From: Candidatus Dormiibacterota bacterium
GTDB taxonomy: Bacteria > Chloroflexota > Dormibacteria > Aeolococcales > Aeolococcaceae
DNA length: 64,000 bases
Reading direction: 5' to 3'
Assembly: GCA_963777445.1 (NCBI GenBank)
Contig: CAVZQR010000008.1
Coordinates: forward strand, 4,626-68,625
Part shown: positions 1-64,000 of the stretch, piece after piece
Layout: each line of letters starts with the position of its first letter
Numbering within the stretch: the stretch's first letter is position 1
Position numbers and translations under genes: made by a program
Notes under the pieces: generated by a model
What the model was told of the DNA's origin: nothing
Databases searched by the model: none
What the model saw: the letters and a program-made list of their open reading frames with translations, nothing else

Positions 1-1188
1 GCGGGCGCCTCACCGTCACACGGTGGCGTCATCCTGAGCCTCGCCCGCCTCAACCGGGTCCTCGGCGTCGAGTCCGAGGCCCTGCGCCTCCACGCTCAGG
101 CCGGCGCCGTCACCGCCGGGATCCACGCGAAGGCCGCTGCCGCCGGCCTGTACTACCCACCGGACCCGGGATCGTCCACGACCTGCACCATCGGCGGCAA
201 CGTCGCGTGCAACGCCGCCGGCCCGCACACACTGCGCTACGGCGTCACGGCCGATTTCGTCGCCGGCATCACGGCGGTGCTCTCCGACGGGAGGGTCGTC
301 CGCCTCGGCGAGGGCGGGGACACGTCGGCTGCAGGGCTGCTCTCGCTCCTGGTCGGCTCCGAGGGAACGCTCGGCGTGATCACCGAGGTGCTGCTTCGAC
401 TGATCCCCGCTCCGAAGACGCGGTCGACCCTCGCCGCCACCTTCAGCGGCATGGAGCGGGCCGCCGCAGCGGTTGCCGAGATCAGCGAGGCCGGCATCGT
501 CCCAGCGGCGCTGGAATTCCTCGATGCCGGAGCGCTCGATGCGGTCCGCAAGGCCGGGGGCGGCAACGTCGGCGGCGACGCCGCGGCGCTGCTCATCGTC
601 GAGCTCGAGGGTGAGCCGGGCACCGTTGGAGCCGATACGGAGGCCGCGTGCACGGCGATCACCCGCTCCGGCGCAGCACAGCTGCAGCGCGCCACCGAGC
701 CGGGTCAGGCCCAGCGTCTCTGGGCCGCGCGTAAGGCGGTCAGCGCCGCGGTGGCCAAGGTGCAGATCGGCAAGGTGAACGAGGACGTGGTCGTCCCCCG
801 CGATCGTGTCGCCGAGCTGGTCGCTCACACGCGCGACCTCGGGACCAAGCACCAGCTGCCGGTGGTGAACTTCGGTCACCTCGGTGATGGCAACGTCCAC
901 GCGACCTTCCTCATCGATCCGCGGATCGAGGGCGAACGGGCGCGCGCCGACGCCGCGGCCGGCGAGCTCTTCGAGACCGTGCTCGCCATGGGCGGGTCGC
1001 TCTCCGGGGAGCACGGCGTCGGCGCAGCCAAGCTGGCATACGTCGAGCGCCAGCTCGGGCCGGGGACGGTGGAGCTGATGCGCCGGATCAAGACGGCGCT
1101 CGATCCCAACAACGTGCTCAACCCGGGAAAGAAGATCCCGGAGCGTCAGCTCTCGGCGTCCAGCACGGCCAGCAACGAGGCCGCGTAG
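1..1188 (+). CDS. FAD-linked oxidase, glycolate oxidase GlcD / D-lactate dehydrogenase-like (5'-partial; continues upstream of the window)
   Basis: The frame is open from base 1. The translation shows an FAD-binding PCMH-type segment (GGNVACNAAGPHTLRYGVT) followed by the C-terminal oxidase domain (GEHGVGAAKLAYVERQLGP...LNPGKKIP). Confidence 0.8.
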   Translation, partial: AGASPSHGGVILSLARLNRVLGVESEALRLHAQAGAVTAGIHAKAAAAGLYYPPDPGSSTTCTIGGNVACNAAGPHTLRYGVTADFVAGITAVLSDGRVVRLGEGGDTSAAGLLSLLVGSEGTLGVITEVLLRLIPAPKTRSTLAATFSGMERAAAAVAEISEAGIVPAALEFLDAGALDAVRKAGGGNVGGDAAALLIVELEGEPGTVGADTEAACTAITRSGAAQLQRATEPGQAQRLWAARKAVSAAVAKVQIGKVNEDVVVPRDRVAELVAHTRDLGTKHQLPVVNFGHLGDGNVHATFLIDPRIEGERARADAAAGELFETVLAMGGSLSGEHGVGAAKLAYVERQLGPGTVELMRRIKTALDPNNVLNPGKKIPERQLSASSTASNEAA

Positions 1189-1493
1189 TCGGTCTCGTCG
1201 ATACGGCGAGCGAGCTCGCGCCCATCGTCGACCGGCAACTCCATCGACGCGTCGTACACGAAGCTGTAGACATTGCTGAGCGTCCAGTCACCGAACCCCA
1301 GGGATGCGAGCGCGTCGGGGAGCCTCGGCTCGCTCAGGTCGGCGTCGAAGGTGTCGGTCGCCGCTTTGTAGAGGGAGCTGAGGTTCCGGTACTCGGTCTC
1401 GTACTCCTCGATCAGCGCCGAGTCCGCCTCCTCGTCGCGCAGCCGGGCGAGCGTCCGGCGCAACGACTGGATCTCCAGCTGATACTCATCCAC
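1146..1493 (-). CDS. hypothetical small acidic protein
   Basis: The ORF is 115 aa with no recognisable domain. It overlaps the 3' end of the convergent oxidase gene by 43 nt. Confidence 0.3.
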   Translation of the reverse strand: MDEYQLEIQSLRRTLARLRDEEADSALIEEYETEYRNLSSLYKAATDTFDADLSEPRLPDALASLGFGDWTLSNVYSFVYDASMELPVDDGRELARRIDETDYAASLLAVLDAES

Positions 1494-1776
1494 CCTGCCA
1501 CGAGTTTAGAGGACAGGGGCGGGCTGCCAAGGGAACAGTCACTGGTGTCTGAATGAGCCTTCCTTGGGATACATGCGAGCAAAAGGCGGCGCTCGAGCGT
1601 GAAGAACGCGGCGGTAACGACAGCGAGTAGCGCCACACCACCGAAGATTCCCAGTCCAACCAGCCACCCGGGATCTCTGCTGGGAACGTTGCACCGGTCG
1701 GGACCGAAGCAGCAGCCGGCGGTGCCGGCCCCCGTCGAGGGGATTGGTTTGGTTCGAGCGACGCGACAGACCTGGA

Positions 1777-2535
1777 TCAGCCCGTTCGCACGTTCACGAG
1801 ATTCCCGACCAGGTGGCCCACCGTGAATGCTACGCCGGCGGCGACCACCGCGAAGCCAAGCTGGCGGAGCGCGGAGCGGACCCGCGAGCGACCGGTGAAG
1901 ATCGCCACCGTCCAGCCGACGGCGAGCACGGACACGGTACCGAGCCCGATCGACAGCATGGCTGCGAGAAAGCCGGTGGCAAAGAACCAGGGGAAGAGCG
2001 GGATGACGGCGCCGATCCCGAACATCACGAAGGACGACCCGGCCGCCTGCCATGGGTTCCCCGTCTTGCCGGGCCGCAGGCCCAGCTCCTCGCGGGCGTG
2101 AACCTCGAGGGCGACGTCCGGGTTCTTCATGATCGCCTCGGCGATGCGGCGCGCATCCGCCTCCTCCACCCCACGAAGGCGGTAGGTGGCCGCAAGCTCT
2201 CGCGTCTCGGCCTCCGGGTGGCGCTCGAGCTCGCGGCGCTCGATCTCCAGCTCGCGTTGGAGGAGCTCTGATTGAGCAGCCATGGAGACGTACTCACCGG
2301 CAGCCATTGAAAACGCCCCGGCGACCAGACCTGCCAACCCGGCGAGCAGAACCACTGACGGAAGCGGATTCGCTCCGGCGACGCCGAGGATCAGCGAGAT
2401 GTTGGTGAGCAGGCCGTCACTGATGCCGAACACCGCGGCTCGCGCGGCGCCACCCTGCAGATCGCGGTGATGCGACCGCTGGTGGGGCGTCGCGTGATCG
2501 CCGGCCTCGTCGACGGGAGCGGCGGTCTGCGCCAT
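1777..2535 (-). CDS. VIT1/CCC1-family iron/manganese transporter
   Basis: The ORF is 252 aa. The N-terminal cytoplasmic part is followed by TM helices with VIT-family signatures (FGISDGLLTNISLILGVAG ... AAGEYVSMAAQSE). Confidence 0.8.
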   Translation of the reverse strand: MAQTAAPVDEAGDHATPHQRSHHRDLQGGAARAAVFGISDGLLTNISLILGVAGANPLPSVVLLAGLAGLVAGAFSMAAGEYVSMAAQSELLQRELEIERRELERHPEAETRELAATYRLRGVEEADARRIAEAIMKNPDVALEVHAREELGLRPGKTGNPWQAAGSSFVMFGIGAVIPLFPWFFATGFLAAMLSIGLGTVSVLAVGWTVAIFTGRSRVRSALRQLGFAVVAAGVAFTVGHLVGNLVNVRTG

Positions 2536-2595
2536 GGAGACAGTATGCCGTCGTTCTCAGATCGCGCGTCCCGCGTCACGCGGCAGGGCTCGCGG

Positions 2596-4659
2596 CTAGA
2601 AGAAGAGGTGGTGCAGGGCGATGGTCGGGATGGCGAGGATGGCGATGATGTTCATCACCTTGATCATCGGGTTGATCGCCGGACCCGCCGTGTCCTTGTA
2701 CGGGTCGCCGACCGTGTCACCGGTGACCGCCGCGGCATGCGCGTCCGACCCCTTGCCGCCGAAGTTGCCCTCTTCGATGTACTTCTTGGCGTTGTCCCAC
2801 GCGCCACCGCCCGTGGTCATCTGCAGGGCGACGAAGAGGCCGACGACGATCGTTCCGAGCAGCATGGCGCCCAGCGCCTGGGCTCCGAGGACGAAGCCGA
2901 CGATCAGCGGGGCGATCACGGGGAGGATGCCGGGGATGATCATCTCCCGCTGCGCGGCGGCGGTCACGAGCGCGACGCACTTGCCGTATTCAGGCTTCGC
3001 GGTGCCCTCCATGATGCCTGGGATCTCGCGGAACTGACGCCGCACCTCGTTGACGACCTCGCCCGCCGCACGCCCGACCGCGAGCATCGCGAGCGAGCCG
3101 AACAGGAAGGGCATGATCCCGCCGAGGAGCAACCCGGCGATGACCGGGGGGGCGGTGAGATCGAACGTCACCAGCGGCAGGTTGTGGGCAGCCAGCGTGT
3201 TGTTGAGGATGTCGGTGTAGCTGGCAAAGAGCACCAGGGCGGCCAACCCGGCTGAACCGATGGCGTAACCCTTGGTCACTGCCTTCGTCGTGTTCCCGAC
3301 GGCGTCGAGGGGGTCTGTGACCTGACGGACGCTCTCGGGAAGATTGGCCATCTCGGCGATGCCGCCGGCGTTGTCGGTGATCGGGCCATACGAGTCGATG
3401 GCCACAACGATCCCGGTCATGCTCAGCAGCGCCGTCGCGGCGATGCCGATGCCGTAGAGGCCGCCGAGTGCGGCGGAGGCCAGGATGCCGATCGCGATGA
3501 TGAGCACGGGGATCGCGGTCCCCTCCATGCCGATCGCGAGCCCGGCGATGATGTTGGTCGCATGCCCGGTCTGCGATGCCCTGGCGATGGTGCGGACCGG
3601 CCAGAACTGCGCGCCCGTGAAGAACTCGGTCACCGCGACGATGAGCACGGTGATGACGATGCCGATCACCGCGCACCAGAAGAGGTTGAACACGGGGTGG
3701 TCGAAGTGGTTCAGATAGCCGCCGTTATTGAGCAGGATGGTGACGAGCAGGAAGCCCGCGAGCGCGACCACGGCCGCGACGAGCAGCCCTCGGTAGAGGG
3801 CGCCCATGATCCAGGTGCCGCGTCCCATGCGCACGAAGAACGTGCCGATGATCGACGCGACGATGCTCACCGCGCCGAGCATCAGCGGGTAGAAGACGAA
3901 CACGAGGTCGGGCTTGCCACCGACCTTGTAGAGCAGGCTCCCGAGCAGCATCGTGGCGACCGCGGTGACCGCGTATGTCTCGAAAAGGTCCGCTGCCATG
4001 CCGGCGCAGTCGCCCACGTTGTCGCCGACGTTGTCCGCGATGACCGCCGGGTTGCGGGGGTCGTCTTCGGGGATCCCGGCCTCGAGCTTGCCGACGAGGT
4101 CGGCGCCGACGTCAGCCGCCTTGGTGTAGATGCCGCCGCCGAGCCGGGCGAACACCGAGATGAGTGACGCCCCGAATGCGAAGCCGACGAGCGCGTTGAA
4201 ATCCTGGAAGAGCCCGTAGGCGAGGGCGACACCGATCAAGCCGAATCCGACCACGAAGAAACCGGTCACTGCGCCGCCCTTGAAGGCCAGCTGCAGCGCG
4301 GGGTTGATCCCACCGCGAGCCGCCTCAGCGGTGCGCAGGTTGGAACGCACCGAGATGTTCATGCCCACATACCCGGCGGCGCCGCTCAGCACCGCGCCGA
4401 TCAGGAAGAGGACGCCGGTCTTCCACCCGAGCGTGAACGTGAGGAACAGGAAGATGACCGCACCGATCCCGGCGATGATCGTGTACTGGCGGTTGAGGTA
4501 GGCCTGGGCGCCTTCCTGGATGGCCTTGGCGATCTCCTTCATCCGGTCGTTGCCTTCCGGCTGACGGAGTACCCAGAAGATCAGATAGACGGCGAAGAGG
4601 AGAGCCAGCAGCCCCGCCGCCGCGATGGGCAGCAGGATGGCGCGATCAAGGGTCGGCAT
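2596..4659 (-). CDS. hppA: membrane-bound proton-translocating inorganic pyrophosphatase (H+-PPase)
   Basis: The ORF is 687 aa and polytopic, with strong H+-PPase motifs: [26 protein letters not shown] and [22 protein letters not shown]. Confidence 0.92.
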
Positions 4660-4686
4660 TGCGCAGAGGTCTCCTCAGGACAGTGA

Positions 4687-5556
4687 GTGAGTGCCCAGGC
4701 GGCTCTGATCCGCGCCGCCCCGGGGCCGCAGCATTGTACCCGGCCGGTCCTCCCACACACCAAGGCCTATGCTGAAACAGTGCCGAAAGCCACCGGTCTG
4801 ACCGCGATTGTGACCGTCGGCGACGAGATCCTGAGCGGGCATACGCAGGACACCAACTCGAGCCTCCTGGCGCGCCTTGCGTTCGCTGCAGGCCATCCGG
4901 TCGCGCGTATCGAGGTGGTCGGCGACCAGCCGGCGGCGATCGTCGCGGCGATCCGGAGGGCGATCGACGACCCGGGCATCACGAGGATCGCCGTCTGCGG
5001 CGGCATCGGGCCGACGCCCGACGACCGGACGTTCCAAGCCGTCGCCGACGCGCTCGGGCGGCCGCTCGAGCTCAACCCGATCGCCTACGCGAACATCGAA
5101 GCCCTGGCGCGGCGCATGCACGCGGCCGGATGGATCGACAGGCCCGTGGTATCGGAGGCCAACCGGCGCTGCGCGATGGTGCCCGTCGGTTCGACGGTGC
5201 TGATCAACCGGCGAGGAATGGCGCCCCCGCTGGCGATCGACATCGGCGACGACCGCTGGCTCTTCGTGCTCCCAGGCGTCCCCCGGGAGTTTGTGACCAT
5301 CGTCGAGGAAGAGCTCATCCCCGGATACTTCGCCGGCGGAACGGCCCCGATCGTGCGCGAGGTGCACTACCGCTCGGTCCCGGAGTCCGAGATGTCTCAG
5401 CCCATGCTCGTGCTCGAGCAGGAATTCCCCGACGTGACAGTCGGTTCGTATCCGCACGTGGAGCAGCGCGACCTCGTCATCCGGCTTCGCGGGCGCGAGG
5501 CCGACCGAGTTGACGCCGCCGTCGCACGGCTGCGCTCGCTACGCAGCGACAGCTAG
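4687..5556 (+). CDS. CinA-like competence/damage-inducible protein (MoCF-biosynthesis-type domain)
   Basis: The segment TAIVTVGDEILSGHTQDTNS...GGIGPTPDD is typical of the CinA N-terminal domain. The true start is probably a downstream GTG near 4780. Confidence 0.65.
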   Translation: MSAQAALIRAAPGPQHCTRPVLPHTKAYAETVPKATGLTAIVTVGDEILSGHTQDTNSSLLARLAFAAGHPVARIEVVGDQPAAIVAAIRRAIDDPGITRIAVCGGIGPTPDDRTFQAVADALGRPLELNPIAYANIEALARRMHAAGWIDRPVVSEANRRCAMVPVGSTVLINRRGMAPPLAIDIGDDRWLFVLPGVPREFVTIVEEELIPGYFAGGTAPIVREVHYRSVPESEMSQPMLVLEQEFPDVTVGSYPHVEQRDLVIRLRGREADRVDAAVARLRSLRSDS

Positions 5557-5586
5557 GAGCGAACGGAGCGGGTTACCCCGCTACGA

Positions 5587-5787
5587 TCAGACCTTCTGGA
5601 GGTTGCGCGCGCGCGGGCCCTTGGGCGAGTCGACGATGTCGAACGTCACCTGCTCGCCTTCCTGGAGGGCGTCGAAGTCGACGGTGGTCAGCTCGGTGCG
5701 ATGAAAGAACACCTCGTTGCCATCGTCTGCACGGACGAATCCAAATCCACGGTCGGGAATAATCTTCTTGATTCTTCCAGCGGTCAC
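5587..5787 (-). CDS. csp: cold-shock protein (CspA family)
   Basis: The 66-aa reading VTAGRIKKIIPDRGFGFVRADDGNEVFFH...QKV has the RNP1 (GFGF) and RNP2 (VFFH) motifs. A GTG start is preceded by GGAGGA at 6-nt spacing. The longer 184-aa ORF in the track is an upstream extension artefact. Confidence 0.85.
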   Translation of the reverse strand: MTAGRIKKIIPDRGFGFVRADDGNEVFFHRTELTTVDFDALQEGEQVTFDIVDSPKGPRARNLQKV

Positions 5788-5929
5788 AGCATGTCCTCCA
5801 GGACTCTCGCCGACACGGACGCCCACCGCGTTCACGACCACTATGGGAGCGTCCCCTGTCAGCAATGGGAACCCGCAAAAGACCGCGATGGAAGCACCGA
5901 ATGAAGACGATTTCCCGCCGTTCCGGTGC

Positions 5930-7096
5930 TCACCGCAGCATAGCAGGGTATTCGCTTGAGCCGCGTTCCCAGGCCGCACGGAGTTCGTGCAGGCTTTCGG
6001 GAAGATTCGCGTAATAGTCGTCCACATCGATCCGCTCGGGCCACGGGCTGGGGACCGAACGTTCGCGCTCATGACGCGCCACCTCCACCCAGGCACTCCC
6101 GAACGCCGTCTCAGCTCCCGATGAGTCGACGACACCCGCATCGCGCAGGTGCTGCTGACGGTCGAACGGCGGCACCTCGGCGGCGCGTGGTCCGGGGTTG
6201 CTCCACATCGCCGCCATCAGCCCCGCACACCCGCAATCGATCAGCGCGTCGACAGCCCCGGCGACAAACCGCCGGGTGCGCGCGTCGCGCTCGCTCTCCG
6301 ACTCGTCGTCATCGGTTGCAGCGGGCGCGCTCGGCTGCAGATGCGCAACCATCGGCGCCGAACCGCTGAGCAACTCGAAGAGCTGTGCCAGAAACGTCGC
6401 CGCCGCCGGTTCGCGCTCGCCGCCAACCTGCGCGAGCGAACTGCCCGTGACGTCGAGACCGAGAATGTCGACCAGGCTCGCCACAGCAGCCGGACGCACA
6501 GCCCGCGCAATCACGACGTCATCGGTGCTCAGTGACAGCATGCAGCGTTGCTCACGCTCATGAATCCGTTCACTGATCAGCGCCACCCAGGTCCGCAGGT
6601 GTTCGATTCGCAGCGGTCGCACACCGCCGGCGGGATCATGTCCGATATCCCACATCGCAACCGCGGGGTGTCCGGCGAAGGCTCCGAGCATCTCGTCGAC
6701 CCAGCGGACGCACACCTCGACCATCAGCTGGTCCGTGTAGACGTAGCGCGACCCGCCGGGCTGCGTCACGGCGTCGGACACGGCGCGCACACCACTGCGG
6801 CGCGCGCCGACATCGATCGCGTACGACGGGAGCATCACGCACCCGCCGATCGTCTGCACGAACAGCACGGGAACCACCTGCAATGAGAGTTCGGTGGCGA
6901 CCCTCAGGAAATGCTCGAGATTGCGCAGACGCGCCGGCTCCACACGCGCGGGCGTCGGCATGAATGCGTCCCAGAGCAGGTGCGTGCGCACGGTGTGATG
7001 GCCGGCCGCCTTGATGGCGCGCAACTCTCCTTCGGTGCGTGCGGCGTCGTATTCGTGCCACACGTACGGCCCAACCTCGCGCGACCAGTACGTCAC
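5930..7096 (-). CDS. glycoside hydrolase-like TIM-barrel protein (GH5-like)
   Basis: The segment GELRAIKAAGHHTVRTHLLWDAFMP and the overall length fit a GH5-type hydrolase. The start was trimmed to the first in-frame GTG that does not overlap the upstream SDR gene, so the start is uncertain. Confidence 0.55.
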   Translation of the reverse strand: MTYWSREVGPYVWHEYDAARTEGELRAIKAAGHHTVRTHLLWDAFMPTPARVEPARLRNLEHFLRVATELSLQVVPVLFVQTIGGCVMLPSYAIDVGARRSGVRAVSDAVTQPGGSRYVYTDQLMVEVCVRWVDEMLGAFAGHPAVAMWDIGHDPAGGVRPLRIEHLRTWVALISERIHEREQRCMLSLSTDDVVIARAVRPAAVASLVDILGLDVTGSSLAQVGGEREPAAATFLAQLFELLSGSAPMVAHLQPSAPAATDDDESESERDARTRRFVAGAVDALIDCGCAGLMAAMWSNPGPRAAEVPPFDRQQHLRDAGVVDSSGAETAFGSAWVEVARHERERSVPSPWPERIDVDDYYANLPESLHELRAAWERGSSEYPAMLR

Positions 7097-7139
7097 GCCG
7101 ATGTCGACCGGTTGACGCGTCGCGCGCGGAGTGGTCGGG

Positions 7140-7973
7140 TCAGTAGACGAAGAGGTCGATGCCTCCCGCGACCGTGATGACCTGGCCGGTGATGTAGCGC
7201 GCCTCCGGAGACGTGAGGAACACGATGGTGTTCGCAATGTCCTCCGGTTCGCCGGCGCTGCGCATGGCGGTGCGCAGGACCATGCGATCGTTCATCTTCG
7301 CGTCGCCCATCTTCCACGCCTCGGTGCCGATGACGCCTGGCGCGATGATGTTCGCGGTGATTCCGAAGCGCGCGCCTTCGAGGGCCATCGACTTGCCGAG
7401 CCCGATCACCGCCGCCTTGGTCGACGCGTACGAGGCCTGGCCGAATCCGCCGAGCGTGCCCGCGACCGACGCCATGTAGATGACCCGGCCCCACCCTCGC
7501 TCGCGCATGTACGGCCACGCCGCCTTGGTGCAGTTGAACGCCCCTGAGAGGTTCACGCGCAGATCGCGATCCCACAGCTCGTCGTTCTGATGCTCGATCT
7601 GCCCGATGTGGTCGAGCGTTCCGGCGTTGTTGACCAGGATGTCGAGCGAGCCGAAATCCTTCTTGATGGTGGCGAAGACCTCGCGAATCTGCTCGCGGTT
7701 GGTCACGTCCATCTTCATCGCCGCCGAGCGGCGACCCATCTGGCGGATCTCCTCGCTGGTCTTCTCCGCGTACACGACGTGCTGCGAGCTGAACAGCTGG
7801 GCGAGTGCGGAGTGCGCCTCCTCCGCGGCCTTTTCGAGCTCCGGGTCCGACTCGATCAGGATGTCGGTGACGACGACGTCAGCGCCGGCGCGGGCGAGCG
7901 CGAGGCAGTCCGCCCTGCCGAGGCCGCGCGATCCCCCGGTGACGACGGCGACCTTCCCGGTCAGATCGAACAT
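7140..7973 (-). CDS. SDR-family oxidoreductase (3-oxoacyl-ACP reductase-like)
   Basis: The ORF has TGGSRGLG, NNAG and the YASTKAAV catalytic motifs of the short-chain dehydrogenase family. Confidence 0.85.
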   Translation of the reverse strand: MFDLTGKVAVVTGGSRGLGRADCLALARAGADVVVTDILIESDPELEKAAEEAHSALAQLFSSQHVVYAEKTSEEIRQMGRRSAAMKMDVTNREQIREVFATIKKDFGSLDILVNNAGTLDHIGQIEHQNDELWDRDLRVNLSGAFNCTKAAWPYMRERGWGRVIYMASVAGTLGGFGQASYASTKAAVIGLGKSMALEGARFGITANIIAPGVIGTEAWKMGDAKMNDRMVLRTAMRSAGEPEDIANTIVFLTSPEARYITGQVITVAGGIDLFVY

Positions 7974-8042
7974 GCAACGCTCCTCGAGAGGCAGGTGATG
8001 CGGCGATCGGAGAGCTTAGCGCTCGGTCCGCAGAACAGGCTC

Positions 8043-9377
8043 ATGACAGGACGATGGCGCCCGCCGGAAGCTCGTGCGCGCGGGCCTACCCTCGGGAGCG
8101 TGTTGCCGCAACCCCCGCCGACGGATGCCGGGCCATTCCCCGCGCCGCCTCCATTCACCCCGGCGGCTCCGCCTTCATCCTGGCTGCCCGCCCCGCCTCC
8201 CCCGTCGAGCCCCGATCGGCGCTGGGCGCCGGCGATGGCGTTCGGGCTCGTGCTTGCCCTGGTCGCGGTGACGGCAGCAAGTTCGCTCCTGATCGCGCGG
8301 GCGATCAGCAACGGCTTTCCGAATCACGCCATCGTCGACCTCCCGTCGGCATTCCCGGCGCCGTCGCTGCCGGCCCAACCGTCAACGCCGGCGGTGTCGA
8401 GCCTTGCCGCCCTGCTCACGGTCCTCACCGCCACACCCGATACGCCCGGGGTCACCGTCGACCAGGCGCTGGCGGCGCGAATCGTCGACGCCATGTGGCC
8501 TGTCCGGGAGCAGGCGCTCAACTCATCCGACCTCGGCACGCTCGCCGAATTCGAGACGGGCAGCGCCCTCGACGGGGACACCGCGGTCCTGGCCGCGAGG
8601 GCGTGCGGCTGCCCCGACCCGCTGCCGCGTCCCGTTGGGAGCCTCAACCTCTTCGTCCCCCGGGAGAGCACGTACCCGGCGTGGTTCATCAGCGAGGTGA
8701 CCACGAGCCCGGTCAACGGCTCCTCGCCCGGCGTGTCGCTGATGGTCTTCACCCGCGCATCGGTGGCAGCGCACTGGATGGTCTCGCTCGAGACGGGGTA
8801 TTCGTTCGCGAGCGGCGATGCATGGATCTACGCAACGCCCGAGGCGATCCCCGGTGGCTTCGACCTCCCGACCCCGACTCGCAACGAGTTGCCCGGCGAT
8901 CTCGCCGCCTACTACCAGCATTGGGCAAGTGAAGGCACCACTCCGACGAGCCCCTTCGCCCCGGGGGTCTTCACATCGGCACAGGGCAAGGCCCAGGTCG
9001 CGCTGGACCAGAGCTTCACCGCGGCGGGGCAGGTGCATCGAGTTGTCTACTCGATCGATCTCGCCGGGGACGGGGTCTGGTCGGTCGCGGCCAACAACGT
9101 CAGGCAGCAGCCCGTATACGGATGGGGACTGACCTGCGGAACGGTGCGCTACGAGGCGGTGACCAGCCTCGCCAAGGGTGCCCTGCCGATGATCCAGCCG
9201 GCAGACCTTTCGACCTGGGGATCATCGGTCCCAGCCGGCCAGTACACCCGGATCACGCAGTGGGGGCTGCACGAGAGTTGCGTCCTCGACGACGCCGCGG
9301 GCATCCCGTTCATCGTGCTGGGGCACAACGGTGGCGTGATCCGATCCACCGGCATCCTCGCCGGTGGATCGATCTGA
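8043..9377 (+). CDS. hypothetical single-pass membrane protein with proline-rich N-terminus
   Basis: The ORF shows a Pro-rich segment, one hydrophobic helix (AFGLVLALVAVTAASSLLIA) and then an extracytoplasmic domain of about 370 aa with no recognisable family. The first 450 nt of the track ORF overlap the SDR gene on the opposite strand, so they were discarded. Confidence 0.45.
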   Translation: MTGRWRPPEARARGPTLGSVLPQPPPTDAGPFPAPPPFTPAAPPSSWLPAPPPPSSPDRRWAPAMAFGLVLALVAVTAASSLLIARAISNGFPNHAIVDLPSAFPAPSLPAQPSTPAVSSLAALLTVLTATPDTPGVTVDQALAARIVDAMWPVREQALNSSDLGTLAEFETGSALDGDTAVLAARACGCPDPLPRPVGSLNLFVPRESTYPAWFISEVTTSPVNGSSPGVSLMVFTRASVAAHWMVSLETGYSFASGDAWIYATPEAIPGGFDLPTPTRNELPGDLAAYYQHWASEGTTPTSPFAPGVFTSAQGKAQVALDQSFTAAGQVHRVVYSIDLAGDGVWSVAANNVRQQPVYGWGLTCGTVRYEAVTSLAKGALPMIQPADLSTWGSSVPAGQYTRITQWGLHESCVLDDAAGIPFIVLGHNGGVIRSTGILAGGSI

Positions 9378-9389
9378 TCGGAGCCTGGC

Positions 9390-10634
9390 TCAGCCTGCCG
9401 CCGCGACGGCGGGCATCGACGGCGTGTCCGCAACCAGGCGGGGGCGCGCCGCAGTCGCGGTGCGCTCGCCGAGGACATAGCGACTGATCACCAGGCGCTG
9501 GATCTCGGCGGTGCCTTCCCAGATCTGGTAGATCTTCGCGTCGCGCATGAACCGCTCGACCGGGTAGTCCTTGATGTAGCCGTAGCCACCGAGGATCTGC
9601 ACCGCGTCGACGGTGACGCGCATCGCCATGTCACCGGCAAACAGCTTCGCCATCGACCCCTCGCCGCGCGAGAGCGGGATGCCGTTCATCACCATCCACC
9701 CGGCGCGCCACGTGAGCAGGCGCGCGGCGTCGATCTCGGTGGCCATGTCGGCGAGCTTGAAGGCGATCGCCTCGTGCTTGGCGATCGGCTTGCCGAACGC
9801 GACCCGCTGCAGCGAATAGTCGCGTGCGAATTCGAACGCGGCTCGCGCGATACCGAGCGCGCCGGCGGCGACCATCGGCCGTGTCGCCTCGAGCATGATC
9901 ATCGCGCCGACGCGTCCCGGACCCGTCTCCGCACCGCTCGCGTCGTAGCCGAGGCGCTGGTTGTCGGGGATGAAGCAGTCCTCGAAGATGACCTGCGCGG
10001 TGTGCGAGGCGCGCACGCCGAGCTTGCGCTCCTTGCGTCCCTGACGCATGCCGGGGGTGCCCTTCTCGATGACGAAACCGGCAACGCCGAGCGGGCCGAC
10101 CGACTTGTCGGTGGTCGCGAAGGCAACCTGGATATCGGCGATCCCGCCGTTGGTGCAGAACTGCTTGGTGCCGTTGAGCACGTAGCCACCGTCGACCTTG
10201 GTTGCGGTCGTCTCCAGCGCCAGCGAGTCGGAGCCGCTGTTCGGCTCGGTGAGGCCCATGGCGCCGATCTTCAACTCGGGACCGGTGAGGATGGAAATGT
10301 ATTTCTGCTTCTGTTCCTCGGTGCCCATCGCGAGGATCGCGGTGGCGGCCAGACCGGTGGCACCAATCGACGTCGCGATCCCGGCATCGCCCCAGGACAG
10401 CTCCTCTTCACGGATGAGGTTGGTGACCAGGTCGATGCCACCCCCGCCATACTGCTCCGGGAAGCTCGCCGTCGCATCCAGCCCGAGGGCGTGCGCCTTG
10501 CGCATCACATCCCAGGGCGTCTCCTCGGCCTCGTCGTAGCGCTCGGCGACCGGGCGCATCTCCTTCTCGGCGAACTCGTGCGCGAGCGCCCGGATCTCCT
10601 CCTGTTCGCGGGTGAGCGAGAAGTCCAGTCCCAT
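9390..10634 (-). CDS. acyl-CoA dehydrogenase
   Basis: The ORF is 414 aa and matches the acyl-CoA dehydrogenase family throughout (GLTEPNSGSD, IYQIWEGTAEIQRLVISR). Confidence 0.88.
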   Translation of the reverse strand: MGLDFSLTREQEEIRALAHEFAEKEMRPVAERYDEAEETPWDVMRKAHALGLDATASFPEQYGGGGIDLVTNLIREEELSWGDAGIATSIGATGLAATAILAMGTEEQKQKYISILTGPELKIGAMGLTEPNSGSDSLALETTATKVDGGYVLNGTKQFCTNGGIADIQVAFATTDKSVGPLGVAGFVIEKGTPGMRQGRKERKLGVRASHTAQVIFEDCFIPDNQRLGYDASGAETGPGRVGAMIMLEATRPMVAAGALGIARAAFEFARDYSLQRVAFGKPIAKHEAIAFKLADMATEIDAARLLTWRAGWMVMNGIPLSRGEGSMAKLFAGDMAMRVTVDAVQILGGYGYIKDYPVERFMRDAKIYQIWEGTAEIQRLVISRYVLGERTATAARPRLVADTPSMPAVAAAG

Positions 10635-10646
10635 GTTCGTGGTCCC

Positions 10647-11063
10647 TTAGCGTGAGAGCCGGACGGTTGCCCGGCCATTGGTCAAAACGCGGTCGCCGCG
10701 ATCCGAGGACGCACCCACCTCGAGGGTGGCGACTCCCGCATCGTCGACGCTGACGACGGTTCCAGTGCAGATGATCGTGTCGCCGGGGAGCAACGGCTTG
10801 CTGAACCGGCAGGAGAGACTGAGGAGGTTGGCGTTGCCGCCGGCCCAGGACGCGATCGCCTCGGCGAGAATGCCCATCTCGAGCAGCCCGTGCGCGATCG
10901 TGCCCGGTAAGCCCACGGATCGCGCGAACTCGGGGTCGAGATGGATGGGGTTGTGGTCGCCGGACGCGTCGGCGTAGGCGTTGATGTGCTCCTGGGTCAC
11001 CGTCATTGAGAAAGGGGTGACTCCGTCGCCGATCTCCACGTCGGACGCGGCTGGGGCGGTCAT
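10647..11063 (-). CDS. MaoC-family (R)-specific enoyl-CoA hydratase/dehydratase, catalytic hotdog subunit
   Basis: The hydratase motif GDHNPIHLDPEFA is present. The ATG at 11063 overlaps the stop codon of the upstream hotdog gene in an ATGA arrangement. Confidence 0.75.
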   Translation of the reverse strand: MTAPAASDVEIGDGVTPFSMTVTQEHINAYADASGDHNPIHLDPEFARSVGLPGTIAHGLLEMGILAEAIASWAGGNANLLSLSCRFSKPLLPGDTIICTGTVVSVDDAGVATLEVGASSDRGDRVLTNGRATVRLSR

Positions 11064-11515
11064 GCCGGGGCCCGGACGATCATCAGGGAGGTGGCGCGAC
11101 AGACGACTGTCTGGTCGGCAGGGCGTGTCGCCTCCATGGCGAGGCGCACGAAGGTCATCCCGCGCTTGGTGTCGATGCTGGTGATCTCGGCCGTGGCGTC
11201 GATCACGTCGCCGGGATGCACCGGTGCAGGCCACTCGAACGACTGCTCGCCGTGAATCAGCCCCGCGAGGTCGATGCCGACCTCGGGGTCCATGAACAGC
11301 TGGGCCAGCGTCGGACCGAGGCAATAGACCGCCGCGAAGGTTGGCGGCACCGCGCCGGCCTCCCGAACCGGGTCGGCTCCGGCGATCGCCTGGGCCATCG
11401 CACGCGCGGATTCAGGCCCAATGCGCTGGCCCGGCGCCGAATACCTCCGGCCGACGTGGCTCTGATCAGGCACCGATCCCAACTCTCCTCGACGGGGCAA
11501 ACGGCTCAGTCGCAC
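11060..11515 (-). CDS. MaoC N-terminal-like hotdog-fold protein (non-catalytic partner, HadA-like)
   Basis: The ORF is 151 aa with a hotdog fold but no catalytic motif. It is translationally coupled to the catalytic hotdog subunit immediately downstream. Confidence 0.55.
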   Translation of the reverse strand: MRLSRLPRRGELGSVPDQSHVGRRYSAPGQRIGPESARAMAQAIAGADPVREAGAVPPTFAAVYCLGPTLAQLFMDPEVGIDLAGLIHGEQSFEWPAPVHPGDVIDATAEITSIDTKRGMTFVRLAMEATRPADQTVVCRATSLMIVRAPA

Positions 11516-11586
11516 CGGTCACTTCAGAAATTGACATCCGTATCAACTATTCCCGAACCGAACCATACACCCCCGCCGGACGGCCG

Positions 11587-12617
11587 TCAAAAGGGGGTGA
11601 CCGGGGACCGTTGCGGCGCGGATGCCATGTCGATCGGCTCGGCCAGCACCTCGCCGACGTCGCGTCCCGACCAGTTGCGCAGGGTCAGGGTGGCGAACGG
11701 GCGCAGCCGGTCGGGAAGGTCCGCCTCGAGCAGGCCCAGCTGCTGGAGGACTGCCAGGGCGACGACCGGAATCGCCTCCCCTCCTCCGGCTTCGAGCTTG
11801 ATGGCGATACCGGGACCTCCCGGACGCGCGACCGCGGCCCAGACCCCTGCCCCGCCGATCTTCGCGGTGAGCCGGCCGCCGGCGACCTCGAGGAGCGCAG
11901 TGTCGAAGCGCGCCGTCCCGGCGACGAGGAACGGGTGCGCCGCCATCGCGTCCTGAGCGCGAACGAAAGCCGGATCCGTGCCGGCCGCCGCAAAACCTCG
12001 GGCGATGGCTGACAGCGGGATTCCGTAGGTGGTGAGCCCGCACCCGTCGATGCCCCGAGGTGCGGTGGCGAGATCGACGCCGAGCGCCTCCTGAAGCGCC
12101 GCGCTGACCGCCTGCTGACACGGGTGCGCCGGCTCCATGTAGCCCTCCAGCGGCCATCCCATGACCGAACACGTCGCGAGCATGGCGGCGTGCTTGCCGG
12201 AGCAATTGTTGTGAATCGGCCGGGGCATCCCGCCTGATGCGAGCAGCCGGCGGGCGCTGCCCTCATCCGACGGCAGCTGGGGTCCACACCCGAGCGCCTC
12301 CTCAGGCACCCGAGCCCGGGCAAGCAGCCCTCGGACGGTTGCCACGTGCTCGTCCTCGCCCTGGTGGGAGGCGCAGGAGATGGCAATCTCCTCGTCCTGT
12401 GCCCCGAGCCGGTCAGCCGCGAGACGGAGGAACGGGAGCGCCTGCAGGGGCTTGACGCAGCTGCGCAGCGTTGTGCCGGCGTCGGGAGAGCCGGCCGACG
12501 CCTGCACAGCGCCCGAAGCCTCCACCACCGCGACGTGCCCTCGGATGCGCGCCTCGACCACCGTGCCTCTCCAGATCGTCGCGAGCACCGGAGGTGCTTG
12601 GCCGCTCACCCGGCTCA
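11587..12617 (-). CDS. asparaginase II-family protein (PF06089-like)
   Basis: The segment PVLATIWRGTVVEARIRGHVAVV...CSGKHAAMLA is conserved across the asparaginase II family. The start is placed at a GTG near 12617, and upstream frame overlap makes it uncertain. Confidence 0.6.
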
Positions 12618-12780
12618 CTTTGACGTGGACAGGCCCGTTTTGGTACGGTCCCGCGGTCACCGGGGAAGAGGGCAAGCAACCCCGGACACCGTCCGTACCA
12701 CTGCTTAAGCGAGGGGAGCAGCGATCGCGACCCACGTTCATCGGTTTGTACGGCACCTCTGGGTAATCGCCACCGCAGCG

Positions 12781-13605
12781 GTGCTTGTGCTGCTCGTCGC
12801 CCGGCCGGCTGAGGTTCCAGGAGCGCCCATGCTCCGCAACCTCGCAGCCATCCAGATCAACGCGGTTGTCGAGAATTCAGCAGCCGTGACCGCGCTGGCC
12901 GTGGAGCCGGTCAAGACCGTGGTCCTTCAGACCGGACAGACCCTTGCCACGCTCGCAACCGCCTACCACGTGTCGACTTCGACGATCGAGTGGGGAAACC
13001 AACTCACCCCCTATGAGGTCCCGGACCCAGGATCGACCATCCTCATTCCCCCGGGACCCGGGGCGCTCGTGCAGGTGCTGCCGGGTGAGACCCCGACCGC
13101 CTTCGCGGCACGGGTCCACCTCGACCCCGCGGTGATCCTGGACTACAACGCGCTGACCACCAATGCACCGAGGACTGCAGGTTCGTACCTCCAGGTTCCC
13201 CTCTCTCGGGCACCCGCGGGCGCGCTCATCGCCTCGTTCTTCGTGGACGCCGACAACGGTGTTCCGTCAGTTCCCCCGCAGACCCCGCTGCACGACGGCT
13301 TCCCCTACGGGCAGTGCACGTACTACGTGGCAACCCAGCGCGCGGTCGACTGGAGCGGGAACGCCATCAACTGGTGGCGCGCCGCCCGCGGCAAGCGCCC
13401 CGAGGGACCGGTCCCGATCCAGGGGGCGATCGTGGTCTTCAACATCGGCTGGGTCGGGCACGTCGCCTACGTGGAACACGTGAACCTCGACGGCACCTTC
13501 GTCATCTCTGAGATGAACTACCACGCGGCCGGCGGAGGATGGGGGCGCATCGACTACCGCACCATTCTCGCCTCGGACACGTCGATCGTGGGTTTCATCT
13601 ACTGA
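12781..13605 (+). CDS. LysM- and CHAP-domain peptidoglycan hydrolase
   Basis: A LysM motif (VVLQTGQTLATLATAYHVSTSTIEWGNQL) is followed by a CHAP amidase domain (GFPYGQCTYYVA ... VGHVAYVEHV). Confidence 0.75.
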   Translation: MLVLLVARPAEVPGAPMLRNLAAIQINAVVENSAAVTALAVEPVKTVVLQTGQTLATLATAYHVSTSTIEWGNQLTPYEVPDPGSTILIPPGPGALVQVLPGETPTAFAARVHLDPAVILDYNALTTNAPRTAGSYLQVPLSRAPAGALIASFFVDADNGVPSVPPQTPLHDGFPYGQCTYYVATQRAVDWSGNAINWWRAARGKRPEGPVPIQGAIVVFNIGWVGHVAYVEHVNLDGTFVISEMNYHAAGGGWGRIDYRTILASDTSIVGFIY

Positions 13606-13630
13606 GGGCTTGGCGCCCGCGTTGTGGTTG

Positions 13631-13750
13631 GGCGGCAGGGGGGTGGGCGGCGCCTGGCTCAGCTTGTCCGCTCCCTCCTTCGCGCAAGCAGAGTGTCGCG
13701 CTCTCTCGGGAGCGGCCAAATTCGCTGGGCGCCGCCCACCCCCTGCCGCC
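13631..13750. repeat. MITE/REP-like element, copy A (120 nt; 23-24-bp G-rich terminal inverted repeats)
   Basis: The left arm ggcggcaggggggtgggcggcgcc is the reverse complement of the right arm ggcgccgcccaccccctgccgcc, apart from one base in a G6/C5 run. The internal sequence is the reverse complement of copy B at about 85% identity. The element lies between convergent genes. Confidence 0.75.
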
Positions 13751-13830
13751 TGACCCGTTGTGCCAATCCCTCCCGCTGAATCCTTCGCGGCGCCGGCTCT
13801 GCGACGCGACGGGGCAGTAGGTCGATCGAC

Positions 13831-14130
13831 TCAGAGTCCGTTGAGCAGGCCGCGCAGGGCGGTCGTGTAGGCATCGAGCGCTGCTCGGCCCCGCCCGGTC
13901 AGGCCGATCGAGGTGCGGGACGCTGTCCCGTTGCCGGTTTTGTCGGTGGTCAGGTAGCCGGCGTCCTCGAGCTTCCGGAGGTGAGTGATCAGGTTGCCCG
14001 GCGTCAGGTCGAGCATGTTCTGCAGGCGGGTGAAGGAGAGCGCGTCGCCGTCCGGCAGTGCGGCCAGCGTCGCGACAATCCGAAGGCGGGCCGGAGCGTG
14101 GATCAGCGGGTCCAGTTCGTCCGCCGTCAC
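13831..14130 (-). CDS. winged-helix transcriptional regulator (PadR/MarR-like)
   Basis: The reading from the GTG start is about 99 aa (VTADELDPLIHAPARLRIVATL...LTPGNLITHLRKLEDAGYL) and has a winged-HTH pattern. The GTG overlaps the stop of the upstream membrane-protein gene in a GTGA arrangement. Confidence 0.6.
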   Translation of the reverse strand: MTADELDPLIHAPARLRIVATLAALPDGDALSFTRLQNMLDLTPGNLITHLRKLEDAGYLTTDKTGNGTASRTSIGLTGRGRAALDAYTTALRGLLNGL

Positions 14131-14786
14131 GCGCGGTGCTGCCAGGCGGTGGCGGCGGCGTAGCCGACCACCCCGGCGAACAGCCCGATCCCGGCGACCA
14201 ACCACGCATCGATCGGCCCCACGAACGCGGCGACGACGCCGCCGGTGACGACCGCGAGCGCGGCGCCGAACTGAGGCCAGTCGGCCTTGGTCCCCGCGAT
14301 GCCCACGAGCGTCGTGCCGATGATGATCAGCGGCACCGCGGCCGGGATCACCCCATAGACGATCGCGGCGCTCGCGCCGTCGACCTTGAGCGCGCCCTGA
14401 ATCACGGGGCTCCCGGCGATTGACGCGAGAAGGGCAACCCCCTCGACGGTGCGCTGCCTCGAAGATGGTCCGCTGACGCCGGTGGTTGCCCGCCGATGGA
14501 GCGTCACGGCCACGGCGGTCGTGACGCCGACCGTCGCGTAGACGAGCGCGATCACGCCGAGGTTCGGCCCCGTGTAGGGGTCCTGCCCGCGCACCGAGAG
14601 CCACAGTGCCACGTAGGCGAGCAGGATCAGCCCCCCTAGCACCGCCGTCGGGAGCGGCGGGTTCAGAGCGAATTGACGCCGCGCCTTGCGGCTGGTCTGC
14701 TCCAGCAGCCGCGCGGCCTCGCGCGGATCGAGCGCACCGCCGTCATCGGCGATCGCGGCCTGTCCCAGATCACGGCTGTCGTTCAT
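14127..14786 (-). CDS. hypothetical polytopic membrane protein (first gene of the regulator operon)
   Basis: The ORF is 219 aa with several hydrophobic helices. A strong AGGAGG lies 8 nt upstream of the ATG at 14786. Confidence 0.55.
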   Translation of the reverse strand: MNDSRDLGQAAIADDGGALDPREAARLLEQTSRKARRQFALNPPLPTAVLGGLILLAYVALWLSVRGQDPYTGPNLGVIALVYATVGVTTAVAVTLHRRATTGVSGPSSRQRTVEGVALLASIAGSPVIQGALKVDGASAAIVYGVIPAAVPLIIIGTTLVGIAGTKADWPQFGAALAVVTGGVVAAFVGPIDAWLVAGIGLFAGVVGYAAATAWQHRA

Positions 14787-14806
14787 GCTCAGGGCCTCCT
14801 CGCTTG

Positions 14807-14846
14807 GCTTTGTCCCGCAAAGCTACATCGCTTTGCCCCGCAAAGT
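14807..14846. promoter_or_regulatory. tandem palindromic operator-like sites (GCTTTGTCCCGCAAAGC and GCTTTGCCCCGCAAAGT)
   Basis: Two 17-nt near-identical perfect palindromes (CTTTG-N5-CAAAG) lie 6 nt apart. They sit 20-60 nt upstream of the membrane-protein/regulator operon start at 14786. Confidence 0.5.
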
Positions 14847-15014
14847 CAAGCCCCCGGGTCCCAGCCTCGGCTGCCTGTGTCAAGACGCGTCGGAGACCGG
14901 GCCCTCCTACACTGTCACCGTTCCCCCTCGGATTCCGCGGGGTTCCACACTCGCCCCAGCCTCGTGTCGGCGAAGCCTCTGCCCTGCCGTAGAAGAATGG
15001 CGCAACGCGTGTCA

Positions 15015-15133
15015 GGCGACAGGGGACGGGCGGCACCCAGCGAATTTGGGAGCGACCGAGAGAGCGTGACAATAGGGTTGCGCGACCGAGGGAGCGGACA
15101 AGCTGAGCACGGTGCCGCCCGTCCCCTGTCGCC
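15015..15133. repeat. MITE/REP-like element, copy B (119 nt; perfect 23-bp terminal inverted repeats)
   Basis: The left arm ggcgacaggggacgggcggcacc is the exact reverse complement of the right arm ggtgccgcccgtcccctgtcgcc. The core is the reverse complement of copy A. The element lies just 3' of the response-regulator gene. Confidence 0.75.
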
Positions 15134-15158
15134 AAAACAGCGGAGTGGCTGCGAAGGC

Positions 15159-15857
15159 TCAGCCGGAGAAGCGGTACCCGATCCCCGGCACGGAGTGGAT
15201 GTACGTGGGCTTCTCCGCGTCCGGCTCGATCTTGCGGCGCAAGCGGTAGACGTGCGCGTCGACGGTCCGGGTCTCGATCTCGACCTCGTAGCCCCAGACG
15301 CGACGCAGCAGCTCTCCGCGACTCATGACCTGTCCGGGTCGTGACGCAAGCAGCGCGAGGAGGTTGAACTCCGTCAGGGTGAGCATCACTTCCTCACCGT
15401 CGCGGAACACCTGGCGGCGGCCGAGATCGATGGTGAGTCCGGGAAACTCGAAGCGGTCGCGCGGCTGCTCCTGTGCGGAGATCTCGCTGCGCCGCAGGTG
15501 CGCTCCGATGCGTGCCATGAGCTCGCGAACCTCGAACGGCTTGGTCACGTAATCGTCGGCGCCGAGCTCGAGGCCGACAACCACGTCAATCGTGTCGCTC
15601 TTCGCGGTCAGCATGATGATCGGCACGCGTGCGCCCTCGGCGCGGAGGCGCCGGCAGACATCGAGCCCGCTCATGCCGGGGAGATTGACGTCAAGGATGA
15701 TCAGGTCGGGGTTCTGCTCGCGGGCGAGGTTGAGTCCCTCGACGCCGGTTGCCGCCTCGATGAGCGTGTGATTCTGGGCACTCGTGGCCAGGCGGACGAT
15801 CTCGCAACTCGGTGGATCGTCCTCCACGATGAGAATGGTCTTTCCGGCCCCGCTCAT
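15159..15857 (-). CDS. OmpR-family two-component response regulator
   Basis: A REC domain (ILIVEDDP...DLIILDVNLPGMSG) is followed by a winged-helix output domain (LTLTEFNLLALLASRPGQVMSRGELL). Its ATG overlaps the stop of the upstream kinase gene. Confidence 0.9.
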   Translation of the reverse strand: MSGAGKTILIVEDDPPSCEIVRLATSAQNHTLIEAATGVEGLNLAREQNPDLIILDVNLPGMSGLDVCRRLRAEGARVPIIMLTAKSDTIDVVVGLELGADDYVTKPFEVRELMARIGAHLRRSEISAQEQPRDRFEFPGLTIDLGRRQVFRDGEEVMLTLTEFNLLALLASRPGQVMSRGELLRRVWGYEVEIETRTVDAHVYRLRRKIEPDAEKPTYIHSVPGIGYRFSG

Positions 15858-17586
15858 CAGACAGGCACCTCGATGAATGTGGAGATGCGCTTCACGAAGT
15901 TGGCCACCTCAATTGGTTTGGTGATGTAGCCGGAGCAACCGGCCGCGAGTGCTTCCTGCTCGTTGCCCTTCATCGCGTTCGCGGTCAGCGCGACCACGGG
16001 AACGCCGGCCGTCTTGGGATCCGCCTTGAGCATGCGGGTGAGAGTCAGCCCGTCCATGCCAGGCAACTCCACGTCCATGAGCACGAGATCGTAGACCTTG
16101 GACCGCACCTTGTGGAGGCCCTCCTCGCCGTCGACCGCGATGTCGACGTCGAACCCGCTGCCCATGAGCACCATCTTCGCCAGGTCGCGGTTGCTCGCAT
16201 TGTCCTCGACCAGCAGGATCCGGTTGTGGCGGTGACCGTTGAGCACCTCAATTCCTGCCAGAGGTAGCCGGAACGTGAACACCGAGCCGCGGCCGGGATC
16301 GCTCTCCAGGGAGATGGTCCCACCGTGGAGTTCGACGAGACGGCGGGTCAGCGACAATCCGAGCCCAGTGCCCTCGACCTGACGGGTGGTCGCATGGTCG
16401 AGCTGATAGAACTCATCGAAGATGCGCTTGTGGTGTTCGGCGGGGATGCCAACGCCGGTGTCGCCCACGTCGACGATCAGGTCATCGCTGTCGGCCCGGG
16501 CCGATACCCACACCTTGCCGCCCTGCGGCGTGAACTTGATGGCGTTGCTCAGCAGGTTGTACAGAACCTGCTTGAACTTGCTCTTGTCTGCACGGATCTC
16601 AAGGTTGGTCGGGATCACGTCGATGCTGAGATCGATGTCGCGCCGTTCACTCAGCGAGCGGATGACGTTGTGGACCTCTTTGACCGCATCCTGCACGCCG
16701 AAGCGGTCGTAGGCGAGCTCCATGCGACCGGCCTCGATCTTGCTGAGATCGAGCACGTCGTTGACCAGCTCGAGCAGGTGCTTCCCCGAGGCGTGAATGT
16801 TCTGGAGGCATTCCTGACGCTGTTGCGGGGTGAGATCCACGAGGTTGTCCTTGAGGATTTCACTGAAGCCGAGGATGGCGTTGAGGGGTGTGCGCAACTC
16901 GTGGCTCATGTTTGCCAGGAATTCGCTCTTCAGGCGTGAGATCTCGGCGATCTGCGCATTGGCAACCTCGACCTCACGCTTCTGCGTGGCGATCTCGCCG
17001 AGCTGGGCACGCTGTGCCGTATAGAGCCGTGCGTTGTCGATGCTGATGGCCGCCTGGCTCGCGATGATCCGCATCAGAGCCTGCTCGATGCTGGTGAAGG
17101 GCTGCACTTCGCGCCGCGCGAGCGTCAGCGCACCGACGAGCCGCTGGGGGACTCGAGCGGCATCACCAAGCAGGATCGCGGTGCATACGCGAGACCGAGG
17201 GTCTTGAAGCGGCGATCCTTGGTGGCGTCCGCGACCGACACGAGCTTGCGGCGCTGCGCGGCCCAGCCCACGATTCCCTCACCCAGCTCGAACCGAGCGA
17301 CCTGACCGAGGTTATCGGTGAACGGGTACGTCGCAATAGCTGACAGGGCGCGGCCGTCCTCATCGAGGAGGAAAACCGTCGCAGCATCGCAGTCGACGAG
17401 GTCGGCCGCGGCCTTGAGCATGAAGTCGATCGTCTCCTTCAGCTCCAAACTCGACGTGAAGAGGTTACCGACCTGGCCCAGAAGGTCGACAATGACCTTG
17501 TCGTCCATCGCAGATCCGAGTATACCCGCGAATTTCGGCGCCAGCGGACTGTCGGGCAATTGCAATCGATCCAGCGTTGCGCTCAT
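15857..17586 (-). pseudogene. GAF-sensor hybrid histidine kinase (GAF + HisKA + HATPase_c + REC), interrupted by a frame break at a G5/C5 homopolymer
   Basis: The GAF domain ORF (17125..17586) and the kinase ORF (15857..17107) lie in different frames. Adding one C to the run at 17146..17150 gives a continuous protein ...CLVMPLESPQRLVGALTLARREVQPFTSIEQALMRIIASQAAISIDNARLY. The kinase part carries HELRTPLN, the HATPase G-boxes and a C-terminal receiver domain. Confidence 0.8.
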
Positions 17587-18560
17587 GACCGGCGCCTTTG
17601 CAACTCTTCGACGAGCGCCGGGAGAATCTTCAGGGCGTCGCCCACGACCCCCAGGTCGGCGAGTTTGAAGATTGGCGCGTTCTCGTCTCGATTGACCGCA
17701 ACAATTGCCTTCGCGCCTTTCATTCCGACTGTGTGCTGCATCGCCCCGCTGATGCCGAAGGCGAGGTAGACGGCCGGTTTGACGGTTTTGCCCGTCTGTC
17801 CGACCTGCATTGCGTACGGCACCCAGCCGGCGTCGACCACTGCTCGGCTGGCTCCGACCGCCGCATTGCCGAGCACTGCCGCGAGCTGGTCGAGGAGCTC
17901 GAAGTTCTTCGGATCACCCAGGCCGCGCCCGCCACTGATCACGATGGGCGCCTCCTCCAGCTTTGGTCCGGCCGCGACGTCCGCGACCCGATCGGTCACC
18001 CGTGCGGCCTTGTGCTTTTCGTCGATCGGGGAGGTGACCTGGGTGACCGCCGCGGCGGAACCGCCGCTCGGCTCCGCCACGAAGGACTTCGGACGGATGA
18101 TCGCCAGGGCCGGAGCGCCGGCCTCGAAGCGCGTCGCCACGTTGAGGGTGGCTCCGAAGACCGAGGAGTGGACGGAGACGCCATCCCCGTCACTCACGTC
18201 GAGGCCGTTGGCGATCACCGGAACCCCCAGCTTCGCGGACAGCCGGCCCGCCACGTCGCGGGAGGTGTAGGTCATGCCGAACAGGACGAGATCGGGCTTG
18301 TGCTCCTCGATCAGGCCGGCGAGCGCATCAGCCGCTGGGCCGCCGAGGAGCAATTCGCCCCAGAGCGGGTCGGTGCCCGCGTAGAGCGTGGTCGCACCAT
18401 GGGCACCGAGCTCGGCGGCTGCGTCCGCCGCGTCCGGCGCGAAGGCGACCGCCTCAACGGTTCCGGCCAGCGATCTCGCCTTGGTCAGCAGCTCGAGCGC
18501 GATCGGCGCGGGTTTCCCGCCCGCGATCTCGGCGAACACCCAGACCTTTCCCAGAGGCAT
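17583..18560 (-). CDS. etfA: electron transfer flavoprotein alpha subunit
   Basis: The ORF is 325 aa with a C-terminal FAD-binding region (VYLAFGISGAMQHTVGMKGAKAIVAVNRDENAPIF). Confidence 0.9.
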   Translation of the reverse strand: MPLGKVWVFAEIAGGKPAPIALELLTKARSLAGTVEAVAFAPDAADAAAELGAHGATTLYAGTDPLWGELLLGGPAADALAGLIEEHKPDLVLFGMTYTSRDVAGRLSAKLGVPVIANGLDVSDGDGVSVHSSVFGATLNVATRFEAGAPALAIIRPKSFVAEPSGGSAAAVTQVTSPIDEKHKAARVTDRVADVAAGPKLEEAPIVISGGRGLGDPKNFELLDQLAAVLGNAAVGASRAVVDAGWVPYAMQVGQTGKTVKPAVYLAFGISGAMQHTVGMKGAKAIVAVNRDENAPIFKLADLGVVGDALKILPALVEELQRRRS

Positions 18561-18563
18561 CGG

Positions 18564-19337
18564 TCAGATCACCTTCTTCTCGGCGAGGAAGTCGGCGATC
18601 CGCTTGTAGCCTTCGCCGTCATCCTTGACGATCGAACCCGCGGCGCGCTGGGCTGCGGGTTCGACGCCGGCGATGCTCTGGCCCGCCGTGGCGCCGCCGG
18701 CGCCGTCGAGACCGAGATCCCCCGGGGTGAGCCGGTCGAGCGGCTTCGACTTGGCTCCCATGATTCCTTTCAGGGAGGGGTAGCGGGGTTCGTTGACACC
18801 CGCGGTGACGCTCACGACGGCGGGCAGCACGGCATCGACGAGATCGTACCCGGCCTCGGTCTGACGCTTGACCTTGAGGGTCGTTCCATCAACCTCGAGG
18901 GTCTTCGCGAAGGTGACTGCGGGAACGTCGAGGAGCTCGGCGATCATCTGCGGCACCACGCCCGTGTAGCCGTCGGTCGACTCCGTGGCGGTGATCACCA
19001 GGTCGAACCCCTCGCGGCGGATCGCCGCGGCGAGGACTCGCGCGGTGGTCAGGGCGTCCGAGCCGCGCAGGGCGTCGTCCGAGATCAGGACGCCCTTGGC
19101 AGCACCCATGGCGAGGGCTTTGCGCACCGCGTCGACGCCGCGCTCCGGGCCCATCGAAACCACCGTCACCTCGCCTCCCTGCGCCTCGACGAGCTGCAGT
19201 CCCGCCTCAACTCCGAACTCGTCGCCGGGATCGAGAACGGCCTCAACCCCCTCGCGCTTGAGCAAATGCGTGGTCGGATCGAGCTGGCCGGTGGTGTTAG
19301 GGTCGGGGATCTGCTTGACGCAGACGACGACCTTCAT
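18564..19337 (-). CDS. etfB: electron transfer flavoprotein beta subunit
   Basis: The ORF is 257 aa with the N-terminal MKVVVCVKQIPDP. It lies immediately upstream of etfA. Confidence 0.9.
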   Translation of the reverse strand: MKVVVCVKQIPDPNTTGQLDPTTHLLKREGVEAVLDPGDEFGVEAGLQLVEAQGGEVTVVSMGPERGVDAVRKALAMGAAKGVLISDDALRGSDALTTARVLAAAIRREGFDLVITATESTDGYTGVVPQMIAELLDVPAVTFAKTLEVDGTTLKVKRQTEAGYDLVDAVLPAVVSVTAGVNEPRYPSLKGIMGAKSKPLDRLTPGDLGLDGAGGATAGQSIAGVEPAAQRAAGSIVKDDGEGYKRIADFLAEKKVI

Positions 19338-19382
19338 GAGTGCCTCCGTGTTTGTCGCCTCGAGATCGAAACTCTAACGCAC

Positions 19383-19937
19383 CTACGCCGGAATGCCCGG
19401 ATCGGGGCGACCCAGGGCGCCGGCCAGCGACCCGAGGTCGGTCTGGTCGGTCACCTCAACATGCCCCGCCTGGGGCTGCGTGGCCCTGAGCAGGTCGCTC
19501 AAATTGCTGTCGCTCCAGCGCGCATCGGCCACCGCGACGATCCCGTCGTGGTAGCGGTGCTCGCCGAGCCAGGCCTCCCACGACGGATCCCCGGTCACGT
19601 CCTCGGTCGCGCTCGATTCGTGCGCCATCGCGGCACCCTGGTTGGTGGCCGGACCGAACCCGAAGTTGCGCGGATTGCTCACGATGCAGGCACCGCTGAC
19701 CTGTGCTAGCTGATCAACTGTCCGGACGGTCGACGCGTTGTCGACGATCACGACCTCATAGCGCGGCGTAGTGACCGGGGCGAGCGGCATCACCAGGTCG
19801 AACCGATGCCCAAGCATGGCGACCATCGCCGGCCCAGCGACGTCGCACGACCTAGCGAAATTGGCCCATGCCGGGAACGACGCGACCGCCGCGACCAACC
19901 CGGCCATCGCGGCGGCGATGTCGTGGAGCCGACCCAT
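19383..19937 (-). CDS. glycosyltransferase family 2-like fragment (probable remnant or disrupted gene)
   Basis: The ORF has VVIVDNAS and NFGFGPATNQGA motifs but lacks the N-terminal TYN region and the C-terminal half. About 600 bp of ORF-poor, all-frame-fragmented sequence follow it. Confidence 0.3.
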   Translation of the reverse strand: MGRLHDIAAAMAGLVAAVASFPAWANFARSCDVAGPAMVAMLGHRFDLVMPLAPVTTPRYEVVIVDNASTVRTVDQLAQVSGACIVSNPRNFGFGPATNQGAAMAHESSATEDVTGDPSWEAWLGEHRYHDGIVAVADARWSDSNLSDLLRATQPQAGHVEVTDQTDLGSLAGALGRPDPGIPA

Positions 19938-20567
19938 TTCGTAAGTTGATGGTCGCGCTCGGCGATCAGGCCATGCACCCTGAGATCGACTCGCCGGACG
20001 GCGGAGCAGATCGGCGCGCCGGCGGAGGGCTCGGTCGCGAATACCCGGGCGGAAAGCAGCACCGGTCCCCAGACTGGACAGCGGTTCGACCGAGGCGCTC
20101 CTGGGTGGCCGGGTCGCTCGCCGAGACGGTCTTCACAGATCCACACCACCACCTGCAGACCCGACGGCAGCCAGGTGACCGAGGACGTGAGGTCGCGACC
20201 CCGGCGTGCCCCCGGTGAGCACGAGCGTGCAGACCCCTTGAGCGGCCATCGCCTGATCTGGCGCCGTTTGGCGGTCGTCGCCGAGCAGGCCGCCGGCGAT
20301 GATCAGTGCGTCGAGGTCGAGTTGATCAGCGTGATTTCACTCTCAATGACGCGGCGCAGGGCGACCTCGCCGAGTTCGCCGGTATCGAACGCCCAGAAGA
20401 GCCCGTCCACCAGCTCTCTGCGACACCGTCCACGTGATGCCTCCGTCTAGGAGGCGAATCGGGGGCGATCCTCACGTCTCAGGACTGGCTCAGGGAACGC
20501 GCGTCACTGCCGGTGAGAATGAGGACGCCGCCCACCATAAACCAAGTCGAAACCAAGGAGCACCAGG

Positions 20568-21143
20568 ATGTTCGGGAATCTTTTCACCAAGAGGGTCGCG
20601 ATCAGCGCAGCCTCATTTGCGGTGGTCGCCGTCGCCGGGATCGCCACCGTCTCCATCGTCCCCGCCCTGGCTGCCGGGGTGATGGGCGGCAACGCAACAA
20701 CGTTTGCGGCCACCCCGGCGCCGAGCACCGCCAAGACCGGCGCGGGTGCCAAAGGGGTGGCAGCCCGGCATATCGCGCTGGCGCTCTTCCGCGAATCGGT
20801 CAAGGAGACGGGTCTCAGCCGCACGACTGTCCTCAAGGACCTCCTCAACGGCGAGACGCTTGCTCAGATTGACGGGTCCAAGGCGCCGGCAGTGGAGAGC
20901 GCTGTGATGGCAAAGATCACCACCCGTCTGAACAAGGCCGTGACCAAGGGCAAGATCACCAAGGCGCAAGAGACTGCACTCGGCAGCGCCGCAACTGCGG
21001 GCATCAGCAAGCTGATGAACCTGAACCTGAGCACCTACATTCGAGTTCGCTTCGGCGGACTCGCGACTACTCCCTCCACGTCGACGCCGCCCTCGTCGAC
21101 CGGCTCCCCGGCTGCCGTCACCGGATCGAGCGCAGCGCTCTGA
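20568..21143 (+). CDS. hypothetical secreted Ala/Thr-rich protein
   Basis: An AAGGAG lies 7 nt upstream of the ATG. The protein has an N-terminal signal-peptide-like hydrophobic stretch and a low-complexity C-terminus. Confidence 0.55.
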   Translation: MFGNLFTKRVAISAASFAVVAVAGIATVSIVPALAAGVMGGNATTFAATPAPSTAKTGAGAKGVAARHIALALFRESVKETGLSRTTVLKDLLNGETLAQIDGSKAPAVESAVMAKITTRLNKAVTKGKITKAQETALGSAATAGISKLMNLNLSTYIRVRFGGLATTPSTSTPPSSTGSPAAVTGSSAAL

Positions 21144-21194
21144 TCCGTCCGGCGGTCCGGCAGTCTTCCCGGCCACCCCGGGTAGACTGCCTCG

Positions 21195-21671
21195 ATGCCC
21201 AAGAAATACACAGCCGCTGAGCAGGTCATCGATCCTGCCAAGCGCTACAACGCGACCATCGCGACCGACCGCGGCGACATCGTCGTCGCCCTCGACCCAG
21301 CGCGCGCCCCGAAGTCGGTCAACAACTTTGTGTTCCTCGCCCGAGACGGCTTTTATGACGGACTCACATTCCACCGCGTGGTTGACGATTTCGTCATACA
21401 GGGCGGCTGTCCCGAAGGCACCGGTCGCGGTGGGCCGGGCTACAAGTTCGAGGATGAGCCTGTCCAGGGTGAGTACGAGCCCGGGGCGGTCGCAATGGCA
21501 AACTCCGGCCCGAACACCAACGGCTCGCAGTTCTTCATCTGCACGGTCGACGACCGTCACAAGCTGACCAAGGCCTACAACCTGTTCGGCCAGGTCGTCA
21601 AAGGCATGGACGTGGTCGGCGCGATCCGCAAGGACGACGTGATGCGGTCGGTGACCATCGTCGAGGAGTGA
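21195..21671 (+). CDS. peptidyl-prolyl cis-trans isomerase (cyclophilin type)
   Basis: The ORF is 158 aa with the cyclophilin motifs FHRVVDDFVIQGG and MANSGPNTNGSQFFI. Confidence 0.9.
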   Translation: MPKKYTAAEQVIDPAKRYNATIATDRGDIVVALDPARAPKSVNNFVFLARDGFYDGLTFHRVVDDFVIQGGCPEGTGRGGPGYKFEDEPVQGEYEPGAVAMANSGPNTNGSQFFICTVDDRHKLTKAYNLFGQVVKGMDVVGAIRKDDVMRSVTIVEE

Positions 21672-22537
21672 TGGCAGACACAGGACTCCGGCTCATGGCG
21701 GTGCACGCGCACTGCGACGACGAGACGATCACCATGGGTGGCACGCTCGCCACCTACGCCGATCGCGGCGTCAAGACCTGTGTGGTCTGCTGCACCGACG
21801 GCAAGCTGGCGACCATCGTCGCGACGGACATGCCCGAGGAGACCACGCGTCCGCTCCTCCCCGAGATCCGCGAAGCGGAGTTGCGCGAGGCATGTCGAAT
21901 CCTCAAGGTGGACGAGGTGGAATTTCTCCGCTACGGCAACTCCGGGATGGCGGGCACACCCACCAACCAGTTGCCCGATGCGTTCTGGATGGCACCGATC
22001 GACGAGGTGACCGGAAGGCTGGTGGCGCTCATCCGGAGATTCCGCCCTCATGTTGTCGTCACTTATGACGGAAACGGCGGATACGGCCATCCCGATCACG
22101 TCCAGACCCACCGCGCGACCGTGCTTGCTGTTGAGGCCGCTCGTCTTCGTCCGATGTACAAGCAAGCGGGCGATCCGTGGCGCGTTGAGAAGCTGTACTA
22201 CACGGCGTTTCCAAGAGCCGAGTTCGAGCGCATCGTGGAAGCGGCAAAGCAGGCCGGCATCGACCCGCCGTTCGGGGAGACCAACCCGGACGAGATGGAA
22301 TTCCTCACGCCCGACGCTGACGTCACAACGACCGTCGACTGCGTCAACGTCATCGGACTCAAGCGGGATGCGCTGCGCGCCCACCACAGTCAGATCGCTG
22401 AGGACTGGCCCCAGCTCACCATGCCTGACGAAGTTCTCAAGCAGTTTGCCGATGAGTTCTTCCAGCTCGTCATTTCGCGGAAGCCCGCGGTGCTCCCGGA
22501 GACGGACCTGTTCGCGGGGATTACTCCGCAAGACTAG
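21671..22537 (+). CDS. PIG-L/LmbE-family deacetylase, mycothiol-conjugate amidase (Mca)/MshB-like
   Basis: The ORF has AVHAHCDDE and VTYDGNGGYGHPDHVQTH motifs and a C-terminal ...PETDLFAGI, close to the Mca/MshB architecture. Its start overlaps the stop of the PPIase gene. Confidence 0.75.
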   Translation: MADTGLRLMAVHAHCDDETITMGGTLATYADRGVKTCVVCCTDGKLATIVATDMPEETTRPLLPEIREAELREACRILKVDEVEFLRYGNSGMAGTPTNQLPDAFWMAPIDEVTGRLVALIRRFRPHVVVTYDGNGGYGHPDHVQTHRATVLAVEAARLRPMYKQAGDPWRVEKLYYTAFPRAEFERIVEAAKQAGIDPPFGETNPDEMEFLTPDADVTTTVDCVNVIGLKRDALRAHHSQIAEDWPQLTMPDEVLKQFADEFFQLVISRKPAVLPETDLFAGITPQD

Positions 22538-22636
22538 GCGCAGCCTGATCCGTAACGGTCGCCACGACAGACTTCTGCATAGCGCATCCGAAGGGCCTCT
22601 CGCTCGACCTATTCCAATGGCCTCGAAACGCGCCGG

Positions 22637-23809
22637 CTAAGTGCGCTCCAGCACCATCGCGATGCCCTGACCGCCGCCGATGCACAGCGCTGCAACGCCG
22701 AGGTGCGAGTCGCGTTTGGCCATCTCGTAGAGGAGCGTGACCAGGATTCGGGTGCCACTGGCACCGATGGGGTGGCCGATCGCGATGGCCCCGCCGTTGA
22801 CGTTGAGCCGGTCCGCGGGGACCGCAAGCTCGCGGCTGACCGCGACGGCTTGGGAAGCGAACGCCTCGTTGAGCTCGAAGAGATCGATGTCGCGGAGCTC
22901 GACACCCGCCTTCTGGAGGGCGGCGCGCACTGCGGGAACGGGGCCCATGCCCATGATCCGAGGGGCGACGCCGGCACTCGAGTAGCCGCGAATCCGGGCC
23001 AGGGGAACGCGATTCTCCGCCTTGGCGCGCGACGCGCTCATCACCACCACCGCGGCTGCGCCGTCGTTGATGCCGCTCGCGTTTCCGGCGGTGACGGTGC
23101 CGTCCTTTGCGAAGGCGGCCCTCAGAGCGGAGAGCGTCTCGGCGGTCGTGCCGGCTCGCGGGTGCTCGTCGGTGTCAACCAGAACCGTTTCCTTCTTGCG
23201 CTGCACGGGAACCGGCACGATCTCGTCCTTGAAGCGCCCCGACTTGATTGCGGCTTCGGCCTTCTGCTGAGACCCGGCTGCGAACAGGTCCTGGTCCTCG
23301 CGGCTGACCTCGAATTCGCGCGCGATGTTCTCAGCGGTGCTGCCCATGTGGCAATCATCGAATGCGCACCAGAGACCGTCGCGAATCATGACGTCGACGA
23401 GCTGACCGTGGCCGAGGCGATAGCCGTAGCGGCCGTTCTCCATCAGGTACGGCGCGCGCGTCATGTTCTCCATGCCGCCTGCGACGATGCATTCCGCGTC
23501 TCCGGCACGGATCGCCTGAGCAGCCAGCGCCACGGTCTTGATACCGCTGCCGCAGACCTTGTTGATGGTCGTCGACGGAACGCTGTCGGCAAGGCCGGCG
23601 CCCATCGCCGACTGGCGCGCGGGGTTCTGCCCGAGCCCCGCCTGGAGCACGTTGCCCATGATCACCTCGTCGACAGAGTCGATACCGGCGCGACGCAGCG
23701 CCTCCTCGACCGCGATCGAACCCAGTCTGGTGGCCGGCACGTCGGTGTACGCCCCACCAAAGGTCCCGACCGGCGTCCGTACAGCGCTGACGATGACCGC
23801 GTCTTCCAT
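22637..23809 (-). CDS. acetyl-CoA C-acetyltransferase (thiolase)
   Basis: The reading starts [19 protein letters not shown] and has the active-site regions NKVCGSG and GGGQGIAMV. The upstream track extension overlaps the kinase gene and was discarded. Confidence 0.9.
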
Positions 23810-23819
23810 GCCACCCACT

Positions 23820-24779
23820 CTACGCCCAGTGGTCTGACCGCAGTTCGAGGCTGACGCCGAACGACGCCGCATAGCGCTCGCGGAATGATGCGGCGTCGAA
23901 GCGGTGTCGCTGGGGTCCGTGCTGCTCCACCACATACGCACCTGCGAGGGCACCGATGCGCCCGGCGACGGCCGGCGACGCGCCGGACCGGAAACCCGCC
24001 ACCACCCCGGCGATGTAGGCATCACCTGCGCCGGTCGGATCGACCGCGTCGGCTACCGCCGCCACCGGGATCACTGAAACACCGTCGGGAGTATGCAACT
24101 CGCTTCCGGCGGCCCCCCGGGTCACCGCGACCATGCGCGAGCGGCTCAACTCCTCGATGGAGACGCCGGTGCGTTCTCGGATCATCTCGAACTCGTAGTC
24201 GTTGCCGCCCACGAGCCAGGACTCTTCGAGACCGCGGCGCAACACCTCGTCGGGCATCGCCGGTACCTGCTGCGCCGGCACGAATACCAGCCGGGCGCCG
24301 AGTGCTCGCGCCTGCGCTACGTGCAGCGCCATCGCCCCGGCGTCATCCGCGCCGACCACGACCTCCGAGACGTCGGTGAGAGCACTCAGGTCGACGCCGG
24401 CGGCGCGCGCCATCGCACCGGGGTGGAATGCCGTGATCTGGTTGCCGTCTCTGTCGGTCGTGATGAACGCGGTCGCCGTGCTCACGTCGTGGCAGGTCAG
24501 AACACCGGAGGTGTCCACACCCTCGGCTTCGAGCGCCGCGGCATAGTCGACGAAGTCGTCACCGCCGACCGCTGCGCAGAGGATCGGCCGCTCACCGAGC
24601 AGCGCCAGCGTGAAGGCGATGTTCGACGCGGTACCGCCGCGGCGCTTTTCGAGGCGGTCGACGAGAAACGCGACATTGAGCTCGTTGGTCTTGTCGGGCA
24701 GGATGTAGTCGCCGAACCGGCCTCCGAACTCCATGATGGTGTCGAACGCGACGGACCCGGTGACAGCGATTCGTCCCAC
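23820..24779 (-). CDS. PfkB-family carbohydrate/nucleoside kinase (adenosine kinase-like)
   Basis: The N-terminal [10 protein letters not shown] and the C-terminal [12 protein letters not shown] anion-hole/ATP motif are present. A GTG start is chosen to clear the divergent neighbouring gene. Confidence 0.75.
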
Positions 24780-24814
24780 AGCCGGGGCAGGATAGCCAGC
24801 CCGATGTCCCCGCC

Positions 24815-26576
24815 GTGCGGAGAGCGGCGACAATGGGGCCGATGGTGCTGCACGAGCTGGGACGCGGGCCCGCCCTGCAGGCTCCCCTCTCGGGCCTGTC
24901 CCGAGGAGAGCCGGGCGCTGAGGAGACCGCTCTCGTTGACGCCGTCGAGGTCTACCACCGGACCTACACGACCATCCTGCGGAGCAGTGGCGAGACCCAG
25001 CTTCGGGTATTCGAGCACTCGCACAAGGCGATGGGCTCGAGCCTGCATGGGCTGGCCGGATCGCTGGAGCTCGACCTCGGAGCCCTGCTCTACGCGATCA
25101 GGCGGCTGCCGGAAGCGGTTTTGCGCGCGCGCCTGGTGGTGATGGGCCAGTCCGCCGAGGTGTTCGCCCAGCGCGGGTTCCGCCCCTTCACCGAGTGGAC
25201 CGAGGTCAGCGCCCCGGGGCGGCGCCGCCGCTGGTACGACGACGGGGAAGGGACCCTCGCCGTCCTGATCGCCAGCGCGTCGGACGTCGACGACCTGGTG
25301 CCGACCATGGTCGCGCTCCAGATCGAGGTGAACAAGCTCGGGGTAGCGCTTCGAGGCGCGGGGATCGAGCGGATCGAGGATTCGACCCCGGGAGAGCTCG
25401 CCACCGCGTGCGGTGGTCGCGAAGACGACTGGCTGCAGATCTACGAGATCTGGGGCGCCGCCTTCGGTGCCAGGCTCGCGCAGATCGCCGAGCACGGCAT
25501 GGCGCTGCGCGTTCGCATGCTCGGCGGCACCCAGGTCGGGTATGCACGGGTGACCCGCCGCTGGTGGCAGCAGGTGACCGGCCTGATGCGCTCCGAGTCG
25601 CTCCTGGACCGGCCGGTGTACTTCGTCAGCAGCAATTCCCACGCGATCGCCAACCTGCTGACCGGGGTGGCGCCGCGCCACGCCGACGAGCTCGCGGCTG
25701 CCGTCGATCGAGATGGTGGGGGCGAGCTGCGCGATGAACTCCACCGGTTCCGGGACGGCACCGCGGAAGGCCACTGGAACAACTTCCTGTACTACGCGGC
25801 GAGAGAGCGCCTCCGGCTCCTGCCCGACTCGGCACGAGCGGCGCTGCGCCGCGAGGAGCGCGAGGCGGGCTCCCTGGGCGTCACGAGCCGGACCGCGCTG
25901 GACGTCGCCGCGCAGGTCATTCCGCTCGACCGGGTCAACCCCGCGCACTGCGACGAGCGAGTGCTGCCCATCGACGCCGTCACACTCGCCGCGAGCAGGG
26001 CGGTGATCGTCAACATCGATTACCCCCTCGGCCTCGCCGCGTACAACATCCTTCGCGAGGTCGCCGAGACCGTCGACCTCCGCGGCGTGTACATCCTCGG
26101 CAAGGCCGCCACGCTCAACGCCGACGTCGGCGATGTGATGATCAGCAGTGTCGTCCACGACGAGCACAGCCGGTCGACCTACTGGCTGGACAACGCGTTC
26201 TCTGTCTCGGACATCGCCCCGTACCTGCGCTTCGGCAGCGGGCTCGACAACCAGCGCGCGGTCAGCGTCAAGGGGACCTTCCTGCAGAACCGCGGCTACC
26301 TCGACTTCTACTACCGCGAGGCGTTCACCGTGGTCGAGATGGAGGCTGGTCCATACTGCAACGCCGTGTACGAGATGACCCAACCCGTGCGGTATCCGAC
26401 CAGCGAGCCGGTGAGCTTCTCCAAGCTGCCCATCGATTTCGGCGTCATCCACTACGCATCCGACACCCCGTACACGCAGGCTCGCACGCTCGGCGCTCGC
26501 GGTCTCTCGTATTACGGCATGGACTCGACGTACGCATCGTCGGTCGCCATCGTGCGGCGCATCGTCGCCCGCGAGG

Positions 26577-26593
<17 letters not shown>
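24815..26593 (+). CDS. uncharacterised 592-aa protein with C-terminal nucleoside phosphorylase / MTA-nucleosidase-like domain
   Basis: The C-terminal 220 aa resemble the PNP_UDP_1 fold (VIVNIDYPLGLAAY...GVYILGKAATLNADVGDVMISSVVHDE...FTVVEMEAGPY). The N-terminal domain of about 370 aa has no recognisable motif. Confidence 0.55.
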
Positions 26594-28228
<1,635 letters not shown>

Positions 28229-28232
<4 letters not shown>

Positions 28233-29149
28233 GCGCCGCGGTCGCGCGCTCGCGCGCTCCCTCCCCGGGGTGGGCGCTGGTCGCCGCCACCGTCGCGGTC
28301 TCCTTCTCGGCGATCCTCATCAAGGCGGCCGGCGATGATGCGGCCACGATCGTCTGGCTCCGCATGGGCATGGCGGCGGTGCTCCTGGCGCCGTGGGTCG
28401 TCCGCGACGCTCGGCGCGGGGCGCTGCCGCAAGGCCTGACCCAGATCGGCCTCGTGCTGGTGAGCGGTGTCTTCCTGGCGGGTCACTTTCTCCTCTGGAC
28501 CGCGTCCCTCCGGTACACCTCGATCGCGGCCAGCGTCCTCCTCGTGTCGCTCCACCCACTGATCGTCACCCCCCTCGGGAAACGCCTGTTGGGAGAAGGG
28601 CTTTCCCGCCGGATGCTGGCCGGCGGCGGGCTCGCCGTCGTGGGCACGTTGGTGACCTGCGCCGGCGATCTCAGGGTCGACAGCAGCGCGTTCGGCGGCG
28701 ACCTGCTCGCGCTGGCAGGGGGCCTCTGTCTGGCGGGTTACCTGCTCATCGGACGGTCCGTCCGTGCAAATCTCGGTGTCGCCGGGTACTCCGCAATCGT
28801 CTATGCGGTGGTGTGCATCATCGCGGCGCTGACGGCCGCGGCCGGCGGGGTCGCGCACCTCCCGTCGCCCAGGGTTGCGCTCGCGTGCCTTGGTCTGGCG
28901 GTGGTCTGCACCATCGGCGGGCACACCGTGTACAACTGGGCACTTCGTCATGTCCCAGTGCTGCTCGTCTCGATCTCGTTCCTCGGAGAGCCGCCGCTCA
29001 CCGCGCTGCTTGCGCTGCTCATCCTCGCGTCCGTCCCATCCCTCGCGACGGTGCTGGGCGGGGTGCTGATCCTCGCAGGGCTCGCGCTCGCGCTGATCGA
29101 GCGTGGGTCGGGACCGGGACGTCCAGCCGATCTGGCGATCGCACAATGA
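28229..29149 (+). CDS. EamA/DMT-family transporter
   Basis: The protein is polytopic with about 10 TM helices and two EamA-like repeats. A GTG start overlaps the ABC-F stop in a GTGA arrangement. Confidence 0.75.
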
Positions 29150-30120
29150 CCGCAGTCACCGCCTGCGGCCACCCCGTCGACGAGGCGGAGAAACTCTTCG
29201 ACGCCAACGACCCATCGACGGGAGACGCTTTCACGATCGTCCGCTGCCGCCGGTGCGACCTTGCGCGGACGGCTCCGGCGCCGACCGAAGAGGAGCTCGA
29301 CGGCTACTACCCCCAGGGCTACCACAGCACCACCAAGCGGTACCGCGGGGGGATGGACCGAATCCTCTCGATGGTCCATCGCAGCCGGATCCGGACACTC
29401 GAGCGGCTCCTCGGGGGCACCGGGAGCGCGCTGGACATCGGGTGCGGGCCGGCGGTGCTCATCAATCAGATGCGCTCACGGGGCTGGAAGGTGCGGGGGA
29501 CGGAGCGATCGCCGTCCGCTGCGAAGCAGGCGCGCGACGTGTTTCACCTCGACGTGAGCGCCGTGGATGTCGAGGAGTTGGTGGCGGCCGGAGCCAGCTA
29601 CGACGCCGTGATCCTCTGGCACGTCGCCGAGCACCTCCACACGCCCGAGGTGACCGTGCGCGCCATCGCCAGCCTCCTCCGTCCGGGCGGGGTGCTGCTC
29701 GTCGCGGTGCCGAATTTCGGGTCGCCCGAGGCGAGGATCGGACGAGCCGGATGGTTCCACCTCGACGTTCCGAGGCACCTGGTGCACTTCACTCCTGCCA
29801 CCCTCACCGCGATCCTCGATGCGACGGGATTCCGTCCCGTCAAGATCACCCACCTGGCCCCGGAATACGATCTCTTCAGCTTCGTGCAGACGGCGGAGAA
29901 CCGCCTCGGATTGCCCGCGAACCTCCTCTACGACGTCTTGCGCCGACCCGAAGCGCGCCTGCGCCGCAACCAGAACGGTCGCCTGCTGGCCGGCGTGGCA
30001 GTCGGGCTGGCCGTGCCCCTGAGCGTGGCCGCGGCCGTGATCGCGCCTCTCGCCGCGGCCGCGCGGCGGAGTGCGACGATCGCCGTCTATGCGGTGCGGC
30101 TACCGGTTCAGCGGGAGTAG
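29146..30120 (+). CDS. class I SAM-dependent methyltransferase with N-terminal Cys-rich segment
   Basis: The ORF has LDIGCGPAVL (motif I) and DAVILWHVAEHL. Its ATG overlaps the EamA stop in an ATGA arrangement. The 575-aa track ORF is a chimera of an alternate frame of EamA plus this gene. Confidence 0.75.
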   Translation: MTAVTACGHPVDEAEKLFDANDPSTGDAFTIVRCRRCDLARTAPAPTEEELDGYYPQGYHSTTKRYRGGMDRILSMVHRSRIRTLERLLGGTGSALDIGCGPAVLINQMRSRGWKVRGTERSPSAAKQARDVFHLDVSAVDVEELVAAGASYDAVILWHVAEHLHTPEVTVRAIASLLRPGGVLLVAVPNFGSPEARIGRAGWFHLDVPRHLVHFTPATLTAILDATGFRPVKITHLAPEYDLFSFVQTAENRLGLPANLLYDVLRRPEARLRRNQNGRLLAGVAVGLAVPLSVAAAVIAPLAAAARRSATIAVYAVRLPVQRE

Positions 30121-30836
30121 CGGCGCGAGCGCAGACCGAGACGGTGGAGCACGTAGCGGTTCACGGTCCAGACCGTCTTGAGCCCGTAGATCAGCGAAAC
30201 CCGGAAATTCACCGATGACGCGTCGTCGAAATACTTGGTCGTCACCGGAACCTCGGCAACCTTGAATTTGAACGATGCGGCCTGCGTGAGGATCTGGGTG
30301 TCGAAGACGAAATCGTTCGAGTTGCGCAGAAATGGCACCGTGGTGAGGAACTTGCGGCTGTACGCGCGGTAGCCGGTGTGGTACTCGGTCAGGCCAAGCC
30401 CGAGCACCTGATTCTCGTAGCCGGTGAGGAAACGGTTGGCGAGACGCTTCCACCACGGCATGCCACCGGCGCGGGCGCCGCCGGGGGTGTAGAAACGCGA
30501 GCCGAGCACGACATCGGCCCGTCCACTCCGGATCACCTCGACCATGTCGTCGAGGATGGCGGGGTCGTACTGGCCGTCGGGGTGGAGCATGACGATGACA
30601 TCCGCGCCATCGCGGAGCGCCTCGATGTAGCAGGTCTTCTGATTGGCACCGTAGCCCGCGTTGTGAGGATGCGAAATCACAACCAGGTCGAGCGACACCG
30701 CGAGCGCGGCGGTCCCATCGCGGCTGCCGTCGTCGACGAGGATGATCGTGTCCACGACACCGGGGGGAATGCCCGCGAGTGTCGTCTCGAGAGTCTTGGC
30801 AGCGTTGTACGCGGGCATCACGACGACGGTTTTCAA
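30108..30836 (-). CDS. glycosyltransferase family 2, polyprenyl-phosphate sugar transferase (Dpm1/GtrB-like)
   Basis: The ORF reads VVVMPAYNAAKTLE...ILVDDGSRDGT...DVIVMLHPDGQYDP. It is convergent with, and overlaps by 13 nt, the methyltransferase gene. Confidence 0.75.
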   Translation of the reverse strand: MKTVVVMPAYNAAKTLETTLAGIPPGVVDTIILVDDGSRDGTAALAVSLDLVVISHPHNAGYGANQKTCYIEALRDGADVIVMLHPDGQYDPAILDDMVEVIRSGRADVVLGSRFYTPGGARAGGMPWWKRLANRFLTGYENQVLGLGLTEYHTGYRAYSRKFLTTVPFLRNSNDFVFDTQILTQAASFKFKVAEVPVTTKYFDDASSVNFRVSLIYGLKTVWTVNRYVLHRLGLRSRRYSR

Positions 30837-30998
30837 CGACTCAATCGCACCCCGGCCATTCGTGACACCTGAGGGTTTCTTCGCTGCCGTCTCGGGCAAG
30901 TGGATCCATCCCATTGGGCCAGGACCAACGCGTGTTGGCGCGTCTGACCTCTTTCGGCATTCGATAATAGCGCATCGATGCCACCCCTCCGGCGAGGC

Positions 30999-32006
30999 TC
31001 AGTCGACCTGCATGGGCCTGTAGTTGCGCTGGTAGAACTCCCAGAACTCGCCGGACTTGAGCGGTCGCCACCAATCCTCGTTCTCCACGAACCATGCGAC
31101 GGTGCGTTCCATGCCGGCGTCGAATGTCGTAGTCGGACGCCATCCCAATCCGGACAGGCGAGTTGAGTCGAGTGCATAGCGACGATCGTGACCGAGACGG
31201 TCGCGGACGAACTGCTTGAGCGAGCTGGGTTTTCCGAGCAGTCGTAGCACGGTGTCGGCGACACTGATGCCGCTTGTCTCACCACCAGCGCCGATGTTGT
31301 AGTCCATCCCCACCTCGCCCTTGCGGAGGGCGAAGTCGATGCCGCGGGCATGGTCCTCAACGAAGAGGTAGTCACGAACCGCCCCTCCGTCCCCGTAGAT
31401 CGGCAGCGGGCGGTCGTCGATCGCGTTGGTGATGAACAGCGGGATGATCTTTTCGGGATACTGGAAGGGACCGTACGTGTTGGAGCCTCGAGTCACGATC
31501 GCCGGGAATCCGTAGGACGCTCGATACGCCTGGATCTGGAGCTCGCCACCCGCCTTGCTCGCGCTGTACGGGCTTCGCGGTTGCAACGGGTCGCCCTCGC
31601 AACGGAGCCCGCTGATGACCTCGCCGTACACCTCGTCGGTACTGACGTGCAGGAAGCGCTCGTGCCCGTTGGCGCGCGCGGCATCCATGAGAACGAAGGT
31701 GCCGAACACATCGGTGAGGATGAACTGGCCAGGCGCTTCGAGCGAGCGGTCGACATGCGACTCGGCAGCGAAGTTCACGATGACGTCGACATCGCCGGCC
31801 AACTCGCTCATCAACGCCGCATCGCAGATGTCACCGTGAACGAAGCGAAATCGCGGGTCGGAGCTAACACTGTCGAGGTTGCGTTCGTTGCCGGCATACG
31901 TGAGCTTGTCGAGCACGACCACAGAGTTGTTCGCGTACTCGCGAAGCGTCATGCGAACGAACTCGCTCCCGATGAAGCCCGCTCCACCAGTGACCAACAG
32001 GCGCAC
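30999..32006 (-). CDS. rmlB: dTDP-glucose 4,6-dehydratase
   Basis: The ORF reads LLVTGGAGFIGS...YSASKAGGE with the NAD Rossmann fold and the YxxxK catalytic dyad. A GTG start lies 1 nt after the rmlC stop. Confidence 0.85.
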   Translation of the reverse strand: MRLLVTGGAGFIGSEFVRMTLREYANNSVVVLDKLTYAGNERNLDSVSSDPRFRFVHGDICDAALMSELAGDVDVIVNFAAESHVDRSLEAPGQFILTDVFGTFVLMDAARANGHERFLHVSTDEVYGEVISGLRCEGDPLQPRSPYSASKAGGELQIQAYRASYGFPAIVTRGSNTYGPFQYPEKIIPLFITNAIDDRPLPIYGDGGAVRDYLFVEDHARGIDFALRKGEVGMDYNIGAGGETSGISVADTVLRLLGKPSSLKQFVRDRLGHDRRYALDSTRLSGLGWRPTTTFDAGMERTVAWFVENEDWWRPLKSGEFWEFYQRNYRPMQVD

Positions 32007-32007
32007 G

Positions 32008-32586
32008 TCAGATGTTCTCGATCGTCCAGTCGAAGCCGATGCGAGGATCGTCCCAGGCGATCCGGCCCTCGTCGGGATCATCCGGACTATATGGCGCGGT
32101 AACGTAGTAGTTGAGGATCACGTCACGCTGGGAGACGCACTGGTAGCCGTGCGCGACCAGCGGTGGGATGGCCACCATCCGCGGCGCGTTCTCACCGAGC
32201 ATCAGTGACTGGACGCGCCCGGCAGTTGGCGAGTCGTGGCGGACATCGACCAGCACCACGCGCGCGTCGCCCTGGACGATGTCCCAGTAGTCCCACTGGC
32301 GCTTGTGCCAGTGGAAGGCCTTGATCAGCTCAGGAGGGTTGCCGCCGCGGGCATAGGCGAGGCTTCGGGACATCTGAGCGAACTTCTGGTCCGGCAGGAA
32401 GGGACGGCCCTCGTCGTCGATGTCGCCCCGCTTGAGCTGCTCGATGAAGTAGCCGCGCTCGTCAGGCCACTTCTTGAAGGTCTTGACCATGACGCCGTCG
32501 ATCCGTCCGAGTCGCTCGGCAAGCGGGCGCGAGGCCATCGTGTTCAGCACGCCTTCCATCTCGGGGAGCAAAGCCATCCAAGCCAC
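32008..32586 (-). CDS. rmlC: dTDP-4-dehydrorhamnose 3,5-epimerase
   Basis: The ORF has a cupin fold and RmlC motifs (DERGYF ... HGYQ). Confidence 0.8.
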   Translation of the reverse strand: MAWMALLPEMEGVLNTMASRPLAERLGRIDGVMVKTFKKWPDERGYFIEQLKRGDIDDEGRPFLPDQKFAQMSRSLAYARGGNPPELIKAFHWHKRQWDYWDIVQGDARVVLVDVRHDSPTAGRVQSLMLGENAPRMVAIPPLVAHGYQCVSQRDVILNYYVTAPYSPDDPDEGRIAWDDPRIGFDWTIENI

Positions 32587-32786
32587 AGCTACTGGAACCA
32601 GCCCTCTAGGTCGATGATCGCATTGACACTACCGGCATCGTGTATAGGTAGACCTCGCCGTTGTGCAGGTCATCATTCATTGTGCCGACCTCGACCGCGG
32701 CCAGGTCGGGTGGGACCGCTCCGACGCGGAGGTTGAGATCCGAGCCGGCCGGCGAGCTGGACGGGTACGCCGGCTAGACCCAGCGA

Positions 32787-33626
32787 TCAGATCGGGGCGC
32801 CGGTCACGAAGAAGAGCAGATGGGCGGGGACGACCCCCATCACGACACTGATGATCAGCACGTAGAGCATTGCCGTCGCCGGCTGGTTGGCGCGAATGCG
32901 CGCGAAGTGGCGCGTCAGCAGTGCCACACCGGTGGTGAAGACGATCCCGGAGCCCACTACCAGCAGCCAGAACGGGACGGCGTCACCCGACCAGAGCAGT
33001 TCGCCTCGGACCGTCGCGCCCGAGGTCACGATCACGAGCACGATCACCACAGCCTGGAGCGCGACGGCTATGAAGACGATGTCGATGGCGCGGCGAAGCG
33101 GACGGAAGGAGAGGTTGGGTGCCACCAGGTACCAGTGGCCGAGGAGCATCCCGGCCAGGGCGCTGCCGGACACCAGCGCGGCCGGGACGAATGCGACGAC
33201 GGCCGTACCCACACCGCCGAGCGAAGGGCCGAAGGCGGCCGCTGCTTTCACGATCGCGATGGCGCCGAACCCGATCGTGATCGCGCCCACCACCCGGCGC
33301 GCGACATCGGTCATAACCGAGCAGAAGAACGCGTACCCGAGCAGAGCGACGGTGAACGCGATCGACCAGTGGAACAGCGACGTCTGGGCACCGGACGGCA
33401 GGGGTGCCCCGAGCAGGGACGTGCCGGATGGCAGCAACGCCTCGATGAGCAAGTCGAGGGCCATGAGCCCGGCGCAGATGAGCGAGGTGGTGCCGACGAA
33501 CCCCCGCCCGACCTTGCCGACGAGGTCGACCCCGTAGGCCGCGAAGGTGGTGCCCGCCGCGACCTCGAGTAAGACAACGACCGTTGCGATGGGGGCAAGC
33601 GCGGGCAGCGACGTGGGGTCGGGCAC
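32787..33626 (-). CDS. hypothetical polytopic membrane protein
   Basis: The ORF is 279 aa with 7-8 hydrophobic helices and no recognisable family. Confidence 0.45.
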   Translation of the reverse strand: MPDPTSLPALAPIATVVVLLEVAAGTTFAAYGVDLVGKVGRGFVGTTSLICAGLMALDLLIEALLPSGTSLLGAPLPSGAQTSLFHWSIAFTVALLGYAFFCSVMTDVARRVVGAITIGFGAIAIVKAAAAFGPSLGGVGTAVVAFVPAALVSGSALAGMLLGHWYLVAPNLSFRPLRRAIDIVFIAVALQAVVIVLVIVTSGATVRGELLWSGDAVPFWLLVVGSGIVFTTGVALLTRHFARIRANQPATAMLYVLIISVVMGVVPAHLLFFVTGAPI

Positions 33627-33880
33627 CGCTCGATCCTACGGTGGTGGCGCTGCCCCACCGAGGCTGGAACCGCTCAGGGCGCGGGCGGGCGCCCGCTGAA
33701 CGGATCGAACCTCACCCCGGCGCCTGCCAGCACCGCTCGAACGGGTGGATGTCCCGCGGGTGACGGTTTCGCACATCGGGGTTCAATTCGATTTGGCTCT
33801 GCTAGGTTGGCCACGGATGGTCAGCGCACCTTCGACTCGGGCAATGCCCGTACCGATCCGCGCGGCCGCAGGTGTGAGCG

Positions 33881-34600
33881 GTGCCTGACCAGCGTTCGCT
33901 CCTCCGTGGCCGTCTCGCCGTCGCCATCGACGGTGTCGTCGACGTCGCGGCACGCCTGGGCCCGCCGATCACTCAGGCGACGGCCCCCCCGCCACCGCCG
34001 CCGCCGCCAGAGGTTGCCGGACGTCCCTGGACGCTCGCCGCGGCGATGGAGCCGGTTCCTTCTCCATCCACCGAACGCCTGGCGCCGCCAAGAGCAACCC
34101 TTCCGCTGCGGCCGCCCGAGCCCCCGCCCCCGCTGGAATACCAGCGCTCGAGAACCCCACTGGTGATCATCGGGTCGACTCTCGCCGGGTTCATCCTGAT
34201 CGCCATCATCGCGATCCGCCTGCTCCAGGGCGGGGCCGTGCCCCACGGTCCGGCAAGCTCGCCCAGCGAGTTCGCGCTCACCGGTGTCCGTCCGGTAGCC
34301 TCAGCGCCGGAGGTCGGTGGCGCCGCGCCGGTGACTCAGGTGTCCTTCCCCGCCAAGACCGCCGTGGTCGACATCGAGGTGAACTCGGGCGGCGCGGCAG
34401 GCCAGACGCCGGTCCGGGTCGTGGTGACGGCCGGTCAGCCGGCGCAGACCATCATCCAGAACGACTACGTGCTGAGCCCATCCGGGGACACGGTCATCCC
34501 GCTTGCCGCGCCGGGCGGCGCGTTCGCGCCGGGCGATTACTCGGTGACGATCACCGACAGGGGCGAACTCCTGGGGTCCACGTCGTTTTCAGTCCTCTAG
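33881..34600 (+). CDS. hypothetical single-pass membrane protein with proline-rich N-terminus
   Basis: A P-rich segment (PPPPPPPPE ... PPEPPPP) is followed by one TM helix (LVIIGSTLAGFILIAIIAI) and a C-terminal domain of about 110 aa. The architecture is the same as the 8043..9377 protein. Confidence 0.45.
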   Translation: MPDQRSLLRGRLAVAIDGVVDVAARLGPPITQATAPPPPPPPPEVAGRPWTLAAAMEPVPSPSTERLAPPRATLPLRPPEPPPPLEYQRSRTPLVIIGSTLAGFILIAIIAIRLLQGGAVPHGPASSPSEFALTGVRPVASAPEVGGAAPVTQVSFPAKTAVVDIEVNSGGAAGQTPVRVVVTAGQPAQTIIQNDYVLSPSGDTVIPLAAPGGAFAPGDYSVTITDRGELLGSTSFSVL

Positions 34601-34616
34601 CCCGCGCACCTCGGGA

Positions 34617-35603
34617 TCAGTAGCGGGTTCCCTCGGGCGCAGGCAGGGCATCGAGCTCCGCCATGTCCGCTGCGCCCAGCTCGATGTCGGCCGCCTCGGC
34701 GTTGTCCGTGAGGTACCTCGGGGTCTTGGTGCCGGGGATCGGCACCACGTGCGCGCCCTGGGCGAGCACCCAGGCGAGTGCGACCTGGGCGGGGGTGGCC
34801 CCGAGCCGATCGGCGATCTCGCGCACTCGGCCGACGATCACGAGGTTGGCGCGGAGCGCGTCCTGCTGGAAGCGGGGCAGGTCACGGCGGAAATCGTCCA
34901 TTGGCAGGTCCTCGAAGGACGAGAACCGGCCTGCGAGGAAGCCCCGGCCGAGCGGCGAGAACGGGATCAAGGCGATCTCCTGCTCCTTGCAGTACGGCAG
35001 CACCTCCGCCACCACGTCACGGGTCCACAGCGACAGCTCGGACTGCACCGACGTGACCGGGTGGACCGCCTGCGCTCGCCTGATCTCGGCCACGGTCACT
35101 TCGGAGAGGCCGATGTGGCGCGCCTTGCCGGCCGCAACCGTTTCCGCCATGGCCCCCCAGGTCTCCTCGATCGGAACCTCCGGGTCCACCCGGTGCAACT
35201 GGTAGAGGTCCACGTGATCGGTGCGCAGGCGTCGAAGGCTGTCGTCGATCGACTGGCGCACATGCTCGGGGCGGCCGTCGCGACCGGCACCTGGAGAGGC
35301 GGGACCGAAAGCGGCAGGCGAATTGGAGGCGCCCATGACCAACCCCACCTTGGTGGCCAGCACCGAGTGCTCACGCCAGCCGTCAGCCAGCGCTCGCCCG
35401 ACCAAATCCTCGTTGGTGAAGGGCCCATACGCGTCGGCGGTATCGATCAGCGTCATCCCCAGGTCGAGCGCCTGGTGGATCACCGCGATCGACGTGGCGT
35501 CGTCGCGGGGTGTCTCCATGTCGTAGCTCGCCGTCATCCCCATGCACCCGAGACCGATCACGCCAACCTGCGGCCCGCGAATTCCAAGTGTTGTGGTTCG
35601 CAT
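34617..35603 (-). CDS. aldo/keto reductase
   Basis: The ORF is 328 aa and matches the aldo/keto reductase family (IDTADAYG ... HIGLSE ... LIPFSPLGRGFL). Confidence 0.85.
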   Translation of the reverse strand: MRTTTLGIRGPQVGVIGLGCMGMTASYDMETPRDDATSIAVIHQALDLGMTLIDTADAYGPFTNEDLVGRALADGWREHSVLATKVGLVMGASNSPAAFGPASPGAGRDGRPEHVRQSIDDSLRRLRTDHVDLYQLHRVDPEVPIEETWGAMAETVAAGKARHIGLSEVTVAEIRRAQAVHPVTSVQSELSLWTRDVVAEVLPYCKEQEIALIPFSPLGRGFLAGRFSSFEDLPMDDFRRDLPRFQQDALRANLVIVGRVREIADRLGATPAQVALAWVLAQGAHVVPIPGTKTPRYLTDNAEAADIELGAADMAELDALPAPEGTRY

Positions 35604-35664
35604 CCTGTGCAGCTCCTCCCGCGACCAGCGACGTCGGTCGCCTGCCGGCGTCAGCAGGTACCGA

Positions 35665-36027
35665 TCAGCGCTCCACCGGAAGGCCGGCCTCGTCCCAGGC
35701 CTCGATCCCGCCGGTGACGTTGTATGAGTTCGGCCGCCCGAAGGTGCGCAGGTAGTCGACCGCGCGGGCGCTCCGACCGCCCATCCGGCAGTGCACGTAG
35801 ACGTCGCGGTCAGCCGGCACCTCAGCGAGACGCGCGGGCAGCTCCCCGAGCGGGATCAGCACCGAGCCGGGAATCCGCGCCTCGGCGTACTCCGAGCGCT
35901 CGCGCACGTCGACGAGCATCGCGCCGTTGGCGAGGGCCTCGCTCACTGCTTTGGGGGCGACCTCGGAGTTCTCGGGCATTCGCGGCAGTATAGAGGCGGC
36001 GATGGCGCCCTCAATGAGAGCGTCCAA
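35665..36027 (-). CDS. rhodanese-like sulfurtransferase domain protein
   Basis: The ORF has the active-site loop VHCRMGGRSARAV of the rhodanese fold. Confidence 0.75.
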   Translation of the reverse strand: MDALIEGAIAASILPRMPENSEVAPKAVSEALANGAMLVDVRERSEYAEARIPGSVLIPLGELPARLAEVPADRDVYVHCRMGGRSARAVDYLRTFGRPNSYNVTGGIEAWDEAGLPVER

Positions 36028-36050
36028 GCGCGTGTGAGCCTGCTAGGCTC

Positions 36051-37325
36051 GTGACCGTGAGCACGGTTGCCGCACCGGCGGTGGTGGACTCTCCCTGGCT
36101 GAACGCACAGCGCCAGTTCGACAACGCCGCCGAGATCCTCAATCTCTCACCGGGGTTGCGCGCTGTTCTGCGTGAGGTTCGACGGGAGCTTGTCGTCCGT
36201 TTCCCCGTGAAGATGGACGACGGCAGCGTCCGCATGTTCGAGGGATACCGCGTCCAGCACAACGTGACCCGAGGGCCTGCCAAGGGCGGGCTTCGATTCC
36301 ATCCGGCGACCGACATCGACGAGGTCAAGGCGCTCGCGATGTGGATGACCTGGAAGTGCGCACTCGCCAACCTGCCCTACGGTGGCGCCAAGGGCGGTGT
36401 GGCGGTCGATCCGTCAACGTTGAGCCACCGCGAGCTCGAGCGCCTCACCAGGAGGTTCGCCGCGGAGATCAGCGTTCTGGTCGGACCCGAGTCGGACATC
36501 CCGGCGCCGGATGTCAACACGACCGCCGAGATCATGGCGTGGATCATGGACACGCTCTCGATGCAGGCCGGCTACTCGGTCCCGGCCTCGGTGACCGGGA
36601 AGCCGCTCGAGATCGGCGGCAGCGAAGGCAGACCCAGCGCGACCGGACGCGGCGTGAACATCATCGCCATCGAGGCGTGCAAGCGGCTCGGGATGGAGCC
36701 CTCGCAGACGACCGTCGCGGTGCAGGGCTTCGGCAACGTCGGCAGTTGGGCGTGCCAGCTCATGCACGAATCCGGCTTCACCATCTGCGCGGTCGCGGAC
36801 GTGACCGGCGGAATCTATTCGAAGGACGGGTTGGACATCCCGGCACTGCTCGCCTACCGCCAGCTGCACGGCGGCGTCCAGGGGTTCCCGGGGACTGAGC
36901 CGGTCACCAACACCCAGCTCCTCGAGCTCGAGGTCGACCTCCTCGTCCCGGCCGCGATGGAGAATCAGATCACCGCGCGCAACGCGGGGAGGATCCAGGC
37001 CCGCCTGATCGTCGAGGGCGCCAACGGACCGACCACACCAGACGCCGATAGCATCCTCGAACGCCGCGGCATCACGGTGGTGCCCGACATCCTCGCCAAC
37101 TCCGGCGGTGTGACCGTGTCGTATTTCGAGTGGGTCCAGGATCTGCAGTCACTGTTCTGGGAGGAGGACGAGATCAACGTCCGCCTCAAGAAGATCCTGC
37201 AGAAGGCGTTCACCCAGATGTGCGACCAGGCCGATCGCCATCATGTGTCGTTGCGACTCGGCGCCTACCTCGTCGCCGTCAAGCGTGTCGCCGACGCCAC
37301 GGCTGTGCGAGGCATCTACCCGTAA
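36051..37325 (+). CDS. gdhA: glutamate dehydrogenase
   Basis: The ORF is 424 aa with the Glu/Leu/Phe/Val dehydrogenase signature (LPYGGAKGGV) and an NAD(P) Rossmann region (QGFGNVGS). Confidence 0.9.
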   Translation: MTVSTVAAPAVVDSPWLNAQRQFDNAAEILNLSPGLRAVLREVRRELVVRFPVKMDDGSVRMFEGYRVQHNVTRGPAKGGLRFHPATDIDEVKALAMWMTWKCALANLPYGGAKGGVAVDPSTLSHRELERLTRRFAAEISVLVGPESDIPAPDVNTTAEIMAWIMDTLSMQAGYSVPASVTGKPLEIGGSEGRPSATGRGVNIIAIEACKRLGMEPSQTTVAVQGFGNVGSWACQLMHESGFTICAVADVTGGIYSKDGLDIPALLAYRQLHGGVQGFPGTEPVTNTQLLELEVDLLVPAAMENQITARNAGRIQARLIVEGANGPTTPDADSILERRGITVVPDILANSGGVTVSYFEWVQDLQSLFWEEDEINVRLKKILQKAFTQMCDQADRHHVSLRLGAYLVAVKRVADATAVRGIYP

Positions 37326-37350
37326 GGGCGTCCCCGCCCCCGGCCTGGCC

Positions 37351-38664
37351 ATGAAGCTCCTCGATCGACTGCGCGCGCTCCCGCTGCCGGTCGGGACCAT
37401 CCCGGTCGCGTTGGGCCTCGGGCTTGCCGGCCTGATGCAGTACGGATTCCTGGTGGTGGCGGCGCGGGCGCTCGGCGCTGCTCGATTCGCGCCACTCTCC
37501 GTGTTCTGGGCGCTGCTCTTCGTGTGCGGCCCGGGATTCTTCCTGCCGCTCGAGCAGGAGACCGGCCGAGCGATCGCGGCACGCCGCGTGCGCGGCGAAG
37601 GCGGGCGTCCGGTGTTCGTTCGAGCGGCGATGCTCGGGAGCGTCCTGGCGGTGGTGCTGATCGTGGCCACGCTGGCAGCCGCGAGCCCGCTCGACCAGCA
37701 TGTCTTCAAGGGTGACCCGGCGCTACTGGCCGGGCTCGTCGGCGGCTTCGCCGCATATCTCTGCGAGTTCCTGGCCCGGGGCGCACTCGCGGGCAATGCC
37801 CGCTTCGGCGCCTATGGCGTCCTGCTCGGTGGTGAGGGCGCCCTGCGGGTTGCCTTCGCCGCCTTCCTTGCGGTCATCGGCGTCAAGACAGCCGGTCCCT
37901 ACGGGATATCTCTGATCGTCGCCTCCTTCGCGGCGATCGCGCTCGCGACGATCGGCAGGCGCGGGCTCCTGCGACCCGGGCCTCCGGCGCCATGGGGCGA
38001 GATCACCCACGCGCTCGGCTTCCTGCTCATCGCCTCGGTGTTCACCCAGCTCCTGCTCAGCGTCGGCGCCGTCGCAGTCCAGCTGCTCGCCACGCCCGCG
38101 GAGCAGACGGCTGCCGGCAGGTTCCAGCTGAGCCGGATCGTCGCCTACGTTCCGATCTTTCTGTTCCAGGCGGTCCAGTCAGCGCTCCTGCCCAAGCTCT
38201 CCACGCTGGCCACCGGCGGACGTCACCAGGAGTTTCAGGCTTTGCTGACCCGGCTGCTGCTCCTGATGACAGGTCTGGGCGCCGTCGCCATCGCGGGGTT
38301 CACGCTCCTCGGGCCGACGGTCACCCGCATCCTTTTCGGTCATGGATTCGAGCTCAGCAACCTCGACTTCGCGCTGCTCTCGGCCAGCGCGATCGGCTTC
38401 ATCTTCACCCAGATCTTCGGCTACGTCCTGATCTCGCTCTCCGGATACAGCCGGGTTGCGCTGGGGTGGACGTCGGGCGCCGTGGTGTTCTTCGCGGTCA
38501 CCGCGGTCGGCTCGTCCCTCTTCCTGCGCGTCGAGCTCGGGCTGCTCTGCGGCGCCATCGCCTCCACGGCGGTGATGGCGGCCCTGCTGCTTCCCCTGTT
38601 GCGAGAGCGCGGCGCTATCGAAACGGAGCTGCAAATTTACGATTTGGGAGGTCCTCCCGGCTGA
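37351..38664 (+). CDS. polysaccharide biosynthesis protein / lipid-linked glycan flippase (Wzx/MurJ-like)
   Basis: The reading from the ATG at 37351 (MKLLDRLRALPL) gives about 12-14 TM helices. Only spurious alternate-frame sequence lies upstream of this ATG. Confidence 0.65.
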   Translation: MKLLDRLRALPLPVGTIPVALGLGLAGLMQYGFLVVAARALGAARFAPLSVFWALLFVCGPGFFLPLEQETGRAIAARRVRGEGGRPVFVRAAMLGSVLAVVLIVATLAAASPLDQHVFKGDPALLAGLVGGFAAYLCEFLARGALAGNARFGAYGVLLGGEGALRVAFAAFLAVIGVKTAGPYGISLIVASFAAIALATIGRRGLLRPGPPAPWGEITHALGFLLIASVFTQLLLSVGAVAVQLLATPAEQTAAGRFQLSRIVAYVPIFLFQAVQSALLPKLSTLATGGRHQEFQALLTRLLLLMTGLGAVAIAGFTLLGPTVTRILFGHGFELSNLDFALLSASAIGFIFTQIFGYVLISLSGYSRVALGWTSGAVVFFAVTAVGSSLFLRVELGLLCGAIASTAVMAALLLPLLRERGAIETELQIYDLGGPPG

Positions 38665-38674
38665 GACTGCGGCA

Positions 38675-39634
38675 ATGGGTGCTCGTGCCCGCGTTGCGCT
38701 GGTCGGCGCCGGAGCGATGGGGGCCAACCACGCGCGCGTCATCGCCGAGTCCGAGGGCGCAGACCTAGCGGTCATCATCGACACCGATCCCGAGCGGGTT
38801 CGACCGCTGGCGGAGCGGCTTGGCTGCGACTTTGCCGAGGATCTCGACGCGGCCGCCGGTTGCGACGCCGTCGTGATCGCGACCCCGACGGCGTTCCACG
38901 CTCAGGCTGCGCGAGCGCTGCTGGAGCTCGGCAAGCCGATCCTCGTGGAGAAGCCGGTGACGCCGGACCTCGAGACCAGCCGGGCTCTCGTCGCCTGCGC
39001 GGAGCGCCGCGGCGTTCCCCTCATGTGCGGCTTCGTCGAGCGCTTCAACCCGGTCGTCGCCACCATGCGCAGCCTGCTCGACGAGGAGCCCGTCCACATC
39101 GTCGGACTCCGCCACTCCCCGGAGACGCCGCGCAGCACCCTGAGCGTCGTCTTCGATCTGCTCATCCATGAGATCGACCTCGCCCTCTGCTACATGGGCG
39201 GGGCGCGGCCGTCTCGCGTCTGCGGCGCCACCAGCACCGCGGGCCGCGATTCGATCATGGAGGTGGCCGACTGCCTCCTCCAGTTTCCCGATGGGGCGAT
39301 CGCGACCCTGTCCGCGAGCCGCGCCAGCCAGCGCAAGGTGCGATCGCAACTCGTCGCCACGTCGACGGCGCTCTACGACGTCGACCTGCTCCGCCAGGAC
39401 CTCACGGTGTACCGCCATCGCGCCCATGCGCAGGGCGTCGGGGCCGGCCAGGCGGCCGGGTATCGCGCCGAGACGGTGATCGACATCCCCTTCGTCCGCC
39501 ACACCGGCGAGCCGCTGGCGCTGCAGTTCGCTCACTTCCTCGACCTGGTGTCGGGACGCGCCGATGCCTGCGCCGAGCGCAACTCGATTCTCCCGGCTCA
39601 CGAAATCGCAGCGGCCATCGAGGAGTGCTCATGA
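38675..39634 (+). CDS. Gfo/Idh/MocA-family NAD-dependent oxidoreductase (UDP-sugar dehydrogenase-like)
   Basis: The ORF has an N-terminal Rossmann fold (VALVGAGAMGANHA) and an EKP motif (LVEKPV). Confidence 0.8.
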   Translation: MGARARVALVGAGAMGANHARVIAESEGADLAVIIDTDPERVRPLAERLGCDFAEDLDAAAGCDAVVIATPTAFHAQAARALLELGKPILVEKPVTPDLETSRALVACAERRGVPLMCGFVERFNPVVATMRSLLDEEPVHIVGLRHSPETPRSTLSVVFDLLIHEIDLALCYMGGARPSRVCGATSTAGRDSIMEVADCLLQFPDGAIATLSASRASQRKVRSQLVATSTALYDVDLLRQDLTVYRHRAHAQGVGAGQAAGYRAETVIDIPFVRHTGEPLALQFAHFLDLVSGRADACAERNSILPAHEIAAAIEECS

Positions 39635-40377
39635 GCGAACCGAGCGTCAGCTACGTGATCCCCGTCCACAACCAGATCGCCGATCTTCGCAGGACGGTGC
39701 GACTTCTGGTCGCCCGCCTCGGGCATCTGCCCGGGTCGGAGATCATCCTCGTCGAGAACGGATCCACCGACGGCTCCGGCCCGCTCTGCCTCTCGCTGGC
39801 GGCTGCCTGCGCAGGCGAGGACGTTGCGGTTCGGGTGACCACCTCGGCGAAGGGCCTCGGGTTCGCCTGGCGCCGGGGGATGGCGCTGGCTCGCGGTGAC
39901 ACCTTGGTCCTGACCGCCGCGGACCTGCCCTTCGGGTTCACGGACCTCGACGGCTACCTCGGGCTGAGCCCTCGCCCGCAACTGGTGATGGGATCCAAGA
40001 CCCATCACGAATCGCAGATCGAGACGCCGGTGGTGCGGCGCGCCATGTCAGCCGGGTTCGGACTCCTCCGAGCCGGCCTCATCGGGCTCGACATCGACAC
40101 CCAGGGATCCGTGCTGATCCAGCGCTCCCTGGTACAGATCCTGCTCCCGCGCCTGCGCGCCGGTGACTACCTGATCGGTGCCGAGATCAACATGTGGGCG
40201 GTTCACGAGGGCGTCATGCCCGTGGAGATCCCGGTGGTGTACACCGCTTCCGGCCGGTCCACGGTCTCGCCGCTGCGCGATTCGATATCCATGGCGGCCG
40301 GTCTCCTGGCCTTGCGCCGGCGCCTCGCGGAGGAACGGCGGCCCCTGCGCCACGCCGGCGAGGTGAGCGCCTCGTGA
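39631..40377 (+). CDS. glycosyltransferase family 2, polyprenyl-phosphate sugar transferase (ArnC/GtrB-like)
   Basis: The ORF reads VSYVIPVHNQ ... ILVENGSTDGS. Its ATG overlaps the oxidoreductase stop in an ATGA arrangement. Confidence 0.8.
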   Translation: MSEPSVSYVIPVHNQIADLRRTVRLLVARLGHLPGSEIILVENGSTDGSGPLCLSLAAACAGEDVAVRVTTSAKGLGFAWRRGMALARGDTLVLTAADLPFGFTDLDGYLGLSPRPQLVMGSKTHHESQIETPVVRRAMSAGFGLLRAGLIGLDIDTQGSVLIQRSLVQILLPRLRAGDYLIGAEINMWAVHEGVMPVEIPVVYTASGRSTVSPLRDSISMAAGLLALRRRLAEERRPLRHAGEVSAS

Positions 40378-41498
40378 CCGCAGTCCACGCCCCCGCGGAG
40401 GCGCGCATCCGAATCTCGGCTCCCCAGCTCGGACCGGCGGTCGAGGCCCTGGTCCTCGCGGTCCTGCGAAGTGGTCACCTTGCCCAGGGACCGATGGTCG
40501 AACGCTTCGAAGCGCTGTGCACGACGATGGCCGGCACCGCGCATGCGGTTGCCGTGGCCAACGGAACCGTCGCGCTCGACGCGGCGCTGGCCGTGCTCGA
40601 GATCGGTCCCGGCCAGGAGGTGATCACGTCGCCCTTCACCTTCGCCGCGACCATCAACGCGATCCTCCGCAGCGGGGCGTCGGTTCGCTTCGCGGACATC
40701 CGCGATGACTTCACGATCGATCCTGCGTCGGTTGCCGAACTCATCGGTCCGGCGACTGCGGCGATCGTGCCGGTCCATCTCTACGGCCTCCCCTGCGACA
40801 TGCGCCCGCTGATGTCGCTCGCCGCCTCGCACGGCCTCTCGGTGGTCGAGGACGCAGCCCAGGCGCACGCCGCGGCTGTCGACGGCCGGCGCGCTGGGAG
40901 CTTCGGGCTCGGCTGCTTCTCGTTCTACGCCACCAAGAACGTCACCAGCGGCGAGGGTGGCTGCATCACCACCGACGACGCGATGCTCGCCGAGCAACTC
41001 CGCACCCTTCGCAACCAGGGAATGCGCTCCCGGTATGATTACGCCATGATCGGCCAGAACTGGCGGATGACCGACGTGGCCGCGGCGATTGCGATTCCTC
41101 AGATGGAGCGTCTGGATGAGATCGTCGCGGCGCGCGGCGGCAATGCCGCCGTGCTGACGTCACTGCTCGGGAGCAATCCCGCAGTCACGACTCCCGTGGT
41201 GCCGCTCGGACGACGCCACGTCTGGCATCAGTACACGGTGCTGCTCGAGCCCGGTATCGATCGCGACCGCGTCGCCGCGGCGATGTTGTCAGATGGGGTC
41301 GACACCGGCGTGTACTACCCCGGCCTCGTCTGGGACCACGACGCCTACCGCACCCACCCCAACGTGCATCGAGACGACACCCCGCTCGCGCGCGAGTACA
41401 CATCGCGGTGCCTCTCGCTGCCGGTCCACCCGGGTCTGACCACGCGTGACCTCGAGCGCGTCGCCGCGAGCCTCGACCGCGCGCTGCTCGCCTGCTGA
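40374..41498 (+). CDS. DegT/DnrJ/EryC1/StrS-family PLP-dependent sugar aminotransferase
   Basis: The ORF has an active-site Lys region (SFYATKNVTSGEGG) and length and motifs typical of the family. A GTG start overlaps the GT2 stop in a GTGA arrangement. Confidence 0.85.
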   Translation: MTAVHAPAEARIRISAPQLGPAVEALVLAVLRSGHLAQGPMVERFEALCTTMAGTAHAVAVANGTVALDAALAVLEIGPGQEVITSPFTFAATINAILRSGASVRFADIRDDFTIDPASVAELIGPATAAIVPVHLYGLPCDMRPLMSLAASHGLSVVEDAAQAHAAAVDGRRAGSFGLGCFSFYATKNVTSGEGGCITTDDAMLAEQLRTLRNQGMRSRYDYAMIGQNWRMTDVAAAIAIPQMERLDEIVAARGGNAAVLTSLLGSNPAVTTPVVPLGRRHVWHQYTVLLEPGIDRDRVAAAMLSDGVDTGVYYPGLVWDHDAYRTHPNVHRDDTPLAREYTSRCLSLPVHPGLTTRDLERVAASLDRALLAC

Positions 41499-41511
41499 GG
41501 CGTGCCCGGCG

Positions 41512-42820
41512 TCAGTTGGAGGCCGTCGATTCGATGGCCGAGAGCAGTTCGTCGCCCTGGTCGGACGGTCCCACCAACGCCATGCGCACATCACCGATGC
41601 CGGAGGCGATCTCCTCCGCGATCGATTGCACCTCGGCGGCGGTGACGCGCATGATCGCCTCGGCTCGATCGTCAGGTGTCTCGAGCGGGAGGCCGGCGCG
41701 CCAGCGACTGCCGTAGAACCGCGCGCTCGCGATCGACGTCTCCGTCGAGCGCAGCAGGCGTCCGACCATGGCCGATTTCGCGGCGGCGAGCTCGTCGGCG
41801 GCAACGCGCTTCGAGGCGATCTTGCGGAACTCCTTGAAGGCGAGGCTCGTGGCTTTGCGCGCGTCCTTCGGGCGCGTCGCCGTGGCGATGGCGAAGAGCC
41901 CGGTGTCGTCAAAGCCGGCGTGATGCGCGTAGATGCTGTAGCAGAGTCCGTTACGCTCCCTGACCGTCTGAAACAAGCGCGACGACATCCCGCCGCCGAG
42001 CACGTGGGTCATGACCGAGAGCTGGGTGCGGCGCGGGTCGCTCGCCGGGATCCCGGGCACCGCGAACACCATGTGCACCTGCGGCTCCTCCTGGGCGGTC
42101 ACCGGCCTGACGTTCGCCGTGTAGCGATCACCGAGACCCCACCTGGCCTTCTTGCGAGGCCGTGGCTTCCCGCGAGGGACGTCCGCGAGCAACTCGAGCG
42201 CCTGGTCCTGGACTCATGGTCGCGCCCCCCGCGATCACCAGGCACATCGACGCCGGCGCATAGAACGCGCGATGGTAATCGGTGAGCTGCTCGCGCGTCG
42301 CCTTCTCGATGACCGCGGGGAACCCCGCGGCAGACCAGGACATCGGCTGGTCGCCGCCGAAGGCCACGGTTCCGAGCCGGTCCCAGATCCAGCCGTCGGG
42401 GTCGGCGAGCCGCATGGACAGCTCTTGGAGCACGACGTTGCGCTCGCGCTCAACCTCCTCCGCAGCGAAGAGCGGCCGGCTGAGCATGTCGCAGATCACG
42501 TCCGCAAGCTCGAGCATGGCGGTCGCCGGACCCTCCGCGAAGTACGCAACCTCCTCGGTGTCCGTGTACGCATTGGTGTTGGCGCCGAGACGATCGATCT
42601 CGCGCGAGATGATCTTCGTCGTGGGGCGGCGCTCGGTGCCCTTGAAGAACATGTGCTCGAGGTAGTGCGCCAGGCCTGAGGTCGCGGCCGACTCGTCGCG
42701 GGAGCCGGCACGAACGATGAGGAAGACCCCGGAATTCCGGCTCGCCGACGGCGCGTTGAGCAGGCTGACCCCATTGCTCAGCACTGTCAGCTCGGGACTG
42801 TACGGGACGTCCGCGGCCAT
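41512..42820 (-). pseudogene. M16-family zinc peptidase (pitrilysin-like), apparent frame break between the N- and C-terminal domains
   Basis: The N-terminal half (42128..42820) carries the HxxEH motif (HYLEHMFFKG). The C-terminal half (41512..42192) lies in another frame. The junction falls between IAGG and QDQALELLADV near 42200..42225, adjacent to a C6 run. Confidence 0.75.
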
Positions 42821-42822
42821 CG

Positions 42823-44103
42823 TCAGGTGGTCCCCGATTCCCAGGAAGCCAGGTATTTCTGCTGCTCTTCGGTGAGCGTGTCGATGCTCACACCCATCGC
42901 CTCCAGCTTGAGTCGCGCGACCTCACGATCGATCTCCTGGGGGACGTCGTGGACGGCGAGCGCAAGCTCCTTGTGGTGCTTGGCGATGTGCTCGGCGCAC
43001 AACGCCTGGTTGGCGAAGCTCATGTCCATGACCGCCGCCGGGTGCCCCTCGGCCGCCGCGAGGTTGAGCAGCCGTCCCTCGGCGAGGACGTGAACGGTGC
43101 GTCCATCGCGCAGCCTGTGGGACTGCACGAACGTGCGCGGCGCGGTGACCTCGACCGACATTTCGTCGATGGCCGCGAGGTTGATCTCGTCGTTGAAGTG
43201 GCCGCTGTTGGCGATGATAGCGCCGTCCTTGAAGCGCTCGATGGCGCCGCGGTCGATCACGTTGATGTCGCCCGTGACGGTGATCACGATGTCGGCGTCC
43301 GGCGCCGCATCGGCGAGCGGCATCACGCGGTAGCCGTCCATCACCGCCTCGAGCGCCCGGGTCGGGTCGACCTCGGTGACGATCACGTGCGCGCCCAGTC
43401 CCGTCGCACGGCTCGCGAGACCACGTCCGCACCAACCGTAGCCGCAGACAACCATCGTCTTTCCGGCGAGCAGGACGTTGGTGGCCCTGATCAACCCGTC
43501 GATGGTGCTCTGCCCGGTGCCGTACCGGTTGTCGAAGAGATGCTTGGTGAGCGCCTCGTTGACGGCGATGATCGGGAAGCGCAGCGCGCCGTCGCGCGCC
43601 ATGGCGCGAAGCCTGATGACTCCGGTCGTGGTCTCCTCGGTCCCTGCGATGACGTGCTCGAGCAGCTCGCGCCGTCCCTTGTGCAGCTCGGCGACGAGAT
43701 CGGCGCCGTCATCCATCGTCACCTGCGGTTGGGCGTCGAGCACCGCCTGGATGTGCGCGTAATACCGAGCCGAGTCCTCGCCCTTGACGGCAAAGGTGGG
43801 GATTCCGTGCTGGCGCGCGAGCGCCGCCGCAACAGCGTCCTGCGTGGAGAGCGGATTGCTCGCGCAGAGGCTGACGTGCGCCCCGCCCGCCTTCAGCGTG
43901 ATCGCAAGGTTGGCGGTCTCGCTGGTGACATGCAGGCACGCGCCGAGACGCAGACCTTCGAGTGGACGCTCACGCGCGAATCGCTCACGGATGATGCGGA
44001 GCACCGGCATCTCGCGCGCCGCCCAATCGATGAGGCGCTGCCCCTCGCCGGCCAGGCTCGGGTCGGCGACGTCGGACTCAGCCACTTTCAACGCGTTGGT
44101 CAC
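42823..44103 (-). CDS. ahcY: adenosylhomocysteinase (S-adenosyl-L-homocysteine hydrolase)
   Basis: The ORF is 426 aa with a SAHH NAD-binding motif ([16 protein letters not shown]) and conserved catalytic regions. Confidence 0.9.
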
Positions 44104-44636
44104 GCGGTTCCTCCATCTGTCTTCATACGCAACAGCGCCGTATACGGGCGCCCGCTGAGCGCGGCCGATCCCCCGAGTGCGCTCAACTCAATCAAAAACG
44201 CAAACCCAACAATATCTCCACCCAGCCGATCGACGAGGGCAGCGGCCGCACCGGCGGTGCCCCCCGTGGCAAGCAGGTCATCGACGATCAGCACGCGCTC
44301 TCCCGGTTTGATCGCGTCGGCGTGCATCTCCACGACCGCCTCGCCGTACTCGAGCGAGTACGACTGCGAGATCCGCGTCGAGGGCAGCCGGCCCTCCTTG
44401 CGGACCAGCGCGAACCCCGCACCGAGGCGATCGGCCACGGCGCCGCCGAGGATGAATCCCCGCGATTCGATTCCCGCGACGATTTCCACGCCGGCGTCGC
44501 GATAGGGCTCGGCAATGGCTGACACGGCTGCGGTGAATGCGCTCCGATCGCCGAGCAACAGCGTGATGTCCTTGAAGACGATCCCGGGCCGGGGGAAGTC
44601 CGGCACATCGCGGATCAGTGAGCGCAGCCGTTCCAT
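44100..44636 (-). CDS. apt: adenine phosphoribosyltransferase
   Basis: The ORF has the [11 protein letters not shown] motif and a PRPP-binding motif ([13 protein letters not shown]). Its stop overlaps the ahcY start in an ATGA arrangement. Confidence 0.85.
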
Positions 44637-44718
44637 CACGTCCCGCTCTTGAATCGTCACCAGAGCCAGTCTATCCGACAAACTCTGTGACCGTGCCCTC
44701 CCCAGCGAGCCCTCCGAC

Positions 44719-45837
44719 ATGAGGGTGGTCATGGACGGGCGGCCGCTCCAGGGAGCCTCCTCGGTGCGGGGGATCGGCAGCTACGAGCGCGGCCTGCTGG
44801 CAGGGTTTCGCGAGCTCCCGGAGCCGCCGAGGGTCACCCTGCTGCTCTCAGCGCACCGCGAGCCGCCGGCCGAGGTCACGAGCTCGCGCCTGCCGTCGGC
44901 ACGCCGGATCCGTGTCGTCCATCCAACCCTGCAGCCGATCGCCGACACCCTGTTCGTGGCCAACGCGCTACGAGGTCTGCGAGCCGACCTCTACCACGCT
45001 ATCGAGTTCGGGCAGCCGTGGCGCACCCGGCTTCCGGTGGTGGTCACGGTCCACGACCTGATTCCCTTCGTGATGCCGCGTGACTATCCGTGGGTGCGCA
45101 GGGCTCGGGTCCTGGGGCTCAACCTCGTCCGCCGGGCGGATGCGGTGATCGCCGTCTCCCAGGCGACCCGCCGCGACATCCTGCAGTTCACGAAAACGGA
45201 CCCGGCCCGGATCACGGTGATCCCGGAAGGAATCTCGCCGGTGTTCCAACCGGCTTCTACCGATGCCATCGACCGCCTCCGGGAGAAGTTGCGGCTCGAC
45301 CGCCCGTTCCTGCTCACTGTCGGAACCTTCGATCCGCGTAAGCGAGTCGCCCTGCTCGCCGATGTCGTCCGGCGCGTTCGTGAGGACCACGACGTCGTGC
45401 TCGTCATTGCGGGCGATCAGGGCACCTTCACCGCAACGGTGACCGGCGAACTGGCGCGCGCCGGCCTGGCCGATCACAGCCGCGTGATCGGTCACGTCAC
45501 CACTGACGATCTGATCGCCCTGTACACGGCCGCCGCGGCATTCGCCTTCACGTCCGCATACGAGGGATTCGGGTTGCCCCCGCTGGAGGCGATGGCGTGC
45601 GGCACACCGGCGGTCGTGTTCGACAACTCCTCACTCCCCGAGGTGAGCGGCGATGCCGCGGCCGTGGTCCCGGACGGCGATGCGGCTGCGATGGCCGCGG
45701 CCATCAACCACATCCTCGACGACGCATCCGAGCGCGAGCTGCGCCGGCTCGCGGGGCACGCCTGGGCCGCAACCTTCACCTGGCGACGCGCCGCGGAGTT
45801 GACCTACGAGACCTACCGAGGGGTGCTCGGTCGCTGA
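44719..45837 (+). CDS. glycosyltransferase family 4 (GT-B, retaining)
   Basis: The C-terminal motif region reads EGFGLPPLEAMACGTPAV, with the E-X7-E pattern of GT4 enzymes. Confidence 0.8.
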   Translation: MRVVMDGRPLQGASSVRGIGSYERGLLAGFRELPEPPRVTLLLSAHREPPAEVTSSRLPSARRIRVVHPTLQPIADTLFVANALRGLRADLYHAIEFGQPWRTRLPVVVTVHDLIPFVMPRDYPWVRRARVLGLNLVRRADAVIAVSQATRRDILQFTKTDPARITVIPEGISPVFQPASTDAIDRLREKLRLDRPFLLTVGTFDPRKRVALLADVVRRVREDHDVVLVIAGDQGTFTATVTGELARAGLADHSRVIGHVTTDDLIALYTAAAAFAFTSAYEGFGLPPLEAMACGTPAVVFDNSSLPEVSGDAAAVVPDGDAAAMAAAINHILDDASERELRRLAGHAWAATFTWRRAAELTYETYRGVLGR

Positions 45838-45849
45838 TCGCGCGCGGCG

Positions 45850-47388
45850 CTATTCCTTCTCGGTCACGTGATATTCGAGGTATGCGCCGAACATCAACCG
45901 GGTCTGCGCCTCGAGCGCTGGGATGACGCTGAGTGCAAGTCCGACGACGGGGTACGTGAACAGCTGCAACTCCGCCCAACGTCTGCGCCACCACGGCCAG
46001 TGCTTCGGTTTGGGACAGATGCGGTAATCAACCTGCACGAGCAGGAGCGTGTTCAGCAGCGTGATCGTGAGAATGCTCGCGCTGAGACTGCCGAGGAAGG
46101 CGGACGTCGATGAGAGGCTGTAATCGAGGTCGATGAAAGCCGGCAGCGCACCCCCGAAGAACAGGAGCAGCGGTAGCGTGGCCCACGTCAGGTGGTTGAA
46201 GATGAGGTTTGAATATCGCCGGGCACGCATGCGCCACGGGATCTCCGGATGACTCAGCATTCGTGAGGTGACATAAGGGATATCCGTTGCCCCCCACGCC
46301 CATCGCTTGATCTGGTTGTACTGCGAAGCGTGCGTCGCCGCGTATCCCCGTGCGCGCGGTGCGTCGCCGTACACGGGCAGGAACGCGGGCCGCGTATTCA
46401 GCTTGCCACCGCAATGGAAGAAGGCCTTCCAGAAGAATCGCGAGTCCTCGGGGATCACATCCGAGTCCCAGTACCCGACAGCGGTCAGCAGGTCGAGCGA
46501 CATCGTGTACGAGGAGAACATGACCAGACGGTGCGGGTTCTGGTGCAGGAACATCTGCCACTGGGTCGCCGCGGTCGCCATCACCCGCACCGCGGTGGGC
46601 ACCCGCCAGATGTTGTTGAGAAACACCGGAACCGGTTGCCAGATCGAGACGAGGCGGTCCTCGACCATGCAGAACTGCAGCGTGATGTAGGCGAAGTACT
46701 GTGGGTGCAGGCGGAAGTCGGAATCGAGATCGGTCACCATCGTTCGTGCCGGGTCGAGCCCCAGCTCATCACAGGCAGCCCGCAGCACCGGTCCGCCGTA
46801 GGCCATGGCCGCTGATTTGCCCACGACGATCCCCGGCAGCAGCGGGTCCTTGATGTGCAGGAACAGTCGAAACGACCCTTCGAACTCCGCTCGAAGTCTG
46901 GCAACGTTCTCGATGCCGCCCATGTCGGTTTCGCGGGTGATGATCGCGCACACCCGGAGATGCGCCGGGTAGTTCTGCGCCGCGAGCGCCGCCACCGTGG
47001 CGTGGAGCACGTCATACGATTCGGTGTACGTCGGGATGAGGGCGCACTGCACCACCTCGGACGGCGCGGGGGCACCCTCGGGCCGTGTCGCCTCGAACTC
47101 CTGGCAGCGCAGCCACCAGTCGATCGCCTCCGACGCCTTGAGCGCCTTCAGCGTCTTGCGAACGCCTCGAACCGTGACTGTGGTCCTGACCAGCCAGTAG
47201 GCATCGAGCAGAACCGCGCCGAGGCCAAGGATCCACAGCATCCCCGGGTCATTGAGCCTGATCGCGAACGCGGTGACCACCGGGACGAGAAGAGCGAACC
47301 ACGTGAGGGCGCCCGGGAGGATTTCAAGGAGCCGCTGCTGGGTATGTTGCGACAGCGGGATCGCTCTGGATCGCGCGATCATCTGCAT
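45850..47388 (-). CDS. membrane-embedded processive glycosyltransferase family 2 synthase (cellulose/chitin-synthase-like)
   Basis: The ORF has D, D and DSD motifs and QYNQIKRWAWG (the QxxRW motif). TM helices flank the catalytic domain. The ORF is 512 aa. Confidence 0.75.
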   Translation of the reverse strand: MQMIARSRAIPLSQHTQQRLLEILPGALTWFALLVPVVTAFAIRLNDPGMLWILGLGAVLLDAYWLVRTTVTVRGVRKTLKALKASEAIDWWLRCQEFEATRPEGAPAPSEVVQCALIPTYTESYDVLHATVAALAAQNYPAHLRVCAIITRETDMGGIENVARLRAEFEGSFRLFLHIKDPLLPGIVVGKSAAMAYGGPVLRAACDELGLDPARTMVTDLDSDFRLHPQYFAYITLQFCMVEDRLVSIWQPVPVFLNNIWRVPTAVRVMATAATQWQMFLHQNPHRLVMFSSYTMSLDLLTAVGYWDSDVIPEDSRFFWKAFFHCGGKLNTRPAFLPVYGDAPRARGYAATHASQYNQIKRWAWGATDIPYVTSRMLSHPEIPWRMRARRYSNLIFNHLTWATLPLLLFFGGALPAFIDLDYSLSSTSAFLGSLSASILTITLLNTLLLVQVDYRICPKPKHWPWWRRRWAELQLFTYPVVGLALSVIPALEAQTRLMFGAYLEYHVTEKE

Positions 47389-47421
47389 CCCAGTCTACCG
47401 ATCCGTCACATACGAGCCTGA

Positions 47422-48668
47422 ATGCCCCAAGAACCAACCGACCCCACCGTCGACGCCGATCAGGAAGAACCAGAGACCCCGGTCGCCGAGGTGCTCGGGG
47501 CTGACGCCGTCGACCTCGACGACACCGACGAGATCGAAATCGAGATCGGAGTCGTCGTCGAGGTGGACGATGATGACGACGAGGATGAGGAGGAAGAGGA
47601 GATCGTGGTGGTGGCGGCGCCCGTGGTCGTCGCACCCGCACCGCGCCCCTCGCCCACTCCCGGAAGGCCGCCCGGCGCGCGCGAGGAGCCACCGCCACCC
47701 TTCGGGGTCGGCGAGCACGTGATCCTCACCTCGAACACCCGTCCCCGCACCGGTACCTCGATCGGGGACTACCCAGTGGGCTCGACGGGAACCGTCGAGA
47801 CGGTGTTGAGCCAGACGGCGATCGTTCGATTCGACAGGCACATGGAGACCAAGGAGGTGGTCGCCTTCACGTGTCTGGAGACGGCGGAGACACCGGAGCG
47901 CCATGCCGAGCTGACTCAGCTGATGGTCGAACCGGTCCGGGTCGGTGACCGGGGGCCGAGGCCGCCGGCCAACGGAGCGGTCGCGCCGGTGGCGGTTGAA
48001 CCCGAGCCCGCCCCAGCCGCAGCTGTGACGCCGGCGCCCCCCAAGGCCGCGCCCCCCAAGGCCAGCGCCACCCAAGGTCTCGCCGGCGCCCGCCGGTCGT
48101 GCCGCGCCAGGTGCCGTCGCGACCCTCGCGCCACCGCGTCCGGCCGTCAAGCCCGCCCCGCCCAAAGCCGTCCGGGCGACACCCCCGGCCACCGCGGCGG
48201 CGCCGATGAAGACACGGCCTGCGGCGAAGACGGCTCCGGCCCCCAAGGCCTAGGCCGGTTGCGAAGAGCGCAGCGGCTGCCAGGACAGCCCCGGTGGCCA
48301 GGGCGAAGGCCGCCGCCAAACCAAAAGCGAAGCCGGCGGTCAAGGCCAAGCCGGCTGCGGCTCCCAAGCCCGCCGCCAAGGTGAAGCCTCCGAGCGCCGT
48401 TAAACCAAAACCGGCCGCCAGGAGCGCGGCCGCGAGGAGCACCGCGAACACCAAGGCCCCGACGCGGCCCGCACCGACCCGGCCTGCAACCAAGTCCAGC
48501 GCCAAGCCGGTGGCGAAGCCCGTGGCGAAGTCGAAGCCGCCCGCACCGAAGAAGACGGCCTCCAAGGCTGCACCGGCCAAATCCAGTCGGCCCGCGGCTG
48601 CCAAGCGGCCCTCGGCCGGGACGGCGAAATCGGCCCGCGCCAAGCCCTCGAGCCGCCGAGGACGCTGA
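47422..48668 (+). CDS. hypothetical protein with acidic N-terminus and Lys/Ala/Pro-rich basic tail (reading hops frames at C-runs)
   Basis: Frame 1 gives a D/E-rich N-terminus and a conserved core. The KAP-rich tail continues in frame 2 from about 48060 and in frame 3 from about 48255. The second frame break is at a C5 run (48240..48244) and the first lies in a stretch of C-rich repeats (ccccccaagg, cacccaagg). Confidence 0.4.
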
Positions 48669-48682
48669 CCGGTTCCTCCCGG

Positions 48683-49450
48683 CTAACTCACCTGCGCCGG
48701 GAGCGCCTCAGGCGCCGGCATGGAGGCGTAGACGCCGCGGTAGTTGGTGGGGAGGAGCTCGGCAATCCGCGCTCCGATCAGGTCGGCGACCACCTGGTCG
48801 TCACGCCGCTCGCCCGGCAGCCGCTCCGGCAACTGGAAGGCGGCGCCGATCTTGAGCCGGATGGGGACGCGCTTGGGGAACTTGCGACCCCGGGGAAGCG
48901 CCGCCTCCGAGCCCCAGACACCCACGGGCAGGATCGAGGCGCCCGAACGGCGCGCGAGGAATCCGACCCCCGCCTCGGCCCGCCGCATGCCCGGTGTGGC
49001 GGAGCGGGTGCCCTCCAGGAAGATGAGCAGGCGACCCCGGCGCGCAAGCACGTCCAGGGCAGTCCGCAGAGCGCGGCGATCGGCTGTGCCACGGTCGATC
49101 GGGAAGCAGTTGCAGCCGGCAAGGATCCAGGCCACGACCGGGTTGTTGAACAGCTCGCGCTTCGACATGCAGTAGAGGATCCCCGGCCCGAAGCCGCCGA
49201 AGATCCACGGGTCGATGTTGCTCAGGTGGTTGCACACGACCAGCAGAGGCCCCTCGGCGGGGAAGGACGACATCGGGTCGAGCTTCAGCCCACGACCGAA
49301 GAAACCTCGGAGCGACGCTCTGCAGATGAGCGAGACCACCTTGTAGCGCCAGCTCCGGACGCCGTCGTCTCGGACGGGGAACCGCTCGGGGAATCCGGGA
49401 ATCTCATCAGTCACAGGTGCCGATGGTAGGGCGTGCCGCATAGGCGGCAA
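48683..49450 (-). CDS. plsC: 1-acyl-sn-glycerol-3-phosphate acyltransferase
   Basis: The ORF has the HxxxxD acyltransferase motif (NHLSNID) and FLEGTRS. Confidence 0.8.
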   Translation of the reverse strand: MPPMRHALPSAPVTDEIPGFPERFPVRDDGVRSWRYKVVSLICRASLRGFFGRGLKLDPMSSFPAEGPLLVVCNHLSNIDPWIFGGFGPGILYCMSKRELFNNPVVAWILAGCNCFPIDRGTADRRALRTALDVLARRGRLLIFLEGTRSATPGMRRAEAGVGFLARRSGASILPVGVWGSEAALPRGRKFPKRVPIRLKIGAAFQLPERLPGERRDDQVVADLIGARIAELLPTNYRGVYASMPAPEALPAQVS

Positions 49451-49466
49451 TACAATCCTGGGTCCC

Positions 49467-49540
49467 GCCCCCTTAGCTCATCGGTAGAGCAGCCGGCTTT
49501 TAACCGGTTGAGGGAGGTTCGATTCCTCCAGGGGGCACCA
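49467..49540 (+). tRNA. tRNA-Lys (anticodon UUU)
   Basis: A cloverleaf can be folded by hand. The acceptor stem is GCCCCCU/AGGGGGC, the D stem is GCUC/GAGC, and the anticodon stem GCCGG/CCGGU carries the loop CUUUUAA. The T arm is GGAGG-UUCGAUU-CCUCC. The discriminator is A and the 3' CCA is encoded. Confidence 0.85.
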
Positions 49541-50783
49541 GATCAACACTCAGTTGCAACTCCGCCTGCCGGAGCGCGGCCTCGACCTCGGCAGGCGCCT
49601 CGCCCTGCGCAAAGATGAAGCCCAGATAGCGATCACCCTCCGGAAGGGGGGTCAAGCGCTCCCCCGGAGGGACCGAGATGGTCACACCCGTGATTCCGGC
49701 GATCGACATTGCCCGATCGATGCCCTTCACGCCCCGGAGAATTCCGGGAGCACGCACCGGCAGCATGTACACGCCCGACGCCGAGTCGAAGAGATCGATG
49801 GCGCCCAATCGCAACCCGCACGCGCTGCGCAGGATCACGTTCTCCAGAGACCGGACCTCGTCGGGCGCATCAGCGCACACGAGGCGGATGACCTGCGAGC
49901 AGAGGCCCCCGATCGACCGCGCGGCAACTTCGATGACGACAGCCGCGCCGGCGCACATCCTCACCTCCGCATGGATCGGGCCGTGGCGCAGCCCGAGGGC
50001 TGACACAGCCTCGCTGACCGAGTCGATCGCAGCCTGCCGCGGGGCTGCATCGAGCCGTGACGGCGTGACGTAGATCGACTCCTCGAAGAAGGGACCGGTG
50101 AGCGGATCCGGCTTGTCGAATAAGGCAATCACCTCGAGTTGACCATCCCGCACGAGCCCCTCGACCGCGACCTCGGCGCCGTCCACATAGGTCTCGATGA
50201 TCAACGGCGGTATCGATCCATCGGCGCAGATGGCGCGCACGAGCCGGCCCACGCGTTGCACGGCGGCGTCGACGTCAGCACGGCTGCCGGCACGGATCAC
50301 GCCGCGGCTGGCTGCCAGGTCAACCGGCTTGACAACGCACGGCAGGCCCACGACACCGACGGCCGCGTCGAGCGTGCGTGCATCGGCGTCGACGTCGATC
50401 TCCGCGACGCGCGGCTGCGCCAGTCCTGCCGCGGTGAGGCGCCTGCGCAATAAGCGTTTGTCACGCGTCGCCTCGACAGCCGAGACGGGATTGTGCAGCG
50501 TGATGCCCAATCGCTCTGCGATGTTCGCCGCGGTGACCACCGAGGCCTCGTCGACGCCGACGACTGCATCGACCGGCCAGCGAGCACTGAATTCCATTGC
50601 GCGGTCGGCGGACTCGCCGGGTCGCTGCAGATCCAGCGTGAGCACGCGACCCTCCATCAGCGCCGCCAACGTCGGCGCCTCATTCGAGGCGACGACGACC
50701 TCGAGGTCGAGATCGGCCGCGGCGCGGAGAAACGCTGTGGCGCGGTACGTCGCGGTGGGCAGGACGAGCATCACCCTGGGCAT
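49500..50783 (-). CDS. ATP-grasp domain protein (carboxylate-amine ligase-like)
   Basis: The central region resembles ATP-grasp folds (GLPCVVKPVDLAASRGV ... ETYVDGAEVAVEG). The 3' end overlaps the tRNA-Lys gene on the opposite strand by 41 nt. The start may be the ATG at 50783 or the TTG at 50828. Confidence 0.6.
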   Translation of the reverse strand: MPRVMLVLPTATYRATAFLRAAADLDLEVVVASNEAPTLAALMEGRVLTLDLQRPGESADRAMEFSARWPVDAVVGVDEASVVTAANIAERLGITLHNPVSAVEATRDKRLLRRRLTAAGLAQPRVAEIDVDADARTLDAAVGVVGLPCVVKPVDLAASRGVIRAGSRADVDAAVQRVGRLVRAICADGSIPPLIIETYVDGAEVAVEGLVRDGQLEVIALFDKPDPLTGPFFEESIYVTPSRLDAAPRQAAIDSVSEAVSALGLRHGPIHAEVRMCAGAAVVIEVAARSIGGLCSQVIRLVCADAPDEVRSLENVILRSACGLRLGAIDLFDSASGVYMLPVRAPGILRGVKGIDRAMSIAGITGVTISVPPGERLTPLPEGDRYLGFIFAQGEAPAEVEAALRQAELQLSVDLVPPGGIEPPSTG

Positions 50784-50821
50784 CCGGGTCAGCCTACGCT
50801 CGCGATTCGGACCGACGTACC

Positions 50822-51418
50822 ATGACAAACGGCATGAAGGAACCCCGCATCGAAATCACCGACTTCGCGTTGACCCGCATCGAGCAGGTGCGTGCCAACC
50901 GCAAGCAGCCCGATGCGGGCGTCCGCATCGCCATCACGGGCAGGCAGGATGGGGCGTTCAGCTACGACCTCTCGCTGGTGAATCCGGGGGAAGAGCGCGA
51001 TGGTGATCTGGTGGTGACCGGACCCCACGGCGTGCGTTTCACGATGCCGCTGGCGTCTGCGCCCTACCTCGACGGCATCACTGTCGATGCGGACCGGATG
51101 CGCGGCGCCCTGACCGTCGACAACCCGAACCCGCTCTGGCTGGACGATCTTGCACGCGACGTCCAGCGCCTCCTCGACGACGAGATCAATCCGTCGGTCG
51201 CTTCCCACGGCGGGCACATCGATCTGCTCGATGTGAGCGAAGGGGTCGCGTTCATCCACATGGGTGGCGGCTGCCAGGGCTGCGGCATGGCGGAGGTGAC
51301 CCTCGGTCAGGGGGTTCGTGTCGCGATCCTCGAGCGCTTCCCGCAGATCACCGACGTCCGCGACACCACGGACCACGCGCAGGGCGCCAATCCCTACTAC
51401 CAGGCCGCCAAGAAATAG
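50822..51418 (+). CDS. Fe-S cluster biogenesis protein, NfuA-like (degenerate A-type N-domain plus Nfu domain)
   Basis: The C-terminal Nfu domain carries the CxxC motif (GGGCQGCGMAEVTL). Confidence 0.75.
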   Translation: MTNGMKEPRIEITDFALTRIEQVRANRKQPDAGVRIAITGRQDGAFSYDLSLVNPGEERDGDLVVTGPHGVRFTMPLASAPYLDGITVDADRMRGALTVDNPNPLWLDDLARDVQRLLDDEINPSVASHGGHIDLLDVSEGVAFIHMGGGCQGCGMAEVTLGQGVRVAILERFPQITDVRDTTDHAQGANPYYQAAKK

Positions 51419-51428
51419 ACCGCCCTGG

Positions 51429-51936
51429 CTAGGGCTGCTCCGGCACCGCCGCCGCTGTCGTCGGCAGGCCGGTGGCGAGCCAGTAGTCGATCCAGGTTTC
51501 CCGATTCGCGCCGGCGTGGTCGTAGACGGCCTGCGCGGCCACGTTGTCCACCGCGGTCTGCCAGGTCATGCGAATCGCTCCGTGGTCGCGGCAGCGCTCG
51601 AGGCAGGCGTCGATCAGCGCTGATCCGATACCGCGTCCCCGTGCCAAGGGGGCAACGAACAGGTCGTTCATGACACCGATCCGGCCGGATGTCGTCGTCT
51701 CCCAACTCCAGAAGAGGGTCGCGAATCCGACGTCCACACCAGCGTCGGTGGCGAGCAACTGCACCCCCTCGTGGGTCGGATCGGCCATGAGCGTGCGCGA
51801 CATGGCGAGCAGGGCTTCGTCGGTCGGTCCGACCCGGTAGAAGTCGCAATAGGCCCGCATCAGCGGCAGCAACCGCCGGACCTGCGCCTCGGTGGTGACC
51901 ATGCCAACCTCCACCCGAGCGTCTGGGGGCATTCCT
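51429..51936 (-). CDS. GNAT-family N-acetyltransferase
   Basis: The ORF has the acetyl-CoA binding motif (LARGRGIGSALI). Confidence 0.7.
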
Positions 51937-52054
51937 CGCCTCCTTGGTTGTTCGCAGATCAGCCGGCCGATCTGCCGTCTTTTTAGCGGCCAGAGGTCAT
52001 TGTCGTTCCACGGTCGCAACCGGAATTCAACACGAGATCGGCAAAGCTGCTCCG

Positions 52055-54409
52055 GTGAGCACCGCGGCCCCTCGCGAGAGGCGGGCACTCCCGACCTACC
52101 TCAGAGCGACCGGGACGGCCCCGAGGGCGCTTTGGATCGTCTACGCAGTGATGGCCGGGTTGCTGGCCGCCTACATCACCTCGCTGATGGTGCGATCCCC
52201 CGGCGATACCTGGCCCTGGGTCGACGGCTGGGGGGTGGCCTTCTACGAGGTCATCCTCGGCCTGCTGCTCATCGCCCGCGCGTTCAGCGGCCTGCCGGGC
52301 CGGGCAGTTCCTCTCGCGCTGGGCAGTGGGGTGCTTGCCTGGGCGATGGGCGACGTGGTCCTCACCGCGGAGTCGTGGGGTGGAGCGACGGTTACCAACC
52401 CGTCGCTCGCGGACGCTTTCTACGTCTGCTTCTACCCGCTTGCCTACGCGGCGATCGTGCTCATGCTCCGCAAGGAGATCAAGCGACTGCTACCGGCCAC
52501 CTGGCTCGACGGAGCGATCGCCGGCCTGGGCGCTGCGGCCGTCTGCGCGGCCTTCGCCTTCCCTGCTGTTTTCAGGTCGCTCGGCGGCGACCCGTTCGGG
52601 GTGGCCGTCCATCTCGCCTACCCGATCGGCGACGTCCTGCTTCTCGCCCTGGTGGTCGGCGGCACCGCGATCCTGCCGGGGCGGCGCCTGCCCTGGCTGC
52701 TCTTCGCCACCGCCTGCGCGGTCAACGGGATCGGGGACACGTTCAACCTGTTTGGATCCACAGCACAAGTGGGGGTTGTCTTCAACGGCATCGCCTGGCC
52801 GATCGCGATCACCCTGATGTCGTTGTCCGTGTGGGTGCCCCCGGGGCGACGAGACCTGGCCGATGGCGCACAGCTCCCCGGCTTCCTGCTCCCTGGGGGA
52901 GGCGCCCTCGCGGGTCTCGTGATCCTCTTCCTGGGAGCGGTGCACCATGACGTGATCCAGGTTGCCGTGGCCCTTGCCACCGCCACCCTTGTGGTGGTCG
53001 GAGTGCGTCTGGCACTCTCTGTCCGCGGCTTGCGCGCCCTCACCGAGGAACGCCACCGCCAGGCCGTCACCGACGAGCTCACCGGACTGGGCAATCGCCG
53101 CCAGCTGACCACGCTGCTCGACGCCTACTTCGAGGACCTCGCCGACCCGTCGACGCCGCCTCGGGGCATGGCGTTCCTCTTCGTCGACCTGGACCATTTC
53201 AAGGAGATCAACAACTCGTTCGGGCACTCCGCGGGCGATGAGCTCCTCAGGCAGCTCGGACCTCGCCTCACCAGCTCACTGCGCGCGTCGGACGTGTTGG
53301 TCCGGATCGGCGGCGATGAGCTCGGTGCCGTGCTGATCGACAGCGATCGCTCGTACGCCACCGGCCTCGCCAGGCGGCTCACCGCACTCCTCGAGCAGCC
53401 CTTCATCCTCAACGGGGTGAGCGTCCGCATCAGCGCGAGCATCGGCATCGCCGGGGCGCCCACCGACGCCACCGACAGCGTTGGGCTCATGCGCTGCGCC
53501 GACGTTGCCATGTACCGCGCCAAGCTGACCCATCAGTCGTATGAGATGTACATGCCGGCGATCGACGACGGCGGCAGCCGGCTGGCGCGCGTCGAGGAGT
53601 TGCGCGCCGCTGTCGAGGATGAGCAGCTCGTCCTGCACTATCAACCCCAGGTCGACCTGCGCAACGGTGAGACCGTCGCCGCCGAGGCGTTGGTGCGTTG
53701 GCCTCACCCGCTCCTCGGCCTGATCCCGCCGCTCGAGTTCCTGCCACTTGCCGAGGAGGCCGGGCTGATGGGACCCCTCACCCGCCTCGTTCTCGACCAG
53801 GCGCTCGCCCAGTGCGCCGCATGGCGCGCCGCGGGCACGCGCATCGCCATGTCCGTCAACGTCTCCGCATCCAATCTCCTGGACCCGGGATTCATCGACG
53901 TCGTCCGGTCGGCGCTGCGCCGCCACCACGTCCCCGCGGCGGCCCTGATCCTGGAGATCACCGAGACGACCATCATCCGCGACTTCGCCGCGTGCCAGAG
54001 CGTCATCGAGGAGCTCCGCGGTCTCGGTCTCGGCGTGTCGATCGACGACTTCGGATCCGGGTTCACGTCCCTGGCGTACCTCGGGAGCCTGCCGATCACA
54101 GAGTTGAAGCTCGACCGCACTTTCATCACCGGACTGAGCGCGGGCGGACGCGAGCAGGACGTGAAGCTGGTGCGCGCCACGATCGAGCTCGGTCATGCGC
54201 TCGGACTGCTGGTTGTCGCGGAGGGGATCGAGACGCTCGCGACCCTCGAGCTGCTGGCGCTGCTGGGCTGCGATCGCGCCCAGGGCTACTTCACCGGCAG
54301 ACCCGTGCCCGCGCAGGACTTCGACACATCGACGACGCTTCCGACCCTGCGCGTGGCCACGGCGGAGCCCGTCGCGCCCTTTCCCAGATACCTTCGCACC
54401 GCCGTCTGA
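52055..54409 (+). CDS. membrane-anchored GGDEF-EAL signalling protein (c-di-GMP turnover)
   Basis: An N-terminal multi-TM sensor region is followed by a GGDEF domain with RASD and a GGDEL variant motif, then an EAL domain (EALVRW ... DDFGSGFTSL ... EGIET). The start is uncertain; candidates are the GTG near 52055 and the ATG near 52151. Confidence 0.8.
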   Translation: MSTAAPRERRALPTYLRATGTAPRALWIVYAVMAGLLAAYITSLMVRSPGDTWPWVDGWGVAFYEVILGLLLIARAFSGLPGRAVPLALGSGVLAWAMGDVVLTAESWGGATVTNPSLADAFYVCFYPLAYAAIVLMLRKEIKRLLPATWLDGAIAGLGAAAVCAAFAFPAVFRSLGGDPFGVAVHLAYPIGDVLLLALVVGGTAILPGRRLPWLLFATACAVNGIGDTFNLFGSTAQVGVVFNGIAWPIAITLMSLSVWVPPGRRDLADGAQLPGFLLPGGGALAGLVILFLGAVHHDVIQVAVALATATLVVVGVRLALSVRGLRALTEERHRQAVTDELTGLGNRRQLTTLLDAYFEDLADPSTPPRGMAFLFVDLDHFKEINNSFGHSAGDELLRQLGPRLTSSLRASDVLVRIGGDELGAVLIDSDRSYATGLARRLTALLEQPFILNGVSVRISASIGIAGAPTDATDSVGLMRCADVAMYRAKLTHQSYEMYMPAIDDGGSRLARVEELRAAVEDEQLVLHYQPQVDLRNGETVAAEALVRWPHPLLGLIPPLEFLPLAEEAGLMGPLTRLVLDQALAQCAAWRAAGTRIAMSVNVSASNLLDPGFIDVVRSALRRHHVPAAALILEITETTIIRDFAACQSVIEELRGLGLGVSIDDFGSGFTSLAYLGSLPITELKLDRTFITGLSAGGREQDVKLVRATIELGHALGLLVVAEGIETLATLELLALLGCDRAQGYFTGRPVPAQDFDTSTTLPTLRVATAEPVAPFPRYLRTAV

Positions 54410-54597
54410 CGACCCTCGCCGCTCGGCGGAGGCGTCTGTGCACTTCGACCACTGTAACTCGTGCGCCGCGTACAGACGAACCGCCTCGGATCTGTGCGCT
54501 GTGGCCGAAGAACCTCAGGCCCGCCTCTGACAGAGTTCCGTGCAAGGCGCGGATGGCTGCGCACGCACATCAGCAGTGTTAGAGGTGAGGTATCGCA

Positions 54598-56001
54598 ATG
54601 TTGTCGGCCCTGAACGAGGCTCCAAGCTGGCTGAACCAAGGCGACACCGCCTGGCAACTTACGTCGGCGACGCTCGTCGGGATCATGAGCATCCCCGGTC
54701 TGGCGATCCTCTATGCAGGGTTGATGAAGCGCAAATTCGCTGTCAACTCAGCGTTGATGGTCATCTACGCGTTCGCGATGACTCTCGTCATCTGGATGTT
54801 CTTCGCGTACGACATGTCCTTCGGGACCCCGCTGCACATCGGCGGCGCCGCGACGACATTCGTCGGGATACCCCACCCCGTCGCCGGCGCGACTGACCTC
54901 GAGCAGCAGGCGAGCATCCCGCTGCTGACCGGATTGATCCCGGCGCTGAGATTCCCGATGTCGTCGCTCGTCTACTTCCAGTTCGTGTTCGCGACGATCA
55001 CGGTGATCATCCTCGGCGGCGCGCTCCTCGGGCGAATCAGCTTCCGGGCATGGGCGCTCTTCGTCCCGCTGTGGATCACGTTGGTGTACTCGGTTGGTGC
55101 ATTCAGCCTCTGGGGCGGTGGCTGGCTCGGTTCCCTCGGCGCGGTCGACTACAGCGGTGGCTACGTCATCCACGTCGCCGCTGCAGTGTCGGCGTTCGTT
55201 GCCGCTGCGGTGATCGGCCCACGGATGCTCAAGGACCGGCAGAACAACACGCCGAGCAACATCATGATGGCGGTCGCCGGAGGCGGACTCCTCTGGCTCG
55301 GCTGGAGCGGTTTCAACGGCGGTGATCCGTACTTCGCCAACGCTGATGCATCGGCAGCCGTGCTCAACACGCATCTCTGCACGGCCACCGCGCTGCTGGT
55401 GTGGATGCTCATGGACATCTTCTTCCTGAAGAAGCCGACCATCATCGGCATGATCAGCGGCATGATCGCCGGCTTGGTGGCGATCACCCCTGGAGCCGGT
55501 TATGTCAATGCGTATGCGGCATTCGCGATCGGTGTCGGCGCCGGCGTCCTCCCCTGGCTCTCCATGAACTATCTCGGCAAGACCAAGCTCTTCACCGGGC
55601 GGGTCGATGACACGCTCGGCGTCTTCCACACGCACGGTGTTGCGGGAGCGTTCGGCGGGCTCATGACCGGTGTGCTCGCGTCACCGAACATGATCGTGTA
55701 CGTGGGGACGGCCGGGACCGCCTCGGTCGCCGTGACCGGTCTCGTCTACGGCAACGCGAAGCAGTTGCTCCTCCAGGCGATCGCGCTCGGTTTCATCATC
55801 GTCTACGACGCAGTGGCCACCTTCATCGTGATCAAGCTCGTCAGCTTCATCGTGCCGCTGCGCATGACCGACCAGGAGCTGGAGGTCGGCGACCTGCTGC
55901 TCCACGGAGAGGTGGCGATCGACATGGAGCCACCTGAGCCGGTCATGTCGCTCAACGGCCACCTGAGCCCGACGCCGGTGGAGGCCGGCTCACCGGCCTG
56001 A
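54598..56001 (+). CDS. amt: ammonium transporter (Amt family)
   Basis: The ORF is 467 aa with 11 TM helices and Amt signatures (DYSGGYVIH, GAFGG). A GAGGTGAGG sequence lies upstream of the ATG. Confidence 0.9.
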   Translation: MLSALNEAPSWLNQGDTAWQLTSATLVGIMSIPGLAILYAGLMKRKFAVNSALMVIYAFAMTLVIWMFFAYDMSFGTPLHIGGAATTFVGIPHPVAGATDLEQQASIPLLTGLIPALRFPMSSLVYFQFVFATITVIILGGALLGRISFRAWALFVPLWITLVYSVGAFSLWGGGWLGSLGAVDYSGGYVIHVAAAVSAFVAAAVIGPRMLKDRQNNTPSNIMMAVAGGGLLWLGWSGFNGGDPYFANADASAAVLNTHLCTATALLVWMLMDIFFLKKPTIIGMISGMIAGLVAITPGAGYVNAYAAFAIGVGAGVLPWLSMNYLGKTKLFTGRVDDTLGVFHTHGVAGAFGGLMTGVLASPNMIVYVGTAGTASVAVTGLVYGNAKQLLLQAIALGFIIVYDAVATFIVIKLVSFIVPLRMTDQELEVGDLLLHGEVAIDMEPPEPVMSLNGHLSPTPVEAGSPA

Positions 56002-56024
56002 GGCGAGCCGTCAGTTGAGAGTGG

Positions 56025-56888
56025 TCAACCCCGGAGACCGTCAAGCACCTGCAGGGCGGTCTCCGGGTTGACGAATGTGGCGGTTCCGACCTGAACCGCG
56101 CAGGCGCCAACGATCAGGAAGTCACGAGCTGACGCCGCGTCGAGGATCCCTCCCACACCGATCACCGGTATGTGCACGGCGTCGCAAACGGCGGCGACGG
56201 CTGCAAGCGCGAGCGGCTGTATGGCGGGGCCGCTGAGCCCCCCGGTGCCGAGAGGCAGGACGGATCGTCCGCTTGCACGGTGGATCTTCTTGCCGATGTA
56301 GGTGTTGACGGCTGACACGGCGTCGGCGCCGGCGTCCTCGACCGCGCGGGCCACCGCGCCGATGTCGGTGACGTTGGGGCTGAGTTTCACGATCACGCAA
56401 CGCTCGGTGACCGCGCGCACCGCGGCCACGAGCCGCGCGGCCAGGGCGGGGTCCCGGCCGAAGTCCAGGCCCTGGGCGATGTTCGGACACGAGATGTTGA
56501 GCTCGATGCCCGCGACCTCCACGACGGACTCGAGCACCGAGACGCAGTGCACATATTCGTCGACCGAGCCACCGGCGACGTTGACGATGACGCGAATCGC
56601 CCAATCGCTCCAGCGCGGCGCATACGCGGCTGCGACCGCATCGACTCCGGGATTCTGGAGACCGATGCTGTTCAGCATCCCGCCGCCCGTCTCCGCGATA
56701 CGCGGCGGCGGGTTCCCCTCACGCGGGCGCATGGTCGTGCCCTTGGTGTACAGCGCACCGAGGCGCTGGATGTCGATCAACTGCTCGAGTTCGAAGCCGT
56801 AGCCGGCGGTGCCGCTCGCCAGGCCGACCGCGTTCGGCAGCACCAGGCCGCGTCCGAGGTCGACGCCCTCGAATCCGTTCTCGGTCAC
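56025..56888 (-). CDS. pyrD: dihydroorotate dehydrogenase, class 1B catalytic subunit
   Basis: The ORF has the NAVGL, ELNISCPN and GVGGI motifs. A GTG start overlaps the pyrK stop in a GTGA arrangement. Confidence 0.85.
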   Translation of the reverse strand: MTENGFEGVDLGRGLVLPNAVGLASGTAGYGFELEQLIDIQRLGALYTKGTTMRPREGNPPPRIAETGGGMLNSIGLQNPGVDAVAAAYAPRWSDWAIRVIVNVAGGSVDEYVHCVSVLESVVEVAGIELNISCPNIAQGLDFGRDPALAARLVAAVRAVTERCVIVKLSPNVTDIGAVARAVEDAGADAVSAVNTYIGKKIHRASGRSVLPLGTGGLSGPAIQPLALAAVAAVCDAVHIPVIGVGGILDAASARDFLIVGACAVQVGTATFVNPETALQVLDGLRG

Positions 56889-57729
56889 GCGACGTCCGCC
56901 CCGGGAAGCGCGCGCAGCCCATCCCAGTCGACATCGCGCATCGGCATCACGGGACCGTCGGTGCAGCAGAGCCGCCAGATCGAGGTGCCATCCTCTGCGC
57001 GCACCGGTAGCGCGCATCCCAGACACGTGCCGAACCCGCATCCCATCGGGGCTTCCAGCGAGGCCTCGAGCGTGGGCGGGAGGTCGGCGCCCGACTCGAG
57101 CAGGGTGCTCATCACCGCGCCGAGCATCGCGTTGGGTCCACAGGCGTACAGCGCCGAGGGGTGCGAGCCCAACGCCTGATGGAGGAGATCGGTGACCGGG
57201 CCGTGGTGGCCGCGAGTGCCGTCATCCGTCGCCTCCGCGACGACGGGAACCGCCGGCCGGGCGAATCGTTCGGCCGGGTAGAGGCGGGTCGCGGTGCGCG
57301 CGCCGTTCAAGACAAGGATGTCGTCAACACCGCGGCGGCGCAGCTCGTTGATGAGCAGTGGAAAGGGTGCGCACCCGAGTCCACCGGAGACGCAGACCAC
57401 CGACCCGCTGTCGACGACACTGAAGCCGTGCCCGAGCGGGCCGAGCGTGTCGAGCGGATCACCAGGCTGCAGCTCCGAGAGCAGCCTCGTCCCCGCCCCG
57501 ACCGCCTCGAAGACGAAGCCGCAGTTGTCATCCTGGGTCCAGGCGACGCTGAACGGGCGCCTCAGCAGCGGCGTGGTGCTCCGGCCGCAGCGCAGCTGCG
57601 CGAATGATCCGGGCATCGCCGTGGCGGCGAGGTGGGGCAGCCGCGCGACCAGTTCGAGGAGACCGCCCCCCAGCCGCTCCACGATGAGCACCTCGCCGGT
57701 TTCGAGCGCGGCCCTGCTCAGATCCGCGG

Positions 57730-57733
<4 letters not shown>
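56885..57733 (-). CDS. pyrK: dihydroorotate dehydrogenase electron-transfer subunit
   Basis: The ORF has an FAD/NAD-binding ferredoxin-reductase fold (RPFSV) and a C-terminal 2Fe-2S cysteine cluster (CGFGTCLGC). A GTG start overlaps the carB stop. Confidence 0.8.
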
Positions 57734-60981
<3,248 letters not shown>

Positions 60982-61090
60982 ACACTTCGGTTTTCCCGCC
61001 GAGAGATCCGGCGTTCCCGCGCTTTCAGTGGAGGCGGCGCCGGCATCGTGAGCGCGCTGGTGTCATCGACGAGTTCACTCGCGACTGCTA

Positions 61091-61222
61091 GGACGGGAGG
61101 GGGGGACACATCGCCGGCGAGTTCGCGTAGCGGTTCGACCGAGCGCGATGCTAAGTCGTTGCGCGAGGGCGAACCGCGGAGCGCTGTCTGAGCAAGGCGG
61201 TGGTGTCCCCCCCTCCCGTCCC
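61091..61222. repeat. MITE/REP-like element, copy C (132 nt; perfect 19-bp inverted repeat ggacgggagggggggacac / gtgtccccccctcccgtcc)
   Basis: The core resembles copy B (…gttgcgcga…gggagcgg…ctgagca…). The element lies between the carA 3' end and the carB start inside the pyr operon. Confidence 0.65.
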
Positions 61223-61229
61223 ACCACGC

Positions 61230-62364
61230 ACGACCGCAGGAACTCGTCAAAAACCCCGCGCGATCCTGAGGCCCGGGCGCCCCCTCAGGGTGGTACTGCA
61301 CCGAAAACGCCGGCAACTCACGATGTCGCAATCCTTCAACCTGACCCGTCGTTGAGGTTGCGCTCACTGACGTACCAGCCGGAGTCGTCCGGCAGCGACG
61401 AGGCGTCGACCTGGAACTCGTGGTTCTGTGACGTCACGTACACCGTGCCGAGCTCTGAGTCGCGCACCGGGTGGTTGCCGCCGTGGTGACCGAAGCCAAG
61501 CCGCGACGTGGACGCGCCGGCGGCCTGGCCCAGGATCTGGTGGCCGAGGCAGATGCCGAGCAGTGGAACACGTCGGTCGAGCAGGTCGCGGCACAGCTGG
61601 ACCGCATGCGGCAGCCGCGATGGATCACCTGGCCCGTTGGAGAGGACGATCCCGTGTGGATCGTGTCGGAGCACGTCCTCGATGCGCGCGTCCTGGCGCA
61701 CCAGGATCACCTCCGCCCCGCGACTGCACAGCGCGCGGAGCTGGTTCAGCTTGACGCCGTAGTCGAGCACCACGACCCTCACGCCGCTCCAGGCGTTCTC
61801 GCTGCCCGAGAGCACAACCCCGCGATGCAGGGTCGGGTCGAGGGGCTCCTTGAACGCGCGCCACGGCTCCTCGATCGAGACCATGCCGACCAGGTCCTCG
61901 TCGCTGACGAACGGCGCCGACCGGGCCGCCTCCACCTGCTCGTCCGGCGTCATCGCCGAGCACGCGGCGATGACGCCGCGGAGGGTGCCGTGATCACGAA
62001 GGTGGCGCGTCAGTGCGCGCGTGTCGACACCCCGGAGTCCCGGGATGCCGTTGCGCTGCAACTCGGCCTCGAGAGTGCGCTCCCCGCGTGCGTGGCCGAT
62101 GTCCGCCGAGAGCTCGCGCACAACCAGGGCGCGGCACTGCACCCGAGCGGATTCAGCGGTGTCGTCACGGCAGCCATAGTTGCCGATGAGCGGATAGGTC
62201 ATCACCACGATCTGGCCGGCGTAGGAGGGGTCGGTGATCACCTCCTGGTACCCGGTCATGCAGGTGTTGAAGACAACTTCGCCGTTGTGCACGTGTTCCA
62301 GCGGTGCGCCGAAGAGGATCCCCTCGTACGTCGCACCGGATTCGAGGGCGAGTCGCCCGCGCAC
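61230..62364 (-). pseudogene. carA: carbamoyl-phosphate synthase small subunit (glutamine amidotransferase), 3' end broken by two frame shifts
   Basis: The main frame (61336..62628) stops after NLNDGSG. Deleting one nt near 61350 restores [31 protein letters not shown] second shift at a G4/T5 run near 61250 is needed to read the conserved FDEFLRS tail. A GTG start at 62364 lies 1 nt after the pyrC stop. Confidence 0.75.
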
Positions 62365-62365
62365 G

Positions 62366-64000
<1,635 letters not shown>

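Follow-up and report, generated by a model that had tools for sequence, protein, structure and literature searches.

Within a 64,000-nucleotide stretch of DNA from Candidatus Dormibacterota (hereafter, the window), two hairpin-forming sequences lie in opposite orientation near the 3' ends of neighbouring genes, which raises the question of what kind of element they are and how their peculiar sequence pattern is maintained. The first-pass annotation took them for a MITE- or REP-like family with G-rich terminal inverted repeats, which might act as terminators or form G-quadruplexes. In this study, we found that these sequences, copies A and B, together with a third copy, C, are members of a small palindromic DNA repeat family that lies next to the ends of genes in Dormibacterota, a soil phylum without cultured representatives. 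The unusual trait of the family is that its loop, here called the core, is conserved and its arms are not.

Copies A, B and C in the window

The two opposite copies indeed bear terminal inverted arms (Table 1). Those of copy B are perfect over 23 bp, with 73 nt between them, and those of copy A pair in full except for one extra G, in a run of six G that faces a run of five C. The unpaired G may be an assembly error because four 1-nt indels were found in the window near copy C. Copies A and B are mutual reverse complements, as had been reported, with 82% complementarity over 119 nt and 86% column identity once aligned, and they have in common an identical 21-mer for which the chance expectation in the window is 0.01 matches. 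The folding check that had been proposed showed that each copy forms one long and very stable hairpin. The RNA folding energies were -99.8 and -70.5 to -81.8 kcal/mol, the RNA z-scores were -6.8 to -10 against dinucleotide shuffles, of which none in 200 was as stable, and the z-scores for DNA folding were about -6.7 to -6.9. The placement of both copies at gene 3' ends, with copy A also converging with an HTH gene, was confirmed as well. When the window was scanned using the covariance model with the filters off, copies A, B and C were recovered and no others; a match at 19851 was a chance 14-mer inside other sequence and was rejected as a copy.

Table 1. Coordinates of the repeat copies, their parts and the adjoining genes in the window
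Feature	Position	Strand	Remarks
LysM/CHAP gene	12781-13605	+	stop codon 20 nt before copy A
Copy A	13626-13756	+	hairpin of about 130 nt
Copy A, 5' flank motif GTTGTGGTTG	13621..13630	+	family consensus ..GCGCTGTGGTyt
Copy A, 5' arm	13631..13654	+	class I, G-rich
Copy A, conserved 73-nt core, GCTCAGCTTGTCCGCTCCCTC..TCGCGCAA..TCGCGCTCTCTCGGGAGCGGCCAAATTCGCTG	13655..13727	+	
Copy A, inner stem CCGCTCCC/GGGAGCGG	within core 13655..13727	+	covaries between subtypes
Copy A, 3' arm	13728..13750	+	
Copy A, 3' linker TGA, then flank motif CCCGTTGTGCC	13751..13764	+	TTACA instead of TGA in most copies
Winged-HTH gene	13831-14163	-	convergent with copy A
Copy B	15009-15138	-	hairpin of about 130 nt
Copy B, 3' flank motif, - strand reading TGACACGCGTTGCGC	15000..15014	-	
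Copy B, 3' arm (element orientation)	15015..15037	-	arm pair 100% complementary
Copy B, conserved core	15038..15110	-	'GGTCGCT' subtype; inner stem mostly unpaired
Copy B, 5' arm (element orientation)	15111..15133	-	
Copy B, 5' flank, - strand reading GCCACTCCGCTGTTTT	15134..15149	-	
OmpR-type response regulator gene	15159-15857	-	stop codon 20 nt before copy B
carB	57730..60981	-	joined in frame with carA via the copy-C element in related contigs
Copy C	61086-61225	-	diverged 140-nt subtype, between carA and carB
Copy C, arms	~61089-61109 and ~61203-61223	-	
Copy C, core	within 61086-61225	-	GCTCAG, TCGCGCAA and TCGCGCTC kept; inner stem GCGGTTCG/CGAACCGC
carA	61336..62628	-	window reading frameshifted near the 3' end

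The interval between the LysM/CHAP and response regulator genes, which holds the two inverted copies, is a hot spot of gene insertion and truncation. In L077 it carries a 5-kb insert with genes for an alpha/beta hydrolase and a DUF3500 protein, along with reading frames of no assignment. No transposase was found between or beside the copies in the sequence that was examined, this insert included. A promoter and terminator scan around copies A and B (13300-15400) showed no promoter-like or terminator-like site.

Family size, host range and sites

About 75 copies of the family were recovered, from the MAGs of 19 Candidatus Dormibacterota species and from metagenomes of soil and peat, and hence the suggestion of a dispersed repeat family proved to be correct. 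The scan with an 18-mer of the core gave 33 loci in these 19 species, and the covariance model recognised 36 copies in the 18-mer loci and the window, with more in metagenome contigs. The exact core word was present at one to four loci per MAG and at one in a complete 3.2-Mb chromosome, counts that refer to the exact core word only, since such a scan misses diverged copies. The elements are 130-165 nt long and occupy about 20 distinct sites; identity to the window is 85-90% for the best of the related loci. Among the matches, the family is confined to Dormibacterota. All of the core 18-mer matches outside the phylum were rejected as unrelated coding sequence with the rest of the core absent after each, and most of them were one recurrent conserved gene of Oscillospiraceae and Clostridiales; none of the four pattern matches in viral contigs was recognised by the model. 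At the Rfam gathering thresholds, the single match in the window was a tRNA, with no family for the elements, and near them the permissive thresholds added nothing but weak chance matches, below threshold, to miRNA precursors of plants. A narrow full-text literature search ('Dormibacter' with 'palindromic') found no account of interspersed repeats in Dormibacterota.

The copies are mostly found 10-65 nt after stop codons, usually in the sense orientation, and about 17 of the approximately 20 context groups abut a gene 3' end, while promoter regions almost never host the element. At the unambiguous sites, about eight to nine sense placements stand against three antisense ones, a bias that is not strict and that supports a strand-specific RNA role only weakly. 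No T-run follows the stem, where TTACA or TGA is found instead.

The sites are conserved between species, with flips and one hairpin loss. The LysM/CHAP site is also occupied in L028, L034, L057, L063, L076, L094, L122 and L178, and in L005 with the core inverted, while the response regulator site is also occupied in L005, L006, L028, L034, L057, L061, L063, L077, L093, L115, L122, L131, L171 and L172. The inversion in L005_1242 is limited to the core. Opposite orientations of the complete element at the same site were observed between L018/48/49 and L025/69/158, as well as between L036/56/164 and L132. At the response regulator site, both the arm class (I versus II) and the core subtype vary between species; therefore, replacement or exchange between copies must have occurred. 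It follows that 'orthologous' copies do not necessarily share a line of descent, which weakens the argument for in-place selection, except for the copy-C type, which is found only at carA-carB.

In L171, the hairpin and TTACA are missing exactly between GTGGTTTGG and CCCGTTGTGCC, and the boundaries are asymmetric. Like the inversions, this loss agrees with the behaviour of a palindrome in DNA. The first-pass annotation had called for a search for target-site duplications, and none of at least 3 bp was found at this allele, which is the sole empty one available and in which the junctions with GTGGTTTGG and CCCGTTGTGCC share at most 1-2 nt. The flank motif ..GCGCTGTGGTyt, which stands upstream of nearly all copies, is retained in L171, and GTAG follows the 3' flank at many sites. 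Because the flank halves are joined without a hairpin only in L171 and possibly in L027 (6353-6374), the flanks normally travel with the hairpin, and the motif was for the same reason rejected as an independent repeat or a common empty target. A sigma-54-like reading of the reverse-strand flank (TGGCAC-N5-GTGT) was also rejected by inspection, as the -12 GC is absent and the class II flanks are without the motif. Integron attC sites are marked by R''/R' core sites (RYYYAAC / GTTRRRY) and extrahelical bases, and they stand in tandem arrays of cassettes next to the gene of an integrase. This identity was likewise rejected by inspection: GTTGTGC in the 3' flank does not conform to GTTRRRY, the 5' flank is devoid of an AAC motif, the nearly perfect arms have no conserved bulges, and the copies are dispersed and often convergent.

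Conserved core, changing arms and the carA-carB copy

In an alignment of 57 copies, the mean column identity was 88% for the core versus 56-57% for the arms. Of all parts, the arms are the least conserved; they can be sorted into at least three classes by sequence, with the same class found at many unrelated sites. Together with the low copy number and the absence of a target-site duplication, this pattern does not agree with the MITE/REP-like identity that was originally assigned. Runs of at least three G number only two in class I arms and fewer in classes II and III; since the G-runs are not conserved across the arm classes, a G-quadruplex is not a feature of the family, contrary to what had been suggested. 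At the response regulator site, the identity to the window was 58-72% at third codon positions and 81-93% in the core. The core is thus more conserved than synonymous sites, which suggests that something reads it.

Even though the arm sequences differ, their pairing is kept. Counted on the model alignment, because simple gapless pairing is unreliable owing to bulges, 94.8% of the cells were paired versus 75% in shuffles and at most 57% with the partner slid. In the outer stem, 20 of 21 pairs were changed on both sides (323 cells), and one-sided changes to G-U were almost absent. Covariation is thus very strong, but the one-sided G-U intermediates expected of a structured non-coding RNA are nearly missing, and the mismatches on the sense strand are A.C or C.A in 23 distinct events and G.U in 10, which is the opposite of what is expected for a selected sense-strand RNA hairpin. 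Arms that change from one Watson-Crick pair to another with very rare G-U point to DNA-level copying over RNA selection. Additionally, no two copies within one genome had identical arms in the loci that were examined, which gives no indication of a recent burst.

Copy C provides a further view of the core. In the related contigs, the copy-C type is spanned, in frame, by a single uninterrupted carA-carB frame of 1565-1570 aa (8/8 contigs), and a more distant relative has a carA-carB fusion without the element. Compared with five related contigs, the window has four 1-nt indels within 450 nt near copy C, and the broken frame in the window is probably due to assembly errors. Since the copy-C type is inside one continuous reading frame in the eight related contigs, it is no efficient terminator there. 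This result and the lack of a T-run, which also sets the stem apart from an intrinsic (Rho-independent) terminator, speak against the terminator role that had been considered. The copy-C type was observed solely at the carA-carB site, where its core is almost invariant in nine contigs and has no evident donor copy; in the same nine contigs, 16 pairs had double changes, and the outer stem had no one-sided change. By inspection of the alignment, the few substitutions in the core are not concentrated at third codon positions. Moreover, length differences of +4 and +2 nt in the core separate the A/B and C subtypes and would put its middle into another frame. Peptide coding was rejected as the cause of core conservation on both of these grounds, and no conserved encoded peptide, as Rickettsia palindromic elements (RPE) would lead one to expect, was found in the subtypes.

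Likeness to known repeats and possible origin

Among the known repeats, Correia elements are marked by a TA duplication and by terminal repeats of 26 bp that are conserved, neither of which was seen here, and ERIC elements have a central part that is well conserved across genera. The ERIC/IRU elements are imperfect palindromes of about 127 bp in transcribed intergenic regions, at gene 3' ends, and can alter mRNA decay (PMC10969869). Compared by description only, they resemble the Dormibacterota family in being imperfect palindromes of similar size and low to moderate copy number at gene 3' ends, but their hosts belong to an unrelated phylum, and the Dormibacterota arms are long, nearly perfect and class-specific, with the core far more conserved than the arms. 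The Correia/NEMIS elements of Neisseria (100-160 bp) have long inverted repeats and are co-transcribed into long RNA hairpins (PMC10969869), and thus share the length range, the long inverted repeats and the long RNA hairpin with our elements. The RPE, which are about 150 bp long, can sit in frame in coding genes and add a peptide segment (PMC10969869). The copy-C type in the carA-carB linker is similar in this respect; however, the Dormibacterota family is in frame at one site only and is conserved at the nucleotide level with subtypes in different frames, whereas the RPE are reported to encode a conserved peptide. REPINs consist of hairpin units with recognisable ends and a compensating, less conserved paired spacer, give asymmetric excision products and have long co-resided with their hosts (PMC3116915). 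The hairpin, the recognisable ends and the less conserved compensating paired part are found here as well, but a REPIN has invariant 16-mers at its ends and its lowest conservation in the middle (PMC3116915), which is the reverse of the Dormibacterota pattern, and REPINs number hundreds per genome versus a few here (one to four exact-core-word loci per MAG; three copies in the 64-kb window). No RAYT was seen in the sequence that was examined. With MITEs the family has in common that it is short, non-coding and dispersed in several copies, but its terminal inverted repeats are not conserved among copies and its one empty allele shows no target-site duplication. Our best reading is that the family, although new to description, behaves like the ERIC, RPE and REPIN elements and would belong to a known kind of repeat.

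We tentatively favour the explanation that the interspersed palindromic repeat to which copies A, B and C belong is old, present in few copies and specific to one lineage, a subclade of Candidatus Dormibacterota. Its unit would be a nested DNA palindrome of about 165 nt in four layers: outer flanks that are weakly complementary yet recognisable (5' ..GCGCTGTGGTyt, 3' TTACA-CCCGTTGTGCC), long paired arms of 23-40 bp that may vary freely in sequence, an inner stem with partial pairing and an asymmetric 73-nt core that hardly changes. The unit would have been dispersed to at least some 20 sites, most of them after stop codons and one in the fused carA-carB linker, and later inherited mostly vertically, with occasional inversion of the whole element or the core, hairpin loss and inter-copy exchange. 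The complementarity of the arms would be kept by template switching within the palindrome, a process that is reported to homogenise the arms of inverted repeats and to invert the spacer (PMC8604942, PMC7202029). Such quasipalindrome mutagenesis matches the Watson-Crick-only covariation and the core flip of L005_1242; it would account for arm maintenance, but not for the origin, the dispersal or the conserved core. We infer that the arms are maintained by DNA-level copying, stepwise RNA selection being less likely, and that the core is under nucleotide-level purifying selection, which suggests that it is read by a putative trans-acting factor, either a protein or a nucleic acid. Judging by its position, the element would usually be co-transcribed with the upstream gene and give the mRNA a very stable 3' hairpin that is presumably read through rather than terminating and may slow 3' decay of the mRNA.

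It is unlikely, in our estimation, that the elements are currently mobile, selfish and non-autonomous (MITE- or REPIN-like), moved in trans by a putative transposase, for example of the HUH/RAYT type on a folded single strand, with the core and flanks conserved for recognition by this enzyme and not for host need. The spread of one arm class over many unrelated sites, the differing arm classes at one site across species, the GTAG after the 3' flank, the REPIN-like recognisable ends with a less conserved, compensating paired spacer and the hairpin-less allele, whose asymmetric boundaries resemble the asymmetric excision products of REPINs (PMC3116915), would all fit. However, such mobility agrees poorly with the very low copy number, the unconserved arms, the lack of a target-site duplication, of arm-identical pairs within a genome and of a transposase in the sequence examined, and with a copy-C core that is near-invariant in nine contigs at carA-carB alone and has no evident donor. 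It seems quite improbable that the hairpin (arms, core and TTACA) is a cassette that is inserted and excised at the motif GTGGTTTGG^CCCGTTGTGCC by a putative dedicated enzyme, which would act on folded single-stranded DNA and read the loop rather than the arms. Such a cassette could be host-domesticated, given the core constraint even inside the carA-carB coding linker.

The position 13-65 nt after stop codons, mostly in sense, the extreme stability of the RNA hairpin and the strong stem covariation could also indicate a cis-acting RNA element in the 3' UTR of the upstream gene, that is, a terminator without a U-tract, a 3' exonuclease barrier or an RNase III site whose core binds an RNA-binding protein. 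Precedents exist in the RNase III cleavage of Correia elements and in ERIC at 3' ends (PMC10969869). We regard this as rather improbable: the very rare G-U and near-absent one-sided changes are unlike RNA stems evolving under selection, some sites are antisense only or flip orientation, the T-run is missing, and both transcription and translation must run across the copy-C type, so that termination or RNase III cleavage would be harmful there. A small RNA gene on the strand opposite to the upstream gene, whose long stem would serve processing or stability, is hardly credible. The excess of A.C over G.U on the sense strand would mean a greater tolerance of wobble pairs on the antisense strand, but this mismatch statistic is small and its events are not fully independent; moreover, there is no promoter-like site or Rfam family match, and such a gene agrees poorly with the orientation flips and with the in-frame copy at carA-carB. 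The nucleotide constraint is independent of context (untranslated region, intergenic, coding linker, either orientation), the arm covariation is Watson-Crick only, copies are few at conserved sites, and the interval with two inverted copies is prone to insertion and truncation. These features are consistent with a double-stranded or cruciform DNA site, in which the arms extrude and present the core to a host protein of chromosome organisation, recombination or replication. Such a site is nevertheless of low probability, as it does not predict the sense bias and the near-absence from promoter regions, the core is asymmetric with no protein candidate known, and cruciform extrusion from 130 bp requires supercoiling energy.

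The family offers one compact element in which DNA-level maintenance of a palindrome, nucleotide-level selection of a core and insertion, in frame, into the linker between the parts of a fused, essential enzyme can be separated. It is also a practical marker, as the elements cause problems in assembly and gene calling (G-runs, frameshifts and mis-joins), and it flags intervals of gene gain and loss between species. Should the cassette explanation be true, the family would be a new site-specific miniature element in which the stem drifts and the loop carries the specificity. If the core is read by a dedicated protein, the elements would provide a handle on a DNA- or RNA-binding system in a phylum without cultured members.

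Copies in the window and across Dormibacterota

The two inverted-repeat elements in opposite orientation that the first-pass annotation had described were confirmed in the sequence, both in their arms and as mutual reverse complements (82-86% identity). An identical 21-mer occurs in these copies, A and B, against a chance expectation of 0.01 matches in the window. Each folds into one long hairpin with a stability far above that of shuffled sequence, with z-scores of -6.8 to -10 as RNA and about -6.7 to -6.9 as DNA. Their earlier placement at gene 3' ends was borne out by the Pfam gene context: copy A lies 20 nt past a LysM/CHAP gene and opposite a winged-HTH gene, and copy B lies 20 nt past an OmpR-type response regulator gene. 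An inverted-repeat scan of the window revealed another, similarly built hairpin, copy C, which the family covariance model scored at 34.8 bits; with filters off, this model found no copies beyond A, B and C in the 64-kb window. The one G left without a partner in copy A is a doubtful base, because the window shows likely assembly-error indels near carA-carB.

The search for further copies upheld the proposed repeat family. No Rfam family matched the elements. An exact scan with a core 18-mer, based on one genome per GTDB species, gave 66 loci, of which 33 came from 19 Candidatus Dormibacterota MAG species (1-4 loci each), and all 33 bore the complete element; the other loci were rejected as unrelated coding matches. 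The covariance model, which was trained on 29 copies, detected 36 across the Dormibacterota 18-mer loci and the window. A degenerate pattern search of metagenome contigs returned at least 120 stretches, in which the model found at least about 29 additional copies of the A/B type; among the metagenome matches listed, at least eight were of the diverged C type and a few were intermediates. The scan of viral contigs yielded no copies. The window had no identical match among the related loci, the best being 85-90% identical, and hence it represents another species of the same clade.

Coordinates of the elements and neighbouring features in the window and in related Dormibacterota loci (L-handles)
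Feature	Position	Strand	Remark
Copy A	13626-13756	+
Copy A arms	13631-13654 and 13728-13750		one surplus G within a G-run
Interval between A and B	13757-15008
TTGCTGAATCC and GGGGCAGTAGGTCGA	13776-13830		downstream of copy A
Winged-HTH regulator	13831-14163	-	between A and B
219-aa protein	14127-14786	-	between A and B; no Pfam match
Direct repeats GCTTTGTCCCGCAAAG and GCTTTGCCCCGCAAAG	14807-14845		16 nt, palindromic, 23 nt apart; immediately upstream of the 219-aa gene start
Copy B	15009-15138	-
Copy B arms	15015-15037 and 15111-15133		23 bp, perfect, enclosing 73 nt
tRNA gene	49467-49537	+	sole Rfam match in the window at the gathering threshold
carA 3' end to carB	60940-61560	-	indels give premature stops in carA as read
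Copy C	61086-61225	-
carA-carB frame, L098	6196-10893	-	1565 aa
carA-carB frame, L086	2484-7196	-	1570 aa
Element, L056	5475-5604		5' flank motif duplicated (GTGCTGTGGTCGGGC ... GCGCTGTGGTCGGGC) about 40 nt upstream
Possible second hairpin-less site, L027	6353-6374	+	flanks joined as CAGTGGCGGAC|GCCGTTGTGCCGT; directly past a possible stop codon

A conserved core between variable arms

Across 57 aligned copies, mean column identity was 88% in the 73-nt core and 56-57% in the arms, which is the opposite of the expectation for a MITE or REP; the suggestion that terminal repeats define the element thus failed, the arms being its least conserved part. A single core is common to arm class I (GGCGGCAGGGGACGGGCGGCACC-like, 31 copies), class II (CGGACAGGAGGTCACCCGGGCCG-like, 15 copies), class III (longer arms, about eight copies) and some other arms outside these classes. 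Beyond the arms lie flank motifs, 5' ..GCGCTGTGGTyt and 3' TTACA-CCCGTTGTGCC, the latter frequently followed by GTAG, and at some sites the palindrome extends imperfectly into the flanks. The core holds an inner stem that covaries among subtypes, being CCGCTCCC/GGGAGCGG in copy A, GCGGTTCG/CGAACCGC in the C type, CAGCGCC/GGCGCTG in L133 and CCGGGcTCGC/GCGACCCGG in L077 and the copy L034_5847; in the 'GGTCGCT' subtype, which includes copy B, it is largely unpaired. The invariant segments of the core, GCTCAG, TCGCGCAA, TCGCGCTC and AAATTCGC, are largely unpaired.

Compared with the window, the response-regulator site showed 58-72% identity at third codon positions and 81-93% in the core; arm identity was 80-100% within the same class and 54-63% in the other class. 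Since arm classes and core subtypes differ among species at this site, replacement of copies or sequence exchange between them has taken place, which weakens the argument for in-place selection on the A/B type. The C type, for which carA-carB was the only site among the matches listed, is more telling. Nine contigs with flanking genes about 83-85% identical to the window share an almost invariant C-type core, and the few substitutions in this core, in an alignment inspected by eye, do not cluster at third codon positions; the constraint therefore appears to act on nucleotides and not on the peptide.

The outer stem was paired in 94.8% of cells, compared with 75% in shuffles and at most 57% when the partner was slid, and 20 of its 21 pairs showed two-sided changes (323 cells in total). 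Arm changes ran nearly always from one Watson-Crick pair to another, one-sided G-U changes were nearly absent, and G-U pairs (about 1% of cells) were rarer than A.C or C.T mismatches. At the carA-carB site, 16 pairs had changed on both sides in the nine contigs, and the outer stem carried no one-sided changes. RNA stems under selection usually evolve via G-U intermediates; because these are nearly absent here, the pattern is better explained by DNA-level copying of one arm from the other. Homogenised arms and inverted spacers are known consequences of template switching from one arm of an inverted repeat to its partner (PMC8604942, PMC7202029). The core of the copy L005_1242 is flipped with respect to its own flanks and the CHAP gene, while all other copies at the CHAP site have the usual orientation; this is a spacer inversion, an outcome known for template switching.

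In both the 57-copy alignment and that of nine carA-carB-site copies, A.C plus C.A mismatches exceeded G.U by about 2-3:1, counted on the strand that mostly runs in sense with the upstream gene, and C.T mismatches recurred at two fixed arm positions. The A.C excess on the sense strand fits none of the readings considered well.

Genomic sites, the carA-carB copy and a hairpin-less allele

Flank clustering defined about 20 context groups, in about 17 of which a stop codon lies 10-65 nt from the element. The upstream genes are functionally unrelated (CHAP hydrolase, response regulator, aminotransferase, DNA ligase, Crp-type regulator, IscA-type protein and others). A crude count gave a sense-biased orientation (29/33); since many sites lie between convergent genes, the unambiguous sites after grouping were only about 8-9 sense and 3 antisense. 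Sites are conserved across species, those at the CHAP and response-regulator genes being filled in many loci, and at two sites the orientation is opposite across species (L018/48/49 versus L025/69/158, and L036/56/164 versus L132). In L057, L034, L063 and L005, the copies at the CHAP and response-regulator sites are 90-250 nt apart, and the two genes between A and B are absent. The same interval holds 5 kb of ordinary genes in L077, another reading frame flanked by two half elements in L023 and a truncated copy in L172; it is a hot spot for insertions and deletions. The direct repeats within it look like operator sites for the neighbouring winged-HTH regulator. TTGCTGAATCC and GGGGCAGTAGGTCGA are conserved at the CHAP site (L171, L057, L028 and L122), including the allele that lacks the hairpin, and TTGCTGAATCC also lies 3' of the element at an unrelated site (L017, L044, L045, L046 and L062).

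In L098 and L086, carA and carB are joined in a single reading frame, and the element sits in a predicted translated linker of about 100 aa; in each of the eight related contigs whose flank is long enough, a reading frame spans the element. The fusion of about 1565 aa also occurs in this clade in L079, L080, L084, L107, L099 and L151. A protein search returned public fragments with the element-encoded peptide (e.g., P0001 and P0097) and CarA-CarB fusions without it (e.g., P0003). The more distant contig of P0003 (L191; 67-72% nucleotide identity to the window) has a short linker and no element, which indicates that the element entered a pre-existing linker. Compared with five relatives, the window carries four 1-nt indels in a 450-nt span that disrupt the frame, two of them at G-runs; they probably arose in assembly, and a noticeable indel error rate of the window would follow. 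Judging from the reading frames, the element at this site must be transcribed and translated through, which counts against a family function that depends on efficient termination or on obligatory cleavage by RNase III.

At the hairpin-less L171 allele, the CHAP-side flanks are joined as GTGGTTTGG|CCCGTTGTGCC; arms, core and TTACA are missing and nothing else, and the junction shows no target-site duplication of 3 bp or more. Since joined flank halves are otherwise rare, hairpin loss is the simplest reading, although the occupied alleles may instead reflect insertion into a pre-existing motif.

Possible nature of the element

In our leading, still tentative, reading, the element is a palindromic repeat of old origin, interspersed and low in copy number. 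Its arms would be kept up by a DNA-level copy process, its core would be read by a putative factor, and it would usually join the transcript of the upstream gene, forming a very stable 3' hairpin that is read through. A selfish element that is still active and mobilised in trans seems unlikely. A primarily RNA-level 3' element is somewhat less likely again: the near absence of one-sided G-U changes is unlike selected RNA stems, and a terminator or RNase III site is hard to reconcile with read-through at carA-carB. A DNA site for a host protein ranks slightly lower, and an antisense small RNA is very improbable.

Among known systems, ERIC is closest in behaviour (low copy, gene 3' ends, imperfect palindrome) and RPE is closest for copy C in its in-frame insertion (PMC10969869), while REPINs are alike in their recognisable ends, compensating paired spacer and asymmetric deletion product (PMC3116915). 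A MITE was rejected, as the terminal repeats are not conserved and the one empty allele shows no target-site duplication; so were REP/REPIN (ends not invariant, copy number not high), an intrinsic terminator (no T-run) and attC, which failed its defining test. The first-pass observation was sound and its repeat family was supported by the copies found, but the MITE/REP identity fell with the variable arms, and the bidirectional terminator role is opposed by the carA-carB frame and the missing T-run. We file the element as a new family among bacterial interspersed palindromic repeats that belongs to no named family. Each of its features is singly precedented in other systems; what is new is the family itself, which comes from an uncultured phylum, shows an instructive pattern of conservation and has one copy in frame within an essential gene.
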